From a virus (Duplodnaviria; Caudoviricetes), in IMG/VR virus record IMGVR_UViG_2795385551_000010, positions 1 to 64,000 of that record: a stretch of 64,000 nt of DNA; one strand, 5' to 3'. This document shows, piece after piece, positions 1 through 64,000 of this stretch. Below the pieces are notes generated by a model. It did no database searches. It was not told the origin of the DNA and saw only the letters and a program-made list of their open reading frames with translations. Numbering within the stretch: the first letter of the stretch is position 1; the number at the start of each line of letters is the position of its first letter. The position numbers and the translations under genes were made by a program.

Positions 1-1485
1 ATGTTGGCTGCTCCGGTGTGGATGGCGTCGCCGCCTGAGGTGCATTCAGCCCTGCTCAGCAGTGGTCCGGGCCCCGGCCCCCTGCTCGCGGCGGCCGCCG
101 AATGGTCGTCGTTAGGCGCGCACTACAGCGCAACTGCCCAAGAACTCCGGGCAATTCTGGCCGCCACCCACGCGAGTGCATGGCACGGCCCAAGCGCGGA
201 AACGTATGTGGCAGCACACACTCCATACCTGGAATGGCTGAACCAGGGAGCCCTCGAGAGCAACGCCCGGGCAGTCCAGCATGGAGCCGCCGCCAGCGCC
301 TACAGCACCGCGCTGGCCGTGATGCCCACTCTTGCCGAGCTTGCCGCCAATCACGCCACACACGCGGCACTGGTGGCAACAAACTTCTTCGGAATCAACA
401 CAATTCCCATCCTCGCCACCGAGGCGGACTATGTCCGCATGTGGGTGCAGGCCGCCACCACGATGGCGACCTACCAAACGGCCTCCGAGGTGGCGTTGGC
501 GTCCGCCCCTCCCTCAACACCACCGCCGTCGATCCTGCACGATCATGATCACGGACACGACGATCACGACCATGAGCACGGTCACGATGACGACCATGGG
601 CACGGAGATCTGGACCCGACCGACCCGGAATGGTGGGTGCATGTGGCCGGAGAGATGGTCGAGCATTTCGAGTTGCTGCTCAACAACCTGCTCACCGATC
701 CCGCCGCGCTGCTCACCAACCTGCCAATGGTCTTGGCAGATGTGGCATTCCACGCGGCCCAATTGGCGTCGACAATCGGCCAGTTCGCACCGGCACTGAT
801 TCAGCCGGCGTTGGCTCTGGCGATCGCCAACCTGGGTTGGGCGGCCGGGTTCGCGGGCCTGGCCGGAATCCAGCCGTCACCGGAAATCCTTGCCGTGGAA
901 CCGGGTTCCGTCGAAGATCCTCCCATGGCTGCGTCCGCCGGCACGGCTCCGGCACCCAGCCCGCCCGCCTCGGCCCCCGCCCCGGCAGCACCTGCAAGCG
1001 CCCCCGCACCCACCGCACCCGGCACCGTGCCCGCTCCGCCATCGCCGCCGCCCGTCGGCGACCCGGGATTCTCCTTCCCGTATGCCGTCGGTGGCGGGCC
1101 GCGTCTCGGCACCGGGTTGGCGCTGGCGGCTCAAGTACGTAGGGCAACCAGTGCGGCAGCGCGGTCCTCGGCGCGAGAGCAGGCCGCCACCGCGGAAACC
1201 GCAGCGGCCCGTCAGGCACGACGACGGCGAGACAAGAGCAAGCAACAGGGTCGCGGCATCGAGTACATGGATATGGATGCCACTGCGCGGTGCGAGGGGC
1301 CTGCTCCTGACCCCACCGCCTCGCACCGCGGAGCCGGCCCCATGGGATTCGCCGGGACCGTAATCAAAACGGGCGCAACGGCATCAGGGTTGGCGACGCT
1401 AAGTCGCGACGACGACTTGTTCGAGGGAGCGCGGGCGCCGATGGTGCCCAATACGTGGGACCCGGAGCACGGCCGCCAGGACTAA
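1..1485 (+). CDS. PPE family protein (PPE-PPW subfamily) with His/Asp-rich insert
   Basis: N-terminal [20 protein letters not shown] (WxG), [11 protein letters not shown] and [11 protein letters not shown] motifs; C-terminal GPMGFAGT...PMVPNTW; HD-rich tract at 538-609. Confidence 0.95.
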
Positions 1486-1790
1486 GGCTGGTGGCCCTGA
1501 ACGGCTACGCGGCCGGTCGGCCCCTGCTGCTGCCCGTCCCGCTTACGCAGTCGTGTTGAGGACGCACCCAACAGCAACGCTGTCAGATCGTTGTCACCGG
1601 ACTGCTTATCCCGATCCTGCCGATCATCCTTCGGAGGGAATCGGGGCGGCCACTGCTTGTTCTGCTTCTTTTGTTGCAGCTGACGGGCAAGGTCATCGCT
1701 CTTCCGCTGGGCTGCTCAGGTTGCTGTCCGACATCCTGCTGCGGCGGTTGTTGCGCGCGGTCCGCCCAGGGTTCTGATATTCCCCCTGCG
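1482..1790 (-). pseudogene. Frameshifted remnant paralogous to the Gln-rich middle of the 789-aa protein
   Basis: Manual translation gives AQQPPQQDVGQQPEQP, a frameshift, then KSDDLARQLQQ...DNDLTALLLGASSTRLRK; resembles KQADELRKKLQD...DNDPTTSAVAATQRRK in 2387..4756. Confidence 0.55.
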
Positions 1791-1860
1791 ATCCCGGATT
1801 ACAACGCCACCTTGAACTCGCCCACCGACCAGCGCACCACCCGCCACACCAGCCACCGAG

Positions 1861-2121
1861 TCATTGATGTTGCCGAACGACCCCTACATACTGTTCACAT
1901 GCAGATACCATTGCCCTCAGCAGAATGATGGCGAAGGAAATGCCTATCGCGTATCGCAGGTATTCAGAATCCGTCAGGAAAAACAGGCCGGAGGATATGG
2001 CCGATATTCCCGCTACTTGCAAGGCGAGCCCCTTGCCCAGGTGTGTGGGCAATAGAAGTGTCGACCAGATAAACAGAATTGTGCCCAACGCAAGCAGCAA
2101 TAATGACGTATACAGGTTCAT
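1861..2121 (-). CDS. Small 3-TM membrane protein, candidate immunity protein
   Basis: 86 aa, three hydrophobic segments, ATGA overlap with upstream gene, visibly lower GC. Confidence 0.65.
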   Translation of the reverse strand: MNLYTSLLLLALGTILFIWSTLLLPTHLGKGLALQVAGISAISSGLFFLTDSEYLRYAIGISFAIILLRAMVSACEQYVGVVRQHQ

Positions 2122-2363
2122 CGGGGACCCGTCCGCTTCCTCTTCTGGTTATGCATGTCTTCCAACGTCGATGGTGGCGGTGCAGCGGGGCCAACGAACC
2201 AGGTTATCCATGCAGCCCCTTTAAGGAGCCGCTGCCACCAGGGTATGTGTGACTTGTCTGAGTTTGGCGTGTAGGGCACTGATTGAGGTGCTGCGGCCTT
2301 GCGTATCTGCTCGGCAGTAAACGGCTGACGTGACCCTTGCCCTGATTTTTCGCTCTTGTCCAT
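2118..2363 (-). CDS. Small protein with one hydrophobic/amphipathic segment
   Basis: 81 aa, AAAAGG SD-like sequence upstream, directly follows the 789-aa gene. Confidence 0.6.
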   Translation of the reverse strand: MDKSEKSGQGSRQPFTAEQIRKAAAPQSVPYTPNSDKSHIPWWQRLLKGAAWITWFVGPAAPPPSTLEDMHNQKRKRTGPR

Positions 2364-2386
2364 ATCTACGCCTTTTCAACTTATGT

Positions 2387-4756
2387 TTAGCTGAACAAGC
2401 TCTTAGCGCCGCTCCATAGCGATTTCGCGCCATTCACAACGGATTTTCCTGCTTCTTTCGCAGCTTCGCCTGTGGCACGCAGCCCGCTATCAATTGCCTG
2501 CTGTGCTCCTTCTGGCAGTTTGCCGTAGGCCCACTTTACGCCTTGGTATGCGGCCACTCCTGCGGCAGCGCCCACGACCACTACGGCTACTGCCGGCGCC
2601 GCGGGTGCTAGAGCTGCCATGGCAGCTCCGGCGAGAAGCCCGGCACCGACGCTGGCGGCGTTGGCGGCAATCGCTTTGCCTGGTGCCATGCCGTCTTTGA
2701 TGTCGTAGTACGCCGCCAAAGGTGCCAGGGCAGGACCTGTGCCCTTGCCAAGAACCTTGGTGACCGTGCTGAGGTTCCCGACCTTGGAAACCAGACCAGG
2801 GATCTTCGGTGTTTCGCTGCGGATCGTGTTCATAGCCGCACCAATTGCAGGGTCCGCAGTCGTTACGCGGCTTCCTGCCCGTATCGAATCGTTGATGACA
2901 TTCGACGATGCCTTCACCAGACGCTGCGATTCGGACAGAGCGGCCTGACTGACATTGAGATTTCGTTTCAGCAGCGCGTTAACTCCGGCCGAGGCGCCTT
3001 GAATCGCATACTTCGGGGCACGCTCGACTTGCTTGTCGACCATCTCTTTGCCTTTGTCGAGGAGCGACTTCCGACGCTGAGTGGCAGCAACCGCTGACGT
3101 CGTCGGATCGTTGTCAGCGTCATCATCGTCGTCAGAACTATCGCTGTCTTGGTCCAGCTGATCCTGAAGCTTCTTACGAAGCTCGTCAGCTTGTTTCTGT
3201 TTCTCCTGCAGCTGTTCCTGTTGACGTTGAATCTGTTGTTGTTGCTGGTCAACCGGGTTCTGCTTTGGCTCGTTCTGCTGGCCCGGCTGGCTCTGCTGAC
3301 CAGGCTGCGTTTGTCCGGACTGCGTCGGGCTCTGTTGTGCCGGTTGTTGTCCGGGCTGTCCCTGAGGTTGTTGTGCGCCGGGCTGTTGGGGCGTTTGCCC
3401 CGCAGGCTGTTGCCCGACAGGGTTCTGAGGCGCCTGTGCGGGCTGCTGCGGCGCTTGGGGAGCCTGCTGTACGGGTTGTTGCGCAGGTGCTTGTTGTACG
3501 GGTGCTTGGACTGGGGGTTGTGCGTCGGGTTGCCAGGGTCCGTAGTTGGGTAGCGGCTGGCCGTGAGCGGCGCGTTGGCCGGTCTGTTGGCCGATGTTCT
3601 GGCCGGCCTGTTGAGGAGCGCTTTGCCCGCCTTGGGCGGAGTTTTGGTTGTAGATGGAGATTCCGGAGTTTTGGTCTAGTGGCGGCTGGTTGATGCCGCC
3701 TTGGTAGTCGGGTTGTTGGGCGGGCATTTGGGGTGGCTGGAATTGAGAGGCGTTGGGGCCGTATGAGCCGCCACCGTTGTCTCCGCCGCCGCAGTCTGGT
3801 GGGCATTGGGCATGGGCCAGCGGTATAGCGCCGGGTCCGGTGTAGTCGGAGGGGGTGGCGAGCCCGAATCCCATGGCGCTAAACCAGATGAGGGCGACTA
3901 CGGCGGTACCGGCCTGCATTTGTCCCAGCGGGCTGGCCCCACCACCGCCGCCGCCGTGGGTTTGGGCCCACTGCCACCATCCCGATAGTGCTTTCCACCA
4001 CCAGGTATTGGCGGCGAAGGCCACGACCAAAATGGCGGTGATGGCCGCCAGGGCGGCCATCGGATCATCACCTGTCAGCCACTTCGAAACGTGCGGGACC
4101 ACGTACCCGGATAGGAATACCAGTGCCGCGGCGCCGGCGAGCAGGGTCAAACCAAGACCCGGGTGGCTGGACCACCACAGCGCCCACCACTGCTGGTTGG
4201 GGTTCTGCTGGTTGTCGTTGCGGTTTCGTGTGCCCGAGTTGGCGAAGATCGCGGCCGCGAGGGTCTTCGCGCCGCTGAATAGCAGCGCCCCGAACATGAC
4301 CATGAACGCGACAGCCACCAGTTGTGAGGTCAGCGTCCAGCCGATCGCCGTATCGGTCACGGCGCCGGTGCCGGTGGTGTGCGCCCACCAGGTGGCGGCA
4401 TGGCCGCGCATCACCCACCAGATACCGGCAGCGCCCATGGCGATGCCTGCGGTGGCGCGCATGGGAGCGGAGATGGGAGCTAGTGGCGCCAAGGCTGCGG
4501 CGGTGAGCGGTGCCAGGGCGCGGCGTAGCAGGGTGATGCCTTTACCCAGGGCTGTAAACGCGAGGCACAGCAGGATCACCCAGCCCACTGTCCCAGCCGC
4601 ACCACCTGCGGGCGCGAGCACATGCAGGCCCCATACCCCGGCCACGAGTAGGGCTGCCCCGGTGACGCCAGCGGCGAACCCGGTCAACTGCATGCTCGGG
4701 GGCCTAGCGGAGTCCGCGGCCGTGGGCAGGGGTTCGGTGGTCGCATCATCACTCAT
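2387..4756 (-). CDS. Multi-TM protein with CPPDC motif, Gln/Pro-rich stalk and Gly/Ala-rich hydrophobic C-terminus (candidate membrane-active toxin)
   Basis: About 8 N-terminal hydrophobic helices; PLAHA-QCPPDCGGG; QQPAQ repeats; coiled-coil and acidic stretch; C-terminal AGLLAGAAMAALAPAAPAVAVVVVGAAAGV. Confidence 0.85.
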   Translation of the reverse strand: MSDDATTEPLPTAADSARPPSMQLTGFAAGVTGAALLVAGVWGLHVLAPAGGAAGTVGWVILLCLAFTALGKGITLLRRALAPLTAAALAPLAPISAPMRATAGIAMGAAGIWWVMRGHAATWWAHTTGTGAVTDTAIGWTLTSQLVAVAFMVMFGALLFSGAKTLAAAIFANSGTRNRNDNQQNPNQQWWALWWSSHPGLGLTLLAGAAALVFLSGYVVPHVSKWLTGDDPMAALAAITAILVVAFAANTWWWKALSGWWQWAQTHGGGGGGASPLGQMQAGTAVVALIWFSAMGFGLATPSDYTGPGAIPLAHAQCPPDCGGGDNGGGSYGPNASQFQPPQMPAQQPDYQGGINQPPLDQNSGISIYNQNSAQGGQSAPQQAGQNIGQQTGQRAAHGQPLPNYGPWQPDAQPPVQAPVQQAPAQQPVQQAPQAPQQPAQAPQNPVGQQPAGQTPQQPGAQQPQGQPGQQPAQQSPTQSGQTQPGQQSQPGQQNEPKQNPVDQQQQQIQRQQEQLQEKQKQADELRKKLQDQLDQDSDSSDDDDDADNDPTTSAVAATQRRKSLLDKGKEMVDKQVERAPKYAIQGASAGVNALLKRNLNVSQAALSESQRLVKASSNVINDSIRAGSRVTTADPAIGAAMNTIRSETPKIPGLVSKVGNLSTVTKVLGKGTGPALAPLAAYYDIKDGMAPGKAIAANAASVGAGLLAGAAMAALAPAAPAVAVVVVGAAAGVAAYQGVKWAYGKLPEGAQQAIDSGLRATGEAAKEAGKSVVNGAKSLWSGAKSLFS

Positions 4757-4827
4757 CTGCTAGTCCTGTTCCCGGAGTGCTTGTTTGTGTGAAAGGTGTT
4801 GTGGTGCTGCATGTTGCGGCGGGTACG

Positions 4828-6075
4828 TCAGGTGCCTCCGGCCGCTGCGGCGGGCGGGCCGGGAGTCATGTTTTCTTTGGCCCACCGCACATGCCCGTTG
4901 GCGCTGGCCAGGCAGCCCTCGTAGTTGTCGCCGTCCTGGCCGAACGCGGCCACGCAGGCATTCGTCAGGTCGGCCATGAACGTGTTCTCACACGTTAGGG
5001 CGCTGGTGCGAGCGGGGGCAGCGCTCATGCACGCAGTCAGCCGGGCACACGACGGCGCGAAATCAGCAGCCCCGCCAGGGGTTCCGTCGTCCCCACCGCC
5101 GACGAATTGTGGCGGCCCAGACACACACCGCCCGGCAGCACTGCCCGCTGGTGCTTTAGGTGCGGGATCGCCTTGAGCGACCGCCGGAACGCTGGTGGAT
5201 GGCCGGTAGGCCACGGTGATGGTGACGGGAAAATTGAGCAATCCGATATCGCCGACGTTCAGATTCACGTCCGATTGCTGATACAGATAACTTCCCCCGA
5301 CCGACGGTGTGACCGGGATCGGGTTGCCGGCACCGTCTTTTGCATCAGGGATGCTCAGCGCCCCGATAATCGCTGCCGAATGTCCGGGGGCTGCATCGGT
5401 CTCAACTACCACCGCTTGCGCGGCTTGGCGCAGATGAGTGCCCTCGGGATACCGGATCCCCACCGTGAAGTCACTCGGCGAGATGAAGGTCTTGCGAATC
5501 ATGCGAATATCCGCGCCGCCGCCGGCATCGGGGATCACCACATAATCCACCGGACCCGAACCATAAGAGGCCGCACCGCCCTCACCCCAATTAGCAGCCG
5601 TCAAGGCTCGTTCGTTGGGTAGATGGATGACGACTTGCTTGCCTGGCCACGCGGTCGCGGCATGTACTCCGTCGGTAGCGATTGGCGGAACTGCCACCAC
5701 ACCACGCTGGCGCGCCTCCGCAAGAGGTCGCCCTGTTCCTGGCCCCATCCCTTGCGGCACATTCGTTTTAGCCTGTGCCCCACCAATACTCACCGCACGC
5801 GGCAAATTATCGGGCTGCGGCACCGCCAACGGCGGCGGAGCCGGAGCAGGAGGCCCAGGCTGATTGGGGTCTGCTCCAGCTGCACTTGCGCTAGATAACG
5901 CAAGCCCAGCAACCGCTGTCACGGCCGCCAACGAAACCGATCTGAGATGGAGCCGCCTAGGTATGCGTCGGCCGTAGTGGACGCCCGAAGATTCGCTGGA
6001 AGCAGGTCGCGTACGGCAGTTGATCACCGTCATCAGCCGATGCGGTGCGCCCCGACTGCCGGTTTCGCCGCCCAC
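4828..6075 (-). CDS. Secreted protein with C-terminal Cys-rich, degenerate phospholipase A2-like domain
   Basis: Signal-like RR...SLAAVTAVAGLALSSASAAGA-DP; PDAKDGAGNPIPVT; DFAPSCARLTACM...CENTFMADLTNAC...C; start could be 6033. Confidence 0.75.
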   Translation of the reverse strand: MGGETGSRGAPHRLMTVINCRTRPASSESSGVHYGRRIPRRLHLRSVSLAAVTAVAGLALSSASAAGADPNQPGPPAPAPPPLAVPQPDNLPRAVSIGGAQAKTNVPQGMGPGTGRPLAEARQRGVVAVPPIATDGVHAATAWPGKQVVIHLPNERALTAANWGEGGAASYGSGPVDYVVIPDAGGGADIRMIRKTFISPSDFTVGIRYPEGTHLRQAAQAVVVETDAAPGHSAAIIGALSIPDAKDGAGNPIPVTPSVGGSYLYQQSDVNLNVGDIGLLNFPVTITVAYRPSTSVPAVAQGDPAPKAPAGSAAGRCVSGPPQFVGGGDDGTPGGAADFAPSCARLTACMSAAPARTSALTCENTFMADLTNACVAAFGQDGDNYEGCLASANGHVRWAKENMTPGPPAAAAGGT

Positions 6076-6566
6076 GAGCCCCCCTTGAGCCGTATTGATA
6101 CCAACCTATCAGCGACTAGACTATATCAGCAATACCAGCACACCTACATGGTCTGGCAAAGTATAGAAGGCGTCCTTCGTTGACCCGCCCGTTTCTGCAC
6201 TCCAGGGCGATATTCGACCGAATTCGGGCGTTGAGTGTGACTGATGACGAAAGCTGCGGGCGTGGGGAAAAGATAGCCGCAACCTCAAATGTGGCCGACC
6301 GCCGCTGCACCCAAGTGCCCAGTCGCCGATCACCACCTGCCCGCGCCAGCGACCAAATGCGGCCACTTCGAGAGCCCGCGTACGAAACAACGCCGAAGCA
6401 GTTTTCGGGACAACAGCCGTGATGCAGTTGGAGCTGAGGAATTGGGCGTAGCCACGTTGCCGACGGCGCTGTGGCGGAGAGTTTGTCCGAGCTGCACCAA
6501 ACCCGGTCGATCTCGGCTGGCTCGACCGGCCTCCACAGACCGAAATCGAGCTCTACGCCGCTGCCC

Positions 6567-6870
6567 CACCTCCTCGCCAAGGCGTCCCAGCTTTATCCCC
6601 GTGCCGTCGTGACTGTGTCGCGACGGAGCCTTACGGACATTGCACCCGGCTCAACCTGGCGGGTCATCACGAAAGTGGTCGCGTAAGTCCCGTTCTGCGA
6701 CCTGCCGCAGTTTCGCCGAGCTCGACTGCAGCCCGTTAGTCGAATCGGGCCGCATCCCAGCCATGGTGACGTTCACCTATCCGGGCGAATGGGAGAGCGT
6801 CGCCCCAAGGGGGCTCCAGTGAAGCGGCATATGGTTTTGTGGCGCAAACGCTTTCACCGCGAATATGGTG
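6567..6870 (+). pseudogene. Fragment of an RCR replication initiator, paralog of the AICE rep
   Basis: HLLAKASQLYPRAVVTVSRR.../WSRKSRSATCRSFAELDCSPLVESGRIPAMVTFTYPGEWESVAP/VKRHMVLWRKRFHREYG aligns with Rep 19080..20297; two frameshifts. Confidence 0.9.
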
Positions 6871-7017
6871 TGCGGCGAGAGACGAACGCTCGTGGGTGAT
6901 GAAAGCCGGGCGGTGGATCTCCCCGCCATCCACGATGCGATCATACGTCGCATCGAAAGCTGCAGTCGCCGCTGAGGGATATGGCCTGGAAGACCCCGGG
7001 GTGGTTGCCTCACTTAT

Positions 7018-7690
7018 TCACCCCTTGGCGGCGAGCATCGCCGCCCACTTGGCTACAAGGGCGCTCACCAGATCATGCGCCTCGGTAAGAGATAGCTCGC
7101 GAGGGGGTACCGCTGTCGACCTGGCATGCCGCACCCGTTGCGCCGAGGCAGTGAATGAATCCACTTGTGTCTTTGTGGCCCAATCTAATTCGCCATAGAT
7201 CTTACTCCGGCACCAATCGCGTCGGTGATGATCTCGAAGACCCAATACAGATCTGACCACCAGACATTCTCTGGCTTACCCAGAACTTCCTGCGCCTCGG
7301 CGAGATCTGGATTCGACGCCGCCGCTGCGAAACGGTCCGGCCAGGGAGATGGCGGATCGGGAACTACCGTGCCGTCTGGTCTCGCGACCGTAACTGTCGG
7401 TCGCCCAACATTCACACGGATCTGAGCCGGTGCGGGTCGGAGGACCGTGTGCCGCCGACCGTCGGACGTCGTGTACTCGTCGCTCAGCGCTACCGGACGA
7501 AAGTTCTGATTTTCAACGCGCCCAAGGCCGTTGATGCGCAGAAGGAGCCGCTCGGCGGCTTCATAGAACTTCTCGTCTTCTGAGGGAGAGTCGATCTCGT
7601 GAAAAGCCAGGTAATAGTGGGTGGAGTATCGCGACCGGATCATCGCCGTGTTTTCGGAGACCGATGCGAACGAACTCGGTAGGGGTGCCG
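7018..7690 (-). pseudogene. Frameshifted, probably 5'-truncated HEPN/MauJ-like protein
   Basis: WSDLYWVFEII in one frame continues as WATKTQVDSFTASAQRVRHA in another frame; frameshift near 7200. Confidence 0.55.
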
Positions 7691-7704
7691 CCGTTCGTTT
7701 CGTA

Positions 7705-7726
7705 TGCGTGTGCGTGTGCGTGTGCG
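7705..7726. repeat. (TGCGTG)n microsatellite, about 3.7 copies
   Basis: tgcgtg tgcgtg tgcgtg tgcg. Confidence 0.9.
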
Positions 7727-7741
7727 CCATATCGCCACGGT

Positions 7742-8236
7742 TCAGCGCCAGAGCAGCGTGAGCTCTCCGCCGTCGGGGAGTTCCGCCCAGCGCGGTGCGA
7801 AGTCGTCGTAGCGGGCGAAGATCCGGTCCAGGAGAGCGGGTTCGACGTAGACCTCGGCCGCTGGCCCGGGCCACGGGCCAGCGGCCTGCCGGTGGCCGCG
7901 CTCGACCTCCCACAGCGCCGCCGTCAGCGACGCGAGGTACTCCGACCGTGCCATGTCCGCCGCCTGCGCCGCCGTGGGCTTGCGGTTTCGCCGGGACGCC
8001 TTCCGCCGCTCCGCCGGATCGGCGGGCCAGAAGAGCCCGTCGAGGCCGTTGGCGTCGGCGAGGCGCCCGAACACGCCGCCGCGCAGCCGCGCCTCCTGCT
8101 CGACGATGAGGTGCGCCGCGTCGTGCGGCACGGGTGGACGGCCACCCGGCCCGCCGCGCGGCGTGAGCTCGGGGCCCCTCTCCCGGCGGATCCGCACGTC
8201 GTACCCGTTCCGGCGCTTGACGAACGTGACCTCCAT
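7742..8236 (-). CDS. Hypothetical protein with HDxxH (zincin-like variant) motif
   Basis: MEVTFVKRR...VPHDAAHLIVEQEARLRGGVFG...SEYLA; start taken at ATG 8236 within the longer ORF. Confidence 0.75.
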   Translation of the reverse strand: MEVTFVKRRNGYDVRIRRERGPELTPRGGPGGRPPVPHDAAHLIVEQEARLRGGVFGRLADANGLDGLFWPADPAERRKASRRNRKPTAAQAADMARSEYLASLTAALWEVERGHRQAAGPWPGPAAEVYVEPALLDRIFARYDDFAPRWAELPDGGELTLLWR

Positions 8237-8539
8237 GCCCTCTAGGGTGCGTCCTAGGCGGGGGCGCCACAACCGGTTTTCGACGGCCTGCGGCCCGCCC
8301 GCCACGCGCCCCACAGTGATTCCATGTCGATCCGTGACCGCTGGTGCCCGTCCCTCCTCGACGCGACGGCCGGACTCGGAGCGGTCTACAGCACGTAACC
8401 CAAGCCGTGGGAGCCCAGGTGTCAGGATCCGCCCCGTCGACGGGGCCCTTCTTCGGCCGCCCAGCAGCTGAACATCGCCCGCCTGATCGCTGGATATGGT
8501 GGGTGACATCGTCGGGAAGCGAGGGATGAGGGGAGCGCC

Positions 8540-9028
8540 GTGGATGGTCTGAGTGACGTGTCGGTCGATCACCGCGTCCGGCGTTGGAACCTCGCACGGT
8601 CGCTGTTCGCGTTCCTCACGTTGGCAGGGGTCGTGTTCTGCATCGCCAGTGCGCTCGGCACCTCCCCGCACTGGGTGTGGATCGCGGGGTTCGCCGCCAC
8701 CTTGGTGAGCGGGTGCCTGCTCAGGATCGCCTGGGACAAGCACCGCGTGGCTCTCTTCGCGGGAGCCCCCACCGCCGTGGGCACGGTCCGCGACGTGCTG
8801 GAAAGCCAGTTCGGAGACGGGGCATCGAAGTACCAGCTGCTGATCGATGCGGAACTCGCACACGGGGTGTCGATCCACCGGCGGATCGACACCGGCGGGG
8901 ATCCCGATCCGCTCGGCTGGGTCGGGAAGCCGGTCCGGTTCCGTCACCGCACCCTCGACCCGGACGACCTCGACGACGCGTTCGTCGGTCGCGAGGAGCG
9001 CAACGCGTCGTTGGGGCCTGGCTCGTGA
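8540..9028 (+). CDS. Array family A membrane protein (2 TM + DUF3592-like beta domain)
   Basis: Two TM helices; GKPVRFRHRTLDPDDLDDAF; GAGGGGAG SD before GTG. Confidence 0.85.
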   Translation: MDGLSDVSVDHRVRRWNLARSLFAFLTLAGVVFCIASALGTSPHWVWIAGFAATLVSGCLLRIAWDKHRVALFAGAPTAVGTVRDVLESQFGDGASKYQLLIDAELAHGVSIHRRIDTGGDPDPLGWVGKPVRFRHRTLDPDDLDDAFVGREERNASLGPGS

Positions 9029-9534
9029 GCGCCCACGATTCCGCGTCGACAGCGCCCGGCCGCGCCTACCGCTGGTGGGGCGTCGGGGCGATCACGTGCC
9101 TGGTTCTGGCGGTGACCGGTCTGCTCGGAGCCATCGCGAGCGCGTTCAGCTCCAGCCCAGAACAGCTGTGGGTCGCAACCGCCGTCGCGGTCTTCGTCCT
9201 GATCCCGGCGGGCATCCTCGGCGGCCTCTACTGCGGGCACCGGCGGTACCGCGCGCGGTTCACCAACGCGCATGTTTCCGAAGCGCCGATCGAAGAGGTC
9301 ACCGAGGTGCGTCGTACCAACGACGACGGCAGCGTCTCGCGCTACTTCATGCTCACCGTGTCCGTGGCAGTGGAGGGCGGGCCGGCCATCCGAAGGCACT
9401 GCACCGTGGGTGGGGACCACCCCCGCCCACGGATCGGGCAGACGCTGCGCTTCCGGCACACCACGCTGGACCCCGACGACCTGGAGGACGCACTGTTCGA
9501 CAGCATCCGCGAACATCAGCGAGGCACCGGGTGA
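9025..9534 (+). CDS. Array family A membrane protein
   Basis: GTGA overlap; 2 TM; GQTLRFRHTTLDPDDLEDALF. Confidence 0.85.
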   Translation: MSAHDSASTAPGRAYRWWGVGAITCLVLAVTGLLGAIASAFSSSPEQLWVATAVAVFVLIPAGILGGLYCGHRRYRARFTNAHVSEAPIEEVTEVRRTNDDGSVSRYFMLTVSVAVEGGPAIRRHCTVGGDHPRPRIGQTLRFRHTTLDPDDLEDALFDSIREHQRGTG

Positions 9535-10286
9535 GTCCGACTGAGCTTCGGCCCTGGCCCGCCGATCCCGTGTCCGCATGGGCGCAGGCAGTCGCTGCCC
9601 CAGCGGCGAAGTCACGGTATGGCGAGCGGCCGTCGATCAGGCCGTTGGAGGAGATTGCGGCTGACGTGCGCGGGCAGCGGGTGTTCGTGCCGGCGGTCGC
9701 CCTGGTGTTCACCGTAGCTGGTGCGATTCTCGTCGGTGGCCTGCTGGTCGGGGTGTTCCCGCTGAGCGGGCGCAGCACCTCCGCTGGTGTGCAGTGGTTC
9801 GCCGGCGTCGTTCTGCTGATCGTTGGGCCGGCGCTGTGGCTCGGGCACCGGCAGTGGCGCAAGTATGAAGAGCGCCAGGGTTTCCCACCCGCGCGCGGTG
9901 TGCTGTGTGAGATCTATCCGACGAGCTTTCACATCGGTGACGGCGATGGGTGGTGCCTGACCTCGGTCGCTATCGACGCACGGACCCCGGATGAGCAGGT
10001 GTCGAGGATCGCGACCGCATTCCGGATCTGGCTGGCCCGCCTCGAAGCCGACAAGGAGGCCGACTCCGCCGCCAAGAATGCGTGGAACTCGGGGTTCCGG
10101 CGGCGCATCATCAACACCTTCGCATCTGACGAGATCTTCGGCCCCGAGGCCTCCGGTGGATACCTCGTCCGCGGGACCGCCAGGCGTTCACGGTGGGCGC
10201 TGCTGCTCGACTGGCGAGAACCCGAGGCCCCGGCATACCCGATGCGCAATGCGCTCGTGATCCCCGTCGACCAGGCACAGGGGTGA
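9531..10286 (+). CDS. Array family B membrane protein
   Basis: GTGA overlap; PWPADPVSAW, 2 TM, LCEIYP, EIFGPEASGGYL. Confidence 0.85.
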   Translation: MSPTELRPWPADPVSAWAQAVAAPAAKSRYGERPSIRPLEEIAADVRGQRVFVPAVALVFTVAGAILVGGLLVGVFPLSGRSTSAGVQWFAGVVLLIVGPALWLGHRQWRKYEERQGFPPARGVLCEIYPTSFHIGDGDGWCLTSVAIDARTPDEQVSRIATAFRIWLARLEADKEADSAAKNAWNSGFRRRIINTFASDEIFGPEASGGYLVRGTARRSRWALLLDWREPEAPAYPMRNALVIPVDQAQG

Positions 10287-10293
10287 GAAGCGC

Positions 10294-11091
10294 ATGGGCT
10301 GGATAGACCGACTGCGCGGGCGGGAGCGGCCGTCCACCGGAGACGCGGCGTCGGCGGACGTCGGTGTCCCGGACCTCGCCGAGCCCGTCTACGCGCGTGC
10401 GCTCGTGCTCCAAGTTGATCACGACGCGGCGATCATCGAGGTCCAGCCGCCGGGCCGAGCCTCCTTCCGAGCGGAACTGCGCAGCGGCACGGATCCAGGG
10501 AGCTTCACCGGACTGGTCATCCGCTGGCACGCCCCAGTGATCATCGACGGGGCCGACCCGAAACGCGTGATCCTGCTCGAACCACCGTGCGGCCCGGATC
10601 TGCCGCTCGTGCCAGATGATCTGCAGGCGATCCGAGACTCCCGGGACCTGCGCACGAGCGCCTTGGCGGCGCTGTACCCGCCGCCCTCCGCCGCCGAACT
10701 CGCCAACCTGATGACACCGACCGCGTCGGCGGCGCACCCGGCCTGGGACGCCGTCTGTTACCGGCTCGGCCTGCTGACGACGCCCGAGGCCCAGGCCATC
10801 CTCGATCACATCCGCCGTGACGGAAACGCCTGGGTTCGAGCAGAAGCCGAGCTGTACTCCTGGGGCCCGAGCATCCCCGACGATCTACGCAAGCAGGTCG
10901 GGGCGTTCCTGTCGCATCTGCATGATGTCGCCCCGCAGGGCCGCGGTATCGATCGCGGGCCGTTCTGGACACTCGGCGTCGCGGCCCTGATGCGCGACCT
11001 CGCCCCCAACGACGTCGACGCCCGAGTCTTCGAACTGGTGATGGGTCCGTTCGTCGACGTCTGCGGCCCGCTGCCGGAGCAGCTGCTGTAG
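10294..11091 (+). CDS. Hypothetical protein, last gene of the + operon
   Basis: 265-aa ORF 7 nt after the previous stop. Confidence 0.75.
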   Translation: MGWIDRLRGRERPSTGDAASADVGVPDLAEPVYARALVLQVDHDAAIIEVQPPGRASFRAELRSGTDPGSFTGLVIRWHAPVIIDGADPKRVILLEPPCGPDLPLVPDDLQAIRDSRDLRTSALAALYPPPSAAELANLMTPTASAAHPAWDAVCYRLGLLTTPEAQAILDHIRRDGNAWVRAEAELYSWGPSIPDDLRKQVGAFLSHLHDVAPQGRGIDRGPFWTLGVAALMRDLAPNDVDARVFELVMGPFVDVCGPLPEQLL

Positions 11092-11104
11092 CGCGTTGCT
11101 CGGT

Positions 11105-11866
11105 TCACAGCGTTGGGAAGCCCTCCGGTTCTCCCCTGCAGGGCGCGAGCCAGGACAGTCGCCGGTCGCAGCCCACATCGACCATGCTGACTGGCGATCG
11201 GACCTGGTAGACGACGTAGGCGTCCGCGCCCAATCGGGCATCGATACCTATTTGCGTGTGTGCAGTGTCGGGGTCGTCCGGGGTGGGCATCGTGCAGCGG
11301 TCCAGCTGATGAGACGGCGGTACTCCTTCGGGATTCATCCACCAGAGACCTGTCGCAAACTCGTCGATCCTGCTGGCACCGACGTCGGGGGTCAGCACGT
11401 CGAAGAGTGGCTCGGCACAGGAGGGTTCACCCGCAGAGTGGCCACGGAGGCGCTGTGCGACCTGCGCTGCGTCACCGGCATCGGGCGGCAGCGCGTAGAT
11501 CTCGTAGGCCAGGAGCGCGCATTGTTGCCAGTAGAACATGACCACGTCCTGCTCACCGTCGCCATCGCTGTAGCGCGGGGACATCCAACACGAGACCTGA
11601 GTCCATGAGCGCGCCGGGTTTCCTAAGCTCGCGAGCGGTGGCCGGAACTCGTCCTGTTTGGCGAGCAGTTTTGCGCGTCCGGTGGAGACGTCGTCAACCA
11701 GCTGACGGGCGTTGTTCGCCTTGAGAATCCCCGAGACGGGGCCGGGAACGAATACGAAAAGTGCCAGCACCACCACCCCGCTGAGAACACCGAACGTCCA
11801 GCGGCGGCGCGGTGACCACGGCACCGCAGTCGCTTCCACGTCCGCTGGTTCCTGCCCATCACCCAT
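11105..11866 (-). CDS. Single-TM protein with Cys-containing extracellular domain
   Basis: RRRWTFGVLSGVVVLALFVFVP anchor; six Cys downstream. Confidence 0.8.
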   Translation of the reverse strand: MGDGQEPADVEATAVPWSPRRRWTFGVLSGVVVLALFVFVPGPVSGILKANNARQLVDDVSTGRAKLLAKQDEFRPPLASLGNPARSWTQVSCWMSPRYSDGDGEQDVVMFYWQQCALLAYEIYALPPDAGDAAQVAQRLRGHSAGEPSCAEPLFDVLTPDVGASRIDEFATGLWWMNPEGVPPSHQLDRCTMPTPDDPDTAHTQIGIDARLGADAYVVYQVRSPVSMVDVGCDRRLSWLAPCRGEPEGFPTL

Positions 11867-11908
11867 ACACGCCACGATATCGACGCGGGCGCACCCGGCC
11901 TTCGCGCC

Positions 11909-12424
11909 TCAACTGAGCGCACCGAGGATGGCGACTGTGGTCCATGCCGCGGCGACGGCTGCCAGTGCGAGCGACACCCACAGCAACGCCCAGAACGCAC
12001 CAGAGCCGTCACGCGGACCACGCGCCGACCAGAGCAGGGCGATACCCACTCCAAGCCCGTTCGCGCTGACCCCGAGTGCGACCACGGGTAGCGCGAACAT
12101 GCACGCGACGACGAAGAGAGCGGAGATCAACACCAGGATCGTCAGCGCCGCCCGAGTCCACCCTTGCTCGGGATCGTGCCGGCGGCGCAGGACGGTCTCG
12201 AGGATGCTGAACCCGGGGAAAGAAGCGATGAGCCCGCCCATCACGGTCAGCGAGTAGAACACCGGCGCGAACAAGAGCGCCTTGTTCTCCGCGGGGACGT
12301 TGCCGGTCGTCGCACCGAGGGCAAGCATCCCCGTGAACAACAGTGCGCCCAGGATGAGCGGTGCCGTCCCCGTGACGGACGCGCGATCTCCCGCGCCCCT
12401 GGGGGCCGCGCTCCGTCTACTCAC
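11909..12424 (-). CDS. Multi-TM membrane protein
   Basis: GTGA overlap with the stop at 12421; about five hydrophobic helices. Confidence 0.75.
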   Translation of the reverse strand: MSRRSAAPRGAGDRASVTGTAPLILGALLFTGMLALGATTGNVPAENKALLFAPVFYSLTVMGGLIASFPGFSILETVLRRRHDPEQGWTRAALTILVLISALFVVACMFALPVVALGVSANGLGVGIALLWSARGPRDGSGAFWALLWVSLALAAVAAAWTTVAILGALS

Positions 12425-12738
12425 CGCCGCCGTTCCCAGTCGACGAACCAGGTGGACTTTCGGTTCGGTTTCTTTGGGTCGTAGCGGATCCAGTGCTTGC
12501 TGCCGACGTAGGGCTTGTGGGTGCGCGTCATGGCCTTGTGATCGTGCTCGATTCCTTGGGAGTCGGTGAAGCGCAGGATGACGTCGTAGTACGCGTGGAC
12601 GTTGCTGCCCTTCGAGCGCTTCACCTCGACCACCTTCGCCCGCACCCGCGGCCCGGTGAGCCGGATACTCCGAGCACGCTCGGCGCGGCGGTGTCGCCAC
12701 CCGAACAGAGCGCCGAGGAAGTTCTTTGCGCGACTCAT
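12421..12738 (-). CDS. DUF3592-like protein
   Basis: GPRVRAKVV...YDVILRFTDSQG...VGSKHWIRYDPKKP pattern; ATGA overlap. Confidence 0.75.
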   Translation of the reverse strand: MSRAKNFLGALFGWRHRRAERARSIRLTGPRVRAKVVEVKRSKGSNVHAYYDVILRFTDSQGIEHDHKAMTRTHKPYVGSKHWIRYDPKKPNRKSTWFVDWERRR

Positions 12739-13277
12739 GTCACTGGGCCTTCTGCGGGATCTGGTGCATCGACGAACCCGAGGAACAACACATCCTTCAG
12801 GTCGTCCGGGTCGCCGGTGTTGTGGCGGAACCGGACCATCTGTCCAAGCTCCGGCGCCGTGCGCTCAGACACCCGGCAGGTGCGACGGATGCCCCCATTC
12901 GGAAGCCTGGCCGCGATCGTGATGTCGTATGCGGGCAGTGCCTCTGGATCCGTGTGTTCATCGACAACGATCTTGGTGATAGTGCCGCCGGTTTCCTTAC
13001 CGTCGGCATACCGTGCGACGTCGAGCCTGAACGAGGCCAGGCACCACGGGAGGATCGACACCACGAGTACTGCGAAGGCTGCGAGGAAGACCCACCACGG
13101 GCCCGGCTTCCCGAGGACTTCGCGGATCGCAGCCACGACGACGGTGATCACGAACCCCGTCAACCCGAGGCAGGCCAGCCCGAAGAAGACGCGCTTGAGG
13201 AACACCCACCGGCGGATCCGCGCCCGGGTCTCGGGCGTCCGCGCCAGGGCCATCCACGCTGTGGCGTCGCGGTTCAC
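12735..13277 (-). CDS. Array family A membrane protein
   Basis: GTGA overlap; WMALARTPETRARIRRW, 2 TM, GQMVRFRHNTGDPDDLKDVLF. Confidence 0.85.
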   Translation of the reverse strand: MNRDATAWMALARTPETRARIRRWVFLKRVFFGLACLGLTGFVITVVVAAIREVLGKPGPWWVFLAAFAVLVVSILPWCLASFRLDVARYADGKETGGTITKIVVDEHTDPEALPAYDITIAARLPNGGIRRTCRVSERTAPELGQMVRFRHNTGDPDDLKDVLFLGFVDAPDPAEGPVT

Positions 13278-13897
13278 GAGACGAACCTGCGCTTCCCGTT
13301 TAGGAACGGCGACCCTGCTGCGGGTTGTTGGAGGCTTGAGAACTCGGTGTTGCCGTGGAGGCCGGTGATCAGGTAGCCGCTGCGTCGCACGTCGTCGTGT
13401 GCTTCGGTGAGCAGAACCATGGTGTCGGCCAGGTCCGGGTCGGCGAAGGCGTACACATGCCAGCTGCTCTCGGGCGTGAACCGGTCGATCGACGCCTCGT
13501 TGATGAGATCGCCCAGCCAGGCTGTGTGTGTCTTCCCGTCGGCTCCGTCGTAGTCGACGATGACCTTCTTCGTTTGTGCTTCCGCTGTGGTGTCGGGTTG
13601 GTCCCATTCGCGGATCTCGCGCACGCGCGCCACCCGGGGGGTGTGGTCCAGCGCGGGCAGTGGTGTGCTCGACATCGCCTGGAGCCACCCGACGCCGCAC
13701 GCGATCGCGACCACGAGGATGGCGAAGAACAGCATCACGCCGCGGACAGTCCCGTCGAGCGGCAAGGACAAGATGCCCCAGCTCAGAAGGACTGAGCTGA
13801 TCAGGAACAGCCCGAACCACGTCCCACCGTCGGTCCAGAGAGAGCTGCGCGAGCCGTTCACCGGACCTAGCCGGCGGCTGTCTGCTGCGCCGGTCAT
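13274..13897 (-). CDS. Array family C membrane protein
   Basis: ATGA overlap; 2 TM; LPALDHTPRVA...WHVYAFADPDLADTMVLLTEAHDDVRRSG. Confidence 0.85.
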   Translation of the reverse strand: MTGAADSRRLGPVNGSRSSLWTDGGTWFGLFLISSVLLSWGILSLPLDGTVRGVMLFFAILVVAIACGVGWLQAMSSTPLPALDHTPRVARVREIREWDQPDTTAEAQTKKVIVDYDGADGKTHTAWLGDLINEASIDRFTPESSWHVYAFADPDLADTMVLLTEAHDDVRRSGYLITGLHGNTEFSSLQQPAAGSPFLNGKRRFVS

Positions 13898-14538
13898 GCC
13901 GCGAACTCCCATCTTGAGTCCTCGCCGAAGAACGGCGATCCCGGGCGGGGCTTGCGGAACTGGCCGGTGTGCACCTCGCCGCGGACCCCGAGCCAGAGGT
14001 AGATGCCCGAGCGCAGCACCTCGTCGTGGGCCTCCGTCAGGAACACCACGGTGTCCGCGAGCGCTGTATCGCGGAACGCGTACACCTGCCAGGTGCTCCC
14101 GATGGGGAAGCGATCGAGCCAGGATTCATCGACGTCATCGGCGAGATGCACTTCGTATTGTTTGCCATCCCTGCCCTGATAGGTCACGTACAGGCCGGGC
14201 CAACCGGTCACTGAGTCGGTGCCCTCGTTCGCCGAGACCGTCGCAACGCGCGGGGTCCGGTCGATGGCCGGCAGGGTGTCGAGAGATTTCGGGCTGAGAA
14301 GCACTGCGCGCAGGATCACGATGGCAGAGAAGAGCACGAGGAGTCCGATGAAAGCCCACATGAACACCGGCCCCAGCGCTACCAAGAGGACGGCGAGCCC
14401 AACGACCCCGATGATGCAGGCGATGACGATCGTCGGCATCACTCGGTCGTAGCGGTGGATGAACGGCATGTCGGGCCCGTACCCGATGCCCAGCAGCCGC
14501 ATCGTGACCCGGTCGAACACTGATCCGCACTTGCTCAT
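13894..14538 (-). CDS. Array family C membrane protein
   Basis: ATGA overlap; 2 TM; LPAIDRTPRVA...WQVYAFRDTALADTVVFLTEAHDEVLRSG. Confidence 0.85.
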   Translation of the reverse strand: MSKCGSVFDRVTMRLLGIGYGPDMPFIHRYDRVMPTIVIACIIGVVGLAVLLVALGPVFMWAFIGLLVLFSAIVILRAVLLSPKSLDTLPAIDRTPRVATVSANEGTDSVTGWPGLYVTYQGRDGKQYEVHLADDVDESWLDRFPIGSTWQVYAFRDTALADTVVFLTEAHDEVLRSGIYLWLGVRGEVHTGQFRKPRPGSPFFGEDSRWEFAA

Positions 14539-15236
14539 GACGACATCTCTTCGATCCGTGCTTGCGCCCGGTCCCTGCGGTAAGCGCATGCAGCGTATAA
14601 CCAGAAACCGAGCGGGATCGCGACGATGCTGGCCGGGAACAGCACCGCGGGGTTCGTCCAGCCAGGGAAGCCGTCGAACGGATGATTTCCGAGGAAGAGC
14701 ATGCCGATGAGAAGCCAGCATGCCGTCGGGACGACGAGCATGACCCCGCCCCAGCCGATCATGAAGCACAGGCTCGCGAGAACACCCCAGATCCGGTAGC
14801 CAAGCGTCCCAGGACCGTGCGGCCGGAACGGTGCCAGCTCTCCGTCGAGCTCCGCCGGCCATTGGACGACGAGCACGTCGCAGTCGTAGGTCGGATCGAG
14901 CGTCGTGTGGCGGATGACGACTTCCTTCCCGATGAGCCTGCGGCCCGCGGACGGGCCGAGCAGCGGGGACCGGACCGTCCGAGGCAACGTCACATGCTTA
15001 CCGTCGACACTCACGTCGATGTGGATGACGAGGTCATCGTCTGTCGGTCCACCCTCGGGGGAGTCGTTCGACACGGCGTAGCGGATGACGCCGACAGTCT
15101 CTCGCCCCTCGATGAGCTCTTTGCGGAGCGGGGCAGGGCGCGGCTTCGGCGGAGGGGTGAACTCGCTGGCCATGGCCTTCCCGATCCGTCTGAGCACAGA
15201 CCGAGCTGACCGTTGGCCGGGTGAATGATTGCTCAT
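14535..15236 (-). CDS. Array family A variant (beta domain N-terminal, 2 TM C-terminal)
   Basis: ATGA overlap; GKEVVIRHTTLDPTYDCDVL precedes two TM helices. Confidence 0.8.
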   Translation of the reverse strand: MSNHSPGQRSARSVLRRIGKAMASEFTPPPKPRPAPLRKELIEGRETVGVIRYAVSNDSPEGGPTDDDLVIHIDVSVDGKHVTLPRTVRSPLLGPSAGRRLIGKEVVIRHTTLDPTYDCDVLVVQWPAELDGELAPFRPHGPGTLGYRIWGVLASLCFMIGWGGVMLVVPTACWLLIGMLFLGNHPFDGFPGWTNPAVLFPASIVAIPLGFWLYAACAYRRDRAQARIEEMSS

Positions 15237-16051
15237 GATCCGCTCCTCATCGAGTCCCAGTCGATGCCGATCGAGTCGGCGTGCTCGGTGGTCCACCACA
15301 CGGGCAGGGCGTGCGCATGGTGCCAGGGGTTGCCCAGCCGAGCCTTACGGCGGCGGGGGATCGCGAGGAACCAGCGGTGGTGGCGGTCCACGCAGGTGAT
15401 GAAGCCGCCCTTCGCGTCCGGGCCGAAGAGCAGCTCGGTGGGGAGCACCTCCGGGTCCTCCCGCTTCCATCGCCGCCAGAACTCGGCATAGGCCGACGGA
15501 TCCTGCTCGAGCTGGGTCGCCCACTGTTCGCAGGCGCTGACGATGCGCATCGCTTTCTCGCCGTCCATCCGAACGGTCTCGCCTTCGATGCCTCCGCCGC
15601 CGAGCAGGATCGTCGCGACGGCGGCGCTCGACGGGTGCTTGCGCAGCCGCAGCCGGTACGGGTGCGCCTCGCACAGCATCGCGGAATCCACGACCCACGC
15701 GGTCGGCCCCCAAGACCGGCGCGGGTACAGCAGCAAGAAGACACCGAGCGGCACCATCACTGCGGCTACCAACGCCGCCATTCCGACGACGAGCCAGTCC
15801 TCCGGCTCGCCCGAGAGCGACCGAAGCAGCATCATCACGCTTATCGCCGTGACAACGAGCAGCCCGACCCCGGCAACCTGGTTCATCAGACCGCTCATCT
15901 TCTGCAGCCGGGTGCCGAGATCGTCCATACGGGGGATCGCCTCAGGCCGGTCGGAGAGACGGTGCGTCCGCGCGCGCTCTTCCACGGCGGCCCACGCCGT
16001 GGCCGGATCGCCCGGCCAGGGCTGCACTGCGATCTCATCTACTCGGCTCAT
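15233..16051 (-). CDS. Array family B membrane protein
   Basis: PWPGDPATAW, 2 TM, LCEAHP, ELLFGPDAKGGFI; alternative GTG start at 16057 overlaps the upstream stop. Confidence 0.85.
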   Translation of the reverse strand: MSRVDEIAVQPWPGDPATAWAAVEERARTHRLSDRPEAIPRMDDLGTRLQKMSGLMNQVAGVGLLVVTAISVMMLLRSLSGEPEDWLVVGMAALVAAVMVPLGVFLLLYPRRSWGPTAWVVDSAMLCEAHPYRLRLRKHPSSAAVATILLGGGGIEGETVRMDGEKAMRIVSACEQWATQLEQDPSAYAEFWRRWKREDPEVLPTELLFGPDAKGGFITCVDRHHRWFLAIPRRRKARLGNPWHHAHALPVWWTTEHADSIGIDWDSMRSGS

Positions 16052-16053
16052 CG

Positions 16054-16674
16054 TCACCACCCCTTCGTCTCGCGGTCCGGCCAGCCATCGAAGCGCACGT
16101 CGTACAGATCGTCGGGGTCGACCGTGTTGTGCAGGATGCGGATCCTGCGCCCGATCCAGGTCTCGTCCGGGCCGCCGTGATCGCTCCTGCCGCCGTCGAG
16201 GTGCCGGTGCAGCGTGAGCTCGTCGGAGGGCCAGGCGGTCACACGGACGCGGTAGACGGTGATGAGGTCGCCCTCGCCGTCCCGCTCCTCCCAGCTCGTC
16301 ACGCCCTCGACGACACCGATCGCGCTGTCCGCGTCGGCGTACTGGGCCCTGCCCAGCAGAGAGCTGGCGATGCCATACGGGATCGCCCCCAGCACTACGA
16401 CGCCGGTCGCGATCGGGAAGCCCCAGAACAGGATCTCGGGGTAAACGGTGCGTGTGATCCAGAACCAGATCATGCTCCCGAGGGTCACCGGGAGCATGAG
16501 CAGGAGCAGGAGGCCGCCGACCACCATGGGCCAGATGGTGATGTTTTCGATCCGAGACAGGCGGCGGATCCGGGCGCGGGTCTCCGGGGTCTTCGCGAGG
16601 CTCGCCCAGTGCTCGGCATGCTGGTCCTTCGTGGGCCGATCCCACGTCCGAGAGAAGAGCCGGAGTCTGCTCAT
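16054..16674 (-). CDS. Array family A membrane protein
   Basis: ATGA overlap; WASLAKTPETRARIRRL, 2 TM, GRRIRILHNTVDPDDLYDVRFDGWPD. Confidence 0.85.
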   Translation of the reverse strand: MSRLRLFSRTWDRPTKDQHAEHWASLAKTPETRARIRRLSRIENITIWPMVVGGLLLLLMLPVTLGSMIWFWITRTVYPEILFWGFPIATGVVVLGAIPYGIASSLLGRAQYADADSAIGVVEGVTSWEERDGEGDLITVYRVRVTAWPSDELTLHRHLDGGRSDHGGPDETWIGRRIRILHNTVDPDDLYDVRFDGWPDRETKGW

Positions 16675-17288
16675 GACCGGCTCCCGTTCCGGTCCGGCCA
16701 GCCGTCGAAGCGCACGTCCCGCAGATCGTCGGGATCGAGGGTGTTGTGGCGGAACCGGATCGATCTGCCTACCCATCTTCGGGGGATGGGCCAGCTGGTG
16801 TTGTCCTCGCCCCAGTCGAGCCTGCGGCGCAACAATGTCCCGTCGGGGAGCTCTGCGCCGATGAGCAACTCGTAGGTGGTCTGCTCGTCCCCACCGCCCG
16901 GGTGGGTGATGACTTCCTCGACACGCCCGACCGTCGACTGTCCGTCGGCGTAGAGCGCCGTCAACCGCCGGTCACTCGCATACGACCCGGACCAGGCACC
17001 TGCGAGCAGCAGGATGAATGCGGCGCCGAGCGGAGCAAACAGGAACCACAGCCACGGCGGGGCCTGATCGTCGAACGCGCTCCAAATACCTGAGGTGAGA
17101 CCGAGAACCGGGGCGGCGAAGACGCAGATGCCGCCGAGCAGCAGCAACCAGAAGCTGACGGACTCCCATCTCGCCCAGCGCCGGATCTCCGTTCGGGTCT
17201 CGACAGTCCGTGCCCGCGCCATCCACTGCCTGGTCTGCTGATCGGTCCCGAACACACTTCGCAGCGTGATAATCCGGAAGCTGCTCAT
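16671..17288 (-). CDS. Array family A membrane protein
   Basis: ATGA overlap; WMARARTVETRTEIRRW, 2 TM, GRSIRFRHNTLDPDDLRDVRFDGWPD. Confidence 0.85.
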   Translation of the reverse strand: MSSFRIITLRSVFGTDQQTRQWMARARTVETRTEIRRWARWESVSFWLLLLGGICVFAAPVLGLTSGIWSAFDDQAPPWLWFLFAPLGAAFILLLAGAWSGSYASDRRLTALYADGQSTVGRVEEVITHPGGGDEQTTYELLIGAELPDGTLLRRRLDWGEDNTSWPIPRRWVGRSIRFRHNTLDPDDLRDVRFDGWPDRNGSRS

Positions 17289-18118
17289 GACGTACTCCGT
17301 CGTTCTGTCTTCCGGTGGAGTCTGCGGCGGATCCTCGCGAGTCTCTTCGGTACCGGCACAGGTGTGACGATCACGTCGCGCTCGTCCTCTTGCGGTTGGG
17401 TGATGAGCATCCACTGGTGCTCGGTGGTGTCTCCGGCGATCGTTGAGACGGGGAGATGCAGGATGAAGTACCCACCCTTGGCCTGCGGACCGAACAGCGT
17501 CTCCGAGGAGATCGGCTTGGAGCCCGAAGGCGGCAGTCCTGCCTGAAAGAGCCACAGCTCGAACGCGGCGTGAATCGTCGCAGCCTGTCCGTCATCGAGG
17601 CGGTGGTCGAGGGCGATGTACGTCGCCCAGCGAGCCTCACCGTCGTCGTAGTCGATGCAGGCGCGATGGATCGAGTGCGCGACGCCGTGCCCGTAGACCC
17701 ACGCGTTCTCGACACGCAGATCCCTCAGCGCACTGAGCCGCAGCAGCAGAACCCCGACGGCGATGAGCAGCCATACGGTGACGCCGATCCATGCGAGCCA
17801 CGGCACCCAAGCCAGCCACGTATCACGGCTCGCACCATTTGCCGCGATGCTCCAGCCAGCACTCGTCGGGTCGGTGATCATCTGGTAGATCAGGAAACCG
17901 ATGACAGCGAGGGGAAGGAACACCCAGAACACGGGCGCGTACACGAGCTCGGTGCGCCGCAGATCCTCGCTGCCGGCCCATCGGCTAATCTCGTCGACCG
18001 ACTCCGGACGCGGAACGTCGTGAGAGCGATCGAGGGTGGTCGGCATCGATGCGCTCGCGCTCGCCCATATCACTGAGTGATCGCTGGGGGTCGCCATCCC
18101 CGGGCTGTGCTGCGGCAT
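17285..18118 (-). CDS. Array family B membrane protein, first gene of the - operon
   Basis: GGAGG SD upstream; 2 TM; ETLFGPQAKGGYFIL. Confidence 0.85.
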   Translation of the reverse strand: MPQHSPGMATPSDHSVIWASASASMPTTLDRSHDVPRPESVDEISRWAGSEDLRRTELVYAPVFWVFLPLAVIGFLIYQMITDPTSAGWSIAANGASRDTWLAWVPWLAWIGVTVWLLIAVGVLLLRLSALRDLRVENAWVYGHGVAHSIHRACIDYDDGEARWATYIALDHRLDDGQAATIHAAFELWLFQAGLPPSGSKPISSETLFGPQAKGGYFILHLPVSTIAGDTTEHQWMLITQPQEDERDVIVTPVPVPKRLARIRRRLHRKTERRSTS

Positions 18119-18483
18119 GTGTCCGCCCCTCCCGTCAGGTCAGGGATCGCCATAGTGTGGTGCGGTTCTGTGTCGTCCCGACCAGTGCTCACCGCCGTCC
18201 GCGGGGTGCGTAACGTCCCTTCTCTTCTCTATCCACACTGTCCCATGACGCGTGCTACCGATCACAAGGAGAAGCGTTTTCGGGGAGCGCGCAATTCGTC
18301 TCGAGCTCGACGCGGTTTCCCCGGAATCGAAGCATCCGGCCCGAGCTGGCGTTTCAGTGGCCTCGGAAACCGACGCGTGGCGCCTCACGTGAGTTACAGC
18401 CTCAGCCGTTCCTTACTTCCCGATCGGCGCGTAGCTGCCAGATGGCCAGATTCGCGCTTGCGAGCACCCACCCCAGAAACGAG

Positions 18484-18509
18484 AAAACCACCCGCTATCA
18501 GGTGGTTTT
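18484..18509 (-). terminator. Hairpin just downstream of the displaced tRNA-Phe 3' end
   Basis: AAAACCACC-N8-GGTGGTTTT perfect inverted repeat, followed by T-rich sequence on the - strand. Confidence 0.7.
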
Positions 18510-18510
18510 A

Positions 18511-18556
18511 TGGTGGCCAGGGCCGGGATCGAACCGGCGACCTTCCGCTTTTCAGG
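18511..18556 (-). repeat. AICE att core: duplicated 3' 46 bp of tRNA-Phe
   Basis: Identical to 28246..28291 (tggtggccagggccgggatcgaaccggcgaccttccgcttttcagg). Confidence 0.97.
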
Positions 18557-18650
18557 TGGATAAAATGGCCACTGACCTGCGGTTTAACTGCTTTCGTACG
18601 TCAAATACGGCGCACTGAGCAGGTCCGACGCATTCAGTCTGTCTGACGAT

Positions 18651-18667
18651 CGGACATAAACCGGACA
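18651..18667 (+). promoter_or_regulatory. Probable integrase arm-type site pair
   Basis: CGGACATAAACCGGACA matches CGGACAGAAACCGGACA at 28180..28196 (1 mismatch). Confidence 0.65.
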
Positions 18668-18955
18668 TAGTTCCTGCACTCCCGACATGGGAAAACCCCG
18701 ACGCTCCTCATTCCAGTGATCTGCGTCGGGGTCCCAGGGAGCAGGTACTCCGATGCCCAGCATCGCACCATCAGTCAGCCTCGACAACCCTGACCGGGAG
18801 ACGACTTCCGGCATCAGGAAACCTCGCCAGCGCAGACGAGATGACTCGGCCGAAGCCGTGGACGTCGGCCGGTCGCGAGCGCCCGAGGCCCGAAGGGCCG
18901 TAGGGCGCGAGAGCGTCAGCGGTCGGCCGGACGGCGGGAGCGGCGCAGGCCCCAA

Positions 18956-18983
18956 CCCGGCCACAGCCGCCGGGCTTGTTATA
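18956..18983 (+). promoter_or_regulatory. Candidate double-strand origin for rolling-circle replication
   Basis: CCCGGC/GCCGGG hairpin followed by CTTGTTATA, resembling the pC194-type CTTGATA nick motif; upstream of rep. Confidence 0.4.
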
Positions 18984-19079
18984 TGTGCCAAAAATGTCCG
19001 TACCCAAGTCACCGGCAGGTCCGACTACGCTGAACTCAGAGCATCCGATGCCCTGGGCCTGCGGTTCCCTCGCCCAGAG

Positions 19080-20297
19080 ATGGTGGCCTCTGCCGCCGCG
19101 ATGTTTGAGAAGCCCGCCCCGTGGGGCGAGGGTCGCAACAGGCTCGGTGTGGAGCACGAATCCGGCCGGTTCCAAATCACAGTCGGTCCCGGTGTGGTGC
19201 GATTGGGTTGGAAGAACCCAGTGCGCCACGAAAGGGCGTCGGAGAGAGCTGTCAAGCGACACGACTTGGACGTGACCGATTGGTGCGGCCGGGTGAAGGA
19301 GATGTTGACGCGCGCTTCTCGGCTAGATCCCGATGCTGTGGCTGCTGTCGTGCGACGTGACTGCGCCGACCTCGCCATCGGAAGGTCGGGACGGGTGATT
19401 AGTCATTGGTCAAGAAAGTCCAGGTCGATGATGTGCCGGGTATTCGCTGAGCTGGACTACACGCCACTGGTCGAATCGGGTCGCATTCCTGCGATGGTGA
19501 CACTTACGTACCCCGGCGACTGGGAGACTGTTGCCCCTGACGGGGCGGCGGTGAAGCGCCACATGACGTTGTGGCGTAAACGTTTTCGTCGCGAGTACGG
19601 CGAACAGGTTCGCTATATCTGGAAGATGGAGTTTCAGCGCCGTGGCGCTCCACACGTCCACTTGTGGATGGCTCCACCCAATTTTACTGGTAAGTCGGGA
19701 CTTTCGTTCGCCGACTGGCTGTCAAAAGCATGGGCTGGGATCGTCGATCATCCTGACGCTGAGCAGAAATCGCAGCATGTCCTCGCGGGGACAGGGATTG
19801 ACATCCTCGCTGGCCTGAGAGCGGCCGATCCCAAACGCCTGTCCATCTACTTCACCAAGCACTCATCACCAAATAGTCATGGCAACAAGGAATATCAGCA
19901 CGTCGTACCGCCGCTCTGGCGGCAACCCGGGCGCGGGCCCGGCCGGTTCTGGGGTGTCTATGGACTGCGCAAAATAACTGCCACCGCCGAGGTTGCGGTA
20001 GATACATATCTTGCGTCGCGCCGGATCATCCGCCGCTGGTCGCGCTCGCAAGCCGTCTACGGAGCCATAGGAGAACGCTTCCCAACTGCCGTAGTGCCCC
20101 GGACAGCGCACCGCATGGTTCCACGACTCGATGTGGCTACGGGCCACACGAAGTACCGCCGGGTGCGCCGCCGCCGAATGGTTTGCAGTCAAGGAGGTTT
20201 GGCTGGCGGATATGCATTAGTCAACGACGGTCCGTCCTTTGCATCGCAACTTGCGTCAGCGTCCCATATTTGTCAGAGATCGCCGCTACCGTACTGA
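19080..20297 (+). CDS. HUH rolling-circle replication initiator (RepSA-like)
   Basis: MVTLTYP (motif I), EFQRRGAPHVH (HUH), YFTKH (catalytic Tyr), GRFWG; ORF open from 18753, start uncertain. Confidence 0.9.
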   Translation: MVASAAAMFEKPAPWGEGRNRLGVEHESGRFQITVGPGVVRLGWKNPVRHERASERAVKRHDLDVTDWCGRVKEMLTRASRLDPDAVAAVVRRDCADLAIGRSGRVISHWSRKSRSMMCRVFAELDYTPLVESGRIPAMVTLTYPGDWETVAPDGAAVKRHMTLWRKRFRREYGEQVRYIWKMEFQRRGAPHVHLWMAPPNFTGKSGLSFADWLSKAWAGIVDHPDAEQKSQHVLAGTGIDILAGLRAADPKRLSIYFTKHSSPNSHGNKEYQHVVPPLWRQPGRGPGRFWGVYGLRKITATAEVAVDTYLASRRIIRRWSRSQAVYGAIGERFPTAVVPRTAHRMVPRLDVATGHTKYRRVRRRRMVCSQGGLAGGYALVNDGPSFASQLASASHICQRSPLPY

Positions 20298-20298
20298 C

Positions 20299-21414
20299 GT
20301 GGCCATTTCGAGAGTTCAAAAGGAACGTTGGCTAAGCTCGTTGCGCGATGTTCATTTCGTCCTCGACGCACTACGCCACCAAACGAGCAACGCGGTTCGA
20401 CCCAACAGCTTCACTAAGAGCACACAGGCAGCTATGTGGCAGCTGCAGCCCGGCGACTTAGTTCGGAAATTCAACAACGAATCATCGACACAAGACCCAC
20501 GGCTGACCGCCGCCCTAGCCACCGCCGTTGACTCGGTTCGCAACTTCCTAGATCGCCCCCAACCTTGGACGACCAATCGAGTCAGTGAAGATCTCACGCT
20601 CGCCGTACCTTTGATCACAGCCGCTATGTCAGCTATCGCGCTAATATCACCAGACGACGAGACAGTCGCCCAAGTCGTCGACGAACTTGAACGAGATTAT
20701 TTACTTTCCCTCGCTGTCACCTTGACTGGTCAGGGCACGATCGCCCAGAAACTCTCTGAATGGGAGCGAGGCAATCAAGGCGACTACCTCGATATCGCAA
20801 GATTTAGCCTCGTTGCGGAGGGCGGCCCCGGACGTCTCCACATGCGCGACGTCCATGCGGCTACCGATGCGGGGATGACCACATACCTGTTCGGCGTGGG
20901 CTTCAAGACTCTCGACAAATACCCGCAGGTCCAATACATACTCTACAGCCAGTGGTTTACCTACATGTATGCCTTATGGGAAGAGCAATATCGAATCCGG
21001 TTGGCGACCGCACACGGCGCCGACGTCGACGGAAAACCCTGGGCGAGATTCGACATTAGCCACCAACTGTTCGGCGATATCCGGAACATCCGCAACGACG
21101 TCGTTCACAAGCATGGTGTCGTCGCGTCAAGCGCGGACAACTCCATCCTCACCTGGTTTACAAGCGACCATCGGATTGAGATATCCACTGAGCAGATGTT
21201 GTCGCTTGTAACGTCGTTTCCCCGAGAAGAGCTCCTGCAGAAGCCCACTCGCGCTCAACGGGGCAACCCGCAAAACCTGCCTTGGCCAGTCGAGCCCGAG
21301 CTTGTCGATGAGGTTCGCCAGCAGGCCGATCGTGTGGGGTTGACGCGAAAACAGAAGAAGGATATCGGAAATGAAGCTCTACGCCTCTGGCTCGCCGCCC
21401 ATCAATTACCTTGA
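20299..21414 (+). CDS. HEPN-motif protein with C-terminal ribbon-helix-helix-like domain
   Basis: EEQY...IRNIRNDVVH (Rx4H); C-terminal LPWPVEPELVDEVRQQADRVGLT...NEALRLWL. Confidence 0.7.
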   Translation: MAISRVQKERWLSSLRDVHFVLDALRHQTSNAVRPNSFTKSTQAAMWQLQPGDLVRKFNNESSTQDPRLTAALATAVDSVRNFLDRPQPWTTNRVSEDLTLAVPLITAAMSAIALISPDDETVAQVVDELERDYLLSLAVTLTGQGTIAQKLSEWERGNQGDYLDIARFSLVAEGGPGRLHMRDVHAATDAGMTTYLFGVGFKTLDKYPQVQYILYSQWFTYMYALWEEQYRIRLATAHGADVDGKPWARFDISHQLFGDIRNIRNDVVHKHGVVASSADNSILTWFTSDHRIEISTEQMLSLVTSFPREELLQKPTRAQRGNPQNLPWPVEPELVDEVRQQADRVGLTRKQKKDIGNEALRLWLAAHQLP

Positions 21415-21571
21415 CCTACAGTCTGATCAAACAGATAGAGCACCCGACGCTAGTGCCAGAGCTACTCCTGCTGGCGACGCGACAGTCCAATCACGCTGTG
21501 TTTCCTCAATAAAGCCTGATAGTCGGCTACTGTTCGTTTAGCTGCACAGGGCGATACACGGGAGGATCCGA

Positions 21572-22489
21572 ATGGCAGAGCGCACGCGCAAGATCGTCTT
21601 CGGCCGTATCAATCGACGTAATCCCGACCAAGAACCTCTAGAGATGCGAGAGTTTAGCGAGGATATGGCCGCGCTTGCGGAGAGCCATCTAACCTCGCAC
21701 GTCATACGGAGCACAGTTGGACACCCTGTTCGCCGGTGGATCGCTGGCGATATGACGATCACCCCCGGTGGAGACTTCTTAACCGGTGTCCTCGGATTTT
21801 CCGAACAGCAACTACACGTGACCTTCGATGATCAATCTTTCTCATGGATGAAAGCTGAAGTAGAAGATTCAGATACAGCGAATGAGCGCACGATTGCGCC
21901 CTTCGCAGTTGACCTTCGGGCAAAGCACCGATGGGTGGCATTCGCGACTACAGCTCGCCTGACTCCGCATGTTTCACGTAAGGGTTTCGAGCTTGTCCTC
22001 AATGAGGCTGTCTCAGCCCTCGGCCTGATGCCAACTACTTGGGAGGTCGATCTTGTGACCTCTACTGCGGTAATTGACAAGTGGTTAAGGCAAAACCCGC
22101 TTGTTCACCGGCTGCGCCGCACGTTGAAGTTCAGCAACCCAGGGAAAGACCTGGACGACGATCGCCGCCAGATGCGCGCCCTGGCTGCTAATCGGAAAAC
22201 CGAAGAGTTCAAGGCGGTAACGCGCGGGGTCTTGGACATCAACTCGCCGGAGTTTCGGAACAAGCTTGAGGGCACCGAGACGGGCGACCTTGACGTAGTA
22301 ATGGAGGCTCGCGGCCGCCATGGCGTGGGCAACGTCGTGTTCAACACCAGGGAGAGCGTCGACGCAAGTCGCGTTCCCGACTTCGGCGCGAACCTCCAGC
22401 ACGGCATCGACATCGTTCTGGCGGCGCTACGCGAGTACGTCGCGAGCAAGGAGCCACCCGAGCAACCGAGTCTCCTAGGCGATGAGTAG
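21572..22489 (+). CDS. Hypothetical soluble protein, DUF4747-like by eye
   Basis: GGAGG SD; beta-rich N-half, PFAVDLRAKHRWVAF, LRRTLKFSNP; family call tentative. Confidence 0.7.
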   Translation: MAERTRKIVFGRINRRNPDQEPLEMREFSEDMAALAESHLTSHVIRSTVGHPVRRWIAGDMTITPGGDFLTGVLGFSEQQLHVTFDDQSFSWMKAEVEDSDTANERTIAPFAVDLRAKHRWVAFATTARLTPHVSRKGFELVLNEAVSALGLMPTTWEVDLVTSTAVIDKWLRQNPLVHRLRRTLKFSNPGKDLDDDRRQMRALAANRKTEEFKAVTRGVLDINSPEFRNKLEGTETGDLDVVMEARGRHGVGNVVFNTRESVDASRVPDFGANLQHGIDIVLAALREYVASKEPPEQPSLLGDE

Positions 22490-22549
22490 TTCGCCTGGAT
22501 CGGTCCTCGTCGTTGTCAGTGGCTAGCGATACCGTGCATGTAGTCTTCG

Positions 22550-23116
22550 ATGCGAGGTGAAACGATGACCAGCGGTAGAGGGGTAATGCGCCACTTGTGG
22601 GATGCACTACGGCACATGACCCTAGGAGATCTCTTCCAGATCGACCTTCTGATTGGCGTGGTTGGCTGCGCCGGCGGGGTGATCCTCGGGCTCAAGTACC
22701 CCGAGCGTCTTGTCGGGGTCGTCAGCGTGACGGCTGGCGTTGTTGGTGTAGTAATTGGCGCGGTCATCGCTGGCGTCGCCATACAGTCTGCATTTATGGA
22801 TCAGTCTTTCTTGCGAAAGCTTCGAGCAATAAACCGCGATCCAGTCACTTACCTCACGCCCTTTCTATTCACCTCTGTCATTGGGATATTCGCTTTGCTT
22901 GGGCTACTTGCCTTGTCGGCGATACCTGCATCCGCTCCAGCCGCGGTCCTCGCCACCCTCGGTGGCTTCGTGGGCTTGCTCTCTTGCTGGGCTGTAGCCA
23001 GTCTGCTTCCAGGAATGGCCACTCTGATTCAGTTCGTTGGCCTCCGTCAGGATGCGATAGATGTCCCAGACGACGTGGACATCAAACCTATGCGCGCGAA
23101 CGGCACATCGCGATGA
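22550..23116 (+). CDS. 4-TM membrane protein
   Basis: Four hydrophobic helices; start may be a downstream ATG. Confidence 0.8.
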   Translation: MRGETMTSGRGVMRHLWDALRHMTLGDLFQIDLLIGVVGCAGGVILGLKYPERLVGVVSVTAGVVGVVIGAVIAGVAIQSAFMDQSFLRKLRAINRDPVTYLTPFLFTSVIGIFALLGLLALSAIPASAPAAVLATLGGFVGLLSCWAVASLLPGMATLIQFVGLRQDAIDVPDDVDIKPMRANGTSR

Positions 23117-23265
23117 GATCAAGCCAAGCGCCGCAAATCTTCGAGCGCGTCAACGCCTCTCAACAAGAGCTTGAGGCCATACGCCGTGAGGTTGAAGAAC
23201 TCAAGAAGCAAGCTAAGGCTCAGGTTCTCGCCACGTCGCGCACTCAGACTGAAGAAGTCGAATAA
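23113..23265 (+). CDS. 50-aa coiled-coil protein
   Basis: ATGA overlap; MRSSQAPQIFERVNASQQELEAIRREVEELKKQAK heptad pattern. Confidence 0.55.
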   Translation: MRSSQAPQIFERVNASQQELEAIRREVEELKKQAKAQVLATSRTQTEEVE

Positions 23266-23296
23266 TCCTGCCCCTGGCATCCAATGACATCTCAGC

Positions 23297-24235
23297 TTAG
23301 TCGTCGTACCTCTCATGCAGAAATGAAATTAGTTGGGGCGTAACGTCTCTAGCACAGATGCGATGCCCTGCAAGTTCTGACAACACATCGTCAAGTTTCC
23401 ATTCGAACAGATGGTTGTACCGCGCGTTGTAGAGTGCTAAATGCTGGATGCCATACTCGGGCGGACTGAGCAGGCCGTAACAAACGACCTGGTATAACAA
23501 CCGTAAATCCAGCCCGTATCGCGGTGTCCCGTCTTGCTTTCGTCTGTCGACAATGGCCTTGATTTCGATTGTCCATGGCCCAGCCATGATATCGGCGTCA
23601 CCCGCCAGCGGGCCCATCATGGTGGTGTCCTCACGGTGGGGCCCACCACACTCCCGAATGAAGGGTATTAGGTTGTTCCTACTGGTGTTGTACAGAGCTG
23701 CAAGGTCTTTCAACTCATCCGCTCTCAAAGAATCTGAGCACCCGAACCATGTTTCAACGTCACACCCAGAGCTGGCCGATAGTGGAGATTGACGCAAATC
23801 GATGGCTCTACCGACCTCAGTGAAAAGCGCTAGCGCCCAGCATCCCCGGATCAGTTCCTCAATTATGTCTTGATCTTCGCCGCCGTTCCGCGACAAACAC
23901 TCGGCGATCTCACTGAGACGCGACGCGATGCTTTCGAATCGATCCATCCAGTCGGGACCATTCTTGCCACTTTGCACTTGAGCCCACGCTGCGCCGAGCG
24001 CCGCCGCCTCTGGGCGTTCGTCTGGCGTGACGGTAAATCGAACCAAATAGTCGAATGCCGTACCTATCGTGCCAACACGCGCGCCTTTCGGAGGCTCAAG
24101 ACACTTATTTACCACCGACTCGCGGAATTCTTTTTGAATCCTCTTTGTATTCGGCAGATGCGTGCAGAGCCAGTTTCGCAACGGGCTACCAGGGTCGTGA
24201 AGCTCTCCGGTAATGGAGCCTGCTATCGATGTCAT
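23297..24235 (-). CDS. PD-(D/E)XK nuclease-like protein
   Basis: GDADIMAGPWTIEIKA...QVVCYGLL (D-x-EIK, QxxxY; RecB-like arrangement). Confidence 0.7.
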   Translation of the reverse strand: MTSIAGSITGELHDPGSPLRNWLCTHLPNTKRIQKEFRESVVNKCLEPPKGARVGTIGTAFDYLVRFTVTPDERPEAAALGAAWAQVQSGKNGPDWMDRFESIASRLSEIAECLSRNGGEDQDIIEELIRGCWALALFTEVGRAIDLRQSPLSASSGCDVETWFGCSDSLRADELKDLAALYNTSRNNLIPFIRECGGPHREDTTMMGPLAGDADIMAGPWTIEIKAIVDRRKQDGTPRYGLDLRLLYQVVCYGLLSPPEYGIQHLALYNARYNHLFEWKLDDVLSELAGHRICARDVTPQLISFLHERYDD

Positions 24236-24297
24236 AGATCTACAGTGACGCGCTTGCTGAAGTCCGTCAATTCAGTCGCTGGATCACTCCGCGCCGA

Positions 24298-24429
24298 CAC
24301 ACATGGTCTACACACATATGAACCAACATCTGTCACACATACATGAACCAACGGTCGGCACACACATATCACCTGGGTAAAACTGTACCGCACTCATGCG
24401 CGAAATGATTCGCTGTACCGCACTCATGC
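24298..24429 (+). repeat. Cluster of short direct repeats
   Basis: CACACAT(A/G) at 24298, 24311, 24334, 24361; ATGAACCAAC at 24318, 24343; CTGTACCGCACTCATGC at 24383, 24413. Confidence 0.85.
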
Positions 24430-24660
24430 ATACCGATATCGAACACCAAACATGTCGCTCATCGACCCACTGAAATGCCAATAAGACCTTCCATCATGAC
24501 AGGCATATGTGCAGCTAGACAACGATTTTTTGGTTCTGAAACGCGACTGGATTGACGGATTGAAACAGTTGCTCTCACACTGGGTAACAGATGATTTTCA
24601 TGCACTGCATTCAGCAATTGGAGGTTAGCCGTGGACTTGACATCCCAGGAGATAGATTCC

Positions 24661-24957
24661 ATGTTTCACCACAGATCGATTACGGGGCTTTCCCGTTTTG
24701 TACTAGCTGCGGCTGCCACCGCAATTTTAGTGTCGTCAGTAGCACTCGCCTTCACTCTCGGGGTTCTGCAAGCCCGCCGAGAGCCGCTACCTACCCCGGG
24801 GCCTTCGACGATGACTGTTCGGGTATTCAACGATGCGCCGATGCCGATGATCGGATCCGCTGCAAAGCCGACTATTTCGCCCTCTTTGCCACCCAGCAGT
24901 GGCGGTCTAGCACCCCCGCCGCGCACCGCCCAAACACCAGCAGAACGTTCCCGCTAA
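24661..24957 (+). CDS. Small membrane-anchored Pro-rich protein
   Basis: AGGAG upstream; single hydrophobic helix. Confidence 0.5.
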   Translation: MFHHRSITGLSRFVLAAAATAILVSSVALAFTLGVLQARREPLPTPGPSTMTVRVFNDAPMPMIGSAAKPTISPSLPPSSGGLAPPPRTAQTPAERSR

Positions 24958-24991
24958 GGCTCTGCACGAGAGATTCGAAGGAGTAAAAGAA

Positions 24992-25378
24992 ATGGCGATA
25001 GACCGTCTCAATGACGTACCAGTGGCCGATGAGTTCTTCAGCCAGGTAGACGTAGTTCAGGTTCGTTCAAAGACAGAGTTCAGGGATGGGCAGGAGGTCG
25101 AGGCTCGAAATAAATCCGGTGAGTGCGGCTGGGTAGTGGATGCCTTGGTACGCACAGAGACTGGGGTACGAACTATCTCATGGACCGTCTGGGGTACCGA
25201 GCCAACGTACTCTGGCCCAGTCAAGCTGCGAGGTGTCCGTGCCGCCCCGTGGGCCACCGCACCGGGCAATGTTCGCCCAAAGACAGGGTTGTGGCTGTCG
25301 GTAGGATCTGTGGAACCCACGCCGTCTGTCTCAACCACTTCGCGCCGTCCTGCTGGCGGTGACCAAAATGCCGGTTAA
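24992..25378 (+). CDS. AICE small beta-rich protein (ssDNA-binding or Pra-like)
   Basis: AAGGAG SD; WVVDALV...VKLRGVRAAPW; directly upstream of ftsK. Confidence 0.65.
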   Translation: MAIDRLNDVPVADEFFSQVDVVQVRSKTEFRDGQEVEARNKSGECGWVVDALVRTETGVRTISWTVWGTEPTYSGPVKLRGVRAAPWATAPGNVRPKTGLWLSVGSVEPTPSVSTTSRRPAGGDQNAG

Positions 25379-26723
25379 GGCTATCGTCCTCAGTCTATTT
25401 GCCTTCCTCGTCGTCGGCGCCGTACTCCCAACGGATCTGCGGTTGGGTCTACTTCTGATAGCCGCCCTGGCGGCAATTGTGTGGGCGTTGATTCACTGGC
25501 AACGGTCCGCCGAGGTCCGGTCTAGTTTCGATCCTCCGCTTTCGACAGCCATCGAGTTGTTACAGTCTCCCAAGAAGTTTCAGAACCTTTGCCGCTCTGT
25601 GGGGCTCACTCACACCAGCAAGGCTCGAAGCGTCTGGTCCACGGCTATCGAGCCGGTGGAGCACCTACCGACAGTTGTCGGTAGCGCATTACCGACCCCG
25701 TACGGCGCATCGCTGGCCGTACTTCCGGCTCTGGGGCACTCGGTTGAGACATGGCAGTCAGCTGCGCCTCGGCTGCAAGCAGCTCTCTCTGTTCCTAGCA
25801 TTGTTGTGATCGATCGTTCCGATCACTTGGAGGTACAGCTGCGGGTCAAAGATCCGCTTAGTACGGATATCGTCGCCGATCACGTGATTCCGGCTTCTGA
25901 CCTATCGCTCGGGCTTGGCTTCGACGAAGACGGCAACTGGTTGTCGCTACCTGTGGCCAACACCGGCGGACTCGTGGTTGGCGGACTTCCCGGTTCTGGC
26001 AAAACAGCCTGGCTCACAGGGGTTTTCGCCGCGCTTGCCTCCAGCCCGCTGTGCCAATGGGTGCTAGTGGACGCGAAACACGGGCACGATTTGGCGGCTC
26101 TGGCACCCCGTTCATATCGGTACCTCGCCGCCGAAGCAGACCTGCTTGATGTCCGCGACGGACTTCGCGAAGTTCAACTGCTGATGAACCACCGCCGCAA
26201 GAACATGATCGAACTGATCGGTACGCCGAATTTCTGGTCGGCTCCGATCTCGCCATCGAACCCCGTTGTGTTCGTCGTCATCGATGAGGTTCAGCAGCTC
26301 CAGCCCACTGCATTCGTCACGAAGGAAGATAAGGCTCTGGCGACCGAGATCGACTTGTTAATAAGGGATCTGGTTCGTCTCGGGCGGAGCGCAGGCATCG
26401 TGGTTGTCCTGTCGACCCAACGTCCGACAGCAGACGCAATCAGTACCCCAATCCGCGACAACGCAGAGCTGCGGGTCTGCTTCAACGTCAGAAGCCGCGA
26501 GTCGGCTGTCGCTGTCCTCGGCGAATGGTCAACCGACGATCTCGTTTCCCCGCTCGGGCTGCCAACCGGCGTAGGCGTTGCATACGTCAACAGCGAACTA
26601 TGCAAATTTCGTGCACCTTTCACACCCGAGCCTGTCCTTGTGGAATCGGTATTACAGCACCGGCAGTTGACCGCCGATCCCCTTGACCTGCTGAGCCAAG
26701 CCCTATTCAACGCACCCGATTAA
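25359..26723 (+). CDS. FtsK/SpoIIIE DNA translocase (TraB-type)
   Basis: N-terminal TMs; Walker A GLPGSGKT; Walker B VVIDE; GRSAG...STQRP. Confidence 0.92.
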   Translation: MTKMPVKAIVLSLFAFLVVGAVLPTDLRLGLLLIAALAAIVWALIHWQRSAEVRSSFDPPLSTAIELLQSPKKFQNLCRSVGLTHTSKARSVWSTAIEPVEHLPTVVGSALPTPYGASLAVLPALGHSVETWQSAAPRLQAALSVPSIVVIDRSDHLEVQLRVKDPLSTDIVADHVIPASDLSLGLGFDEDGNWLSLPVANTGGLVVGGLPGSGKTAWLTGVFAALASSPLCQWVLVDAKHGHDLAALAPRSYRYLAAEADLLDVRDGLREVQLLMNHRRKNMIELIGTPNFWSAPISPSNPVVFVVIDEVQQLQPTAFVTKEDKALATEIDLLIRDLVRLGRSAGIVVVLSTQRPTADAISTPIRDNAELRVCFNVRSRESAVAVLGEWSTDDLVSPLGLPTGVGVAYVNSELCKFRAPFTPEPVLVESVLQHRQLTADPLDLLSQALFNAPD

Positions 26724-26821
26724 CCTCAGAAGACTCGGAAAGACGACATGAATTTCGTTCAGGCACAAGGAATCATCGCAAGATGGTTCCGCGTGAGCAT
26801 CGACCACCAGAAGGAAGCATC

Positions 26822-27055
26822 ATGACGGTACGCCAGCTCAGTACGAATACACGGGCCCCGGAAGATTTTCCCGAGCTGCTGACAGCCGACCAGGTAGCAG
26901 ATCTACTCGGCGTTTCCGCTGCCACGGTGAACCGCTGGGGCGCCTTACGAGACCAAGGCGAAGACGTCGGCCCGCCTTGCTATTCACTGTCTGATCGTGT
27001 CCGCCGCTGGGACGCAGCCGACGTGCGCAAGTGGATTCGCCAGGTTCGCCGATAG
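26822..27055 (+). CDS. xis: Excisionase / HTH DNA-binding protein
   Basis: LLTADQVADLLGVSAATVNRW...GPP...RW...DVRKWI; abuts int. Confidence 0.85.
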   Translation: MTVRQLSTNTRAPEDFPELLTADQVADLLGVSAATVNRWGALRDQGEDVGPPCYSLSDRVRRWDAADVRKWIRQVRR

Positions 27056-28213
27056 ATGGCAGGCTCGGTTCCTCGTGGTATACGCAAGCGCCTCAACAGT
27101 TCTGGCCAGCCTCGTTATCAGGTCCGTTACCTCGTGCGCGACCCGGCGACGACAACCGGCTGGACGGAAACATCCACCACGTTCGGTAGCCTCCGCGAGG
27201 CGCGGGCATTTAAGGCCGATCGTGATAACGAAACTGCACTCGGCACTCAACGGTTCGACCCCCGCCTTGGGAAAGCGACGTTAGATCGAATCTGGTTGCA
27301 GTACGGCGCCTCTAAACGACCCTCCGTGTCGCCCAAGACATGGAGTGGTTATGTGCAGCACTGGGAACTGCGCATCGCTCGCCGCTTGGGTCATATGCCT
27401 GTCGATGAAATCACCCGCCAGATGGTTCAAGAGTTCGTTGATTGCCTCACCGTGGGTCCGTGGGCCAAAGTCTCAACGCTTCGGCTGCTGCGCTCGATTT
27501 TGGAGGTCGCCCGGGAAGACGGCCGCATCCATCGCAATCCTGCGCAGGGAGTGTCGGCAGGGCGAATCCCGCCGCGTGAGCGCCATCGGTATCTCACGGC
27601 ATCCGAAGTCGTCAGCCTGTCCAGGGCATGTGGCGATCAGGGCGACGTAGTAGCGATCCTGGCTTACACGGGACTGCGCTGGTCCGAGCTGGTGGGCCTG
27701 CGTATTTGCGACGTGGACCTTGCCGCTCGCCGCCTGTACGTGCGCCGAGCAGCCCCTGAGGTCGATGGCCACATAATTGTCGGTCCGCCTAAGACCCGAG
27801 CCGCTGTTCGCACTGTTCCGCTGCCACAAGTTGTCATAGACGCCCTGACGCCGCGTATCGAGGGCCGCCCCGCCGATGAGCCAGCCGTTACGTCGCCGAA
27901 CGGCGCTATGCTCCGATCCAACAATTGGCGACGCCACACCCACTGGTCGAAGGCCCTTCAAGCCACCCAACTCGCGCCACTCACGATTCATGATCTCCGG
28001 CACACATACGCCAGCTTGGCCCGCGCCTCCGGCGCTGATCTCCGCTACGTCCAGAAGACCATGGGCCACTCGACGCCCACCGTGACCGCGAATATCTACA
28101 GCGACCTCTACTCAGACGAACTCGACCAGGTCGCAGTCAATCTTGACCGGCTTCATTCATCTGATTTGTCCACGAAGAACGGACAGAAACCGGACACCCA
28201 GAAACATCCATAG
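27056..28213 (+). CDS. int: Tyrosine integrase
   Basis: YTGLRWSE, PPKT, HDLRHT, MGHS, IY catalytic set; adjacent to att. Confidence 0.97.
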   Translation: MAGSVPRGIRKRLNSSGQPRYQVRYLVRDPATTTGWTETSTTFGSLREARAFKADRDNETALGTQRFDPRLGKATLDRIWLQYGASKRPSVSPKTWSGYVQHWELRIARRLGHMPVDEITRQMVQEFVDCLTVGPWAKVSTLRLLRSILEVAREDGRIHRNPAQGVSAGRIPPRERHRYLTASEVVSLSRACGDQGDVVAILAYTGLRWSELVGLRICDVDLAARRLYVRRAAPEVDGHIIVGPPKTRAAVRTVPLPQVVIDALTPRIEGRPADEPAVTSPNGAMLRSNNWRRHTHWSKALQATQLAPLTIHDLRHTYASLARASGADLRYVQKTMGHSTPTVTANIYSDLYSDELDQVAVNLDRLHSSDLSTKNGQKPDTQKHP

Positions 28214-28245
28214 AGTGCACGAATCGTGTCCATGCAGGTCAGAAG

Positions 28246-28322
28246 TGGTGGCCAGGGCCGGGATCGAACCGGCGACCTTCCGCTTTTCAGGCGGACGCTC
28301 GTACCAACTGAGCTACCTGGCC
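28246..28322 (-). tRNA. tRNA-Phe(GAA)
   Basis: GGCCAGGTAGCTCAGTTGG...CTGAAAA...GGTTCGATCCC...CCA. Confidence 0.97.
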
Positions 28323-28358
28323 GGACGGCAGACCCAACTACTTACTGCCTCGCCGTAC

Positions 28359-28435
28359 TGGCGACCCTGACGGGACTCGAACCCGCGACCTCCGCCGTGA
28401 CAGGGCGGCGCGCTAACCAACTGCGCCACAGGGCC
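28359..28435 (-). tRNA. tRNA-Asp(GTC)
   Basis: GGCCCTGTGGCGCAGTTGG...CTGTCAC...GGTTCGAGTCCC...CCA. Confidence 0.97.
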
Positions 28436-28464
28436 TTACTCTGCTCCCAGTATGACTGGTTGCG

Positions 28465-28537
28465 TACCCCCAACGGGATTCGAACCCGTGCTACCGCCGT
28501 GAAAGGGCGGCGTCCTAGGCCACTAGACGATGGGGGC
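28465..28537 (-). tRNA. tRNA-Glu(TTC)
   Basis: GCCCCCATCGTCTAGTGG...CTTTCAC...GGTTCGAATCCC; CCA not encoded. Confidence 0.95.
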
Positions 28538-28676
28538 CCGTTCCGAATCTCTCCGGGGTACCCACAACGCGTGTCGCGTTGGGAGCTCGCCCAGCTTAGG
28601 GCACAACTGCCTCAGAACCCAAACCGGATAACCTCGGTGCTCGCGCGCACACTCGACCAGTATCCTGTCTCGGCAC

Positions 28677-28717
28677 GCCCCTATAGCTCAGTTGGTAGAG
28701 CTACGGACTTTTAATCC
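28677..28717 (+). pseudogene. 5' half of tRNA-Lys(TTT); prophage att junction
   Basis: GCCCCTATAGCTCAGTTGGTAGAGCTACGGACTTTTAATCC then no T-arm or 3' acceptor strand; AGTATCATC repeats at 28785 and 28797 look like arm sites. Confidence 0.88.
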
Positions 28718-29204
28718 ACGGGCCAGGGGTTACGCGCGACGTAACCATGCAGGTAGAGGCATCGCAGACGCTAAGCGCGTCGCCAGTATCATCAGAAGTA
28801 TCATCTATCGGCCCCTGGCGCCCAGGTAGAGCCGGGTTTTATACCCACAGCGACACGCGCGAGTCAAGGATCACCCTCTAAGACTTTCATTAGAATTTCT
28901 CTTAGAGTTTGTGAGTGTTCCCCCCAAATCCGGAGCATATAAATAGGACCATCGCGGCACGCGCCCTAACCGGCAGACACAAAGTGGCTGACGGCCTAGC
29001 GCACCGGCTGGGGCGCGCAATCAGTAAACGACACACGCACGCAAACAGACACATGCGATGCCAAGTCAGAAAACAAACAACATCTTCTCCCGGATACAAA
29101 CGGAACCACCTACGCAACGTAAGAGAACAGAACAACCAAACAACTGGTCAGGTAGCCGGGTACGGTACTAAAACAGAAACATCAACAGCTTTCAGAGTTT
29201 CCAC

Positions 29205-29235
29205 TTGACAAGCGGATCTGAAAAATGCTTAACAT
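29205..29235 (+). promoter_or_regulatory. SigA-like promoter for lsr2
   Basis: TTGACA-N19-TAACAT in an AT-rich tract. Confidence 0.55.
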
Positions 29236-29274
29236 GTACACGCCACGTACCCCACACCCCGAAAGGCAACTGAC

Positions 29275-29700
29275 ATGGCACGCAAGACCACCGTCACACT
29301 CATTGACGACATTGACGAAAACCGCACCGCAGACGAAACCGTTGAATTCGGTATCGACGGCATCACCTACGAAATTGATCTTGCAAACGTGAACGCTGAA
29401 AAGCTGCGCAAGCAGATCGAAGAATGGGCACAGCACGCACGCCGCGTGAGCGGACGCTACCGCCGTGGCTCCGGCACCGGCCGACGCGGAGCAGGCAAGA
29501 TGGATCGCGAGCAGAGCGCCGCAATTCGCGCTTGGGCAGCCAAGAACGGACACAAGGTGTCCACCCGTGGCCGCATCCCCGAGGAAGTCGTAAACGCCTA
29601 TAACAGCGGTGAGGCTGCACCAGCAGCCGAGACCAAACAGCGCGCACCGCGCAAGCCCAAGACTGCGGAGGAAAACGCTCCGGAGCCTGTGAACTCCTAA
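29275..29700 (+). CDS. lsr2: Lsr2 nucleoid-associated protein / xenogeneic silencer
   Basis: [14 protein letters not shown]...YEIDL...AIRAWA...VSTRGRIP (RGR AT-hook). Confidence 0.96.
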
Positions 29701-29733
29701 CCGTGGTGGGTTAGGTGGTTGGTACGGGAAAGG

Positions 29734-29765
29734 ACCGGGAGTCAGCCTAAAAATTGGCTCCCGGT
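29734..29765 (+). terminator. Hairpin after lsr2
   Basis: ACCGGGAGTCA/TGGCTCCCGGT stem. Confidence 0.5.
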
Positions 29766-29796
29766 TCAATCTCTCTAATAACCTAAGGAGGTAGAA

Positions 29797-30522
29797 ATGC
29801 AACCCGTTATCGTCGGTGAAATTGGGTCCACAGCCCACGGACTAGGAACACCCGAATCCGATCACGACTACATCGGCCTCTACCTCGACCCACCCGAAAG
29901 CCTTATCGGACACAAACCAGAACAAGGCGCAGTCCGCGACCGCGATAAGCCCGAGGGCATCAAGTCAGAGGCCGGAGACTCGGAAGTTACTTATTACGGG
30001 CTGCGTAAATACATTCGGCTAGTCACCGACGGAAACCCAACAGTGATGACGCTCCTGTTTACTCCGGTCCTTAAAGTCGCAGACAAGATCGGGCTACAGA
30101 AAGTCCGTGACATGTTCTTGTCACGTAAGCTCGCGGCCCGTCATATCGGGTACGCCGACAGCATGTACGCCCGGCTAACCGGCCAGCGCGCGCCGCGCAC
30201 AAACCGGCCAGAACTGATCGCAAAGCACGGATACGACACCAAGGCCGCGTTCCATGCGCTCCGGCTGCTCATACAGGGCCACGAGATGCTTACCGAGCAG
30301 ACGATGACTATGCCCATGGTCGACCGGGAGCGGAACTACCTACTCGACATTCGTCACGGCAGGGTGCCAGAGGCGGAAGTGTTGGGGGCGATTGATCACT
30401 ACCGGGACCAGCTCGTCACTGCCGAGGACAAGTCACCATTGCCGCCCGAGCCGGACTACGCCAAGATCAATGGCTGGCTGATCACAGCCCACGCCCAACA
30501 TTGGTCAGGAGAATCCACGTGA
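29797..30522 (+). CDS. Pol-beta superfamily nucleotidyltransferase (PF10127/RlaP-like)
   Basis: GSTAHGLGTPESDHD (GS...DxD), GNPT, YDTKAAFHALRLL; AAGGAGG SD. Confidence 0.85.
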   Translation: MQPVIVGEIGSTAHGLGTPESDHDYIGLYLDPPESLIGHKPEQGAVRDRDKPEGIKSEAGDSEVTYYGLRKYIRLVTDGNPTVMTLLFTPVLKVADKIGLQKVRDMFLSRKLAARHIGYADSMYARLTGQRAPRTNRPELIAKHGYDTKAAFHALRLLIQGHEMLTEQTMTMPMVDRERNYLLDIRHGRVPEAEVLGAIDHYRDQLVTAEDKSPLPPEPDYAKINGWLITAHAQHWSGEST

Positions 30523-30839
30523 GTCCCCGTATCTTTGCTGCACTCGTCGGCGCGGTCCTCGTCGTTGTCGGCATTGGCTTAGCTTGGTACGAGCCGTCCG
30601 TTTCGGCGGGCGGGCACACGATTCAATGTGGAACACTCCGTCACCCAGATACTCCCGGCGCGTGGGCCGCAACCCAAGCATCACGTCAATACGGCGGTAC
30701 CGCGACCGATTACAGCGCCCTGTGTGCATCGAAACGTGAAACCGTACAGTTTGCGGTGTATGGGCTAGCGGGTGTCGGGATCTTGGTTCTCATCGGGGCG
30801 GGATTCATTCGCACCCGGCAACCTGCGTCAACCGAATAG
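30519..30839 (+). CDS. Small 2-TM membrane protein
   Basis: GTGA overlap; two TMs flanking a loop with two Cys. Confidence 0.75.
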   Translation: MSPRIFAALVGAVLVVVGIGLAWYEPSVSAGGHTIQCGTLRHPDTPGAWAATQASRQYGGTATDYSALCASKRETVQFAVYGLAGVGILVLIGAGFIRTRQPASTE

Positions 30840-30852
30840 CCGCAGATAAAGT

Positions 30853-30896
30853 CCAGCGGGCCGGGAAAGGCGTCCAAACCCAAACCGGCCCGCTGG
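30853..30896. terminator. Inverted repeat
   Basis: CCAGCGGGCCGG-N20-CCGGCCCGCTGG. Confidence 0.55.
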
Positions 30897-31072
30897 GGTT
30901 ACGACCTACCAACCACGGAAGGCGTACCAGGGACGGTACACCATTTTGCCGGACCTAGTAGGTACTAAGACTTAAGCGATTTCTGTAATGACGTTCTACC
31001 CGTAGGCACGCGGACGGCCACGATGCTAGGCTGCGGCAAACAATCGTGATCAACGTCACCGGGAGAATCGCC

Positions 31073-31378
31073 ATGGACGGACTGAGAGCAGACATCCCAG
31101 AGCTGCGCTTGCACGGCAACCGGCTGGCCGAAGCCGCTACCGACCTAAGCGACGGCCACAAGCGAGTCCACCAAGACGTAGCCGACATCGCGGAAGGCTT
31201 CTCAGGCGGTCCAGCATTCGCCGCCATAAACGCCCTGGTAGAAGACTGGGAGCACGAGACCAAGGCCCACCACGAAAACCTGCAAAGTGAAAGCTACCGG
31301 CACACGCTCGGTGCCAGTAAGTACGAAAACCAAGACTTGCAATCCGCGCAGGACATTAAGTCGGCCAATCCACAGTAG
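31073..31378 (+). CDS. WXG100-like type VII secretion substrate
   Basis: 101-aa helical hairpin, central FSG in place of WxG, C-terminal YENQD (YxxxD/E). Confidence 0.85.
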   Translation: MDGLRADIPELRLHGNRLAEAATDLSDGHKRVHQDVADIAEGFSGGPAFAAINALVEDWEHETKAHHENLQSESYRHTLGASKYENQDLQSAQDIKSANPQ

Positions 31379-31387
31379 GGGGAATCC

Positions 31388-33640
31388 ATGACGGGGCTAA
31401 GTTTGAGGCAGGGGCAGAAGTTCCCCGAGCTGATCCACCAATTCGGGCAAGCCGCACAGAAGCGCGCAATGCACACCGGCAACGCAGCCGACGAGGCAGC
31501 GGCAATTAAGAACGCATCGACTTGGGAGGGCGAGGGCGGCGAGGCTGCGCGCGAGGCTCTTGGGCGGCACATAACCACATTCGACGCCTCCAAGGTCAAA
31601 GACAACGAGCTGGCCATAGCCGCGTGGGCGGCTGAGCTACGTGCTACCGAGGTTGCGAAACACATTCACGAGGCAGTGGAGTTCGCGGAGTCCGGGTCTT
31701 ACCCGTGCCATGTGGACGAAGATACCAACACGGTAAGCCCGCCGAAATACAGCGACACATGGGGCAAGGAAGAGCGCGCCGCCGCAGACAAGCATTACGT
31801 CGACTCCCAGAACCGCATATTGCAGGTCGTTGCCGAGCTGGAAGAAGCGAACATGGAGTTCGCCAACGCCATCAAGGCGGGCACGGGCGGCGAGATTCCA
31901 CCAGGGGTCAAAGAAGGCTCTGAGGACGCCCAGGCCGTCAAGAAAGCGCTTGCCGAGGGTAAGCCGCCACCCGCAGAAGTTCTCGACCGCATGAAGCAGA
32001 TAACCGACCTAAGCCCAGAACAGAAAAAGGCTTGGGAGGCCGGGAAGCTCACCATCCCGCAGTCATCAATGGACTACCTGAATTCGTTCTCCCGTTCCAT
32101 GGACGGCCAGAACATTCAGCAGCTTAAAGACATGATGCTTAACAAGGTTCCCGAATCGGACGCCCGGAACATGATGAACGGCTTCCAGATGATTGGCGAC
32201 CCCAAGGTGCAAGCCCCCGGCAAGGACGGGATGCCCCGAATGCAAGGTAGTTTCGACCGCCTGCCGGACGGCATCAAGAACGTAGCGGCCAACACCCCGA
32301 AACTCGACAGCCGCGCCAACGCGGTGCAGTTCCAAGACCAGCTCGCCGACCGCAAGGATCTAGCAGCGATCATGGCAAAGGGTAGTTCGGACTTCATGCA
32401 CGGATCACCCCTTGACCACGCGGTGTTAAAGCAGGCCAGCGAGCTTCTCGACAAGATGCCCGAGAAGACTTGGAGTTCCGGCGACGGGGCAATATCCGGC
32501 CCAATTAAGGACTCTCGTGAAGCAATCCAATCCATGCTATCGGCTGCGGGGCGCGATAATATCGCGGCTCACGATCTAGTTGCAGGTGTCGATGGGAGTA
32601 AGCCCAATGACAAGTTCATTGGCGAACTACTTAAACAAGACTGGAATGACGGCGGCGCAGGTGCCGGGGCTCTTGCACATGGAGTTTCCGATGTTGCTAA
32701 CGATCCAACCCAGGCCGGAGCCGCGCAGCGGGCCGGAGAGACAATTCACGCCTTCGATCAGTATATCGGTAACCACGGCAAGGAACTTTCCGAAATTCCG
32801 TTCCATAACACTGACAAGGTTTTCCTTCCGGACGAAAAAGCCACATTCGCCGAACTAAACCCAGAATTGGCTAAGGAACTCGGACATGCTAACGAGCACT
32901 TTACCGACGATATGGTCGGAAAGAACCTCGACAACACACGCGGGTTCAGCCCTCTCGACACAATGCAGAACGGCCAACCACTTGATCAAAACATGCCACA
33001 TACCCGCGACTTACTGGGAACCTTAGAAGGAAATTCGGACGCGGCTAAGGCATTGCATGGTTCTGTGGATCAGAACGTGTTGGCTTACCAGGATAAGTAC
33101 GCGCACTCAATCTCGGAAGGCCCCCGCCCGGATACTCAATCCTTAATAGCAGGAGGGCGTTTGCAAGGGCTTGATGATGTTGGCTCTGCGATGGCCAATG
33201 CCCAAGACGGTCGGCTTGACTACAAGAATGCGATGGACGCCTACCAAAGCAAAGCCGATGCTTTCGATCTGCTTAAAAAAGCGGGCGGTGAGATACCGCA
33301 GGTCAAGGACGTACTGGATAACATCGGCCGGATGCCGGGCGGCGACAATATGCTAAAAGACATGCTACTGGGTAAGCCGCCAGAACAGTTCATAGACTCG
33401 CATATTCCCGTCAAGGACACCAACGCAATCCAGTACCACATCGCGCAGCAATTATTCGAACAAGGATATGGAAACAGGAGCGTATTTCCAGATGGCTTCC
33501 CAAGCTACGGGGACTCATCAGGCGACACTATGAACCGCATACGCGAGTATCTTGGAACCGGTATTAGCGAAAATATCGACAAGTGGGGTGACGCATACAG
33601 GGACGCATTACCCCATACGCCGAACCAATTTGGACGCTAG
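31388..33640 (+). CDS. Large ESX-secreted effector / polymorphic toxin-like protein
   Basis: N-terminal TWEGEGGEAA WxG domain and long helical body; between a WXG100 gene and a lipoprotein gene. Confidence 0.8.
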   Translation: MTGLSLRQGQKFPELIHQFGQAAQKRAMHTGNAADEAAAIKNASTWEGEGGEAAREALGRHITTFDASKVKDNELAIAAWAAELRATEVAKHIHEAVEFAESGSYPCHVDEDTNTVSPPKYSDTWGKEERAAADKHYVDSQNRILQVVAELEEANMEFANAIKAGTGGEIPPGVKEGSEDAQAVKKALAEGKPPPAEVLDRMKQITDLSPEQKKAWEAGKLTIPQSSMDYLNSFSRSMDGQNIQQLKDMMLNKVPESDARNMMNGFQMIGDPKVQAPGKDGMPRMQGSFDRLPDGIKNVAANTPKLDSRANAVQFQDQLADRKDLAAIMAKGSSDFMHGSPLDHAVLKQASELLDKMPEKTWSSGDGAISGPIKDSREAIQSMLSAAGRDNIAAHDLVAGVDGSKPNDKFIGELLKQDWNDGGAGAGALAHGVSDVANDPTQAGAAQRAGETIHAFDQYIGNHGKELSEIPFHNTDKVFLPDEKATFAELNPELAKELGHANEHFTDDMVGKNLDNTRGFSPLDTMQNGQPLDQNMPHTRDLLGTLEGNSDAAKALHGSVDQNVLAYQDKYAHSISEGPRPDTQSLIAGGRLQGLDDVGSAMANAQDGRLDYKNAMDAYQSKADAFDLLKKAGGEIPQVKDVLDNIGRMPGGDNMLKDMLLGKPPEQFIDSHIPVKDTNAIQYHIAQQLFEQGYGNRSVFPDGFPSYGDSSGDTMNRIREYLGTGISENIDKWGDAYRDALPHTPNQFGR

Positions 33641-33663
33641 TCAATCACTGGGTACCATAAGCC

Positions 33664-34425
33664 ATGCTCGGGAGATGGGTTGCGGCAACAGTGGCGAGTC
33701 TGTGCCTTATCGTCGGATGCTCACATGGGGAACCCCCAGCTCCAGCATCCGCATTTCTCAACTGGCCGAGTGCCCTCAATGATTTTCGATTCCGCTGGAC
33801 CGCCGAACCGGGCATTGACTTAACTACCGCACCCGCTGTAATTATGCGCGCTTACATCGAGTCTTGGGATATCGGACGTCTGACCAGAACCCCTCCCGCC
33901 CAGCTCTATCCCGGTTTCGATCAGTCGGTCGCCGCAGGTGACAGGGACAATCAACTGCGGCCAGAGCAGACCGAAGAAGCGTGGAGTAAATTACCCAGCA
34001 CTGGCCCATTTTTTGGCAATGGCTACATTCATATTCTCGAAATAAATCACACGGATAATCAGTACAGCGCGTACATCTGCGAAGGCATGTACAACGTTTT
34101 CTACCCTGCGCCCGATAAAACTGGTAAGTTCCACGCGCTGCCTACGTCTCCATTCGTAAGACTAGTTGAATTTAGCAAGCATGGAGATTACCCAAGGATG
34201 GCACCGCAGCAGGGACCGCTACCCGCTCCCATTGAAGACGTGTTCAACGGTTGGCAGATCGACAAGATAAGTTCCGTGGTCAACATGGCTGACAGTTTGC
34301 AATTCCGATGCGATGGCAGCATGCCCCACAACGCACGTCAGCGAAAACAAATATCTGACACCGTACTCGACTCGCCCCCTAAAGCCGAGCCTGCCGTACC
34401 AGGATGGCCCAATGACTCAAGATGA
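33664..34425 (+). CDS. Lipoprotein, candidate immunity protein
   Basis: Signal peptide with lipobox IVG-C; follows the effector. Confidence 0.8.
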   Translation: MLGRWVAATVASLCLIVGCSHGEPPAPASAFLNWPSALNDFRFRWTAEPGIDLTTAPAVIMRAYIESWDIGRLTRTPPAQLYPGFDQSVAAGDRDNQLRPEQTEEAWSKLPSTGPFFGNGYIHILEINHTDNQYSAYICEGMYNVFYPAPDKTGKFHALPTSPFVRLVEFSKHGDYPRMAPQQGPLPAPIEDVFNGWQIDKISSVVNMADSLQFRCDGSMPHNARQRKQISDTVLDSPPKAEPAVPGWPNDSR

Positions 34426-34756
34426 CGAAGATAGCGAGACGAAAGCGGAGCCTGCCGATAGTGCCCCCTGGTGGGTGATAGCTATATGCTTCAATGCCAT
34501 CAGCTTCGTTACACTCGGTGTTGGGTTTACTTCCGTCCAATTCGCCAAAAAATACTTCCCCTCTGACTACGCAGAATTTCCGTCAGCTCTGGGTGGCATC
34601 TGTGTCTTTATTGGGCGTGTTATCGCCGTCGCGGGATTTGTAATCGCAGTTTCGTGCCTAAATAAAAAGACGGCCTCAAAGGGCCTGCTATATGTCTATT
34701 TTGCATCGGCAGCCGCGCTAGCCCTATTCTGGTGGATACGGCACAGCGCGTCCTAA
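34412..34756 (+). CDS. 3-TM membrane protein
   Basis: Overlaps the lipoprotein stop; three hydrophobic helices; visibly low GC. Confidence 0.7.
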   Translation: MTQDDEDSETKAEPADSAPWWVIAICFNAISFVTLGVGFTSVQFAKKYFPSDYAEFPSALGGICVFIGRVIAVAGFVIAVSCLNKKTASKGLLYVYFASAAALALFWWIRHSAS

Positions 34757-34861
34757 AGTTCTTCCCATCCCTGGTAAGCTATTAGTCGCAGGCTGGGCGG
34801 TAACCAACATACCCCCCGGTTGTGTCCTAACCCGTCCAGCCTGCCCAAGACACAAAAAAAA

Positions 34862-34918
34862 TCGGGCGGGCTAGTGCACCCTTGGGGAAACCAAAAAGGG
34901 AAACACTAACCCGCCCGA
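34862..34918 (-). terminator. Intrinsic terminator of the late operon
   Basis: TCGGGCGGGCTAGTG/CACTAACCCGCCCGA stem followed by a T-run on the - strand. Confidence 0.7.
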
Positions 34919-34935
34919 AGACTTTATAACTCACG

Positions 34936-35202
34936 CTAAGCAGCCTTAGCCGCCTTAGCATCACTTAGCTCAATCAACCGTTTCACATCATCAAATCTGA
35001 AACCCGACCATGACCACGTGGCACCATCGCCGCAATCAACCACCACCACCGGAAACGCCGAATACCCGTCAGCCTTAAACCGCTCCACCTGCTCAGCAGA
35101 CGCAACCACCGAAACATACTCGATACCGTTCTTATCCAACTGACGCTTAGTAGTCGAACACGCCACACACGGCACGTCCGGTGAATAAATAGTTACCTCC
35201 AA
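34936..35202 (-). CDS. NrdH-like glutaredoxin
   Basis: VTIYS...CVAC..TKRQL...FPVVVV...WSGFR. Confidence 0.9.
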   Translation of the reverse strand: MEVTIYSPDVPCVACSTTKRQLDKNGIEYVSVVASAEQVERFKADGYSAFPVVVVDCGDGATWSWSGFRFDDVKRLIELSDAKAAKAA

Positions 35203-35618
35203 AGCTCTAGTTCCTTTTCCAATCCTCGCTCACGCATCCACCTATCGCGGAACTCAAGAAAAGGCACATGACGTTCATACGACCACCCGTGAGCAGCCGC
35301 CTTTAACTCGTACCTGTGATGCCATTCCTGATCCGACAACATATACGCGAAATAGCATTCGTCCCGATACAGCAGTGACCGCACACGCCCGTCAAGGTGA
35401 ACCACCTGGCGCTTAAGAATGTCTGCCTCTGCCTTAGTCAGCGCGCGCCGAGCCCGAATGAATTTACCAATCGGACCCAGCGCCCTACTGAATGATTCCG
35501 AAGTCAACGCCAGGAAACGGACACAAAGCCAGATAAGCAACAACAAAGCAGCCAAGCACGCCACCAGGGGCCAATGCCCTAAATGGCTGCTCAGCAGCTC
35601 AGCCAAATCCGCCCCCAC
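35193..35618 (-). CDS. Membrane protein in the lysis cassette
   Basis: One N-terminal TM; position after the holin-like gene. Confidence 0.75.
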   Translation of the reverse strand: MGADLAELLSSHLGHWPLVACLAALLLLIWLCVRFLALTSESFSRALGPIGKFIRARRALTKAEADILKRQVVHLDGRVRSLLYRDECYFAYMLSDQEWHHRYELKAAAHGWSYERHVPFLEFRDRWMRERGLEKELELWR

Positions 35619-35628
35619 TGACTACCCC

Positions 35629-35847
35629 CTAGCCGGACGTGTCGTCGGTAGAGTCGATCAACTCCGCAACGCTCGGATTAGTCAGATACAAATGCAGCGC
35701 CTTAGCTGCCAATCCGACCGCCGCAATCGCCCCCGCCAACTGCGCTGGCAAACCGGCCGGCACTGCTGCTACCAGCACCAATGCCGCTCCCAGCACAATC
35801 ACCGCAGTCTTGCGTAGCTCCGATGGCTTACGACCAAATACCTTCAC
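35629..35847 (-). CDS. Putative holin
   Basis: 72 aa, two TMs, downstream of the lysins. Confidence 0.65.
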   Translation of the reverse strand: MKVFGRKPSELRKTAVIVLGAALVLVAAVPAGLPAQLAGAIAAVGLAAKALHLYLTNPSVAELIDSTDDTSG

Positions 35848-36261
35848 TTACTCCCCCTTATCGTCATCCTTGCCCTGCGAACGCCGTCCCCGCACGTTCG
35901 TCTTATCGGCCACCGGCTCAACCAGCGCCGACAACTCTGCACCCAGCACCTCAAGCACCTTGCTTGCCGTAGTCGATGCGCCGCCCGGCTCAACATGGAC
36001 CCGGAAGCTTGCGGCCGGATGCAACCGGGCAGCCGCCAGCGCCGCCCGAACCGCCGCCACGGTGTGCACCCAGTTCGTGCCGTCGACCAGCACCACAACC
36101 GCGATCTCTTTCAACTTCCCCGTGTCCGCAGCATGCTTAGCCCACGCATAGTTCAATGCGAAATGCTTATCGACCCTCCGGCCAACAGCCGCCAGAATCG
36201 CAACCTTATCGCCGTCATACGAGTCATCGAGCGGACTAATCTGCTCGTCATAAACCAACAA
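35848..36261 (-). CDS. Hypothetical phage protein
   Basis: TTG start after AAAGGGG; fills the gap between lysB and the holin. Confidence 0.6.
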   Translation of the reverse strand: MLVYDEQISPLDDSYDGDKVAILAAVGRRVDKHFALNYAWAKHAADTGKLKEIAVVVLVDGTNWVHTVAAVRAALAAARLHPAASFRVHVEPGGASTTASKVLEVLGAELSALVEPVADKTNVRGRRSQGKDDDKGE

Positions 36262-36272
36262 CTGTTTCCCCT

Positions 36273-37370
36273 TTAAGTTCGCACAGGGACACTCGCAACA
36301 ATGTCCTTCATGTGCTGTAGTGCGATCTGCCAACAATCCCGAGGATCGCCGTCAACCGGATGAATAAACTGATACGTCGTATGCGGGCTCACACCCTTAA
36401 CAACAAAGAACTCCAAAGCATCCCACGCCGCATCAAACGCGCCCTTAGCCTCATGCCACGACGGACTAGTAACCAGATCAAAAACCTGCTTACCGAGATT
36501 CAAGGGATTACCTGTATTCACGATATCCCAGATAGCCCGCATGTCAGCCAGCTTGTCCGCACTCGATCCAGCCTTATTCAGCTTGGAATACAAGTCATCG
36601 CCCGACGAACCCTCCATAGCCTTATCGGCCGCGAAATCCCAATGCTCGACCGGCGTATCATGCGCGTTAGGAGTAACAATCCCCTCGCCATCCGAATACG
36701 AACAACCAGGGAAAGTATGCCCATGCTCGCGCATCGGATTACCGAACGCAGAGCTGCCCATATAGGTTGCCTTGAACTGCTGTAGATCCCCGTACAGGAC
36801 ACGCATAAGCACCGTCATAAAGACAATGGCACCCATCGAGTAGGCCGTAGCGCACCACGGGAGAACCGTGCAGTTCTCGCCCTTAGGCCCACGCGGCATA
36901 TTCAACTGTCGGATCAGCTCGTTAACGCCGTCCTTAACGCCCCGAGACATCGGCACAGGTGACGTGTCGTACCCGATGGGCTGGTGATAGCACTTGGACT
37001 TGTCCAGCTCCTCACCAATGTCATACGGATATCCCATATCCCACGTCGACCCAGCACCATTAATCGAGAAATGCACAATCGAGATAACCGGTGCGGGCGG
37101 CTGGACAGGTGTCGCCTGAACAACACCCATCCGAACCAACGTCGCATAATTCGCGATACCCGTAGCCTCAATACCTGTACGAGACTGAAACTCCGTGACC
37201 GCAGACTTAGTGGCCTGGTCATAAATACCCGACACCGCAACCGCACCCGTATACGACGGATACTTACGCTTTAACTTGTCCTGAATCTGCCAGATCATTC
37301 CGCCCGGAATAATGTTCCCGGCAGCATCCTTAGGATCAGACATCCCAATTTCATATCCACGCCACGCCAT
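36273..37370 (-). CDS. lysB: Lysin B (PG-binding domain + cutinase-like esterase)
   Basis: GIYD..T..AV..FQ...G...TG PG-binding pattern; AYSMG nucleophile elbow; FGNP. Confidence 0.9.
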   Translation of the reverse strand: MAWRGYEIGMSDPKDAAGNIIPGGMIWQIQDKLKRKYPSYTGAVAVSGIYDQATKSAVTEFQSRTGIEATGIANYATLVRMGVVQATPVQPPAPVISIVHFSINGAGSTWDMGYPYDIGEELDKSKCYHQPIGYDTSPVPMSRGVKDGVNELIRQLNMPRGPKGENCTVLPWCATAYSMGAIVFMTVLMRVLYGDLQQFKATYMGSSAFGNPMREHGHTFPGCSYSDGEGIVTPNAHDTPVEHWDFAADKAMEGSSGDDLYSKLNKAGSSADKLADMRAIWDIVNTGNPLNLGKQVFDLVTSPSWHEAKGAFDAAWDALEFFVVKGVSPHTTYQFIHPVDGDPRDCWQIALQHMKDIVASVPVRT

Positions 37371-38545
37371 TACTTACCCCCCATGAGGGCGGCTACAGCA
37401 TCAACCAGCGACTTACCGCCGAGCTGCGGCCAACCCTTAGCTTGCGGCCCGCGCAATTGCTCCCAAATCTCGCGAATCATTACGTCAGTCGACGGATACG
37501 TGAATTCCGGTGGATCAACTGGAGGCGCAACTGTTCCGGTACCGGCATACTTGTTCACCGCAGCGATAAACACATCCCACGGGAAATTAGGGCCAACATC
37601 AGAATGCGAACCCCACTTAAGAACAGCGGTCACATATTTGTGATCACTAATGCCCGGCGTCCCCGTGTCATACGGAGGTGGAACAACCTTGATCGGAATG
37701 CCGTACTTCTTACAGTCCTGCACCGCCAGATAGGCCGCAACATCAATCGCCTTACCGGCCTTAGTCAACCAATCCTGACGAGACCAACTAATAGACGAAC
37801 CCGCGAAACAGTAATTGATCGACCGGTTATTAGCATTCCCAACAGACCATGACGCATAATCCGTATCAACGGAATCAACAACCGTCGCGCCGCCATCGGA
37901 TGCCTGACTAATCAGGGTGTGATACGAGACGGGATTAGCGCCGCCCTCCGTGCTACGAATGTATTTACCCAGATCATCGGCCGCGTCATTACCGCCGCCG
38001 CCCTCCTGCGTATGCAGAAGAATCAAATCAATCTTGGTTCCGCCCCGATCCTGGTAATTTTTAGTCCAGTTCGCATACTCATTGAAATCTGGCCTATCGA
38101 CCACAACATCCCCCTCAAGCCTGTTATACAAATCGACCGAAGCCGCAAAATGCTGGTCATACCGATCAGGAAATGCCGACTGCTGTATCTGCTGCGCAAA
38201 AGAACCCGGACTACGGCCTGGATCGTTATAAGGCAGCTTCGCGAGCCGGTCGAAGAACAATCCCGCCGAAAGGGTTGGATTCATGCACGTAGCACAATCC
38301 CCCCACCACCACTGACCATTAGCGCCCTGCACAACCTGCTGCTGAAACAGGCCAACACTGAAACCATCTGAACCAACCTGGTCATGCGGAATCGTCAATG
38401 ACTCCGGAACCTTCGAGTTCGCGTACATAACAAATCCGGTCTCGACATCAACCGTCGCCAACCCGATCTGAATACCGCGCGGAGTAATCCCCCTGCGCTT
38501 ACCCTCCGCAATTACAGCGCAGGCATAATCATCTTTCGCACTCAC
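37370..38545 (-). CDS. lysA: Lysin A (lysozyme-like + amidase + cell-wall-binding domain)
   Basis: SVGLFQQ; HTQEG...SYH...HSDVGPNFPW; EQLRGP..KGWPQLGG. Confidence 0.92.
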   Translation of the reverse strand: MSAKDDYACAVIAEGKRRGITPRGIQIGLATVDVETGFVMYANSKVPESLTIPHDQVGSDGFSVGLFQQQVVQGANGQWWWGDCATCMNPTLSAGLFFDRLAKLPYNDPGRSPGSFAQQIQQSAFPDRYDQHFAASVDLYNRLEGDVVVDRPDFNEYANWTKNYQDRGGTKIDLILLHTQEGGGGNDAADDLGKYIRSTEGGANPVSYHTLISQASDGGATVVDSVDTDYASWSVGNANNRSINYCFAGSSISWSRQDWLTKAGKAIDVAAYLAVQDCKKYGIPIKVVPPPYDTGTPGISDHKYVTAVLKWGSHSDVGPNFPWDVFIAAVNKYAGTGTVAPPVDPPEFTYPSTDVMIREIWEQLRGPQAKGWPQLGGKSLVDAVAALMGGK

Positions 38546-38772
38546 TATCCCCCAATGCGCTTAAACGGATTCAATCCGTTGATAAAATCCTTAATCGAAC
38601 TAGACACTTGCGCGATGATCCCCTTGGAAATGCTTTCCCCAATATCGCCCAACTCGTCAATAATCGAGTCAGAAATATGGTTGGCGATACCCGGAATCTT
38701 GTCCGCGACCTTTTCGGCGATTTTCTCTGCGATCTGGTCTTGAAACTTATCCAGCCGTTCCGAAATATTCAC
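38545..38772 (-). CDS. Small hypothetical phage protein
   Basis: GTG start overlapping the upstream stop; amphipathic helical. Confidence 0.6.
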   Translation of the reverse strand: MNISERLDKFQDQIAEKIAEKVADKIPGIANHISDSIIDELGDIGESISKGIIAQVSSSIKDFINGLNPFKRIGG

Positions 38773-39710
38773 TAAACACCGTCCTTCGCCTCCCATGCCG
38801 TAGGCTCAACACCCGGCGAGAGCAACGCCGTATTCCACGAAAGTCCCGTATAACGGAAACCCTCACCATGCGGAATCAAATTCGACGTATCCGTCCATGA
38901 AATAAGTGGCGTCAACGATGTACCCTTATAGCAGGCAATCGTGTCCGACAGCGCGTTGTACTTCACCGCATACGTGTCATCGTTAGCCACCGTGTTATCC
39001 ACTGGATCACCAAGATAAGTCCACGTCGTAGGGCCAGTGCCCGTAATCACGTGAACCTTGTTGTTGATAATCCCGGTCTCGAACTGGATACCCAAATAAG
39101 ATTCCATCGCGTAGTCAGAACAGACAATCACGTTGTACTTACCGGCACCGACATTCAACACCTTCGTGTTAATGGTCACCGAATCCATCGACATAGGCCA
39201 ACGCCACAACGCAGCCGCCGACGTAAACACCGGAAAGTTCGGACCCATCGAATTCGGCTTACCAATAAGCGAATGATCATGGATACCCAAAACTCCATTG
39301 CCGCCCATCGGACGCCACATAGGCCCGATGTAGTTACCGCTGAAATCAGCCGTGAACTGACGCGCCGCATCCTCCGGAGAAACCACAACCGACAACGGGT
39401 AGCGCGGCTCCTTACGAACCACAATCCCATAACGCAACGGCTCAATCCGGCCATCCGGATAAGTCAACAGAATCTCGAAATGCGCCCCATGCGGAATAGC
39501 CCGCACATCAGGCTCATCCTGAGTGAACGCGACGCCCGTATAACCAACCCTGCCGTCGAACTGCGCTAGAACAGCGCCAACATCATCCGTAAACGTAATC
39601 TGCGCTTCACTACCCTGCGGATACTTACCACGCAACTGCCATTCGGGAATATCGAAACTAGACCCCGCCGACAAACACACAGTGTCAAGCGACGGATCAA
39701 AACCCAACAC
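38772..39710 (-). CDS. Minor tail protein
   Basis: Synteny; beta-rich C-terminus. Confidence 0.7.
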   Translation of the reverse strand: MLGFDPSLDTVCLSAGSSFDIPEWQLRGKYPQGSEAQITFTDDVGAVLAQFDGRVGYTGVAFTQDEPDVRAIPHGAHFEILLTYPDGRIEPLRYGIVVRKEPRYPLSVVVSPEDAARQFTADFSGNYIGPMWRPMGGNGVLGIHDHSLIGKPNSMGPNFPVFTSAAALWRWPMSMDSVTINTKVLNVGAGKYNVIVCSDYAMESYLGIQFETGIINNKVHVITGTGPTTWTYLGDPVDNTVANDDTYAVKYNALSDTIACYKGTSLTPLISWTDTSNLIPHGEGFRYTGLSWNTALLSPGVEPTAWEAKDGV

Positions 39711-39731
39711 CTAATAACCCCCCTAAGGCAA

Positions 39732-41318
39732 TTAGACAGTGGCAACAGTCCTCTCCGCCGGAACCTCAACAAACCTGTCATCAGCCGAAACAGCCATAGA
39801 CCGCGATTCCGCAGAAACTGAAACCATGTAATTAACTTCGTCCACAACAACCCCCCGGTCATCGAAAGCGACAGACATAACGCGGTCGAACTCATCGACC
39901 ACCAAGAAACGGTTATCCGGCAGAACAACCACAAGCCGAGACTCGGCAGGAACGTCGATAATCTCGCGCGGCGTGGAAATCTGAACCCACATGGACGCCA
40001 GCACATGCAAGTCGGCCTGAGCCGTCACAAGCGCCGACAACACAGCGTCGGAAACCGCGACCACCGCAAGATCAGCCTGAGCCAACCTGGTGACCCGCGC
40101 CGCCGCGCTCATCGTCGCCGTAACCGCCAAATCCGCGGCCCCGGTGTCACCGGCCACCGCGTCAGCAGAAGGCGTCAGAGACACGGCCAGAGGCGCTTGC
40201 ACGTTCACTGTCCGAACCGCCGTAGCAGTCGGGAATGCCCACACCGCAAGGTCCGCATTCATCAGACCGTTGTTCGACACAGCAGCCGACGTGTAAGCCG
40301 TCACCCCGAGTAGCGCCGATACCGACACCTCCCGTGTGGCAGCCGCCGACAGCACCGCCGTAACCGCCGACGCGGCCTGCATGTTCTGGCCCTGCGACAT
40401 CGCAGCATCCGGTGTCAACGTCACCACCAAATCACCGATAGCGATCTTCGCCTTAGTCGAGTCGGCTGTCATCGTCGCAAACACCGACAGATCAGCGACA
40501 CCGTTAGCGGTCCTCTGCGCCGCACCAGTCATCACCGCGTTAACGAACATTGCGGCTTGCGCCTTAGCCTCGTACTGCTGGCCCATATTCGGGTAAGCGG
40601 TAATGCCAAGGTTCGCCGCCATCGACTGACCGCGCGAAACAGATACCGCCGTCGTAGCCGTCACTGACAAACTCGCCGCAGCTGTCATGCCCATCGTCGC
40701 CTGACCAGACGCGCTTACCGTCACGGACCTATCGGCAATAGCCGCCCATGCCACAGGCGCATACCAGGCGTAGAACCACACCCGGCCCGCGCCACCAGCC
40801 TTACCAGCATTCGCGATACCAAACGCGCCGCCCGAGCCAGGACCACCACCAGCCCCCGGATCAGTACCCGCGTTATTCGTGGAACCACCCACGCCACCCG
40901 TATAGGTCTGCCCGTTATAAATCTGATTGCCCGGACTCTCACCCGGCGTGTTCTTACCGTTACCCGCCGCCGCGCCAGCACCGCCCGCGCCGCCATTCGC
41001 CGTAGTCGTAGACCCGTTGAACGTCGCTGTCGAATTACCGCCCGCGCCCCCATTCGTTTCCTTAGGGCCTGCCGTACCCGCAGTACCATTCGAGCCCGTC
41101 ACCGTCGCGGCTGCCCATGAACCGCCGTCGGGACGCACCAAAGTAAGCACCTGGTACGTGCCCTTCTTACCCCCCTCGCCGGTCGTTCCAAGGCCACCAT
41201 CGCCGCCGCCGCCACCCCCGCCGCCACCGAGCAGAATCACATCAACCCGGTTGGCGTCGGTAGGCAAGGTGTACGTGTATGAGCCTGTCGCCGTAATTGT
41301 CGTCAGACCCAGCGCCAT
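39732..41318 (-). CDS. Minor tail protein with Gly-rich domain
   Basis: VILLGGGGGGG...GGAGRVW; Ala-rich repeats. Confidence 0.8.
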   Translation of the reverse strand: MALGLTTITATGSYTYTLPTDANRVDVILLGGGGGGGGGDGGLGTTGEGGKKGTYQVLTLVRPDGGSWAAATVTGSNGTAGTAGPKETNGGAGGNSTATFNGSTTTANGGAGGAGAAAGNGKNTPGESPGNQIYNGQTYTGGVGGSTNNAGTDPGAGGGPGSGGAFGIANAGKAGGAGRVWFYAWYAPVAWAAIADRSVTVSASGQATMGMTAAASLSVTATTAVSVSRGQSMAANLGITAYPNMGQQYEAKAQAAMFVNAVMTGAAQRTANGVADLSVFATMTADSTKAKIAIGDLVVTLTPDAAMSQGQNMQAASAVTAVLSAAATREVSVSALLGVTAYTSAAVSNNGLMNADLAVWAFPTATAVRTVNVQAPLAVSLTPSADAVAGDTGAADLAVTATMSAAARVTRLAQADLAVVAVSDAVLSALVTAQADLHVLASMWVQISTPREIIDVPAESRLVVVLPDNRFLVVDEFDRVMSVAFDDRGVVVDEVNYMVSVSAESRSMAVSADDRFVEVPAERTVATV

Positions 41319-41711
41319 TTACGCCGCCAAAGGACCAAACGTCAAACCAGCAGACGTAAGCGTCAAAGTATCCGTCGCAACCACACTTCGCGACTGCGCC
41401 AACGCCGCCGACCACAAAAAGTTACCGGCCGTAGAATTATCCCAAACACTGATATGCGTAATCGTCTCAGTCGCCGTCATCGTAAATGACGGGTTAGTGC
41501 CAGTAAGCGCAATCGTGCCATTCGCGGCAGCCGCATAAGTAGCCTGCGAGCGAGTCGTTACCGCAGACGGAGCCGTCGTACCATTCGCGCCCGGCGCAGC
41601 CGTATGCAACTTAATCCACAAAGACGCGGGCTGAGTCCATGCAGTACCGCCCCGCACATGATCAAGAATCTTGTTCGCAAGGTTGGCAGTGCTAATACCT
41701 TCGCCAGCCAT
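41319..41711 (-). CDS. Minor tail / fiber protein
   Basis: LHTAAPG...ITHISVWD...GNFL pattern. Confidence 0.8.
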   Translation of the reverse strand: MAGEGISTANLANKILDHVRGGTAWTQPASLWIKLHTAAPGANGTTAPSAVTTRSQATYAAAANGTIALTGTNPSFTMTATETITHISVWDNSTAGNFLWSAALAQSRSVVATDTLTLTSAGLTFGPLAA

Positions 41712-41845
41712 AAAACCCCCTATTAAATTGTTATTCAGTTATGAAAAAGAAAGCTATTCGCGAGTAGAACCATCCGCCTTAGTCACGACAGCCTCGGCAT
41801 ACGTGCGAACCTCAATCAGTTGCACGTTCTCATCAACATCCACCA

Positions 41846-42142
41846 CTACATTTCCTTGCAATCCACCTGGAAAGACCGATCATCCTGACGCCCCCCAGAA
41901 GTCGTAATATGAACCGTCACCTGATAAGAAGTCCCGGCCACGCCACCCGACAACCACACCTTCACAGCAGAAGCAGATGTAGAAGACGAATCAACAGCCA
42001 ATCCACCAGACGGAGTAACCGTTGCCGACACCGCAGTAATCGTGTCCCCCGCCCTAGCGAGCCACTTCGACCAGTCAATATCCCAATCCAAGACAGCCTG
42101 CGGATCTTTCTTAAACTTCCCCAAGGTCGCAACTAGCGCCAC
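41846..42142 (-). CDS. Tail fiber adaptor-like protein
   Basis: KDPQAVLDWDIDWSKWL...VWLSGG...GRQDDRS. Confidence 0.8.
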   Translation of the reverse strand: MALVATLGKFKKDPQAVLDWDIDWSKWLARAGDTITAVSATVTPSGGLAVDSSSTSASAVKVWLSGGVAGTSYQVTVHITTSGGRQDDRSFQVDCKEM

Positions 42143-42205
42143 CCAAACACCCCCTTAAGCCAATACCGCGCCTTAACCTCCGCCGCCATAAGCCACAGAT
42201 AGACG

Positions 42206-42364
42206 CTATACATCTTTCCAATCCACAACCTCGGCATACGGCCCGTAATGACCGCCGTTATCTACCGTCATAACAGCCCATGACATCGGACCCGACTCGT
42301 CATCACGCTTGATTGCGACAGCCGTATCGGAAACCTTTACCGCGCCGCGCTTATAGTTATCCAT
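42206..42364 (-). CDS. 52-aa phage protein (absent from the ORF track)
   Basis: MDNYKRGAVKVSDTAVAIKRDDESGPMSWAVMTVDNGGHYGPYAEVVDWKDV; fills the gap. Confidence 0.6.
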   Translation of the reverse strand: MDNYKRGAVKVSDTAVAIKRDDESGPMSWAVMTVDNGGHYGPYAEVVDWKDV

Positions 42365-42371
42365 TCATCCC

Positions 42372-44450
42372 CTAACCCATCTTGTAAAGACCAAAGAAAC
42401 CAGAACCGGCCTGATACGTCATATTCGCCGTACCCGACTTGGAACCCAATCCATTGTTCTTAATAGGCAGCGTGTAACCGAGCTGCACCACGTCGCCAGC
42501 ACTCAAACGAATGAACTCCGGCTTATCCCAATACAGGCTGATGGTGCCACCGCCAGAACCGTCATTACCGGCCGGAATAGTCTGCTGTTCCTGAGACACC
42601 AACGGAATATGGTTGGTGGTATTCACAACCACATCCGACGTTGGCGTACCATTAGCAACAATGCTCGATGCATTGGTAGACCAGGAAGTCCACGGAAAAT
42701 CGTAATGAACGTAATAAAGTCCAGGATTATTGACAGTGATCGAACCAGCCGAAACATTAATCGTAACGTCATCCGATGCGAAATTCTGCACACCATAGAA
42801 ACCAGACGGCAGGACGCCAGAGAACGTCGTAGAACTGCCCTGAGGCAGCGTGAACGAATGAGAAGGTCCGTTTATCGTAGACCCGCCATTCCGGGTCATC
42901 TTCCCGCCGCTGTAAAACGTCGTCTTAGCGTAGAAGTCGCCAAAGAACAGAGACGCCAGCCGGAACGAATCGTAAAGATGGTTACCGTCGAACCAGCCAC
43001 CGCTAGCAGTCTTACGCTGCATAACAATCGCCCCGCCAGTGCGGTTAGACGCGCCCGTCGTCACCGAGCTATCCGTAGCAGTCGCCTTAACGTCGCCACC
43101 AACATCGAGTACCCAGTTATTCGTCTTGCGGTACACCGTCGCCGAAAGCCCCTGACCAAATGGCCCATACCACGAAATGAACGGGCTATTAAACGTGAAT
43201 GTCCCGCCAGACCGCGAATACTTACCGACAATTGCCTGTTGGCCATTAATGCCGAAATATGCCCCGGTCGTGTATCCGGTATCCGAGCTGAACAACACAT
43301 AGGTAGCAATTGAATTCAAGCCACCCGCATCACCCAAGGTCACGGTCACCTGAACATCGTCAGTAGTAGCCACCTTATTGTTCGTTGCGTAGTAGGTTCC
43401 ATCACCCCTAGACGCATCAATACCGCAATATCCATTTCCGGTACGAATCTTCAAATCGGAGCCCGTAAACTCCGCTGGCAAGGCCGCACCGTCCGCGCCA
43501 CCGAACGTCGTAATATAATTCAACAACCCAGACGGCACCGTGGCCTGCTGACGCTGATACTGCGCCTGAATAGCAGAGGTAGCCGCCGCAGCCTGAGCCG
43601 CAGTCTGCGCAACCTGAATAGCTTGGTTCTTAGCATCAGTATTGGAGAAACCGTTACCGGCCAAACCAAGACCATTTACGAACGCATCGCGAACCGTGTT
43701 AATCCCCGTGATTACCTCGGCAATAGTTCCCGACGTAATCTTGGAAGCATCCAAGCCAGGGATAAAAGACGCCAACAAAGTGCCGAACAACTTAGTAGCA
43801 TCGAACAGCCCGTTAGTCGCAAGGTTCTGCAACCGGGTGACCACATCACCGACCACCGCCCCGGCCTTACCGGCGATACCGTCAAACCAGCTCTGCAACC
43901 CGGAAATCATCGAGACAACGAATTGGCCAGACGTGATCTTAGAAGCGTCCAAACCGGGAATGACCGCAGCGGCCAACAGGCCAATCACCTTAGCCGCATC
44001 CAAGTTCGACGCGGCCGTCAACAACTGCTGAACCCAGTTAGTGACCTGAGCATCAGTCGCCCCAGTAAGCCCAGTCAGCGCGTCCCTAAGCCACTTCAAC
44101 CCAAGGAACGAATCAACCGCCTTCTCAAAAGCGTCCGCTAGGTCATTCCACCGCTGCGTCACGAATGCCGTCAGATCAGTCAACCCACCCGGCGAGCCCG
44201 TAACCGCCTTAGTGATAAGGCTGACCAGCGTGCCTAGATCCTGAAACCCATGAAGGATGTTCGTGAAGAACGTCAAAGATGCGTTCTGCCAAGACGTATC
44301 GCCCTGGACCTGATTGCGGTAGAAGTCGGTAACGGCGGTCTGCGTCCGGCCCGCCAATCCAGACAGGTCCGGCGCATCCCCCTTACCGTCAACCCAGCCC
44401 GCCAGCCAGCCGCCAGGATCAAGCCCGGCGACACCGCTAGGCATCGTCAT
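42372..44450 (-). CDS. Minor tail protein (probable receptor-binding)
   Basis: MTMPSG start; IPGLDASKITSG repeats; beta-rich C-terminus. Confidence 0.85.
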   Translation of the reverse strand: MTMPSGVAGLDPGGWLAGWVDGKGDAPDLSGLAGRTQTAVTDFYRNQVQGDTSWQNASLTFFTNILHGFQDLGTLVSLITKAVTGSPGGLTDLTAFVTQRWNDLADAFEKAVDSFLGLKWLRDALTGLTGATDAQVTNWVQQLLTAASNLDAAKVIGLLAAAVIPGLDASKITSGQFVVSMISGLQSWFDGIAGKAGAVVGDVVTRLQNLATNGLFDATKLFGTLLASFIPGLDASKITSGTIAEVITGINTVRDAFVNGLGLAGNGFSNTDAKNQAIQVAQTAAQAAAATSAIQAQYQRQQATVPSGLLNYITTFGGADGAALPAEFTGSDLKIRTGNGYCGIDASRGDGTYYATNNKVATTDDVQVTVTLGDAGGLNSIATYVLFSSDTGYTTGAYFGINGQQAIVGKYSRSGGTFTFNSPFISWYGPFGQGLSATVYRKTNNWVLDVGGDVKATATDSSVTTGASNRTGGAIVMQRKTASGGWFDGNHLYDSFRLASLFFGDFYAKTTFYSGGKMTRNGGSTINGPSHSFTLPQGSSTTFSGVLPSGFYGVQNFASDDVTINVSAGSITVNNPGLYYVHYDFPWTSWSTNASSIVANGTPTSDVVVNTTNHIPLVSQEQQTIPAGNDGSGGGTISLYWDKPEFIRLSAGDVVQLGYTLPIKNNGLGSKSGTANMTYQAGSGFFGLYKMG

Positions 44451-44911
44451 TAGCCGCCCCCCTCCATGCGTGCACGAGCCTCACGGAGCCGCGAAACGCT
44501 ATCGAGAAGACGGCCCTCGAATTCCTTAAGCGCAGCCTCATGGTCACCCGGCCCAACCTGCGCAACCTCGGCAGCAATCTCCGGGAACTGCTCAGCCGCC
44601 ATAGCCGCCGCATGCGCAACCAATTCGTCCGGATCGCTCGTCAACTCCCCAATCGAGAAATTCCTAAGCGGCCCAGTCGGAGGCTTAATCCACTTCGTCT
44701 GCTTATCCGCATGGAACCGGCACCCGAAATCCCACAACATCTGAGACAGGGCAGGCCAACATTGCGGAGGAATAAGCGGCTGATTCCGGTACTTCCCTTC
44801 CCCCTTATCGCGAGGGTCGGGAATACCGGCCGAAAACATCCAAGCAAAAGCTTCCTGCGGATCATCCAAATTAGACTCGGCTTGAGTCTTAGACATTACT
44901 AGTTCCCCCAA
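44450..44911 (-). CDS. Minor tail protein (DUF2744-like)
   Basis: DDPQEAFAW...SQMLWDFGCRFH...QTKW. Confidence 0.8.
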   Translation of the reverse strand: MGELVMSKTQAESNLDDPQEAFAWMFSAGIPDPRDKGEGKYRNQPLIPPQCWPALSQMLWDFGCRFHADKQTKWIKPPTGPLRNFSIGELTSDPDELVAHAAAMAAEQFPEIAAEVAQVGPGDHEAALKEFEGRLLDSVSRLREARARMEGGG

Positions 44912-44914
44912 TAA

Positions 44915-46678
44915 CTAACTTTGAACCAAATGGACACCCACGTTGTTCAAAGCCTCACTCATCTTTTTGGCCAAACGAGCCATACGCTCACCAATAGACA
45001 TCGCGCGATCAGACTTACCGGCTTTCAGCACCCACGAAAGCGGATGCTTACTGTCCGAGTGATCCCACGCAGCCGTCATTTCTTCCAACTGATTCACCCA
45101 AATAATGTGTTCAATACCCTTGGACTGGACCGTTGAACCAAGACGCTGACCGATATCGATATGCAGACCGGGAATAATCCACGAGTCATGCAACGCCATC
45201 AGATGCGTAGTCTCAGCCCGCCCGACAAGGAACCCGCCACGCAATGCAGAAAGCGCACTCAACGACCACGCATTGTTTTCCGCACCCTGCTGGTACAGCT
45301 CCATGTAATGGCACCAGCCCAATTGCGTAGCACGTCCGGTGTTTTTCCATTCGAGCCACGCGGCAATGGTGCCTACAATGAAAGGCATGATTATGTCAGC
45401 GGCAATAGTTCCCGCACTAGAGAAACCGCCAAGCAAGAAATAGCCCAACAGGTTTCCCGTAGTTTCAATGATCAGCTTCGCAATAGCGTCTGCTGCCGGG
45501 TTATCGCCGCCCACCACAACCGAAACGTTTTTCGCCGGACCCCAACTAAGATCGCTCGACTCAATCGGCGTCCACTCGTTATCGCGCACTACCAACCAGG
45601 GCTGCTTAGCCATCGTGCCCAGCCAGCCCGTCTGGTAATACTCGTCAGGCTGCAACGTCTGGTCGTCAGAAACAACGCTCAACGTGTCCTCAACGAACCC
45701 GCCACCATAAGTAATCACCGAACGCGCAAAGCCGTCCAGAATCGTGCCCTCAAAGAACGTGCCACCCAGCGCGGTAGCATTCGAGTTATCGACAACCTCG
45801 AACACGAGAGCGCCATTAGCGACCCGCCCAAGCGGTGCACTGATCAAACCGTCAACCGTTTCGCCGTCATCCGACAAAACACGCCGATACGTCATCGTCA
45901 ACTGCGCATCATCAAGCGAATCCGCGATAACCGCGTCCACCGGATTCATGCGAGCTGACATGAAACTCCATAAGCTCGAATCGTCCAATAGCCACGGGCT
46001 GCATTTAATGTGCGTCTGCCACGATGACCAATCAATTGTCGTGCCCCAAGACTGCAAGTCGAATGGATCATCCGGCAGCGTGAAGGGGTGACCCTCAATC
46101 CGAAATAGGTTGATAAAAATTAATGCAGAAATGCACCATTTACTGGGGCCAGCCAGCGCGAAAATTCGCGGGAATTGAAAAAGCGGGATAGGCAATAGCG
46201 GATTAGGCGGGCACAAAATATATTGCAAATGGGTAAGCTCGTCGTTAAACGTAACTTCCAAATACTTAACGTGATCCTTTGACTTAACAGTCCAGTGATC
46301 CAGCAGACCCGACCAACGTTTCTTGCCACCGTAGAAATCAACGGTGACAACAACGTTCTTTTTGTAATCAGGATTGTTAGGCAGTTGCTTCAACCACATT
46401 GACATGTAGTGGTCATCCCGCAATTCCAAAACACCCTGAGTAGGCGTGTTGTTCTTAAACGGGAACGAACCCCTAATCGAATCGTCATAGTCGACGCGGC
46501 CCACATAAATCAGCCCCGGAGCCCCCGTAGGGTCATTCATCCAAAACCGGATCAACGGCTTAGCGCGCCGAAACGCCCAATGTTGCGCCCGCTGCTCGTC
46601 AGCCTTAGCCTCAATGGCCTTAAACGCCTTCCACGGATCGTTACCGTGGTCAGACATCAGACTTACCCAGTCGCTCAC
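44915..46678 (-). CDS. Minor tail protein (L5 gp28-like hub)
   Basis: RWSG...PNPLLP..QFPR; GTGA overlap. Confidence 0.88.
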   Translation of the reverse strand: MSDWVSLMSDHGNDPWKAFKAIEAKADEQRAQHWAFRRAKPLIRFWMNDPTGAPGLIYVGRVDYDDSIRGSFPFKNNTPTQGVLELRDDHYMSMWLKQLPNNPDYKKNVVVTVDFYGGKKRWSGLLDHWTVKSKDHVKYLEVTFNDELTHLQYILCPPNPLLPIPLFQFPRIFALAGPSKWCISALIFINLFRIEGHPFTLPDDPFDLQSWGTTIDWSSWQTHIKCSPWLLDDSSLWSFMSARMNPVDAVIADSLDDAQLTMTYRRVLSDDGETVDGLISAPLGRVANGALVFEVVDNSNATALGGTFFEGTILDGFARSVITYGGGFVEDTLSVVSDDQTLQPDEYYQTGWLGTMAKQPWLVVRDNEWTPIESSDLSWGPAKNVSVVVGGDNPAADAIAKLIIETTGNLLGYFLLGGFSSAGTIAADIIMPFIVGTIAAWLEWKNTGRATQLGWCHYMELYQQGAENNAWSLSALSALRGGFLVGRAETTHLMALHDSWIIPGLHIDIGQRLGSTVQSKGIEHIIWVNQLEEMTAAWDHSDSKHPLSWVLKAGKSDRAMSIGERMARLAKKMSEALNNVGVHLVQS

Positions 46679-47556
46679 AGCGTCACCCCCGGACGCGACC
46701 ACGGACGCGAGAACCAACGCGGAACCGTGAGCTTGATAGCGCCGCCCTGCGCCGCATCCTTAAGACGAACCGGCACATCGCCGCCCTTACCGGGCATCAG
46801 CGGATAGAGAAGGTCATTGCCCTTCCACCTGTGCTGAGTCGGCATTCCATTGGCCGAAATAAGCGTCTGCACGCGCGGATCAGAATCCGCAGATACATGC
46901 TCACCGGCCACCAAAGCGGGCAACGGAATAGTCCGGCCCACATCATCAAGGCCCCGCGAATACATGTCATTGCCCCACGAAAAGTCAGGCAATACCCACG
47001 TACCCGGAGCCGTACAAACCCACCGCAACCACACCGGCACATCGCCGTCATTGCGAATCGGGAACTTAGTAAAGTCATCCGTGTGAAGGGTTTCCCAAAC
47101 GTATTCCTTGGGCTCCTCCTGCCAATACGGGAACGTAGACGTAACCGTCATGACAATCGGGTTATCCGCAGTGATATGCGGATCTTTTTCGTAGTAAGGC
47201 TTAGGCTCTTCCATGAGCCGCACATTCAGCCAACGAGTACCGTCGCTAGTGGTAACCCTTATCGTTGATTCTTCGTCGTAGTCCCAAGCCCAACGCCAAG
47301 CCGAATCAATAGACGCCCACGTATCCGGATCGGCGTCCCACGCCTGAACCGAAAAAACAATCTCGCGGCGCTGCACACGCTTACCCGCGTATTCCTCACC
47401 AAACGGACCAGGAACGTAAAGCGTCTTAACCGGCGCGTCATAAAACTGTTGCAAGTTCGGGGAAAGGGTCACCCCCTGCTTCCCCATGCCGGGACCAGAC
47501 AGAACCCAATGGGAACCATCCCGACCCGTCAATTCAATTTTCAGGAAATCGGTCAC
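46675..47556 (-). CDS. Distal tail protein (L5 gp27-like)
   Basis: ELTGRDGSHW...WVLPDFSW...PRWFSRPW; follows TMP. Confidence 0.88.
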   Translation of the reverse strand: MTDFLKIELTGRDGSHWVLSGPGMGKQGVTLSPNLQQFYDAPVKTLYVPGPFGEEYAGKRVQRREIVFSVQAWDADPDTWASIDSAWRWAWDYDEESTIRVTTSDGTRWLNVRLMEEPKPYYEKDPHITADNPIVMTVTSTFPYWQEEPKEYVWETLHTDDFTKFPIRNDGDVPVWLRWVCTAPGTWVLPDFSWGNDMYSRGLDDVGRTIPLPALVAGEHVSADSDPRVQTLISANGMPTQHRWKGNDLLYPLMPGKGGDVPVRLKDAAQGGAIKLTVPRWFSRPWSRPGVTL

Positions 47557-47584
47557 TCTATTTAGTTGTCTCCCCCACAAGAAA

Positions 47585-47612
47585 ACCCCGCCCAACCGAA
47601 GTCAGGCGGGGT
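47585..47612 (-). terminator. Hairpin after TMP
   Basis: ACCCCGCC/GGCGGGGT followed by TTTC on the - strand. Confidence 0.6.
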
Positions 47613-47634
47613 CTCCCCGTGAATCGTTATTCAG

Positions 47635-50600
47635 TTATCGCATAGGCAAGATAGGTGCCTGCTGCTGCGCATCCCGGCGCTGCTGACCCTTATAGAACTC
47701 GTCGTAATTCGCCGTGTGGATATCGCCGTAGTTATTCACCACAGCCGGACCACCACCGCTGCCCGAAGACTGCGGAGGACCAGGCAACACCGGGGCACCG
47801 TAAGCGCCCTGCGTAGTTCCCTGCGTCAACGTTCCAACCATCAAGCTCGACAAGATATTGGCCGCACCAGACGCCACCTGGCCCGCAATCTGCGCACCAG
47901 CCGCCGCCGCCGAACCAGCCGCGCTACCAGCCGCACCACCCGCACCGAATGAACCGGCCGACGCCGCAGCCGAAATGGCCATCGACATAGCAGACCCAAT
48001 GGTCGACGCCGCACCCTGAATGCCCTTAGACAACCAAGGCGCGTTGTGATCCTGATTGGTAGGAGCCGCCCCGAGAATCGAACGCGGATCTTGCTCCGGC
48101 GTAGCACCTTCCGGAGCATCCGCACCCGGTGAAGCACCACCACCGCCGCCCTGCAACGCCGAACCAATGCCGGACATCGCATCGCCAACCGACTTCATTG
48201 CCGTATCCGTCTGCGGAGTGGTCCCCGACGACTGAGCGGCAATCTGCGAATCCGTCTGGCTCTGCGCTTGCGCCTGTGACGACTGCTGCGCTTGCTGAGC
48301 TTGCGCCCCGGCCGGATCAGGCATCGGCTGCTGCGTCTGCGGAGCCGGTGCCGTAAACCCTGGAATCAGGATCGGCCCGCCCTCGTCAAACCCAGGCAAC
48401 CTGCCTTCATTGATCGCATGCATAAGGCCAGTTCCGTACTTAGACACCGATTTTGCCTTAACGATGTACTCACCGTTAGACACCCGAGCCAGCATCGAAT
48501 CCGACGTACCCGTGCCCGCACCAGCCAACAAACCGCCCGACGCATAACCATTCGGGAAGTAAGCCCAGTTCGTAAACTGCGAGCTGCTGTACCCAGATGC
48601 CCCAGCGCCCAACGCAATTGGCTTGCCCTCGGTCGACGCCTCAAAGTTCCGGCCATCCGGCAACGTGCCCGCCGTATGCGAACCATTCCAACCGATACGC
48701 AAGGTGCCCGCTGGCGCTTCGCCCGGCGAATTGATCAGAACAGCGCCCTTGGCCTGCAAGGTCGAAGCCTCGGTGCCAGTACCGCCAGAGCGGCCCGAGA
48801 ACTGCTTACCGTTCCACGCATCAGCGATGTACATGACAAGCCCGGAACAGTCAGTGCCGTCCAAGCTTCCGCCGCCCCACACATAAGGCTTACCGGCCAT
48901 CGACTCAGCCATTTGCGTAGCACGCGCAGCGGCCGGAGAAACGTTCCCCGGCAACCCAATCGTGCCCGTCAAAGCTGACTGACTAGTCGGCAACGGATTC
49001 TGATACCCGTCCGTAAGCGCAGCCACCTCAGGATCGGCCGGTTGTCCAAGAATCGACTTACCCAAACCGCCCAAGCCCGACCGGAAAGCATTCAGATAGG
49101 ACAAGTCCAACCCGAAGAAACCAGCAATCGCCTGAACCAGAATCGAACCGATCTGCTCCAAAATCCCTAGCGGCTGAATGTTCTTAGGCAGCACCTTGCC
49201 GCCGATAGCGACCTGCCCGTTCTGGGCCAAGAGGCCAGTAGCGGCTTGCTGCTGCGGAACCTCATTAGCAGGCCCCGGCAACTGCGACAGTTGGTTACCA
49301 CCAGGCATCGCAATACCCATGCCATGCCGCGTCTCAACGACCGTAGGAACAGGCGGAACGTTCGACCCGCTCGTCTGCCCCTTATCGCCCAAACCGTCCG
49401 GCAGAGGCGAATACGTGCCCTTAGCCGGGTCATACAGACCAGGGTTAGACATATCCGGAAGCGGCTTAGCCGGTGCCGGGGCGGGCGGAACAAACCTGTA
49501 GTCATCGCGAGGTTTCGGAGGTGCCGTCACGATGTGCGGGCCAACCTCACCGCCCTGATCGAATCGAGGTAGTTTGCCCTCATTGATCGCGTGCATCAAG
49601 CTCGACCCGTACTTGGAAACCGACGCCGCCTTAATGACAAACTCGCCATTAGAGACGCGCGCCAACATCGAATCCGACGTGCCAGTACCCGGCCCCGACA
49701 ACAGACCACCGTCCGCGCGCTGCGGAACACCCACAGCCCATTTCTGGAACTGATCTTGCGACAACCGCAGCTCGACGCCACCACCCGCAAGAGGCGTAGC
49801 GCTAATGAACTGATCCTTTAAAGCCTCCGGAATAGACGCTGCTGGAATACCCAGATCAACAACACCGCCATTACCCGACGGATCGGGATATGCCTTAGTG
49901 ACGTTGTACGGCGCGAACGGATTGCCCTGCTTAAGGCCAATAGCGCCAGCACCACCGGCAGCATTGTTCTTAAGCAATTCAGACTGCACATCAGCCGACG
50001 TGCCCACGTCATGACGAACAGCACCCGCTACCTGTGAGGACGCAATAGCCTGATCACCCAAGCCAGGCAACATTGTCTTACCGAGCCGCGACGCGCCCTG
50101 CTGAATATCAGCCAGCGTGTACGACTCAGGATGCAACGACGTAGGCCCGCCACCCGGAATCTGACCGGCAGCCCGAGCGGCATTGAACTTGTCAATAGCT
50201 TTCTGGTCACCACCAAGAGCCTTTGCAAGAACATCAGACGTAATGCCGATCTTCTCGTAAGCCTCGTGGTTTTTCTTCCAGTATTCCGATTCTGTAAGAG
50301 CGCTCTCGGTGATCTTGTCCAATCGACCAAGCTCAGCATTACGCGCATCAACCTGGTTAGGCGTAAACAACTGCCCCAACTTAGTGCGGTTAATACCGAC
50401 CTTCTCGGCCTGCGCATTAATGTTGATTCCATCGCCACGACTACCCGAGTCCTGCTTGTAGTCGCCCATCGCATTCAGCTTGTCAATCAAGCCCTGCTGC
50501 GTAAGCTCACCCGAAAGGGCAGTCAGCTCAGTGCGCAACCGCCGAATCTCATCCGCATGACGAGCAGTCTTAGTAGCCGCATCGTCCTGCTTCTGCGCCA

Positions 50601-52539
50601 ACGTGTACAACACGCCACCAGCCGCAACAGCCGCAGCCGCAAGAATCCCGCCAGCACCTAACACACCCGAAAGGGCACGCAACTTGCCGGTGAAACCCTC
50701 ACCCTCGCCAACAGCCTTCGCAACACTCTTGAAGTCCAAATCAATGACGCCGAGCATCGTGTTAAGGCCCTGGAAAACCGGGCTAAGCGTCTTCCACCCA
50801 AGAATCGCGTAAGTAATCGCCGCCGCCAAACCAGGAACACCCGCCAAAAGCTGCGTAAACGTACGCAACACCGGCAAAACAGTCCCAGCCCAAGCCTCAA
50901 AACCAGTCTTAACATTGCGGATCATTCCCCACACATCGCTAAGGACCGGCTTCCAATGCTCCAATTCATTACGGGCATCTAGAAAGAACTTCTTAAGTTT
51001 CTCCTGACCCTCCGCAGACTTAAGGAATTCGGACAAACGTTTAGTGCCAGACTCCAAATGTGACAACAAACCCTTGCCGCCAGTCCCGACAAACGCCTCA
51101 CTAATCGTGTTCAAGATAGAACCGATATTGATAAGCGAATTGCCAAGATCCTTCATTGCCTGCATGCCGCGTTTAATCCAACGATCCAGCGACCCATCCT
51201 TAGCGGAACGGTTCGTGAAAGCCTCAAACCGGCGCATCACATCGCCAAACGCCGTCGACAACTGCGGAAGGAAACGACTACCAACAGCCGCCAACTGCAT
51301 AAACCCGTCAATCATCGGCTTAATCGCGCCGTCTAGACGCTTCTGCGCCTCGGCGGTATTACCGAAAATCGACTCGAAAGCATTGACGTTCTTGCCCTGC
51401 TTAAGCGACCCCATGGCCGTTTTCAGATTCGAGTTAATAGCCGACGCAATGCCCGTCAGACCGCGCTCAAGTACCGGCAGCCCGACCTCACCGAGCTGCT
51501 TAACCTCGTCACCCAGGCCCGCGAACAGGCCATCTTGGATCGACTCGCGGACCTTCGTCCACGCCCCCGACATACCCGTCAGCGTGTTGACGAACTCCCG
51601 AGCCTGCGGAGACAGGCGACCCATCGCCTGCTCCCACTCCTTAAGGGCACCCGACGATTTGCCGGCGTTTTCGGTAGCCGTAGACAATCGATCCATCGCC
51701 GCAACAACCGAGTCATTTCCCTTGACGCCCTTGCGGTTTGCCTCCGCTACGTCCTCGGACAGCCGAACGTTGCGCCGACGAGTCTCCGCAAGGCGCGACT
51801 CAGACTTGAGCACAGCGAGGTTGTCCCGCTGCATCTCAAGCCCGGTCTTGCCCCACGTCTTCGCCTGCTCAGCGCGAGCCTCCTGGACGTTCATCACGGC
51901 CTCGGCCTCGTCTAGAGGCGCGTCCCGCAACTGCGCGTTCAAGTCCTCCAAATTGCGCTTGGCGTCTTTGACAGCCGTGTTCAACTGCCGGGTCGCATCA
52001 GCCACATTCCGGTTCGCCTGCACCTGCTGACGGGCAGCATCCGCAGAATCCTTTTGAACCGCCGAATACGCCTTGAACGCATCCGTGACACCGCGCGTAC
52101 CGATGACCACCGCACCGACGCTCGACGCGACACCCGCGAAAATGCCTGGCAACAACAACGCCGACTGCGACAATTCGACAATCGACGTGTTCAACGCCGC
52201 CATCGCAACACCAGCCTGGTTCAACTGGGCGGCACCAGCCACCATAATGTTGACCTTTAGGCCCTTAAGCATCTCCGTCTTTAGATCCTGATAGACATGC
52301 CGGATCTCAGTCAGAGGCTTCTTCTTGTCGTAATTGATCTTTACCTGTAGATCGAACGGACGACTTTCCGCCAGCTTCCTAGCGGCCTCAATTTCCGCCA
52401 ATGCCTTAGCCGTCTGAGCCTTAACCTCAACATCAACCGACTGCTCAACAGTCTTAAGCTGCGCACGCAGCCGAGACCGGAAGTCTTTCAACGATGGGAT
52501 AATGTGCACGGACGCCTGCGCGGCAACAAATTCAGCCAC
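47635..52539 (-). CDS. Tape measure protein with NlpC/P60-like domain
   Basis: 1634 aa, Ala/Gly-rich helical; YVWGG...DCSGL...HTA. Confidence 0.95.
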   Translation of the reverse strand: MAEFVAAQASVHIIPSLKDFRSRLRAQLKTVEQSVDVEVKAQTAKALAEIEAARKLAESRPFDLQVKINYDKKKPLTEIRHVYQDLKTEMLKGLKVNIMVAGAAQLNQAGVAMAALNTSIVELSQSALLLPGIFAGVASSVGAVVIGTRGVTDAFKAYSAVQKDSADAARQQVQANRNVADATRQLNTAVKDAKRNLEDLNAQLRDAPLDEAEAVMNVQEARAEQAKTWGKTGLEMQRDNLAVLKSESRLAETRRRNVRLSEDVAEANRKGVKGNDSVVAAMDRLSTATENAGKSSGALKEWEQAMGRLSPQAREFVNTLTGMSGAWTKVRESIQDGLFAGLGDEVKQLGEVGLPVLERGLTGIASAINSNLKTAMGSLKQGKNVNAFESIFGNTAEAQKRLDGAIKPMIDGFMQLAAVGSRFLPQLSTAFGDVMRRFEAFTNRSAKDGSLDRWIKRGMQAMKDLGNSLINIGSILNTISEAFVGTGGKGLLSHLESGTKRLSEFLKSAEGQEKLKKFFLDARNELEHWKPVLSDVWGMIRNVKTGFEAWAGTVLPVLRTFTQLLAGVPGLAAAITYAILGWKTLSPVFQGLNTMLGVIDLDFKSVAKAVGEGEGFTGKLRALSGVLGAGGILAAAAVAAGGVLYTLAQKQDDAATKTARHADEIRRLRTELTALSGELTQQGLIDKLNAMGDYKQDSGSRGDGININAQAEKVGINRTKLGQLFTPNQVDARNAELGRLDKITESALTESEYWKKNHEAYEKIGITSDVLAKALGGDQKAIDKFNAARAAGQIPGGGPTSLHPESYTLADIQQGASRLGKTMLPGLGDQAIASSQVAGAVRHDVGTSADVQSELLKNNAAGGAGAIGLKQGNPFAPYNVTKAYPDPSGNGGVVDLGIPAASIPEALKDQFISATPLAGGGVELRLSQDQFQKWAVGVPQRADGGLLSGPGTGTSDSMLARVSNGEFVIKAASVSKYGSSLMHAINEGKLPRFDQGGEVGPHIVTAPPKPRDDYRFVPPAPAPAKPLPDMSNPGLYDPAKGTYSPLPDGLGDKGQTSGSNVPPVPTVVETRHGMGIAMPGGNQLSQLPGPANEVPQQQAATGLLAQNGQVAIGGKVLPKNIQPLGILEQIGSILVQAIAGFFGLDLSYLNAFRSGLGGLGKSILGQPADPEVAALTDGYQNPLPTSQSALTGTIGLPGNVSPAAARATQMAESMAGKPYVWGGGSLDGTDCSGLVMYIADAWNGKQFSGRSGGTGTEASTLQAKGAVLINSPGEAPAGTLRIGWNGSHTAGTLPDGRNFEASTEGKPIALGAGASGYSSSQFTNWAYFPNGYASGGLLAGAGTGTSDSMLARVSNGEYIVKAKSVSKYGTGLMHAINEGRLPGFDEGGPILIPGFTAPAPQTQQPMPDPAGAQAQQAQQSSQAQAQSQTDSQIAAQSSGTTPQTDTAMKSVGDAMSGIGSALQGGGGGASPGADAPEGATPEQDPRSILGAAPTNQDHNAPWLSKGIQGAASTIGSAMSMAISAAASAGSFGAGGAAGSAAGSAAAAGAQIAGQVASGAANILSSLMVGTLTQGTTQGAYGAPVLPGPPQSSGSGGGPAVVNNYGDIHTANYDEFYKGQQRRDAQQQAPILPMR

Positions 52540-52559
52540 AATCAGCCCCCAATATTAAG

Positions 52560-53075
52560 TTATAGGTAATTCCATTCAGCGGCCTTCTGACCACGCGCAA
52601 GCGCAGCCTCAATACCGCTTTCCTGCTTAGCCGCTTTTCGCTTCTTACGTTCTTTCTCGGCCGGAATAACCGGACGCGGGTAGAACTTCACCTTGTCGTC
52701 ACGAGCCCTACTCGCAATCAACTGGTCAGCGATATTCGTCAAAGCATCAATCTCGGCAGTCCACCCAAACAACGGGGGTGCCTTAAACTCCCACTCGGAA
52801 TCCGGAGCGGAAGCCTGCAATTCGATCACGTCAGGATCAGTCAACGCCGCCGACTGGCAATACGAGCCACGCACAGAGCTGCACGTCTCATAGAAGCGAA
52901 TAAACTGATCCCAGTCACGCCGAGACGCAAAATCAGGCTTACTAGCCCGACACTGCACACAACGGCACGGAGCCGCAAAGTAGTCCAAAGCATTGACGCC
53001 GAGTAGGGATTGAAAGTCCCACTCGATAGCGCGCCAATACTTCCCAACCAACTCAGCGACAATAACTATTTTCCC
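52560..53075 (-). CDS. Tail assembly chaperone, -1 frameshift extension
   Basis: GGGAAAA at 53075..53069; -1 frame reads GKIVIVAELVGKYW. Confidence 0.88.
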   Translation of the reverse strand, partial: GKIVIVAELVGKYWRAIEWDFQSLLGVNALDYFAAPCRCVQCRASKPDFASRRDWDQFIRFYETCSSVRGSYCQSAALTDPDVIELQASAPDSEWEFKAPPLFGWTAEIDALTNIADQLIASRARDDKVKFYPRPVIPAEKERKKRKAAKQESGIEAALARGQKAAEWNYL

Positions 53076-53389
53076 GCTTTACCGTCACCAAAGAAATGCT
53101 CATTGTACTTTTCCATGAACTTGTTCCACACCTGAACAGGCTTATCGTTAAACAGCTTCATGGCCTTGTCGTAGTCCTTGCCAAAGATGATCTTTTGTGC
53201 CTCATCCTCGGTAACCGCCTTCAGCAGATCGGACACCTGAGTCTTAGTTGGGCACTCAAGAACAATGTCCTTAGTCAGCGGCAGCGGATCAGGAACACGC
53301 ACCTCCGCGACAAGCTCAGCGAAAAAGTCACTAACCGCATCCTCGACAACCTTCAAATCGGCGTCAGAGACAGAGCGACGAGTAGTCAT
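53066..53389 (-). CDS. Tail assembly chaperone
   Basis: Between major tail gene and TMP; ends GGA AAA TAG. Confidence 0.9.
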   Translation of the reverse strand: MTTRRSVSDADLKVVEDAVSDFFAELVAEVRVPDPLPLTKDIVLECPTKTQVSDLLKAVTEDEAQKIIFGKDYDKAMKLFNDKPVQVWNKFMEKYNEHFFGDGKAGK

Positions 53390-53472
53390 TATTGGTTTCC
53401 CCCTATAGATACTTATAAATGTGTATAAAGAAAGGGGGGAGCAACCCGCTAAGGTCACTCCCCCCATCCCCC

Positions 53473-54369
53473 TTAGGTAACGGTGACAGACACAGTGGCC
53501 GTCTTATTACCCTTCGACGCCGTGATGGTTGCCGCACCAGCCGCAACACCCGTCACCAAGCCCGTAGCCGAAACAGACGCCTTGGTAGGCGCAGACGACA
53601 CGAACTTGCAATCAGGCGTGTAGTTGATTCCGTTATCGCCCTGAACCATCAACTGCACCGTGTGCGTAGCACCGGCCGCGACCGTCAAAGCAGGCGACGC
53701 AGGAGAGGCCGTCAACGTAGTCAATGAAGCGGCAAAGCCAGCCTTATCGACAATCGTCCGCCAGCCCGGACCCGCAAAGCCCTGAGCAACCGAGTAACCA
53801 ACCGTGTCATCACGGAAAGCCTTCAACGTGGGCTTGTACTCAATCACGTTATCGTCATTGAGCGTCTGGTTATCCAGCTTATCCAGCTTCACCTTAGGCA
53901 ACAGCCAGTAGCACCAAAGCTCCTCGTTATTCCGGTCATCCAAACCACACAGAATTGCGCGGTAGTAGATGTTTTTCGGAACCTTAGGAGCCTCCAAAAC
54001 CACACCACCGAAGGGTGACGGCTGAACATCAGAGAAATCCTGAGTCCAGATCAGGCCCAAAACATCGCGATGGTTCTGGAACATCGAGAAATCGAACGTA
54101 GTCGTACGCTTAGAAATGATCGACCGAATAGGATCAGGCTCGCCGTACGCCTCAATATCCTTAGAATCGAACTCGTTACCAAGCGTCAGACCGGCCTTCT
54201 TCTCGAAATGCCCAACAGACTTGTAACCGGCAGGGATCGACAGCGAACCGTCCGACGGATCTTCCAGCGTAAGAGCCGGAGTCGTAGAGTACGGAGCAAG
54301 GAACACCGCCAAGTTAAGAGGCGCAATAGCCAAATCGGCCTGCGCATCCTTCAACGTGTAAAAATCCAT
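53473..54369 (-). CDS. Major tail protein with C-terminal Ig-like domain
   Basis: Synteny; ASVSATGLVTGVAAGAATITAS. Confidence 0.92.
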   Translation of the reverse strand: MDFYTLKDAQADLAIAPLNLAVFLAPYSTTPALTLEDPSDGSLSIPAGYKSVGHFEKKAGLTLGNEFDSKDIEAYGEPDPIRSIISKRTTTFDFSMFQNHRDVLGLIWTQDFSDVQPSPFGGVVLEAPKVPKNIYYRAILCGLDDRNNEELWCYWLLPKVKLDKLDNQTLNDDNVIEYKPTLKAFRDDTVGYSVAQGFAGPGWRTIVDKAGFAASLTTLTASPASPALTVAAGATHTVQLMVQGDNGINYTPDCKFVSSAPTKASVSATGLVTGVAAGAATITASKGNKTATVSVTVT

Positions 54370-54409
54370 ATTAAGTTTTGCTTCCCTTATTTAGTTATAA
54401 TGCCGCTGA

Positions 54410-54886
54410 TTACAGGGCAGCGACTTCCCCCAGATAGTTATTGCGCGAACGCAAACCAACACTCACCTTGAACTGGCAATTGACCACGCGCGTATCCAAC
54501 TGCTGATTAGGCATCAACAACTGCGGCCCCAGAACCTCTTCGACCGTGTGAATCTGCGCCGTAAACCCGTCAGCCATCGTGAACTTGTAGCCCTGCATAG
54601 GCAGAAGCACAGCCCGAACAACCGACATAACATCCCACGACGTATCACGCGAATTAGTTACCGCCGTCGCCTGAATGAAACACTCATCAAAACAACGCTG
54701 CCAATCAACCCTGCCACCCGGCATCCGAATAAACTTCAACACCGGATCAGGGTGAGTCTGGTCAAGCCAGTCATCAGGAGTCCAACACCCCGACTCAATA
54801 TCGGGAAACACCTTAGTGAAAATGTCGATCATCAAGTTTTCGACATTGACAAAGTTATTGTTGAACCAAGCGGGGAGCGTAACCAT
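54410..54886 (-). CDS. Tail terminator
   Basis: Synteny; LPAWF...NVE. Confidence 0.75.
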   Translation of the reverse strand: MVTLPAWFNNNFVNVENLMIDIFTKVFPDIESGCWTPDDWLDQTHPDPVLKFIRMPGGRVDWQRCFDECFIQATAVTNSRDTSWDVMSVVRAVLLPMQGYKFTMADGFTAQIHTVEEVLGPQLLMPNQQLDTRVVNCQFKVSVGLRSRNNYLGEVAAL

Positions 54887-54900
54887 ACAACCCCCGTTTC

Positions 54901-55296
54901 TTACAGCCTAAGCGAAAGAGTCGCTTCCCGTAGATCGTTATGAGCCTGGAACTGTTCCTTGGTAGGCGAACCGAAGTTATGTAGAGCGCCGTAATAGAAA
55001 GGCATGCCCTTCCACGTCTTAGCGGCCAACTCGCCACCAACCGTCACCACGCAACCAAGGCGATCAGCCTTATGCCCCATATTGGGGCGCACCTCAACAC
55101 CACCGGAGCGCGACAGGTCCCCCGTACGCTTAGCGACTTTCGCCGCATACAAACGCACCACCTCAACACCGATATGACTTAGGTATCCACCAAGGACAGG
55201 AGAGGTATTAGCCCACTTAGCCATGTCCGCGTTGTATGCCGGAATATCGATATCATCGAGAAGAAACCCGCCGCCCGGCCCGAGCTTGCCACCCAT
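54901..55296 (-). CDS. Head-tail connector protein
   Basis: VAKRTGDLSRS...YGALHNFG. Confidence 0.7.
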   Translation of the reverse strand: MGGKLGPGGGFLLDDIDIPAYNADMAKWANTSPVLGGYLSHIGVEVVRLYAAKVAKRTGDLSRSGGVEVRPNMGHKADRLGCVVTVGGELAAKTWKGMPFYYGALHNFGSPTKEQFQAHNDLREATLSLRL

Positions 55297-55305
55297 GCCG
55301 CCCCC

Positions 55306-55686
55306 TTAGCCGTTAGTCGACGTGAGCTGATAAACAACGTCCTCATCTAAGAACGTGTCACCGCCGAAAGGCTCCGGCTCATCCCACATCACAGGCCCAA
55401 CGACGAATGCCTGGCCGTTGGCCCGCACGAGACGGTCACGAACCTTTACATCCGTGCCCTTACGCACAAACAATGTGGCCGAAATAGAGAACGATTCCCC
55501 ATGCGCGTCCGCTACCGCGTTCTGCGTATTCTGGAAATTCGGTCCCCGACTCGACCCCCAACCAATCAAACCTTGAATAGTTCCATAAGGTGTATCCCGG
55601 CCATTAGGATTACCGTACTTATCCGTCTTGCCGCGATATACGGTAAGAGTCTCAGAAATGGTACGAATCCTCCCAGCCCGGTTCAT
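55306..55686 (-). CDS. Head-to-tail stopper
   Basis: ETLTVYRG..DKYGNP...DVKVRDRL; start ATG 55686 or ATT 55659. Confidence 0.75.
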   Translation of the reverse strand: MNRAGRIRTISETLTVYRGKTDKYGNPNGRDTPYGTIQGLIGWGSSRGPNFQNTQNAVADAHGESFSISATLFVRKGTDVKVRDRLVRANGQAFVVGPVMWDEPEPFGGDTFLDEDVVYQLTSTNG

Positions 55687-56128
55687 CGCGACGGTAATAC
55701 GGAATAGGATCACCACCCGATCCATCCTCCAAGAAACCGTCCTTGCCGAACGCAAACGGATCAATAGTTGTATCCGAACGTCCGAACTGCACCGTGAACA
55801 AACCACCCCCGCCACGGTAACGACGCAAAATAGCCAATTCGGCAGGCAGAAAAGCGCCGTCCGGCAGCCTCCCATAGGAAACCGAGAACGGACCCTTAGC
55901 CTTAGACACAGCCCTATCCGGGTTTCGCAGCTCGCGCTTAGCGGCCGACAGAACCACCCACGGAACATCCTCGGGGACGGACGCGGGGTCCGGCCATGAC
56001 TGACCGGAATACCCCCGCGCCCACGCAGACACCATGTTCAAAACCAGCTCAGCTTGCGCACGCTGATCCTGAGTGAATGTCACCCCCATCAAGGTTTGCA
56101 GGTCATCAACAGACGCCAATGCACCCAC
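55652..56128 (-). CDS. Head-to-tail adaptor
   Basis: LASVDDL...RELRNP...GPFS...ELAIL. Confidence 0.85.
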   Translation of the reverse strand: MGALASVDDLQTLMGVTFTQDQRAQAELVLNMVSAWARGYSGQSWPDPASVPEDVPWVVLSAAKRELRNPDRAVSKAKGPFSVSYGRLPDGAFLPAELAILRRYRGGGGLFTVQFGRSDTTIDPFAFGKDGFLEDGSGGDPIPYYRRDEPGWEDSYHF

Positions 56129-56140
56129 AAGAAACCCCGC

Positions 56141-57325
56141 TTAGACCACAGTCACCGTCGTGGTGGCCGTCACAGCGGCACCACCCTGCGGTGGGTTGTA
56201 AGAAGCGGTGATCACAGACGTACCCGAAGCGACACCCGTCACCAGGCCACCACCGGCACCAGGACCAGCACCCACGGTCGCCTTAGCCGGAGTGCCCGAC
56301 ACGAACGTGCTCTTGGCCGTCACATCAACGCCGTTGCTATCCAGCACCTTCAACTGCACGGTCTGGTTAGGACCGGCCGCAGCCGTCACAGTCGCCGTCT
56401 GGTTAGGCAACGAAATACCCGAAGCCGACAAACGCAACTTCACGCCACGCACGAACCGGCCGTCACGCTCCAAAACCACACGCGAACCGACATACGTGTC
56501 CAGCAACGACCGATCGGTCAAATTCTGGAAATCGTAATCAGCCAACCAGCGGAAAGCCGCATTAGAAGCCGCGTACGTCCCGTAAGCGTTAATGGCAGTA
56601 GAGAATGGCTTCTTAGGCGCACGGTTAATGTAGATGAATGCGTTACGCTGCCACTCGAAAGCCTCATCAGGCTTCAAAGCATTAGAACGCAACACCGGCA
56701 GACCGGCCACATTACCGATGGTCGCCTGACGCAAAGCATCGGCCTGATCAGCACCCGTCGCGTCGTAACGCCGGAACTGCGGATCTTTCAGCAACGCAGA
56801 CTCGACAGCCGAACCAACGATCATAACGCGGTCGTTGTACTCGACATTCTCGTCATTCAACGCACGCCGAGCGTCAACGAACGCCGGGAACGTATCAGAC
56901 GGATTGATCCAGAACGTCTGCTGATAAGGCGCGCTCGAAATCAAGTTGTACAGGTAGTTCTCAATACCGTAAGCGACACCGCCGACCTGCGGAACAATAA
57001 CCTGCTCAATGAAGTCCTTGATATCCAAGGTCAACTGCTCATCGGTCAACGACACAGCGTTGTAGATGACGTTATCTAGCGTCACCGGGAAGCTGGTCTC
57101 AACCAGGTCATCCATCACGACATTTCGAGACGCACCCGTTCCACGGAACTGACGGGTACGCGAATCCATGACCGCACCGACGCGAACGTTAATGGTGTCA
57201 TTAGCAGAACCACCGAAATCACCCAACGCGCTGGTAAGCACGTAATTAGGCAGAACAATCTGCCGACGCAAAACCTTAACGGCGGTCTCAACGACCAGCG
57301 ACGGCTTGATAAAGATGTGAGACAA
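56141..57325 (-). CDS. Major capsid protein with C-terminal Ig-like domain
   Basis: Follows scaffold gene; GSANDTINVRV; LVTGVASGTSVITAS; TTG start after an SD. Confidence 0.9.
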   Translation of the reverse strand: MSHIFIKPSLVVETAVKVLRRQIVLPNYVLTSALGDFGGSANDTINVRVGAVMDSRTRQFRGTGASRNVVMDDLVETSFPVTLDNVIYNAVSLTDEQLTLDIKDFIEQVIVPQVGGVAYGIENYLYNLISSAPYQQTFWINPSDTFPAFVDARRALNDENVEYNDRVMIVGSAVESALLKDPQFRRYDATGADQADALRQATIGNVAGLPVLRSNALKPDEAFEWQRNAFIYINRAPKKPFSTAINAYGTYAASNAAFRWLADYDFQNLTDRSLLDTYVGSRVVLERDGRFVRGVKLRLSASGISLPNQTATVTAAAGPNQTVQLKVLDSNGVDVTAKSTFVSGTPAKATVGAGPGAGGGLVTGVASGTSVITASYNPPQGGAAVTATTTVTVV

Positions 57326-57361
57326 AAGTCTCCCCCTATTCAATATTTAGTTGTTTAACAA

Positions 57362-57967
57362 TTAGTACGATGGGAAATTAGAAAAAGAAATCTGCTTCAA
57401 CAAATCATCAGCAGTAATATCGCCAGGATCAGGAAGCTCACCAGTAGGCGCAACAGGCGTCCGAGTCGGACCCTGCGGAAAACCACCAGGCGACTTAGGC
57501 TCCGGGATAACGCCCTTAAGGGCCTCGATATCAGCAATAATTTCCTCGTCCGAGTCCCCCCGAACACGATCCCAAAGTGCACGCGGCAAGCCATGCTCCT
57601 GCGCCAGGTCAAATACCTGACGGTCCCGCTGCAACTTGGTCAGTTCACCGGCCCTTTCAGACGCCAATTTCTCTGCGTCCTCTAGCCGTTTCTGTAGCTT
57701 CTCCGATTCCGACAGCTTCTCGGTCTCAAAAGCCGCGATCTTGTCCTCAAGGGACTTAATCGTTTCACCATACTTTTTGGCACTCACCTTATCGGCGCGT
57801 TCCAACCGCTTCGTCAAGATAGCGTCGAGAGCATCCTGCGACGTAATGGCTTTGAACTCGTTACCACCGCTTTCAGACCCCGATCGGCTGCCTGAACCCT
57901 CAGCATTATCATTAGCTTCGCTAGTGGCGACTCCACCATCCGTAGTAGTCACATCAATATCACTCAT
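57362..57967 (-). CDS. Scaffolding protein
   Basis: TSQDALDAILTKRLER...LSESEK...GDSDEEI.AD. Confidence 0.88.
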   Translation of the reverse strand: MSDIDVTTTDGGVATSEANDNAEGSGSRSGSESGGNEFKAITSQDALDAILTKRLERADKVSAKKYGETIKSLEDKIAAFETEKLSESEKLQKRLEDAEKLASERAGELTKLQRDRQVFDLAQEHGLPRALWDRVRGDSDEEIIADIEALKGVIPEPKSPGGFPQGPTRTPVAPTGELPDPGDITADDLLKQISFSNFPSY

Positions 57968-58025
57968 TAAAGAAATTCCCCCACAAAACAACCGGCCAAT
58001 ATACGAGCGTGGCCGTAACGCCCCC

Positions 58026-59120
58026 CTAGACTGCTTCTAGTAAAGAAAGCGAACGATCATAAAACTTGACGTTCGCGGAATTAACATCGAACCCGGCAGA
58101 AATAAGCGCCTCCCGGTTGGCGCGAACCGCAGCAATATCTACTGCTGGCGATCCCTGATACGGTGGAGGCGTAACATAACTCCGCCGAAAGTTCTGCATG
58201 GCATCCCGATACTTGCCATCCTCGCCCTTACCACCCTTACCGAACTTCTCCCACTGCTTAAGGAAATAGTTCGCACGCTCATCCATCTTGTCGGCTTCCC
58301 GAAAGACTGGCCTGAGCTGGCAGCGGCAATGATCATGGACCTTAACCAAACCATCACCAACGAACGGCCGGTGAGCAACCACCTTGCCATTCCGCCTGAT
58401 GTCACGGACCACGCTATTCGAGCGATCAAACGAATTCGCATTCAAATAGACGGCACCCTGTGACGCCAACACCGCACAGAAATAGCACGGATTATCATCC
58501 GTCATCCGCGCATAACCGATGGCCTTACGTTCCGCCCGCCGCTGAGTCAGATCAACAACAGACGCACCAGACGAATCCGCCTCATTCTCAGCCGCGACCG
58601 CACGGTCATACTCGGCTTCAACTTGCTGCTGGACCTCGCCCCGGCCACCATTCATCGCATGCTTCACGCCCACACCAGTTGTATTCGTGCGGGCCTGAGC
58701 CATCACATCGTCGGCAACTACCCCTTCTGGGGATGCATCGCCAACCTTTTGCTTAACCGCAATCGGCCCCGTAACACGCATCCCCAACTGAACCTGTTCA
58801 GTCGGAAACGCCGTCGTGACCTTTTCCAACTCCGGAGCATCCGGAGCCACCGACCACTTAGTCGCCTGCACGTACTCAAACGCCAAATCTTCCGACGCGC
58901 GGAACTGTTTCTCAATTTCCAGCGTGGTAGCGTGCAGCCAGACCGCCGTGGTCTGGTCTAGATTCCTGAAATTCAGGATCGGCCACAAAAGCAACAAACC
59001 TGCGGCCGTCTGCGCAGCAATATTCTGCTGATCCTGCATATGCCGCTGCGCATAAAACGCGGCCAAGTCAGAAAGCGGCTGAAATCGCTTCTGAGCCGCC
59101 CCCTGATCCTGTGTAGCCAC
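58026..59120 (-). CDS. MuF-like / capsid maturation protein
   Basis: YAR...PCYFCAVLAS...HDHCRC. Confidence 0.85.
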   Translation of the reverse strand: MATQDQGAAQKRFQPLSDLAAFYAQRHMQDQQNIAAQTAAGLLLLWPILNFRNLDQTTAVWLHATTLEIEKQFRASEDLAFEYVQATKWSVAPDAPELEKVTTAFPTEQVQLGMRVTGPIAVKQKVGDASPEGVVADDVMAQARTNTTGVGVKHAMNGGRGEVQQQVEAEYDRAVAAENEADSSGASVVDLTQRRAERKAIGYARMTDDNPCYFCAVLASQGAVYLNANSFDRSNSVVRDIRRNGKVVAHRPFVGDGLVKVHDHCRCQLRPVFREADKMDERANYFLKQWEKFGKGGKGEDGKYRDAMQNFRRSYVTPPPYQGSPAVDIAAVRANREALISAGFDVNSANVKFYDRSLSLLEAV

Positions 59121-59137
59121 TCATAACCCCCAAAGCT

Positions 59138-60601
59138 TTACGCCGCAGCACCGGCAGGCTGAGCCCCCGGAACCCCCTTAATCGACGGATCGGCAGCCGC
59201 GCCCTTAGCATTCGGATCAGTACCCCCGAAATAACGCAACATCATCGTCAAATCGTCGGTATCCATCGCGTGCTCACGCATCTGCTGCAACTTCGCCTCA
59301 TCAACGCCCGGCACAAACTCCCAAAGCTCCTCTTTCGGCATACCCAACATCTGCGCAGCCTTACCCCAAGCATCAACAGCCTGAGCAAGAGAACGAATAG
59401 AAGAATCAACCCAACGAACCGAAGCCGTAAAATCAGAAGCCGACTCGATATCGCCCTCAACCAACGCCGACAAACGCAACAACTGGTTATGCGACGCACC
59501 GAACGTCATCTTCCGCTCCGCTAGCTTCGCCTCCGTGTTAGCGCGCGCAGAAGCCAATGCCTCCGCAGACAAATTCGCCAACTTTCCCGTCAACACATCA
59601 GACGGCAACTGGGCAACAGCGGCCAACGTCTCAACATGCGCAGTCTTAGACGAAATAAACCCATCCAGCGGCGTCTCATCAAGCGTCCCGAACTTAGCTT
59701 GCTCACTCGTATGAGCCAGAATGTCGTCATTCTCAAGACGACGCTTAAACGCCTCGGCCTCCTCGTCGGTAGCCTCATTCATATCCGTAATACCAGTAGC
59801 GGTCTTAACCTTAAACGAGTTATAGTGCTGCGCATAAAGCAAATCAAGCTCGGTCTTATCGATACGAGTAGCGACCGGAATAAGAGGGCCGACCTCACCA
59901 CGGGTCTTACCGTCCAAATCCATCACATTCATGTACCGAACAACCGGACACACCCCTAGCCCATGCTCAAACACACGCGGAGGCGTCGGAAACTCATTAG
60001 GCGACGGCATATCCAGCTCGTAATAAAGCTGATCCGTCCAGAAACGCACCGTCTTACCGTCTGGCTGCAACGTCAACGCATACTTAGGCCAAGGATCATT
60101 AACCGTATCCTCATACAGCGCGAACAGCCTACGAGGCGAATAAGCGGTCAAAACAGCCTGATTTGAGCCGTCCAACGCTGTGCCCTTCTCAGCCATCGCG
60201 AACGCATACCCGTAAGTCAACGCAGAACGATGCAAACCGATCTGCCGATGCGGCATACCATTCGCCATCCACGTCTGCCACGGACCCTCGGCATTCTCCT
60301 TATCGCCTTCACGCCGATAACCCGACACATAAAGACACTGCGCGAACGTCGTAACCACCAAACGCAACCAAGGCGTCTTAGACAACCGGAACAAAGCCCG
60401 CTTCTCCGGAGACTTAGCCTGAATACGAGCATAATCCGGCTGATTACCATCCGCCCACGCATCAATAATCTGCAACCGGCCCCGCTCACCATCAAAGGCA
60501 GGCCAAACAACATCATGGATATACTTAGCAACATCGCCCCCGCCGATACTCGACGGCAAGGTCAAAGTACGAGACGGCAGCTCCATAAGATTAGAACTCA
60601 A
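59138..60601 (-). CDS. Portal protein
   Basis: WLRLVV...HGLGVCPVVRY...NLSAEAL. Confidence 0.93.
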   Translation of the reverse strand: MSSNLMELPSRTLTLPSSIGGGDVAKYIHDVVWPAFDGERGRLQIIDAWADGNQPDYARIQAKSPEKRALFRLSKTPWLRLVVTTFAQCLYVSGYRREGDKENAEGPWQTWMANGMPHRQIGLHRSALTYGYAFAMAEKGTALDGSNQAVLTAYSPRRLFALYEDTVNDPWPKYALTLQPDGKTVRFWTDQLYYELDMPSPNEFPTPPRVFEHGLGVCPVVRYMNVMDLDGKTRGEVGPLIPVATRIDKTELDLLYAQHYNSFKVKTATGITDMNEATDEEAEAFKRRLENDDILAHTSEQAKFGTLDETPLDGFISSKTAHVETLAAVAQLPSDVLTGKLANLSAEALASARANTEAKLAERKMTFGASHNQLLRLSALVEGDIESASDFTASVRWVDSSIRSLAQAVDAWGKAAQMLGMPKEELWEFVPGVDEAKLQQMREHAMDTDDLTMMLRYFGGTDPNAKGAAADPSIKGVPGAQPAGAAA

Positions 60602-61455
60602 AGCAACCTATGTTTCTTTGGAGCATTCAACGTTTCCTCAACGTCCTCCAACGTCAAAAGCCTATTCGCGTAACAGCACGCAACAATCCCCGTAATATCC
60701 GTAGACACGCTCTTACGGAGAAACCCCCACTGCTCAAGCTCCGGCTTACCAATCGGATACTTAGCCGCACCCGCTAAACAATCGAAAAGCGACTCATCGT
60801 CCAAATGAGTCAACTTCCTATCAACAATGTCCGTGTAGAACTGGCCCGTAGCCTGCGCAATGTCCTGCGTACCGAAATAGCGGACCTTCAACCCGATCTG
60901 CTCAAGCTCCGGACCAAACGCACCCGCGCTCGCACCGGCCTGGACCACCACAGCGGCCGGAGGCTTAGACGACGCCAACAACCGCTGCATCGTCGGAATC
61001 ACCCACGCCGTACCCGCGTTAGCAGCCACAACCTCGATATGCGACCTAGAGTCATTCCGCTTACCGGCGATAGCGATAGACGCCCACCCCTGATCAGGGG
61101 CCACGTCCACACAGGCCACCAGTAGCCCCACATCGACCACCGGGGCACGCTTGCCGCCGTCCGGGTCATCGACATCATCGAGCTTGCACGCTTCCCAAGC
61201 CTCGAAAGGAATCACCGAATTCATGCGCGGGTCATCCCACATGCCCAAGTGCTCGCGAGCGAACTGCTGGATGGACATCTTTACTTCAAAGTCTTCACGC
61301 AATGCGCTAACAGGAGCAATGCCCTTAACACCAAGCGACGGATTAGCGACCTTCCAATTCTCAAACTCAGCAGGATCACTACCCTCAGCGCACGACCATT
61401 CCGCGAAAAGGAACGGCGGAGTTTCCGTAGTCTCATCATCAATTACGGCAGTCAC
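60598..61455 (-). CDS. Terminase large subunit, nuclease half
   Basis: AEWS...W..ANPSLG...FAREHLGMW...VDVAPD; GTGA overlap. Confidence 0.88.
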   Translation of the reverse strand: MTAVIDDETTETPPFLFAEWSCAEGSDPAEFENWKVANPSLGVKGIAPVSALREDFEVKMSIQQFAREHLGMWDDPRMNSVIPFEAWEACKLDDVDDPDGGKRAPVVDVGLLVACVDVAPDQGWASIAIAGKRNDSRSHIEVVAANAGTAWVIPTMQRLLASSKPPAAVVVQAGASAGAFGPELEQIGLKVRYFGTQDIAQATGQFYTDIVDRKLTHLDDESLFDCLAGAAKYPIGKPELEQWGFLRKSVSTDITGIVACCYANRLLTLEDVEETLNAPKKHRLL

Positions 61456-62198
61456 GCCGCCCCCAAATTCGCGAGCGTCATCCCGTACTCGCGCATACGC
61501 TTCAACACGTCCGAATCGTCAGTACCGGCCGAAGTCGTCAACCAAGTCTGCGGATTCTTAGACGCCTGCTGTAGCGGCGACAGAGAACCCATCATGTCGT
61601 CATCGAGCGCGAAAGCCTCGTCAAGAATCATCAAATCGACGCGGGTACGACCACGCTTAGCGTTCTTACCGCGCGCTACATAGTGGATAAACCCGCCCGA
61701 AGTCTTATGGACAACCGAAAGCTCAGCCGCCCCGATCTTGTGAGGTAGCTTGCATTCGTCCTCTAGTTCCTCGTCGCCAGCGATAATCGCCGTCAACTCA
61801 CGGTGCGCGTCCTTAGCGGTATCGAACTCGTGCGCAGAGTGCATAATGCGCTCGCCCAGCAGATACAAACCCGCCAACTGGCGCGCGTAAACGCACACAT
61901 TTTTTCCATTTTGGCGAGGTGCGATCAAGCAACAGGTAGAAGAGGTCCATGACCAGGTGACACCGTTAGTGAGCTTGTCAATTTCCGAGTCGCCGGTAGA
62001 GTCGCCCTTTTGACCTAGCGATTCCCTAACGATTAGTTCTTGCCAAGGCAGCAGATCCAAGCCGAACTGGTTACACAAGTCGATAGCGTCATCGCCTAGA
62101 GTGGTGAAATACGCCGGGAAGTGCTCAATGCGTGGCCGCTGAGCGCCGATTAGTCCCTGATGGCGAGTATTCGTCTCCGGCTCCAACAAAGCCGTCAT
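61452..62198 (-). CDS. Terminase large subunit, ATPase half
   Basis: LLPWQ; PRQNGK; ILDEA; TTSAG. Confidence 0.9.
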   Translation of the reverse strand: MTALLEPETNTRHQGLIGAQRPRIEHFPAYFTTLGDDAIDLCNQFGLDLLPWQELIVRESLGQKGDSTGDSEIDKLTNGVTWSWTSSTCCLIAPRQNGKNVCVYARQLAGLYLLGERIMHSAHEFDTAKDAHRELTAIIAGDEELEDECKLPHKIGAAELSVVHKTSGGFIHYVARGKNAKRGRTRVDLMILDEAFALDDDMMGSLSPLQQASKNPQTWLTTSAGTDDSDVLKRMREYGMTLANLGAA

Positions 62199-62206
62199 AA
62201 TCCCCC

Positions 62207-62482
62207 CTACAAAATGAGGGACGCGCCCCCTAAACTCGGCAACCCGGCATCCGCCCGGTGTCTAAAGAACAGGTATTCGCCCTCATAGTCCGGATTCATT
62301 TCTTCCGCGACCTCGCGCGACCACTCGCGCGCCTCCCTGCGCCTACGAATACGCCGCGACAAATCGACATTCCGGCCACTGCTACGACGGTGCCCATTCA
62401 CCCGGCCGCGTTCGCACGCACATTTCCAGCCATAGAAACAAAACAAAGGCTCACGAACGTGACGCCCCAACATCCGGGCCAC
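62207..62482 (-). CDS. Hypothetical phage protein
   Basis: Fills the gap between terS and terL. Confidence 0.5.
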   Translation of the reverse strand: MARMLGRHVREPLFCFYGWKCACERGRVNGHRRSSGRNVDLSRRIRRRREAREWSREVAEEMNPDYEGEYLFFRHRADAGLPSLGGASLIL

Positions 62483-62857
62483 TTAGCCCGCCTTACTCGC
62501 CCGCTGACGAGCAGCACGCTTAGCCGCCAACTCATCGCGCGCAGACTTACCCGGCGCTTTCGGCTTAGGCAGCTCAGCCAAGCCCATCTTCGCCAACACC
62601 TGCGCCAACGCCCCGTACTGCATCCGATGCTCCGCGATAAGCGGGTTAATGGTCTCCGTCCCCTGGTGATTAATCACCGTCAACCGATCCCCGATACGCT
62701 CAACCAAATCGTCAAGCCGATCAGCGATACGGCACGCATTAAGCAACAGCGCCCGAGACGCCGCATTCATCGGCCGACCCGCAGCCACACCGGCCCACAG
62801 ATCCCGGCCCGACTCCCCCAACTCCATCGGAATCGGAACGTCCGGAGTAGTCATCAT
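62483..62857 (-). CDS. Terminase small subunit
   Basis: GRDLW...ACRIADRLD...INPLIAEHR...LAKMGL. Confidence 0.88.
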   Translation of the reverse strand: MMTTPDVPIPMELGESGRDLWAGVAAGRPMNAASRALLLNACRIADRLDDLVERIGDRLTVINHQGTETINPLIAEHRMQYGALAQVLAKMGLAELPKPKAPGKSARDELAAKRAARQRASKAG

Positions 62858-63317
62858 CGCCCCCCGTCAAAACAGACTGATAAACACGCTCAGCCCGGCC
62901 GAACACCGGCAACAGCGCATCATTAATCTCAACCTCATCAAGAATCACCACGTCGAAATAGCAGCCCCGCCCCGAGGACCGCACAGAGATAAACCGAATC
63001 GACCCACCCGACGCGAACTCAATCCGCCACTGGCCATTAGCCCGATAAGTCTTAGAGACCAGACCGAACCAAGGCAGTTCCAACAACGCGCTCTCAGATT
63101 CAAAGAACCAATGCCGAGCCATTCGCAAATCTGGGCAGAAATACGCGACCCGCTTACCCTTGGCAGCCGCCAGAATCGCGGTATCGCGCAACAGATGCGA
63201 CTTACCCGCCTGCCGGTCCCCCGACACCTGAATGAAATTCAACGAATCCCCCGATTCATCTCGATACCCCGCGACCTGCGGGTTTAAAAGTGCGACCAGC
63301 GGTTTTCCAGCACCCAT
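62739..63317 (-). CDS. Stand-alone terminase-like P-loop ATPase
   Basis: GDRQAGKS, IEFASGGSIRF, SGRG, VVILDE; 3' end overlaps terS. Confidence 0.7.
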   Translation of the reverse strand: MGAGKPLVALLNPQVAGYRDESGDSLNFIQVSGDRQAGKSHLLRDTAILAAAKGKRVAYFCPDLRMARHWFFESESALLELPWFGLVSKTYRANGQWRIEFASGGSIRFISVRSSGRGCYFDVVILDEVEINDALLPVFGRAERVYQSVLTGGDDDYSGRSDSDGVGGVGPGSVGRCGCGSADECGVSGAVA

Positions 63318-64000
63318 CTCGACGCCGCTCCGGCCCATTTCGTCGGGAGAGAGAGGGGTCGCTGGCCGTTCGAGGAGTGCGCTGCCGACGTTGCGGGGTA
63401 CCCCCCCACCCCTTTAACAGGTGTCGTGAGCTGCTATTTTGTAGCTAATTAGCTATTTGAGGCGTTAGCTGAGACCTTGTGTTTTGCCTATGCGGTTTTC
63501 GAGGGGTCAACGCTGTGGCCTGCGTGTATGCGTAGTGTTTGGGTGTTTGCAGGCAAACATGCTGGTCAAGGGCACGGTTACACATACATGGCTGTTAGCT
63601 GCGTGCATGTGTGGGCATTGTTAACTAGCTCTGGGTGTATGCGCAGTTCAACGCGCGTTTATGTGCTCACGCCGGCGGTTGCTGTGTGCATGTATGTGCA
63701 GGTCATGGGGCTAAGCGCTAAGGCGTACCTGTAGGGGTATGCGTGCGTAGGCATGGCTATATGGGCGTGTGCCTGTACAGCCCTCTACGTGCATGCGGGT
63801 ATGTGCACCCATGTGCAGGTGGGCTAGTGGCTTAGCGTGCGATCTAGAGCCCGATACGGGGCATGTATGCGGTATGCAGCGCGTACCTATGGGGGTGGGC
63901 TATACGTGTGCTCTGCCGTGCTTACCAGCCAATACACACGGGTTTAGCGTTAAGCGTTGCGCTTACGGGTACGTGCTGTGTACCGTCAGCGTCACCAACC

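What the first reader, a model, noticed from the sequence alone, without database searches (positions are those of the whole stretch)
8540..18118. Fifteen-gene array dominated by three paralogous 2-TM protein families: candidate undescribed poly-immunity or sensor system
Seen: two convergent operons, most genes coupled by ATGA/GTGA overlaps. Family A has 6 genes sharing R(F/I)RHxTLDPDDLxD, three also WxxxAxTxETRxxIRR. Family B has 3 genes (PWPxDPxxAW in two; ExxFGPxAxGG in all). Family C has 2 genes (WxVYAF...TEAHDxVxRSG). There is also a DUF3592-like gene whose RYDP end parallels family A. One family A member has reversed TM/domain order. No enzyme, transporter or toxin is recognisable, and GC is visibly above the flanks. 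Known: tandem diverged small membrane paralogs typify immunity arrays against type VII toxins. Inference: an acquired bank of orphan immunity proteins, or a hetero-oligomeric anti-phage or envelope complex. Its position between a candidate toxin locus and an ESX-effector prophage fits the first idea.
Basis: partly seen in the sequence, partly recalled or inferred. Interest (0 to 1): 0.82.

Follow-up and report, generated by a model that had tools for sequence, protein, structure and literature searches.

The report
Array of membrane-tethered OB-barrel proteins
Mycobacteroides abscessus carries a tightly packed 15-gene cluster, at least 11 of whose genes encode diverged versions of one undescribed protein type (a two-helix membrane hairpin holding a small barrel domain inside the cell); they probably work together as mixed complexes, and nothing links them to toxins.

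Summary
There are 15 real genes in two convergent operons (8540-11091 on +, 11105-18118 on -). Eleven of the 13 within-operon junctions are ATGA/GTGA overlaps, and the three paralog families and all quoted motifs are present. GC is 67% against 63% and 58% in the flanks.

New here:
- Families A and B are remote homologues (hhalign 91%, E 1e-6).
- AlphaFold models (pLDDT 88 and 81) show that A, B and C are all a membrane helix or hairpin followed by a generic OB-type beta-barrel. Charge distribution places the barrel in the cytoplasm.
- C and B occur fused in one polypeptide in other actinobacteria.
- A+A and A+reversed-A pairs are conserved across genera.
- The six window A genes belong to six old subfamilies.

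These points favour mixed complexes over a bank of interchangeable immunity genes. In about 30 related loci the neighbours are metabolic or regulatory genes. None is a WXG100, toxin or known defence gene.

The array lies next to tRNA-Phe in strains that lack the neighbouring AICE. It is present in thousands of M. abscessus assemblies, including the type strain, and is rare elsewhere. g6-g5 is a separate module.

Function is still unknown. My best guess is a membrane-level conflict or envelope module. The scan met a related array before, in M. smegmatis (e1-2652140).

The parts
8540..9028 (+). g1, family A (162 aa): 2-TM hairpin plus C-terminal barrel, motif VRFRHRTLDPDDL
9025..9534 (+). g2, family A (169 aa). 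GTGA overlap with g1. Orthologues 59-64% identical in three Mycobacterium/Mycolicibacterium genomes
9531..10286 (+). g3, family B (251 aa): N-terminal PWPADP..AW, 2-TM hairpin, C-terminal barrel with FGPEASGG. A 68% orthologue lies directly after a g2 orthologue in L009
10294..11091 (+). g4, soluble 265-aa protein with no detectable family. Found almost only in M. abscessus
11105..11875 (-). g5, 256 aa: one N-terminal TM helix plus about 205 aa outside the cell, with six invariant Cys and an invariant PRYSDGDGEQ motif. Belongs to a separate module: six of seven related loci have no A/B/C gene
11909..12424 (-). g6, about 4-TM protein (171 aa from the GTG at 12424). Precedes g5 also in L021 and L026
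12421..12738 (-). g7, 105-aa DUF3592 barrel without a clear TM helix
12735..13277 (-). g8, family A (180 aa), a long-branch member
13274..13912 (-). g9, family C (start at 13912, or at 13897 with an ATGA overlap): TM hairpin plus barrel, W.VYAF...TEAHD.V.RSG
13894..14538 (-). g10, family C (214 aa). 51% orthologue in Streptomyces locus L006
14535..15236 (-). g11, reversed family A (233 aa): barrel first, then 2 TM helices. Member of a conserved subfamily that always follows an A or C gene
15233..16057 (-). g12, family B (274 aa)
16054..16674 (-). g13, family A (206 aa). 59-62% orthologues in Streptomyces (L006) and genome G005 (L013), each the second gene of an A-A pair
16671..17288 (-). g14, family A (205 aa). 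Modelled at pLDDT 88: N-terminal helix, TM hairpin 29-112, 5-strand OB barrel 117-196
17285..18118 (-). g15, family B (277 aa), first gene of the minus operon. Its 90%-identity cluster includes UniProt B1MI58_MYCA9 of the M. abscessus type strain
18484..18560 (-). Right border: 50-nt copy of the 3' part of tRNA-Phe (18511-18560, left att site of the neighbouring AICE), followed by a terminator-like hairpin (18484-18509). Not part of the array, but fixes its position beside tRNA-Phe

Best explanation
What it is (largely shown). The array is an accumulation of at least 11 old, diverged members of one rare actinobacterial superfamily of small membrane proteins. Each has a membrane helix or two-helix hairpin with a very short outer loop, followed directly by a 5-strand OB-type beta-barrel. 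The barrel is predicted to lie on the cytoplasmic face. In the reversed form the barrel comes first. A short conserved N-terminal helix precedes the hairpin.

How it is organised (inferred). The different subfamilies (several A types, reversed A, B, C) are made in fixed ratios through translational coupling. They assemble into mixed oligomers in the membrane rather than acting as independent, interchangeable proteins.

What it does (inferred, not shown). It was acquired horizontally by the M. abscessus lineage next to tRNA-Phe and has been kept there. I think it most likely works as a membrane-level sensor/effector or exclusion module. The cytoplasmic barrels would bind a ligand through the invariant charged patch R...RFRH.T.DPDDL, and the hairpins would act on the membrane.

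My split for the role:
- about 30% anti-phage or anti-mobile-element module
- about 35% envelope or membrane-enzyme accessory scaffold, in the manner of NfeD or of the DUF3592 protein ML2271
- about 15% toxin immunity
- about 20% something else

g6-g5 (a 4-TM protein plus an exported Cys-rich protein) is a separate module at the end of the operon.
For: Fold.
- AlphaFold2 of g14 with 45 sequences: pLDDT 88.4, helices 29-70 and 79-112, then strands 117-196.
- The barrel aligns to the OB domains of DNA ligases (Z 7.4, rmsd 3.0, 82 residues), CsaA/Trbp111 and Rpb7-type S1 domains (Z 6.4-6.9).
- A C-B fusion, P0068, was modelled at pLDDT 80.6. It shows a barrel at 37-102, and a hairpin at 200-272 followed by a barrel with a helix between strands 3 and 4. 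The best matches are IF1, S1, eIF2alpha and eIF5A OB folds at weak E-values of 0.014-0.08.

One superfamily. A versus B by hhalign gives probability 91%, E 1.1e-6, over 163 columns.

Topology. Hairpin loops are 5-30 aa with 0-2 Lys/Arg, while the N- and C-terminal parts are Lys/Arg-rich.

Working together.
- Proteins of 400-490 aa fuse C to B.
- An A gene is directly followed by reversed A in L002, L003, L012, L015 and L017, and A-A pairs occur in L006 and L013.
- Reversed A is never found alone.
- The subfamilies are well-supported old clades.
- Eleven of 13 junctions overlap by 4 nt.

Accessory and acquired.
- Family A has 34 clusters among 5.8 billion proteins, and is found in 6 of 401 genomes of the family-level sample.
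- Family B is found in 3 of 401 genomes of the phylum sample.
- Identity reaches about 60% across orders (Jiangella, Microbacterium, Gordonia).
- GC is higher than in the flanks.

Kept and expressed in M. abscessus.
- Variants are seen on 1000 or more contigs, in all three subspecies.
- Contigs of RNA-seq runs from three studies cover it.
- Low-depth stranded reads of a fourth run fit the annotated strands.
- 15 synonymous against 14 non-synonymous differences between alleles, roughly pN/pS 0.3.
Against: - No experiment bears on these proteins, and no partner of known function is linked to them.
- Oligomer formation was not modelled, because no multimer prediction was available.
- A and B genes also occur alone in several genomes (L001, L004, L005, L038, L039), so a mixed complex is not obligatory for every member.
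- The cytoplasmic location rests only on charge distribution and the absence of conserved cysteines.
- The OB matches are generic and weak (Foldseek E about 0.01, Z about 7).
- Related loci do not lie in recognisable defence islands, and no relative was found in 50,697 phage records. Both points weaken the anti-phage reading.
- The patchy, transfer-prone distribution weakens the housekeeping-scaffold reading.
- RNA-seq contigs may include DNA carry-over, and the raw-read depth is only about 1-6.
Confidence: 0.45

Rival explanations
1. Bank of orphan immunity proteins. Each paralog neutralises a different secreted toxin (ESX/type VII or another) delivered by competitors, and the array is kept as a defensive collection.
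For: - The array holds many diverged small membrane paralogs.
- The distribution is accessory, patchy and prone to horizontal transfer.
- A PPE gene and an unexplained 789-aa membrane protein lie 4-8 kb to the left.
- A DUF3592 gene sits in one LXG effector group of Streptococcus suis, function unclear (PMC12482557).
- Orphan immunity genes can occur away from toxins.
Against: - No toxin, WXG100 or secretion gene lies beside relatives in about 30 loci.
- The paralogs are ancient subfamilies with their own orthologues, not recent recombining copies.
- Fusions and conserved heterotypic pairs imply joint action.
- Gene content is the same in two M. abscessus alleles that differ by about 1.3%.
- The prophage and AICE neighbourhood is incidental.
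Confidence: 0.15
2. Accessory scaffold or regulator of membrane enzymes or membrane domains. The cytoplasmic barrels dock onto partner proteins. Short NfeD proteins do this with SPFH/flotillin proteins, and the DUF3592 protein ML2271 is predicted to do this with the mannosyltransferase MptB.
For: - The build is the same as short NfeD proteins, on my own knowledge of that family: TM helices plus a cytoplasmic OB barrel.
- A DUF3592 protein is predicted as an MptB cofactor (bioRxiv 10.64898/2026.07.15.738315).
- g7 is a true DUF3592 member.
- Neighbours in other genomes are ordinary metabolic and regulatory genes.
- The array is stably kept across M. abscessus.
- The operon ends with an exported envelope-type protein, g5.
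Against: - No SPFH/Band-7 gene, glycosyltransferase or other candidate client lies in the array or is conserved next to relatives.
- No Pfam NfeD match was found.
- A rare, patchy distribution with about 60% identity across orders is unusual for a housekeeping cofactor.
- Thirteen copies in one locus is hard to explain by one client.
Confidence: 0.3
3. Cyclic-nucleotide-gated or otherwise signal-gated membrane-disrupting effectors of the Cap15 / 2TM-beta type, here orphaned from their signal-producing enzyme.
For: The general build is the same: two N-terminal TM helices plus a C-terminal beta-barrel inside the cell. The Cap15 comparison rests on my own knowledge of Duncan-Lowey et al. 2021 and was not read here.
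Against: - No PADLOC match for the 10 proteins scanned.
- No cyclase or other signal-producing gene is recognisable in the array (Pfam) or among the neighbours scanned in related loci.
- The barrel has 5 strands of OB type, whereas Cap15 has 8 strands (the Cap15 count is from my own knowledge).
- No Cap15 structure appeared among the fold matches. That absence is weak evidence only.
Confidence: 0.05

Closest known systems
DUF3592 (Pfam PF12158) membrane proteins, including the Rv1733c-like family
   Same: Small bacterial membrane proteins with a beta-barrel next to a TM helix and a conserved '...V.YDP..P' type ending. g7 of the array is a member (26.2 bits). The ending of family A (RFRHNTLDPDDL) occupies the same position in the alignment.
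   Different: Families A, B and C are not recognised by the Pfam model, neither in the window nor in four genomes known to carry family A. A profile-profile comparison of A with g7-type DUF3592 is not significant (E 0.019). DUF3592 itself has no established function.
Short (truncated) NfeD proteins such as YuaF/YbbJ (Pfam PF01957)
   Same: N-terminal TM helices followed by a cytoplasmic OB-fold barrel (my own knowledge of the family). Such a barrel acts as a protein-docking module.
   Different: No PF01957 match at E up to 1. No SPFH/flotillin partner gene in the array or in related loci. NfeD genes are not known to form arrays of a dozen paralogs.
Type VII secretion immunity-gene arrays of Firmicutes (esaG, tipC, tsaI)
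   Same: Tandem runs of small, diverged, often membrane-bound paralogs with no enzymatic domain.
   Different: No adjacent toxin or secretion genes here or in related loci. The paralogs are ancient subfamilies with fusions and conserved heterotypic pairs. No copy-number variation was seen between the M. abscessus alleles examined.
Orphan membrane-anchored OB-barrel gene array noted earlier by this scan in Mycolicibacterium smegmatis (e1-2652140)
   Same: Same kind of tightly packed operon of 'TM hairpin plus small cytoplasmic barrel' paralogs in a mycobacterium. It shares short sequence words with g14. Function also unknown.
   Different: That array was described as strain-variable with seven or eight genes. 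This one has 15 genes, is widespread across M. abscessus, and here the B and C families, their fusion and the A-B homology are added.

Membership tests
DUF3592 (PF12158) | Match to the Pfam model above its gathering score | tested here: not met
   Only g7 passes (26.2 against 25.3 bits). No A, B or C protein matches at E up to 1. PF12158 finds nothing at the family A genes of G001, G005, G028 and G384.
DUF3592 (PF12158) | Profile-level homology of family A to bona fide DUF3592 sequences | tested here: inconclusive
   hhalign of A5 against A9 gives E 0.019, probability 2.4%. The first three strands are aligned in the expected register.
Short NfeD (PF01957) | Match to the NfeD C-terminal OB model | tested here: not met
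   No PF01957 hit for any of the 15 proteins at E up to 1.
Short NfeD (PF01957) | Adjacent SPFH/Band-7 partner gene | tested here: not met
   No Band-7 family hit in the array. None among the neighbours scanned in related loci.
Short NfeD (PF01957) | Structural similarity of the barrel to solved NfeD OB domains | tested here: inconclusive
   No NfeD chain is listed among the Foldseek and VIA rows. Generic OB folds score Z 6.4-7.4. Absence from a list does not exclude similarity.
T7SS immunity arrays | Cognate toxin or WXG100/LXG gene in the same locus | tested here: not met
   None among the array genes. None among the neighbours scanned or clustered in about 30 related loci.
T7SS immunity arrays | Tandem paralogs | tested here: met
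   Six A, three B and two C genes plus g7.
T7SS immunity arrays | Neutralisation of a toxin | not testable with these tools
   Needs co-expression or competition assays.
Cap15 / 2TM-beta CBASS-type effectors | Match to known effector models and a linked signal-producing enzyme | tested here: not met
   No PADLOC match for 10 representative proteins. No cyclase-type gene is recognisable in the array.
OB-fold (structural class) | Five-strand closed barrel, with a helix between strands 3 and 4 in the classical form | tested here: met
   Models. The whole domain 116-200 aligns to ligase OB, CsaA and S1-type domains at Z 6.4-7.4. The IF1/S1 family tops the list for the fusion model.

The most novel reading that the evidence does not exclude
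A, reversed A, B and C are the subunits of a previously undescribed multi-subunit membrane machine of Actinomycetota. In it, a ring or lattice of TM hairpins is gated by cytoplasmic OB barrels that sense nucleic acid or a protein entering at the membrane. It would give M. abscessus a species-wide exclusion system against phages or conjugative elements.
Probability: 0.2. Interest if true: 0.8.

Novelty: new variant of a known kind. Interest (0 to 1): 0.58.

Why it matters
M. abscessus is a hard-to-treat pathogen and a target of phage therapy. A 10-kb locus with about a dozen membrane proteins of unknown function is present across the species and rare elsewhere. That makes it a plausible contributor to phage or plasmid exclusion, or to envelope properties.

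More generally, families A, B and C have no Pfam, NCBIfam or PADLOC model. The A-B homology, the C-B fusions and the conserved heterotypic pairs now define them as one superfamily with testable partnerships. 'TM hairpin plus small barrel' arrays keep turning up in this scan in unrelated bacteria, so working out one of them could explain many.

Tried and rejected
- The search for related loci found nothing with the single protein g14. Alignments A7 and A8 were too diverged for it.
- I looked for a genome lacking the island by searching the left flank in 401 genomes. Only the PPE gene and the 7742-8314 gene matched, so the left border of the island is not fixed.
- No third copy of the tRNA-Phe att repeat lies to the left. 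I therefore could not show that the array is a decayed integrative element.
- The array DNA has no megablast match in phage records and g14 has no tblastn match there. On plasmids only the upstream gene matches. g14 has two weak relatives on large Rhodococcus and Streptomyces plasmids, with ordinary neighbours at the Rhodococcus hit, the only one examined.
- VIA wide search was dominated by the helical hairpin: AhlB, HlyD and coiled coils at Z 9-10, below the level that counts for helical matches.
- The viral fold library gave only generic OB matches.
- Sequence searches against solved structures found nothing.
- ESM Atlas gave only unnamed actinobacterial clusters for g5 and nothing for g4.
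- hhalign of A against C and of A against g4 was not significant. C is therefore tied to the superfamily by fold and by its fusion to B only. g4 remains unplaced.
- A paper search for UniProt B1MI58 found nothing. I could not map the genes to MAB_ locus tags, so published Tn-seq and expression tables were not consulted.
- The careful tree did not finish. The quick IQ-TREE tree was used instead.

Full report

The window is high-GC DNA, and a plain ORF list is full of overlapping false frames. A third-position GC frame plot with direct reading of the frames gives a clean picture.
- Four genes lie on the + strand: g1 8540-9028, g2 9025-9534, g3 9531-10286, g4 10294-11091.
- Eleven genes lie on the - strand, from g15 (17285-18118) down to g5 (11105-11875).
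- The two operons converge with 13 nt between their stop codons.
- Eleven of the 13 within-operon junctions are 4-nt ATGA or GTGA overlaps.

- Family A comprises g1, g2, g8, g13 and g14. g11 has the same domain placed before its TM helices.
- Family B comprises g3, g12 and g15.
- Family C comprises g9 and g10.
- g7 passes Pfam DUF3592 (26.2 bits, cut-off 25.3).

Pfam, NCBIfam and PADLOC recognise nothing else. GC is 67.1% in the array, 63.2% to the left and 57.9% in the element to the right.

**2. What the proteins are**

*Topology.* Hydropathy and charge counts show that every A, B and C protein has a two-helix hairpin. The connecting loop is short (5-30 aa) and nearly free of Lys/Arg, while the N- and C-terminal parts are Lys/Arg-rich. 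This indicates N-in/C-in, with the soluble domains in the cytoplasm. It is an inference from the positive-inside rule.

*Family A model.* An AlphaFold2 model of g14 with 45 homologues has pLDDT 88.4. It shows a short N-terminal helix, helices 29-70 and 79-112, and a five-strand barrel at 117-196. Foldseek and VIA-align place the barrel among generic OB folds:
- DNA-ligase OB domains: Z 7.4, rmsd 3.0, 82 residues
- CsaA/Trbp111 and S1-type Rpb7 domains: Z 6.4-6.9

The matches are weak but cover the whole domain.

*Family B and the fusions.* A full HMMER search with the three B genes found 82 representative proteins among 1.84 billion. Several are 400-490 aa long. Read and aligned, these turn out to be family C fused in front of family B. 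The model of one fusion, P0068, has pLDDT 80.6. Its C part is a five-strand barrel after one TM helix. Its B part is a TM hairpin followed by a barrel with a helix between strands 3 and 4, which is the classical OB layout. The best fold matches are IF1, S1, eIF2alpha and eIF5A OB domains, at weak E-values of 0.014-0.08.

*One superfamily.* A profile-profile comparison shows that A and B are homologous over the N-terminal helix, the hairpin and the start of the barrel (probability 91%, E 1.1e-6, 163 columns). The three 'families' are therefore branches of one superfamily of membrane-tethered OB barrels. C is tied to it by fold and by fusion only, because A against C is not significant by sequence.

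*Relation to DUF3592.* This is a resemblance, not membership. The Pfam model misses A, B and C, and A against g7-type sequences is not significant.

**3. Are the genes a system?**

Related loci were fetched from species-representative genomes and compared by tblastn and clustering.

Recurrent units:
- An A gene directly followed by reversed A occurs in a Nocardioides MAG (L002), in Streptomyces genomes (L003, L012) and in genomes G028 (L015) and G001 (L017).
- A-A pairs occur in which the second gene is the g13 type (L006, L013).
- A is followed by B in L009 (64% and 68% identical to g2 and g3).
- Streptomyces locus L006 carries A-A-C-reversed A, then a short B-like fragment, a g6-like gene and a g5 orthologue. 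Identity to the window genes is 42-62% (37% for the fragment).

Reversed A and C are never found alone. A and B sometimes are.

A quick maximum-likelihood tree puts the six window A genes in six different, mostly well-supported old subfamilies. Each has its own orthologues in other genera, so the array was not built by recent duplication.

Fusions, conserved heterotypic pairs and translational coupling together argue that different members act together, most simply as mixed oligomers. This is an inference. No multimer prediction was possible.

g5 is different. It has one TM helix and about 205 residues outside the cell, with six invariant cysteines and an invariant PRYSDGDGEQ motif. In six of seven related loci it occurs without any A, B or C gene, sometimes with a g6-like gene. 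g6-g5 is therefore a separate module. g4 has no detectable relatives outside M. abscessus, apart from one 39-residue tblastn fragment in locus L020, and no assignable fold.

**4. Context and distribution**

*Rarity outside M. abscessus.*
- Family A has 34 clusters among 5.8 billion proteins.
- It is found in 6 of 401 genomes sampled from the family of G001.
- Family B is found in 3 of 401 genomes sampled from the phylum.
- Identity reaches about 60% between M. abscessus and Jiangella, Microbacterium or Gordonia.
- Motif scans of 185,579 species representatives returned no other Mycobacteroides species.

*Within M. abscessus.* Here the genes are common. Single sequence variants are recorded on 1000 or more contigs, from all three subspecies. 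One g15 variant is UniProt B1MI58 of the type strain.

*Transcription and selection.* Contigs of RNA-seq runs from three studies span the array. Raw stranded reads of a fourth run cover it at depth 1-6, in a pattern that fits the annotated strands for g1, g5 and g15. A second allele differs at about 1.3% of positions with the same gene content. Of 29 listed differences, 15 are synonymous and 14 are not, which gives roughly pN/pS 0.3.

*Position.* The neighbouring integrative element is bounded by a 50-nt repeat of the 3' part of tRNA-Phe, at 18511-18560 and 28246-28295. In other strains, reads and contigs run from 18560 straight into the rest of the tRNA. The array therefore lies beside tRNA-Phe independently of the element and of the prophage.

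*Neighbours elsewhere.* In other genomes the neighbours of A, B and C genes are TetR and MerR regulators, dehydrogenases, HAD hydrolase, ferritin, AMP-ligase, methyltransferases, one VapC and several unknowns. No WXG100, toxin, secretion or known defence gene was seen. No relative is present in 50,697 phage records.

**5. How it most likely works**

Shown:
- the fold plan
- the superfamily relation of A and B
- the fusions
- the conserved pairs
- the accessory, patchy distribution
- fixation in M. abscessus

Inferred:
- the cytoplasmic location of the barrels
- mixed oligomers
- horizontal acquisition

The role is not shown. The invariant residues of family A (R155, H181, D191, and the near-invariant R178-F179-R180) fall in and around strands 3 to 5 of the modelled barrel. 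Their mix of positive and negative charges could fit a ligand-binding or docking site next to the membrane.

My odds for the role:
- membrane-enzyme or membrane-domain accessory scaffold of the NfeD / ML2271 type: about 35%
- anti-phage or anti-mobile-element sensor/effector: about 30%
- toxin immunity: about 15%
- something else: about 20%

**6. Comparison with what is known, and novelty**

The closest known kinds are:
- DUF3592 proteins. One member, g7, lies in the array, and the function of the family is unknown. One paper places a DUF3592 gene in an LXG effector group of Streptococcus suis (PMC12482557). One preprint predicts a DUF3592 protein as an MptB cofactor.
- Short NfeD proteins. 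They have the same build, but there is no model match and no SPFH partner.
- Firmicute T7SS immunity arrays. They share the tandem-paralog layout, but here there is no toxin.

This scan already met a related array in an M. smegmatis strain (e1-2652140) and reached a similar 'orphan membrane-anchored OB-barrel array' verdict.

New here are the A-B homology, the C-B fusions, the subfamily-specific pairs, the separate g6-g5 module and the species-wide presence in M. abscessus.

I rate it a new variant of a known kind (membrane-tethered OB-barrel proteins). It is of real but moderate interest, because the function is still open.

Noticed in passing
window 7742-8314 (-): A 190-aa gene with 75.6% GC and no Pfam family, divergent from g1. 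Its DNA is 80-85% identical to about 25 Mycobacteriales genomes and to Tsukamurella tyrosinosolvens 'plasmid 12' (annotated hypothetical, next to an SGNH hydrolase). This is unusually high DNA-level conservation across genera.
   Followed up: partly
window 9355 (in g2): Other M. abscessus strains (RNA-seq runs X17, X19) carry a 24-nt in-frame insertion, four copies of CCGTGT, behind this position.
   Followed up: no
window 18511-18560 and 28246-28295: In runs X19 and X21 the sequence continues from 18560 directly into the rest of tRNA-Phe. The 9.7-kb integrative element is therefore absent in those strains, and the array abuts an intact tRNA-Phe.
   Followed up: partly
window 10208-11410: Stranded raw reads of X21 show minus-strand RNA over g5. 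It continues antisense across g4, with five molecules ending near 10600. This looks like read-through between the convergent operons, whose stop codons are only 13 nt apart.
   Followed up: no
window 1-1485 (+): A PPE gene of the PPE-PPW subfamily (Pfam E 1.5e-58) lies at the left end of the window. It is an ESX substrate family, about 7 kb from the array.
   Followed up: no
L044 and L045, 9947-10930: The C-B fusion genes of two Nocardioides genomes lack the stretch matching the B TM hairpin (P0068 residues about 192-272). They may be single-TM proteins with two barrels.
   Followed up: no
L015 8542-9206 and 13202-13830: Two copies of a small gene plus a PIN-domain (VapC-like) gene flank the A + reversed-A pair in genome G028. 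This is the only conflict-type neighbour seen in any related locus.
   Followed up: no
window 18484-18509 (-): A strong terminator-like hairpin (11 pairs, then a T run) lies just downstream of the tRNA-Phe remnant. The g15 operon must therefore have its own promoter within 18119-18483. No sigma-70-type consensus was found there.
   Followed up: no

Follow-up and report, generated by a model that had tools for sequence, protein, structure and literature searches.

The Rex-like systems characterised so far number only five, all of which exclude phages, and even for lambda RexAB the mechanism is unsettled (2026 paper, PMC12894663). The cytoplasmic proteins lambda RexA, Sbash gp30 and CarolAnn gp44 have a weak DUF4747 match in common, and each is accompanied by a partner with four transmembrane helices; the pairs confer phage exclusion, which probably works through depolarisation of the membrane (PMC6426596, PMC6426606). 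The architecture of a soluble DUF4747-type protein next to a four-transmembrane protein is thus the published one of RexAB, Sbash gp30-31 and CarolAnn gp44-43 (PMC6426596, PMC6426606, PMC11077077). The RexA structure paper places RdgC, as well as the yeast kinetochore proteins IML3 and CHL4, among the structural relatives of RexA (PMC11077077), and a 'DUF4747/CarolAnn prophage system' is listed among immune operons (PMC13373217).

Here, we analysed a gene pair of this type, designated A–B, which lies in the first 64,000 nucleotides (the window) of the provirus entry IMGVR_UViG_2795385551_000010 of IMG/VR, a record of 102.9 kb. With a probability of about two in three (0.68), we take A–B to be a RexAB-like module of two genes that excludes phages by abortive infection and belongs to the DUF4747 plus four-transmembrane type; it is carried as cargo by a 9.8-kb element that occupies tRNA-Phe in a host of the Mycobacteroides type. 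An earlier note, made from the sequence alone, had described a candidate new three-gene anti-phage system here. The three co-oriented ORFs at 21572–23265 are indeed present in the ORF calls, and its view of a soluble and a four-transmembrane protein as a membrane-linked defence candidate on element cargo is supported by our work. The system is not new, however: since the layout of a DUF4747-type protein and a four-transmembrane protein was already published for RexAB, Sbash gp30-31 and CarolAnn gp44-43, A–B fits a known architectural class. It is an expected kind of cargo rather than a new principle.

The integrative element is bounded by 50-nt direct repeats that correspond to the 3' part of tRNA-Phe. 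The left repeat (attL, 18511–18560) is identical at 49 of 50 positions to the right repeat (attR, 28246–28295), which is located in tRNA-Phe and adjoins the genes for Xis and Int. The repeats enclose a Rep protein (18753–20297, PF23343), genes A and B, an FtsK-like ATPase (25359–26723), an HTH_17 excisionase-like Xis (26783–27055) and a tyrosine integrase, Int (27056–28213). A–B is therefore cargo of the 9.8-kb element, which is probably conjugative, and the 'AICE cargo slot' of the earlier note is confirmed. The identities that it gave to the flanking genes, HEPN and nuclease, fared less well. The 371-aa gene at 20299–21414, formerly called HEPN(-RHH), has no match in Pfam or PADLOC at E≤0.01, and its label thus finds no support there. 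The nuclease assignment is retained only as a weak PADLOC match of the convergent 312-aa gene (23297–24235, minus strand) to PDLC03797, a model of an RT-associated PD-(D/E)xK nuclease (E 2.2e-5, residues 212–307); this gene is possibly another defence-type cargo gene. Two small genes separate it from the FtsK-like gene.

From about 28.7 kb on, the element is adjoined by a prophage. Across 4.3 kb, its minor-tail region (42372–46717) shares 96.9% identity with the Mycobacterium phages Aegeus and Baudelaire, both of which have M. chelonae as their isolation host. The adjacent prophage is thus of a known phage type, and its identity of approximately 97% to M. chelonae phages places the host in that group. 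In mycobacteria of the M. chelonae group, defences carried by prophages and elements influence which phages are effective in therapy.

Gene A (21572–22489, plus strand) encodes a soluble protein of 305 aa, and a GGGAGG Shine-Dalgarno sequence is found 6 nt 5' of its ATG. Its homologues form 118 clusters at 90% identity, named mostly from Actinomycetota, and those of gene B form 114 clusters, indicating that both genes are real. An exhaustive profile search extended the gene A family to 208 representatives at 50% identity, and the exact sequences of both genes are on record in NCBI as well as in Logan assemblies. Direct scans of genes A and B and of the third ORF, ORF C, against Pfam, PADLOC, NCBIfam and PHROG returned nothing meaningful. 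Gene A and 30 close homologues did not match PF15931.10 in hmmscan, the DUF4747 HMM had no match in the window's own record, and the gene A profile, when run against the PDB sequences, gave chance-level TatD hits only (E 0.5).

The link to DUF4747 is indirect, but strong. Many close homologues of gene A have precomputed matches to PF15931.11 (DUF4747), several of them at E≤1e-5. The gene A profile also reached distant full-length relatives. An alignment of 32 of these (A2) matches the gene A-family profile with a probability of 99.9% in hhalign (E 1.4e-33, 281 columns), and PF15931.10 is matched directly by nine of the 32 proteins (best E 2.6e-8). Moreover, the neighbours of gene A in the protein atlas are DUF4747 clusters, with a score of 0.96, 219/256 shared features and a structural TM of 0.70–0.73. 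The profile–profile linkage and the atlas neighbours together place gene A in the DUF4747 superfamily (PF15931), and the 'DUF4747-like' protein of the earlier note is thereby borne out at the profile level. A tested A–B example would link this large uncharacterised family to a phenotype.

The predicted structure points to RexA. The AlphaFold2 model of gene A, for which 30 sequences were used, has high confidence (pLDDT 88.9, pTM 0.84), and lambda RexA (8TWQ) was its top PDB match in two independent searches. In Foldseek against the PDB, 8TWQ (E 2.6e-5, probability 1.0) was followed by E. coli RdgC (2OWL/2OWY). In BFVD, uncharacterised proteins of phages (E 1e-13, TM about 0.5) ranked ahead of phage RdgC. 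The cytoplasmic partner is thus predicted to adopt the RexA/RdgC fold. No homology to lambda RexA or RexB was detected at the sequence level: neither gene A, gene B nor ORF C matched RexA (PF15969) or RexB (PF15968) in Pfam or PADLOC at E≤1, the gene A-family and A2 alignments scored a probability of 0.1% in hhalign against a 22-sequence RexA alignment, the gene A profile was negative against the single lambda RexA sequence, and the gene B alignment (A3) reached 0.9% against RexB. Lambda RexA itself matched PF15969 only, and not DUF4747, in a Pfam scan. The bridge between DUF4747 and RexA therefore rests on the published weak HHpred result and on the fold match described here.

The tested actinobacteriophage pairs gave a similar outcome. 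The hhalign probabilities against CarolAnn gp44 and gp43 were at most 0.2%, and this comparison with the CarolAnn pair indicated no sequence homology of A–B to the CarolAnn gp44/gp43 – Sbash gp30/gp31 family. A tblastn search of 50,697 phage genomes with gene A and one distant relative returned no match. In a control, the PADLOC Rex models found lambda RexA and RexB and missed the validated CarolAnn pair; the silence of PADLOC on A–B is therefore uninformative.

Gene B (22565–23116, plus strand) encodes a membrane protein of 183 aa with four predicted transmembrane helices. Its longest ORF begins at 22550, and the ATG at 22565 is the most likely start, given the GAGGTG Shine-Dalgarno sequence 5 nt upstream, the exact 183-aa form on record and the agreement of the homologues' N-termini in alignment A3. 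A hydropathy scan identified four hydrophobic segments (residues 23–46, 55–73, 100–118 and 126–155), and the AlphaFold2 model (pLDDT 84.7) has helices at 26–44, 46–77, 93–119 and 126–165, together with an N-terminal amphipathic helix. The most conserved stretch in A3 is the central loop between helices 2 and 3, which bears the motifs FMDQxFLRKLRAI...PFLFT. The protein has no Pfam family, and a Foldseek search of the PDB with its model gave nothing at E≤0.001. The profile and structure searches proposed by the earlier note thus provided the DUF4747 link and the RexA-like fold for gene A, and no structural match for gene B.

The association of the two genes is consistent across loci. The gene B homologues, mostly from Actinomycetota, share contigs with gene A homologues and carry adjoining locus tags. 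The gene A profile found 17 genome loci, 15 of which have a full downstream flank, and in all 15 a gene B homologue follows gene A at a distance of 55–100 nt, with the two on the same strand; one of the 15 is L005, in which gene B is split by an IS21-family insertion. In seven further contigs, A and B are adjacent and co-oriented without exception (7/7), for a total of 22/22 related loci. As in RexAB, a small four-transmembrane partner is adjacent on the same strand and the pair is conserved.

The surroundings of the pair, on the other hand, vary from locus to locus. An integrase lies upstream of it in L019, and HTH_17 and Prim-Pol genes lie downstream in L020. An integrase fragment beside dcd accompanies the pair in L021, L022 and L024, transposases are its neighbours in L026, and a complete FtsK-DUF2637-RepSA-Xis-Int AICE module stands directly upstream in L027. 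This variation indicates that the mobile unit is the A–B pair. The insertion in L005, from an uncultured Actinomycetota MAG, spans 9239–12043 (~2.8 kb) and encodes IstB (E 1.8e-72).

These neighbourhoods bear on the possibility that A–B serves the mobile element itself, either as an addiction or stabilisation module, with B toxic and A restraining, or as a modulator of the switch to excision and transfer, in the way that lambda RexA biases the switch between lysogeny and lysis. The pair is always located on or beside integrative elements and often adjoins int and xis, as such a role would predict. In lambda, RexA acts on the bistable switch without depending on RexB (PMC11077077; preprint bioRxiv 10.1101/2021.04.19.439022), and the discussion of the Butters paper has the RexA:RexB ratio controlling toxicity (PMC7542560). 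We nevertheless regard service to the element as unlikely. A–B also persists where the element has decayed to an integrase fragment or where only IS elements flank the pair, and it occurs on unrelated backbones (AICE, prophage-like and IS), a pattern typical of defence cargo and not of a core function of the element; the exclusion of phages by all five characterised Rex-like pairs speaks in the same direction. A role in the transfer or spread of AICEs was rejected, because the pair is also found outside AICEs.

The pairing of DUF4747 proteins with membrane proteins is old. In three distant DUF4747 relatives, the stop codon overlaps the start of an adjoining gene for a protein of 176–184 aa, and each of these partners has three to four hydrophobic segments in the same hydropathy scan as used for gene B. 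Gene B aligns with one of these partners with an hhalign probability of 94.9% (E 4.4e-8, 98 columns), and a second one gives a weak signal. One distant pair, in locus L028 (2907–7454), has a prophage-like arrangement: next to a divergent HTH_3 gene comes a gene of 226 aa that lacks annotation and any Pfam match, and after it the DUF4747 and membrane genes, an M78/IrrE-like gene and a gene for a serine recombinase. The layout is reminiscent of lambda cI-rexA-rexB.

The region upstream of gene A suggests that the pair is expressed on its own. The gap 5' of gene A measures 157 nt, and when the window was compared with L019, L020, L021 and L001, GGnTAnnGTnCG (21525–21536 in the window) was the sole conserved block in an otherwise unalignable region. 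In the window and these four relatives, the block stands 35–45 nt before the gene A start. It contains TACTGT (21528–21533, plus strand), 38 nt upstream of the start codon, which conforms to TAnnGT and is a candidate -10 element; the block may also include an operator. Based on this -10-like appearance, A–B probably has its own promoter, as Sbash 30/31 does. A consensus scan for promoters and terminators gave nothing above shuffled sequences.

ORF C (23113–23265, plus strand) is a charged, coiled-coil-like ORF of 50 aa that overlaps the gene B stop by ATGA, and we consider it a doubtful gene. Its sequence would suit a genuine three-gene system, in which it acts as a lineage-specific regulator or adaptor of A–B: the ATGA overlap permits translational coupling, its codon-position GC (0.67/0.37/0.55) is compatible with coding, although not decisive, and some gene callers call it on seven assembled contigs. 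These automated calls from Logan assemblies are, however, the only record of its exact sequence. Nothing corresponds to ORF C in the 22 related loci, which include relatives whose gene A is 70–74% identical: tblastn and blastn gave no match 3' of gene B, 20 loci inspected for a homologue or a small ORF in this position contained neither, and the gene calls of the seven further contigs show no third co-oriented gene after gene B. ORF C lacks a Shine-Dalgarno sequence, its coiled-coil matches in Pfam are at chance level, and the RNA fold of the region gives no structure signal (z -0.07). Its frame stays open for 222 codons across gene B, which is frequent in GC-rich DNA, and the codon-position GC of this frame across B (0.62/0.66/0.44) is non-coding-like, against 0.65/0.45/0.61 for the frame of gene B. 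Thus, the conservation check suggested by the earlier note separates its three genes: A and B are adjacent in 22/22 loci, and ORF C is absent from all of them. Since none of the related loci has a counterpart of ORF C, the module is a duo and not a trio, and ORF C is lineage-specific at best. A three-gene system is, in our estimation, very unlikely.

Two departures from a conventional Rex system can be considered together, namely that the A–B subfamily on small conjugative elements acts not on phages alone but on incoming DNA generally, for example on rival conjugative elements, or that ORF C is a real, lineage-specific third subunit by which the trigger is retuned. If one of them were true, the Rex class would gain a variant with a new function, and we judge the chance of this to be slight.

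Our preferred reading, a RexAB-like exclusion pair, can be set out as the following mechanism. Gene A would encode a cytoplasmic protein of the RexA/RdgC fold, probably dimeric and DNA-binding, which may sense an infecting phage through phage DNA, a protein–DNA intermediate or a phage protein. It would then activate gene B, probably through the conserved cytoplasmic central loop of the latter, and B would dissipate the membrane potential, so that ATP falls and phage growth aborts. ORF C would take no part in the process. The direction of signalling between A and B is proposed with lower confidence than the defence pair itself.

A rival reading is that the pair functions in the manner of Kiwa, with a membrane sensor of phage attachment and a soluble DNA-binding effector that blocks replication without depolarisation. 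Kiwa (KwaA/KwaB), for which the PADLOC library holds models, begins with the membrane gene KwaA. The earlier note had compared the present locus to Kiwa by its layout, and the likeness goes no further than this general combination of a four-transmembrane and a soluble protein. The DNA-binding-type fold predicted for gene A would suit a soluble effector, and the cytoplasmic partner is the effector in Butters (PMC7542560). On the other side, genes A and B and ORF C match no PADLOC family at E≤1 and not the Pfam DUF4868 family of KwaB, the search of solved structures with the gene B model gave nothing significant, and the gene order is the opposite one, with the soluble gene first here and the membrane gene first in Kiwa. 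On these grounds, Kiwa was rejected as an identification of the locus, and a Kiwa-like mode of action appears highly improbable.

To conclude, the RexAB-like exclusion pair that we propose can be compared point by point with the described systems. Lambda RexAB (PF15969/PF15968; 8TWQ) and A–B are alike in the order from soluble to membrane gene on the same strand, in a soluble partner of about 280–305 aa, for which RexA is the best structural match to gene A, in the four transmembrane helices of RexB and gene B, and in their carriage by a temperate mobile element. They differ in that the lambda rex genes belong to the prophage immunity operon behind cI, whereas A–B shares an integrative element with genes for Rep and an FtsK-like protein, and RexB has 144 aa against 183 aa for gene B. 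The P. putida pair RexABpp (PP_5643/PP_5644; PMC12894663) comes from another phylum and belongs to a Pseudomonas putida prophage. The actinobacteriophage systems Sbash gp30/gp31, CarolAnn gp44/gp43 and Butters gp30/gp31 share the host phylum with A–B. The A–B family was not found in any of the 50,697 phage genomes searched by tblastn. Sbash gp30 and CarolAnn gp44 are about 370 aa long with weak HHpred matches to DUF4747 only, compared to 305 aa for gene A, and the gene A family appears closer to the core of DUF4747 than these tested proteins. As in A–B, Sbash and CarolAnn employ a DUF4747-related cytoplasmic protein, then a four-transmembrane protein, of 165–178 aa in their case, and the own promoter of Sbash 30/31 likely has its equivalent here. 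Finally, the central cytoplasmic loop is functionally critical in Sbash gp31 (PMC6426596), and in gene B the central loop is the most conserved part.
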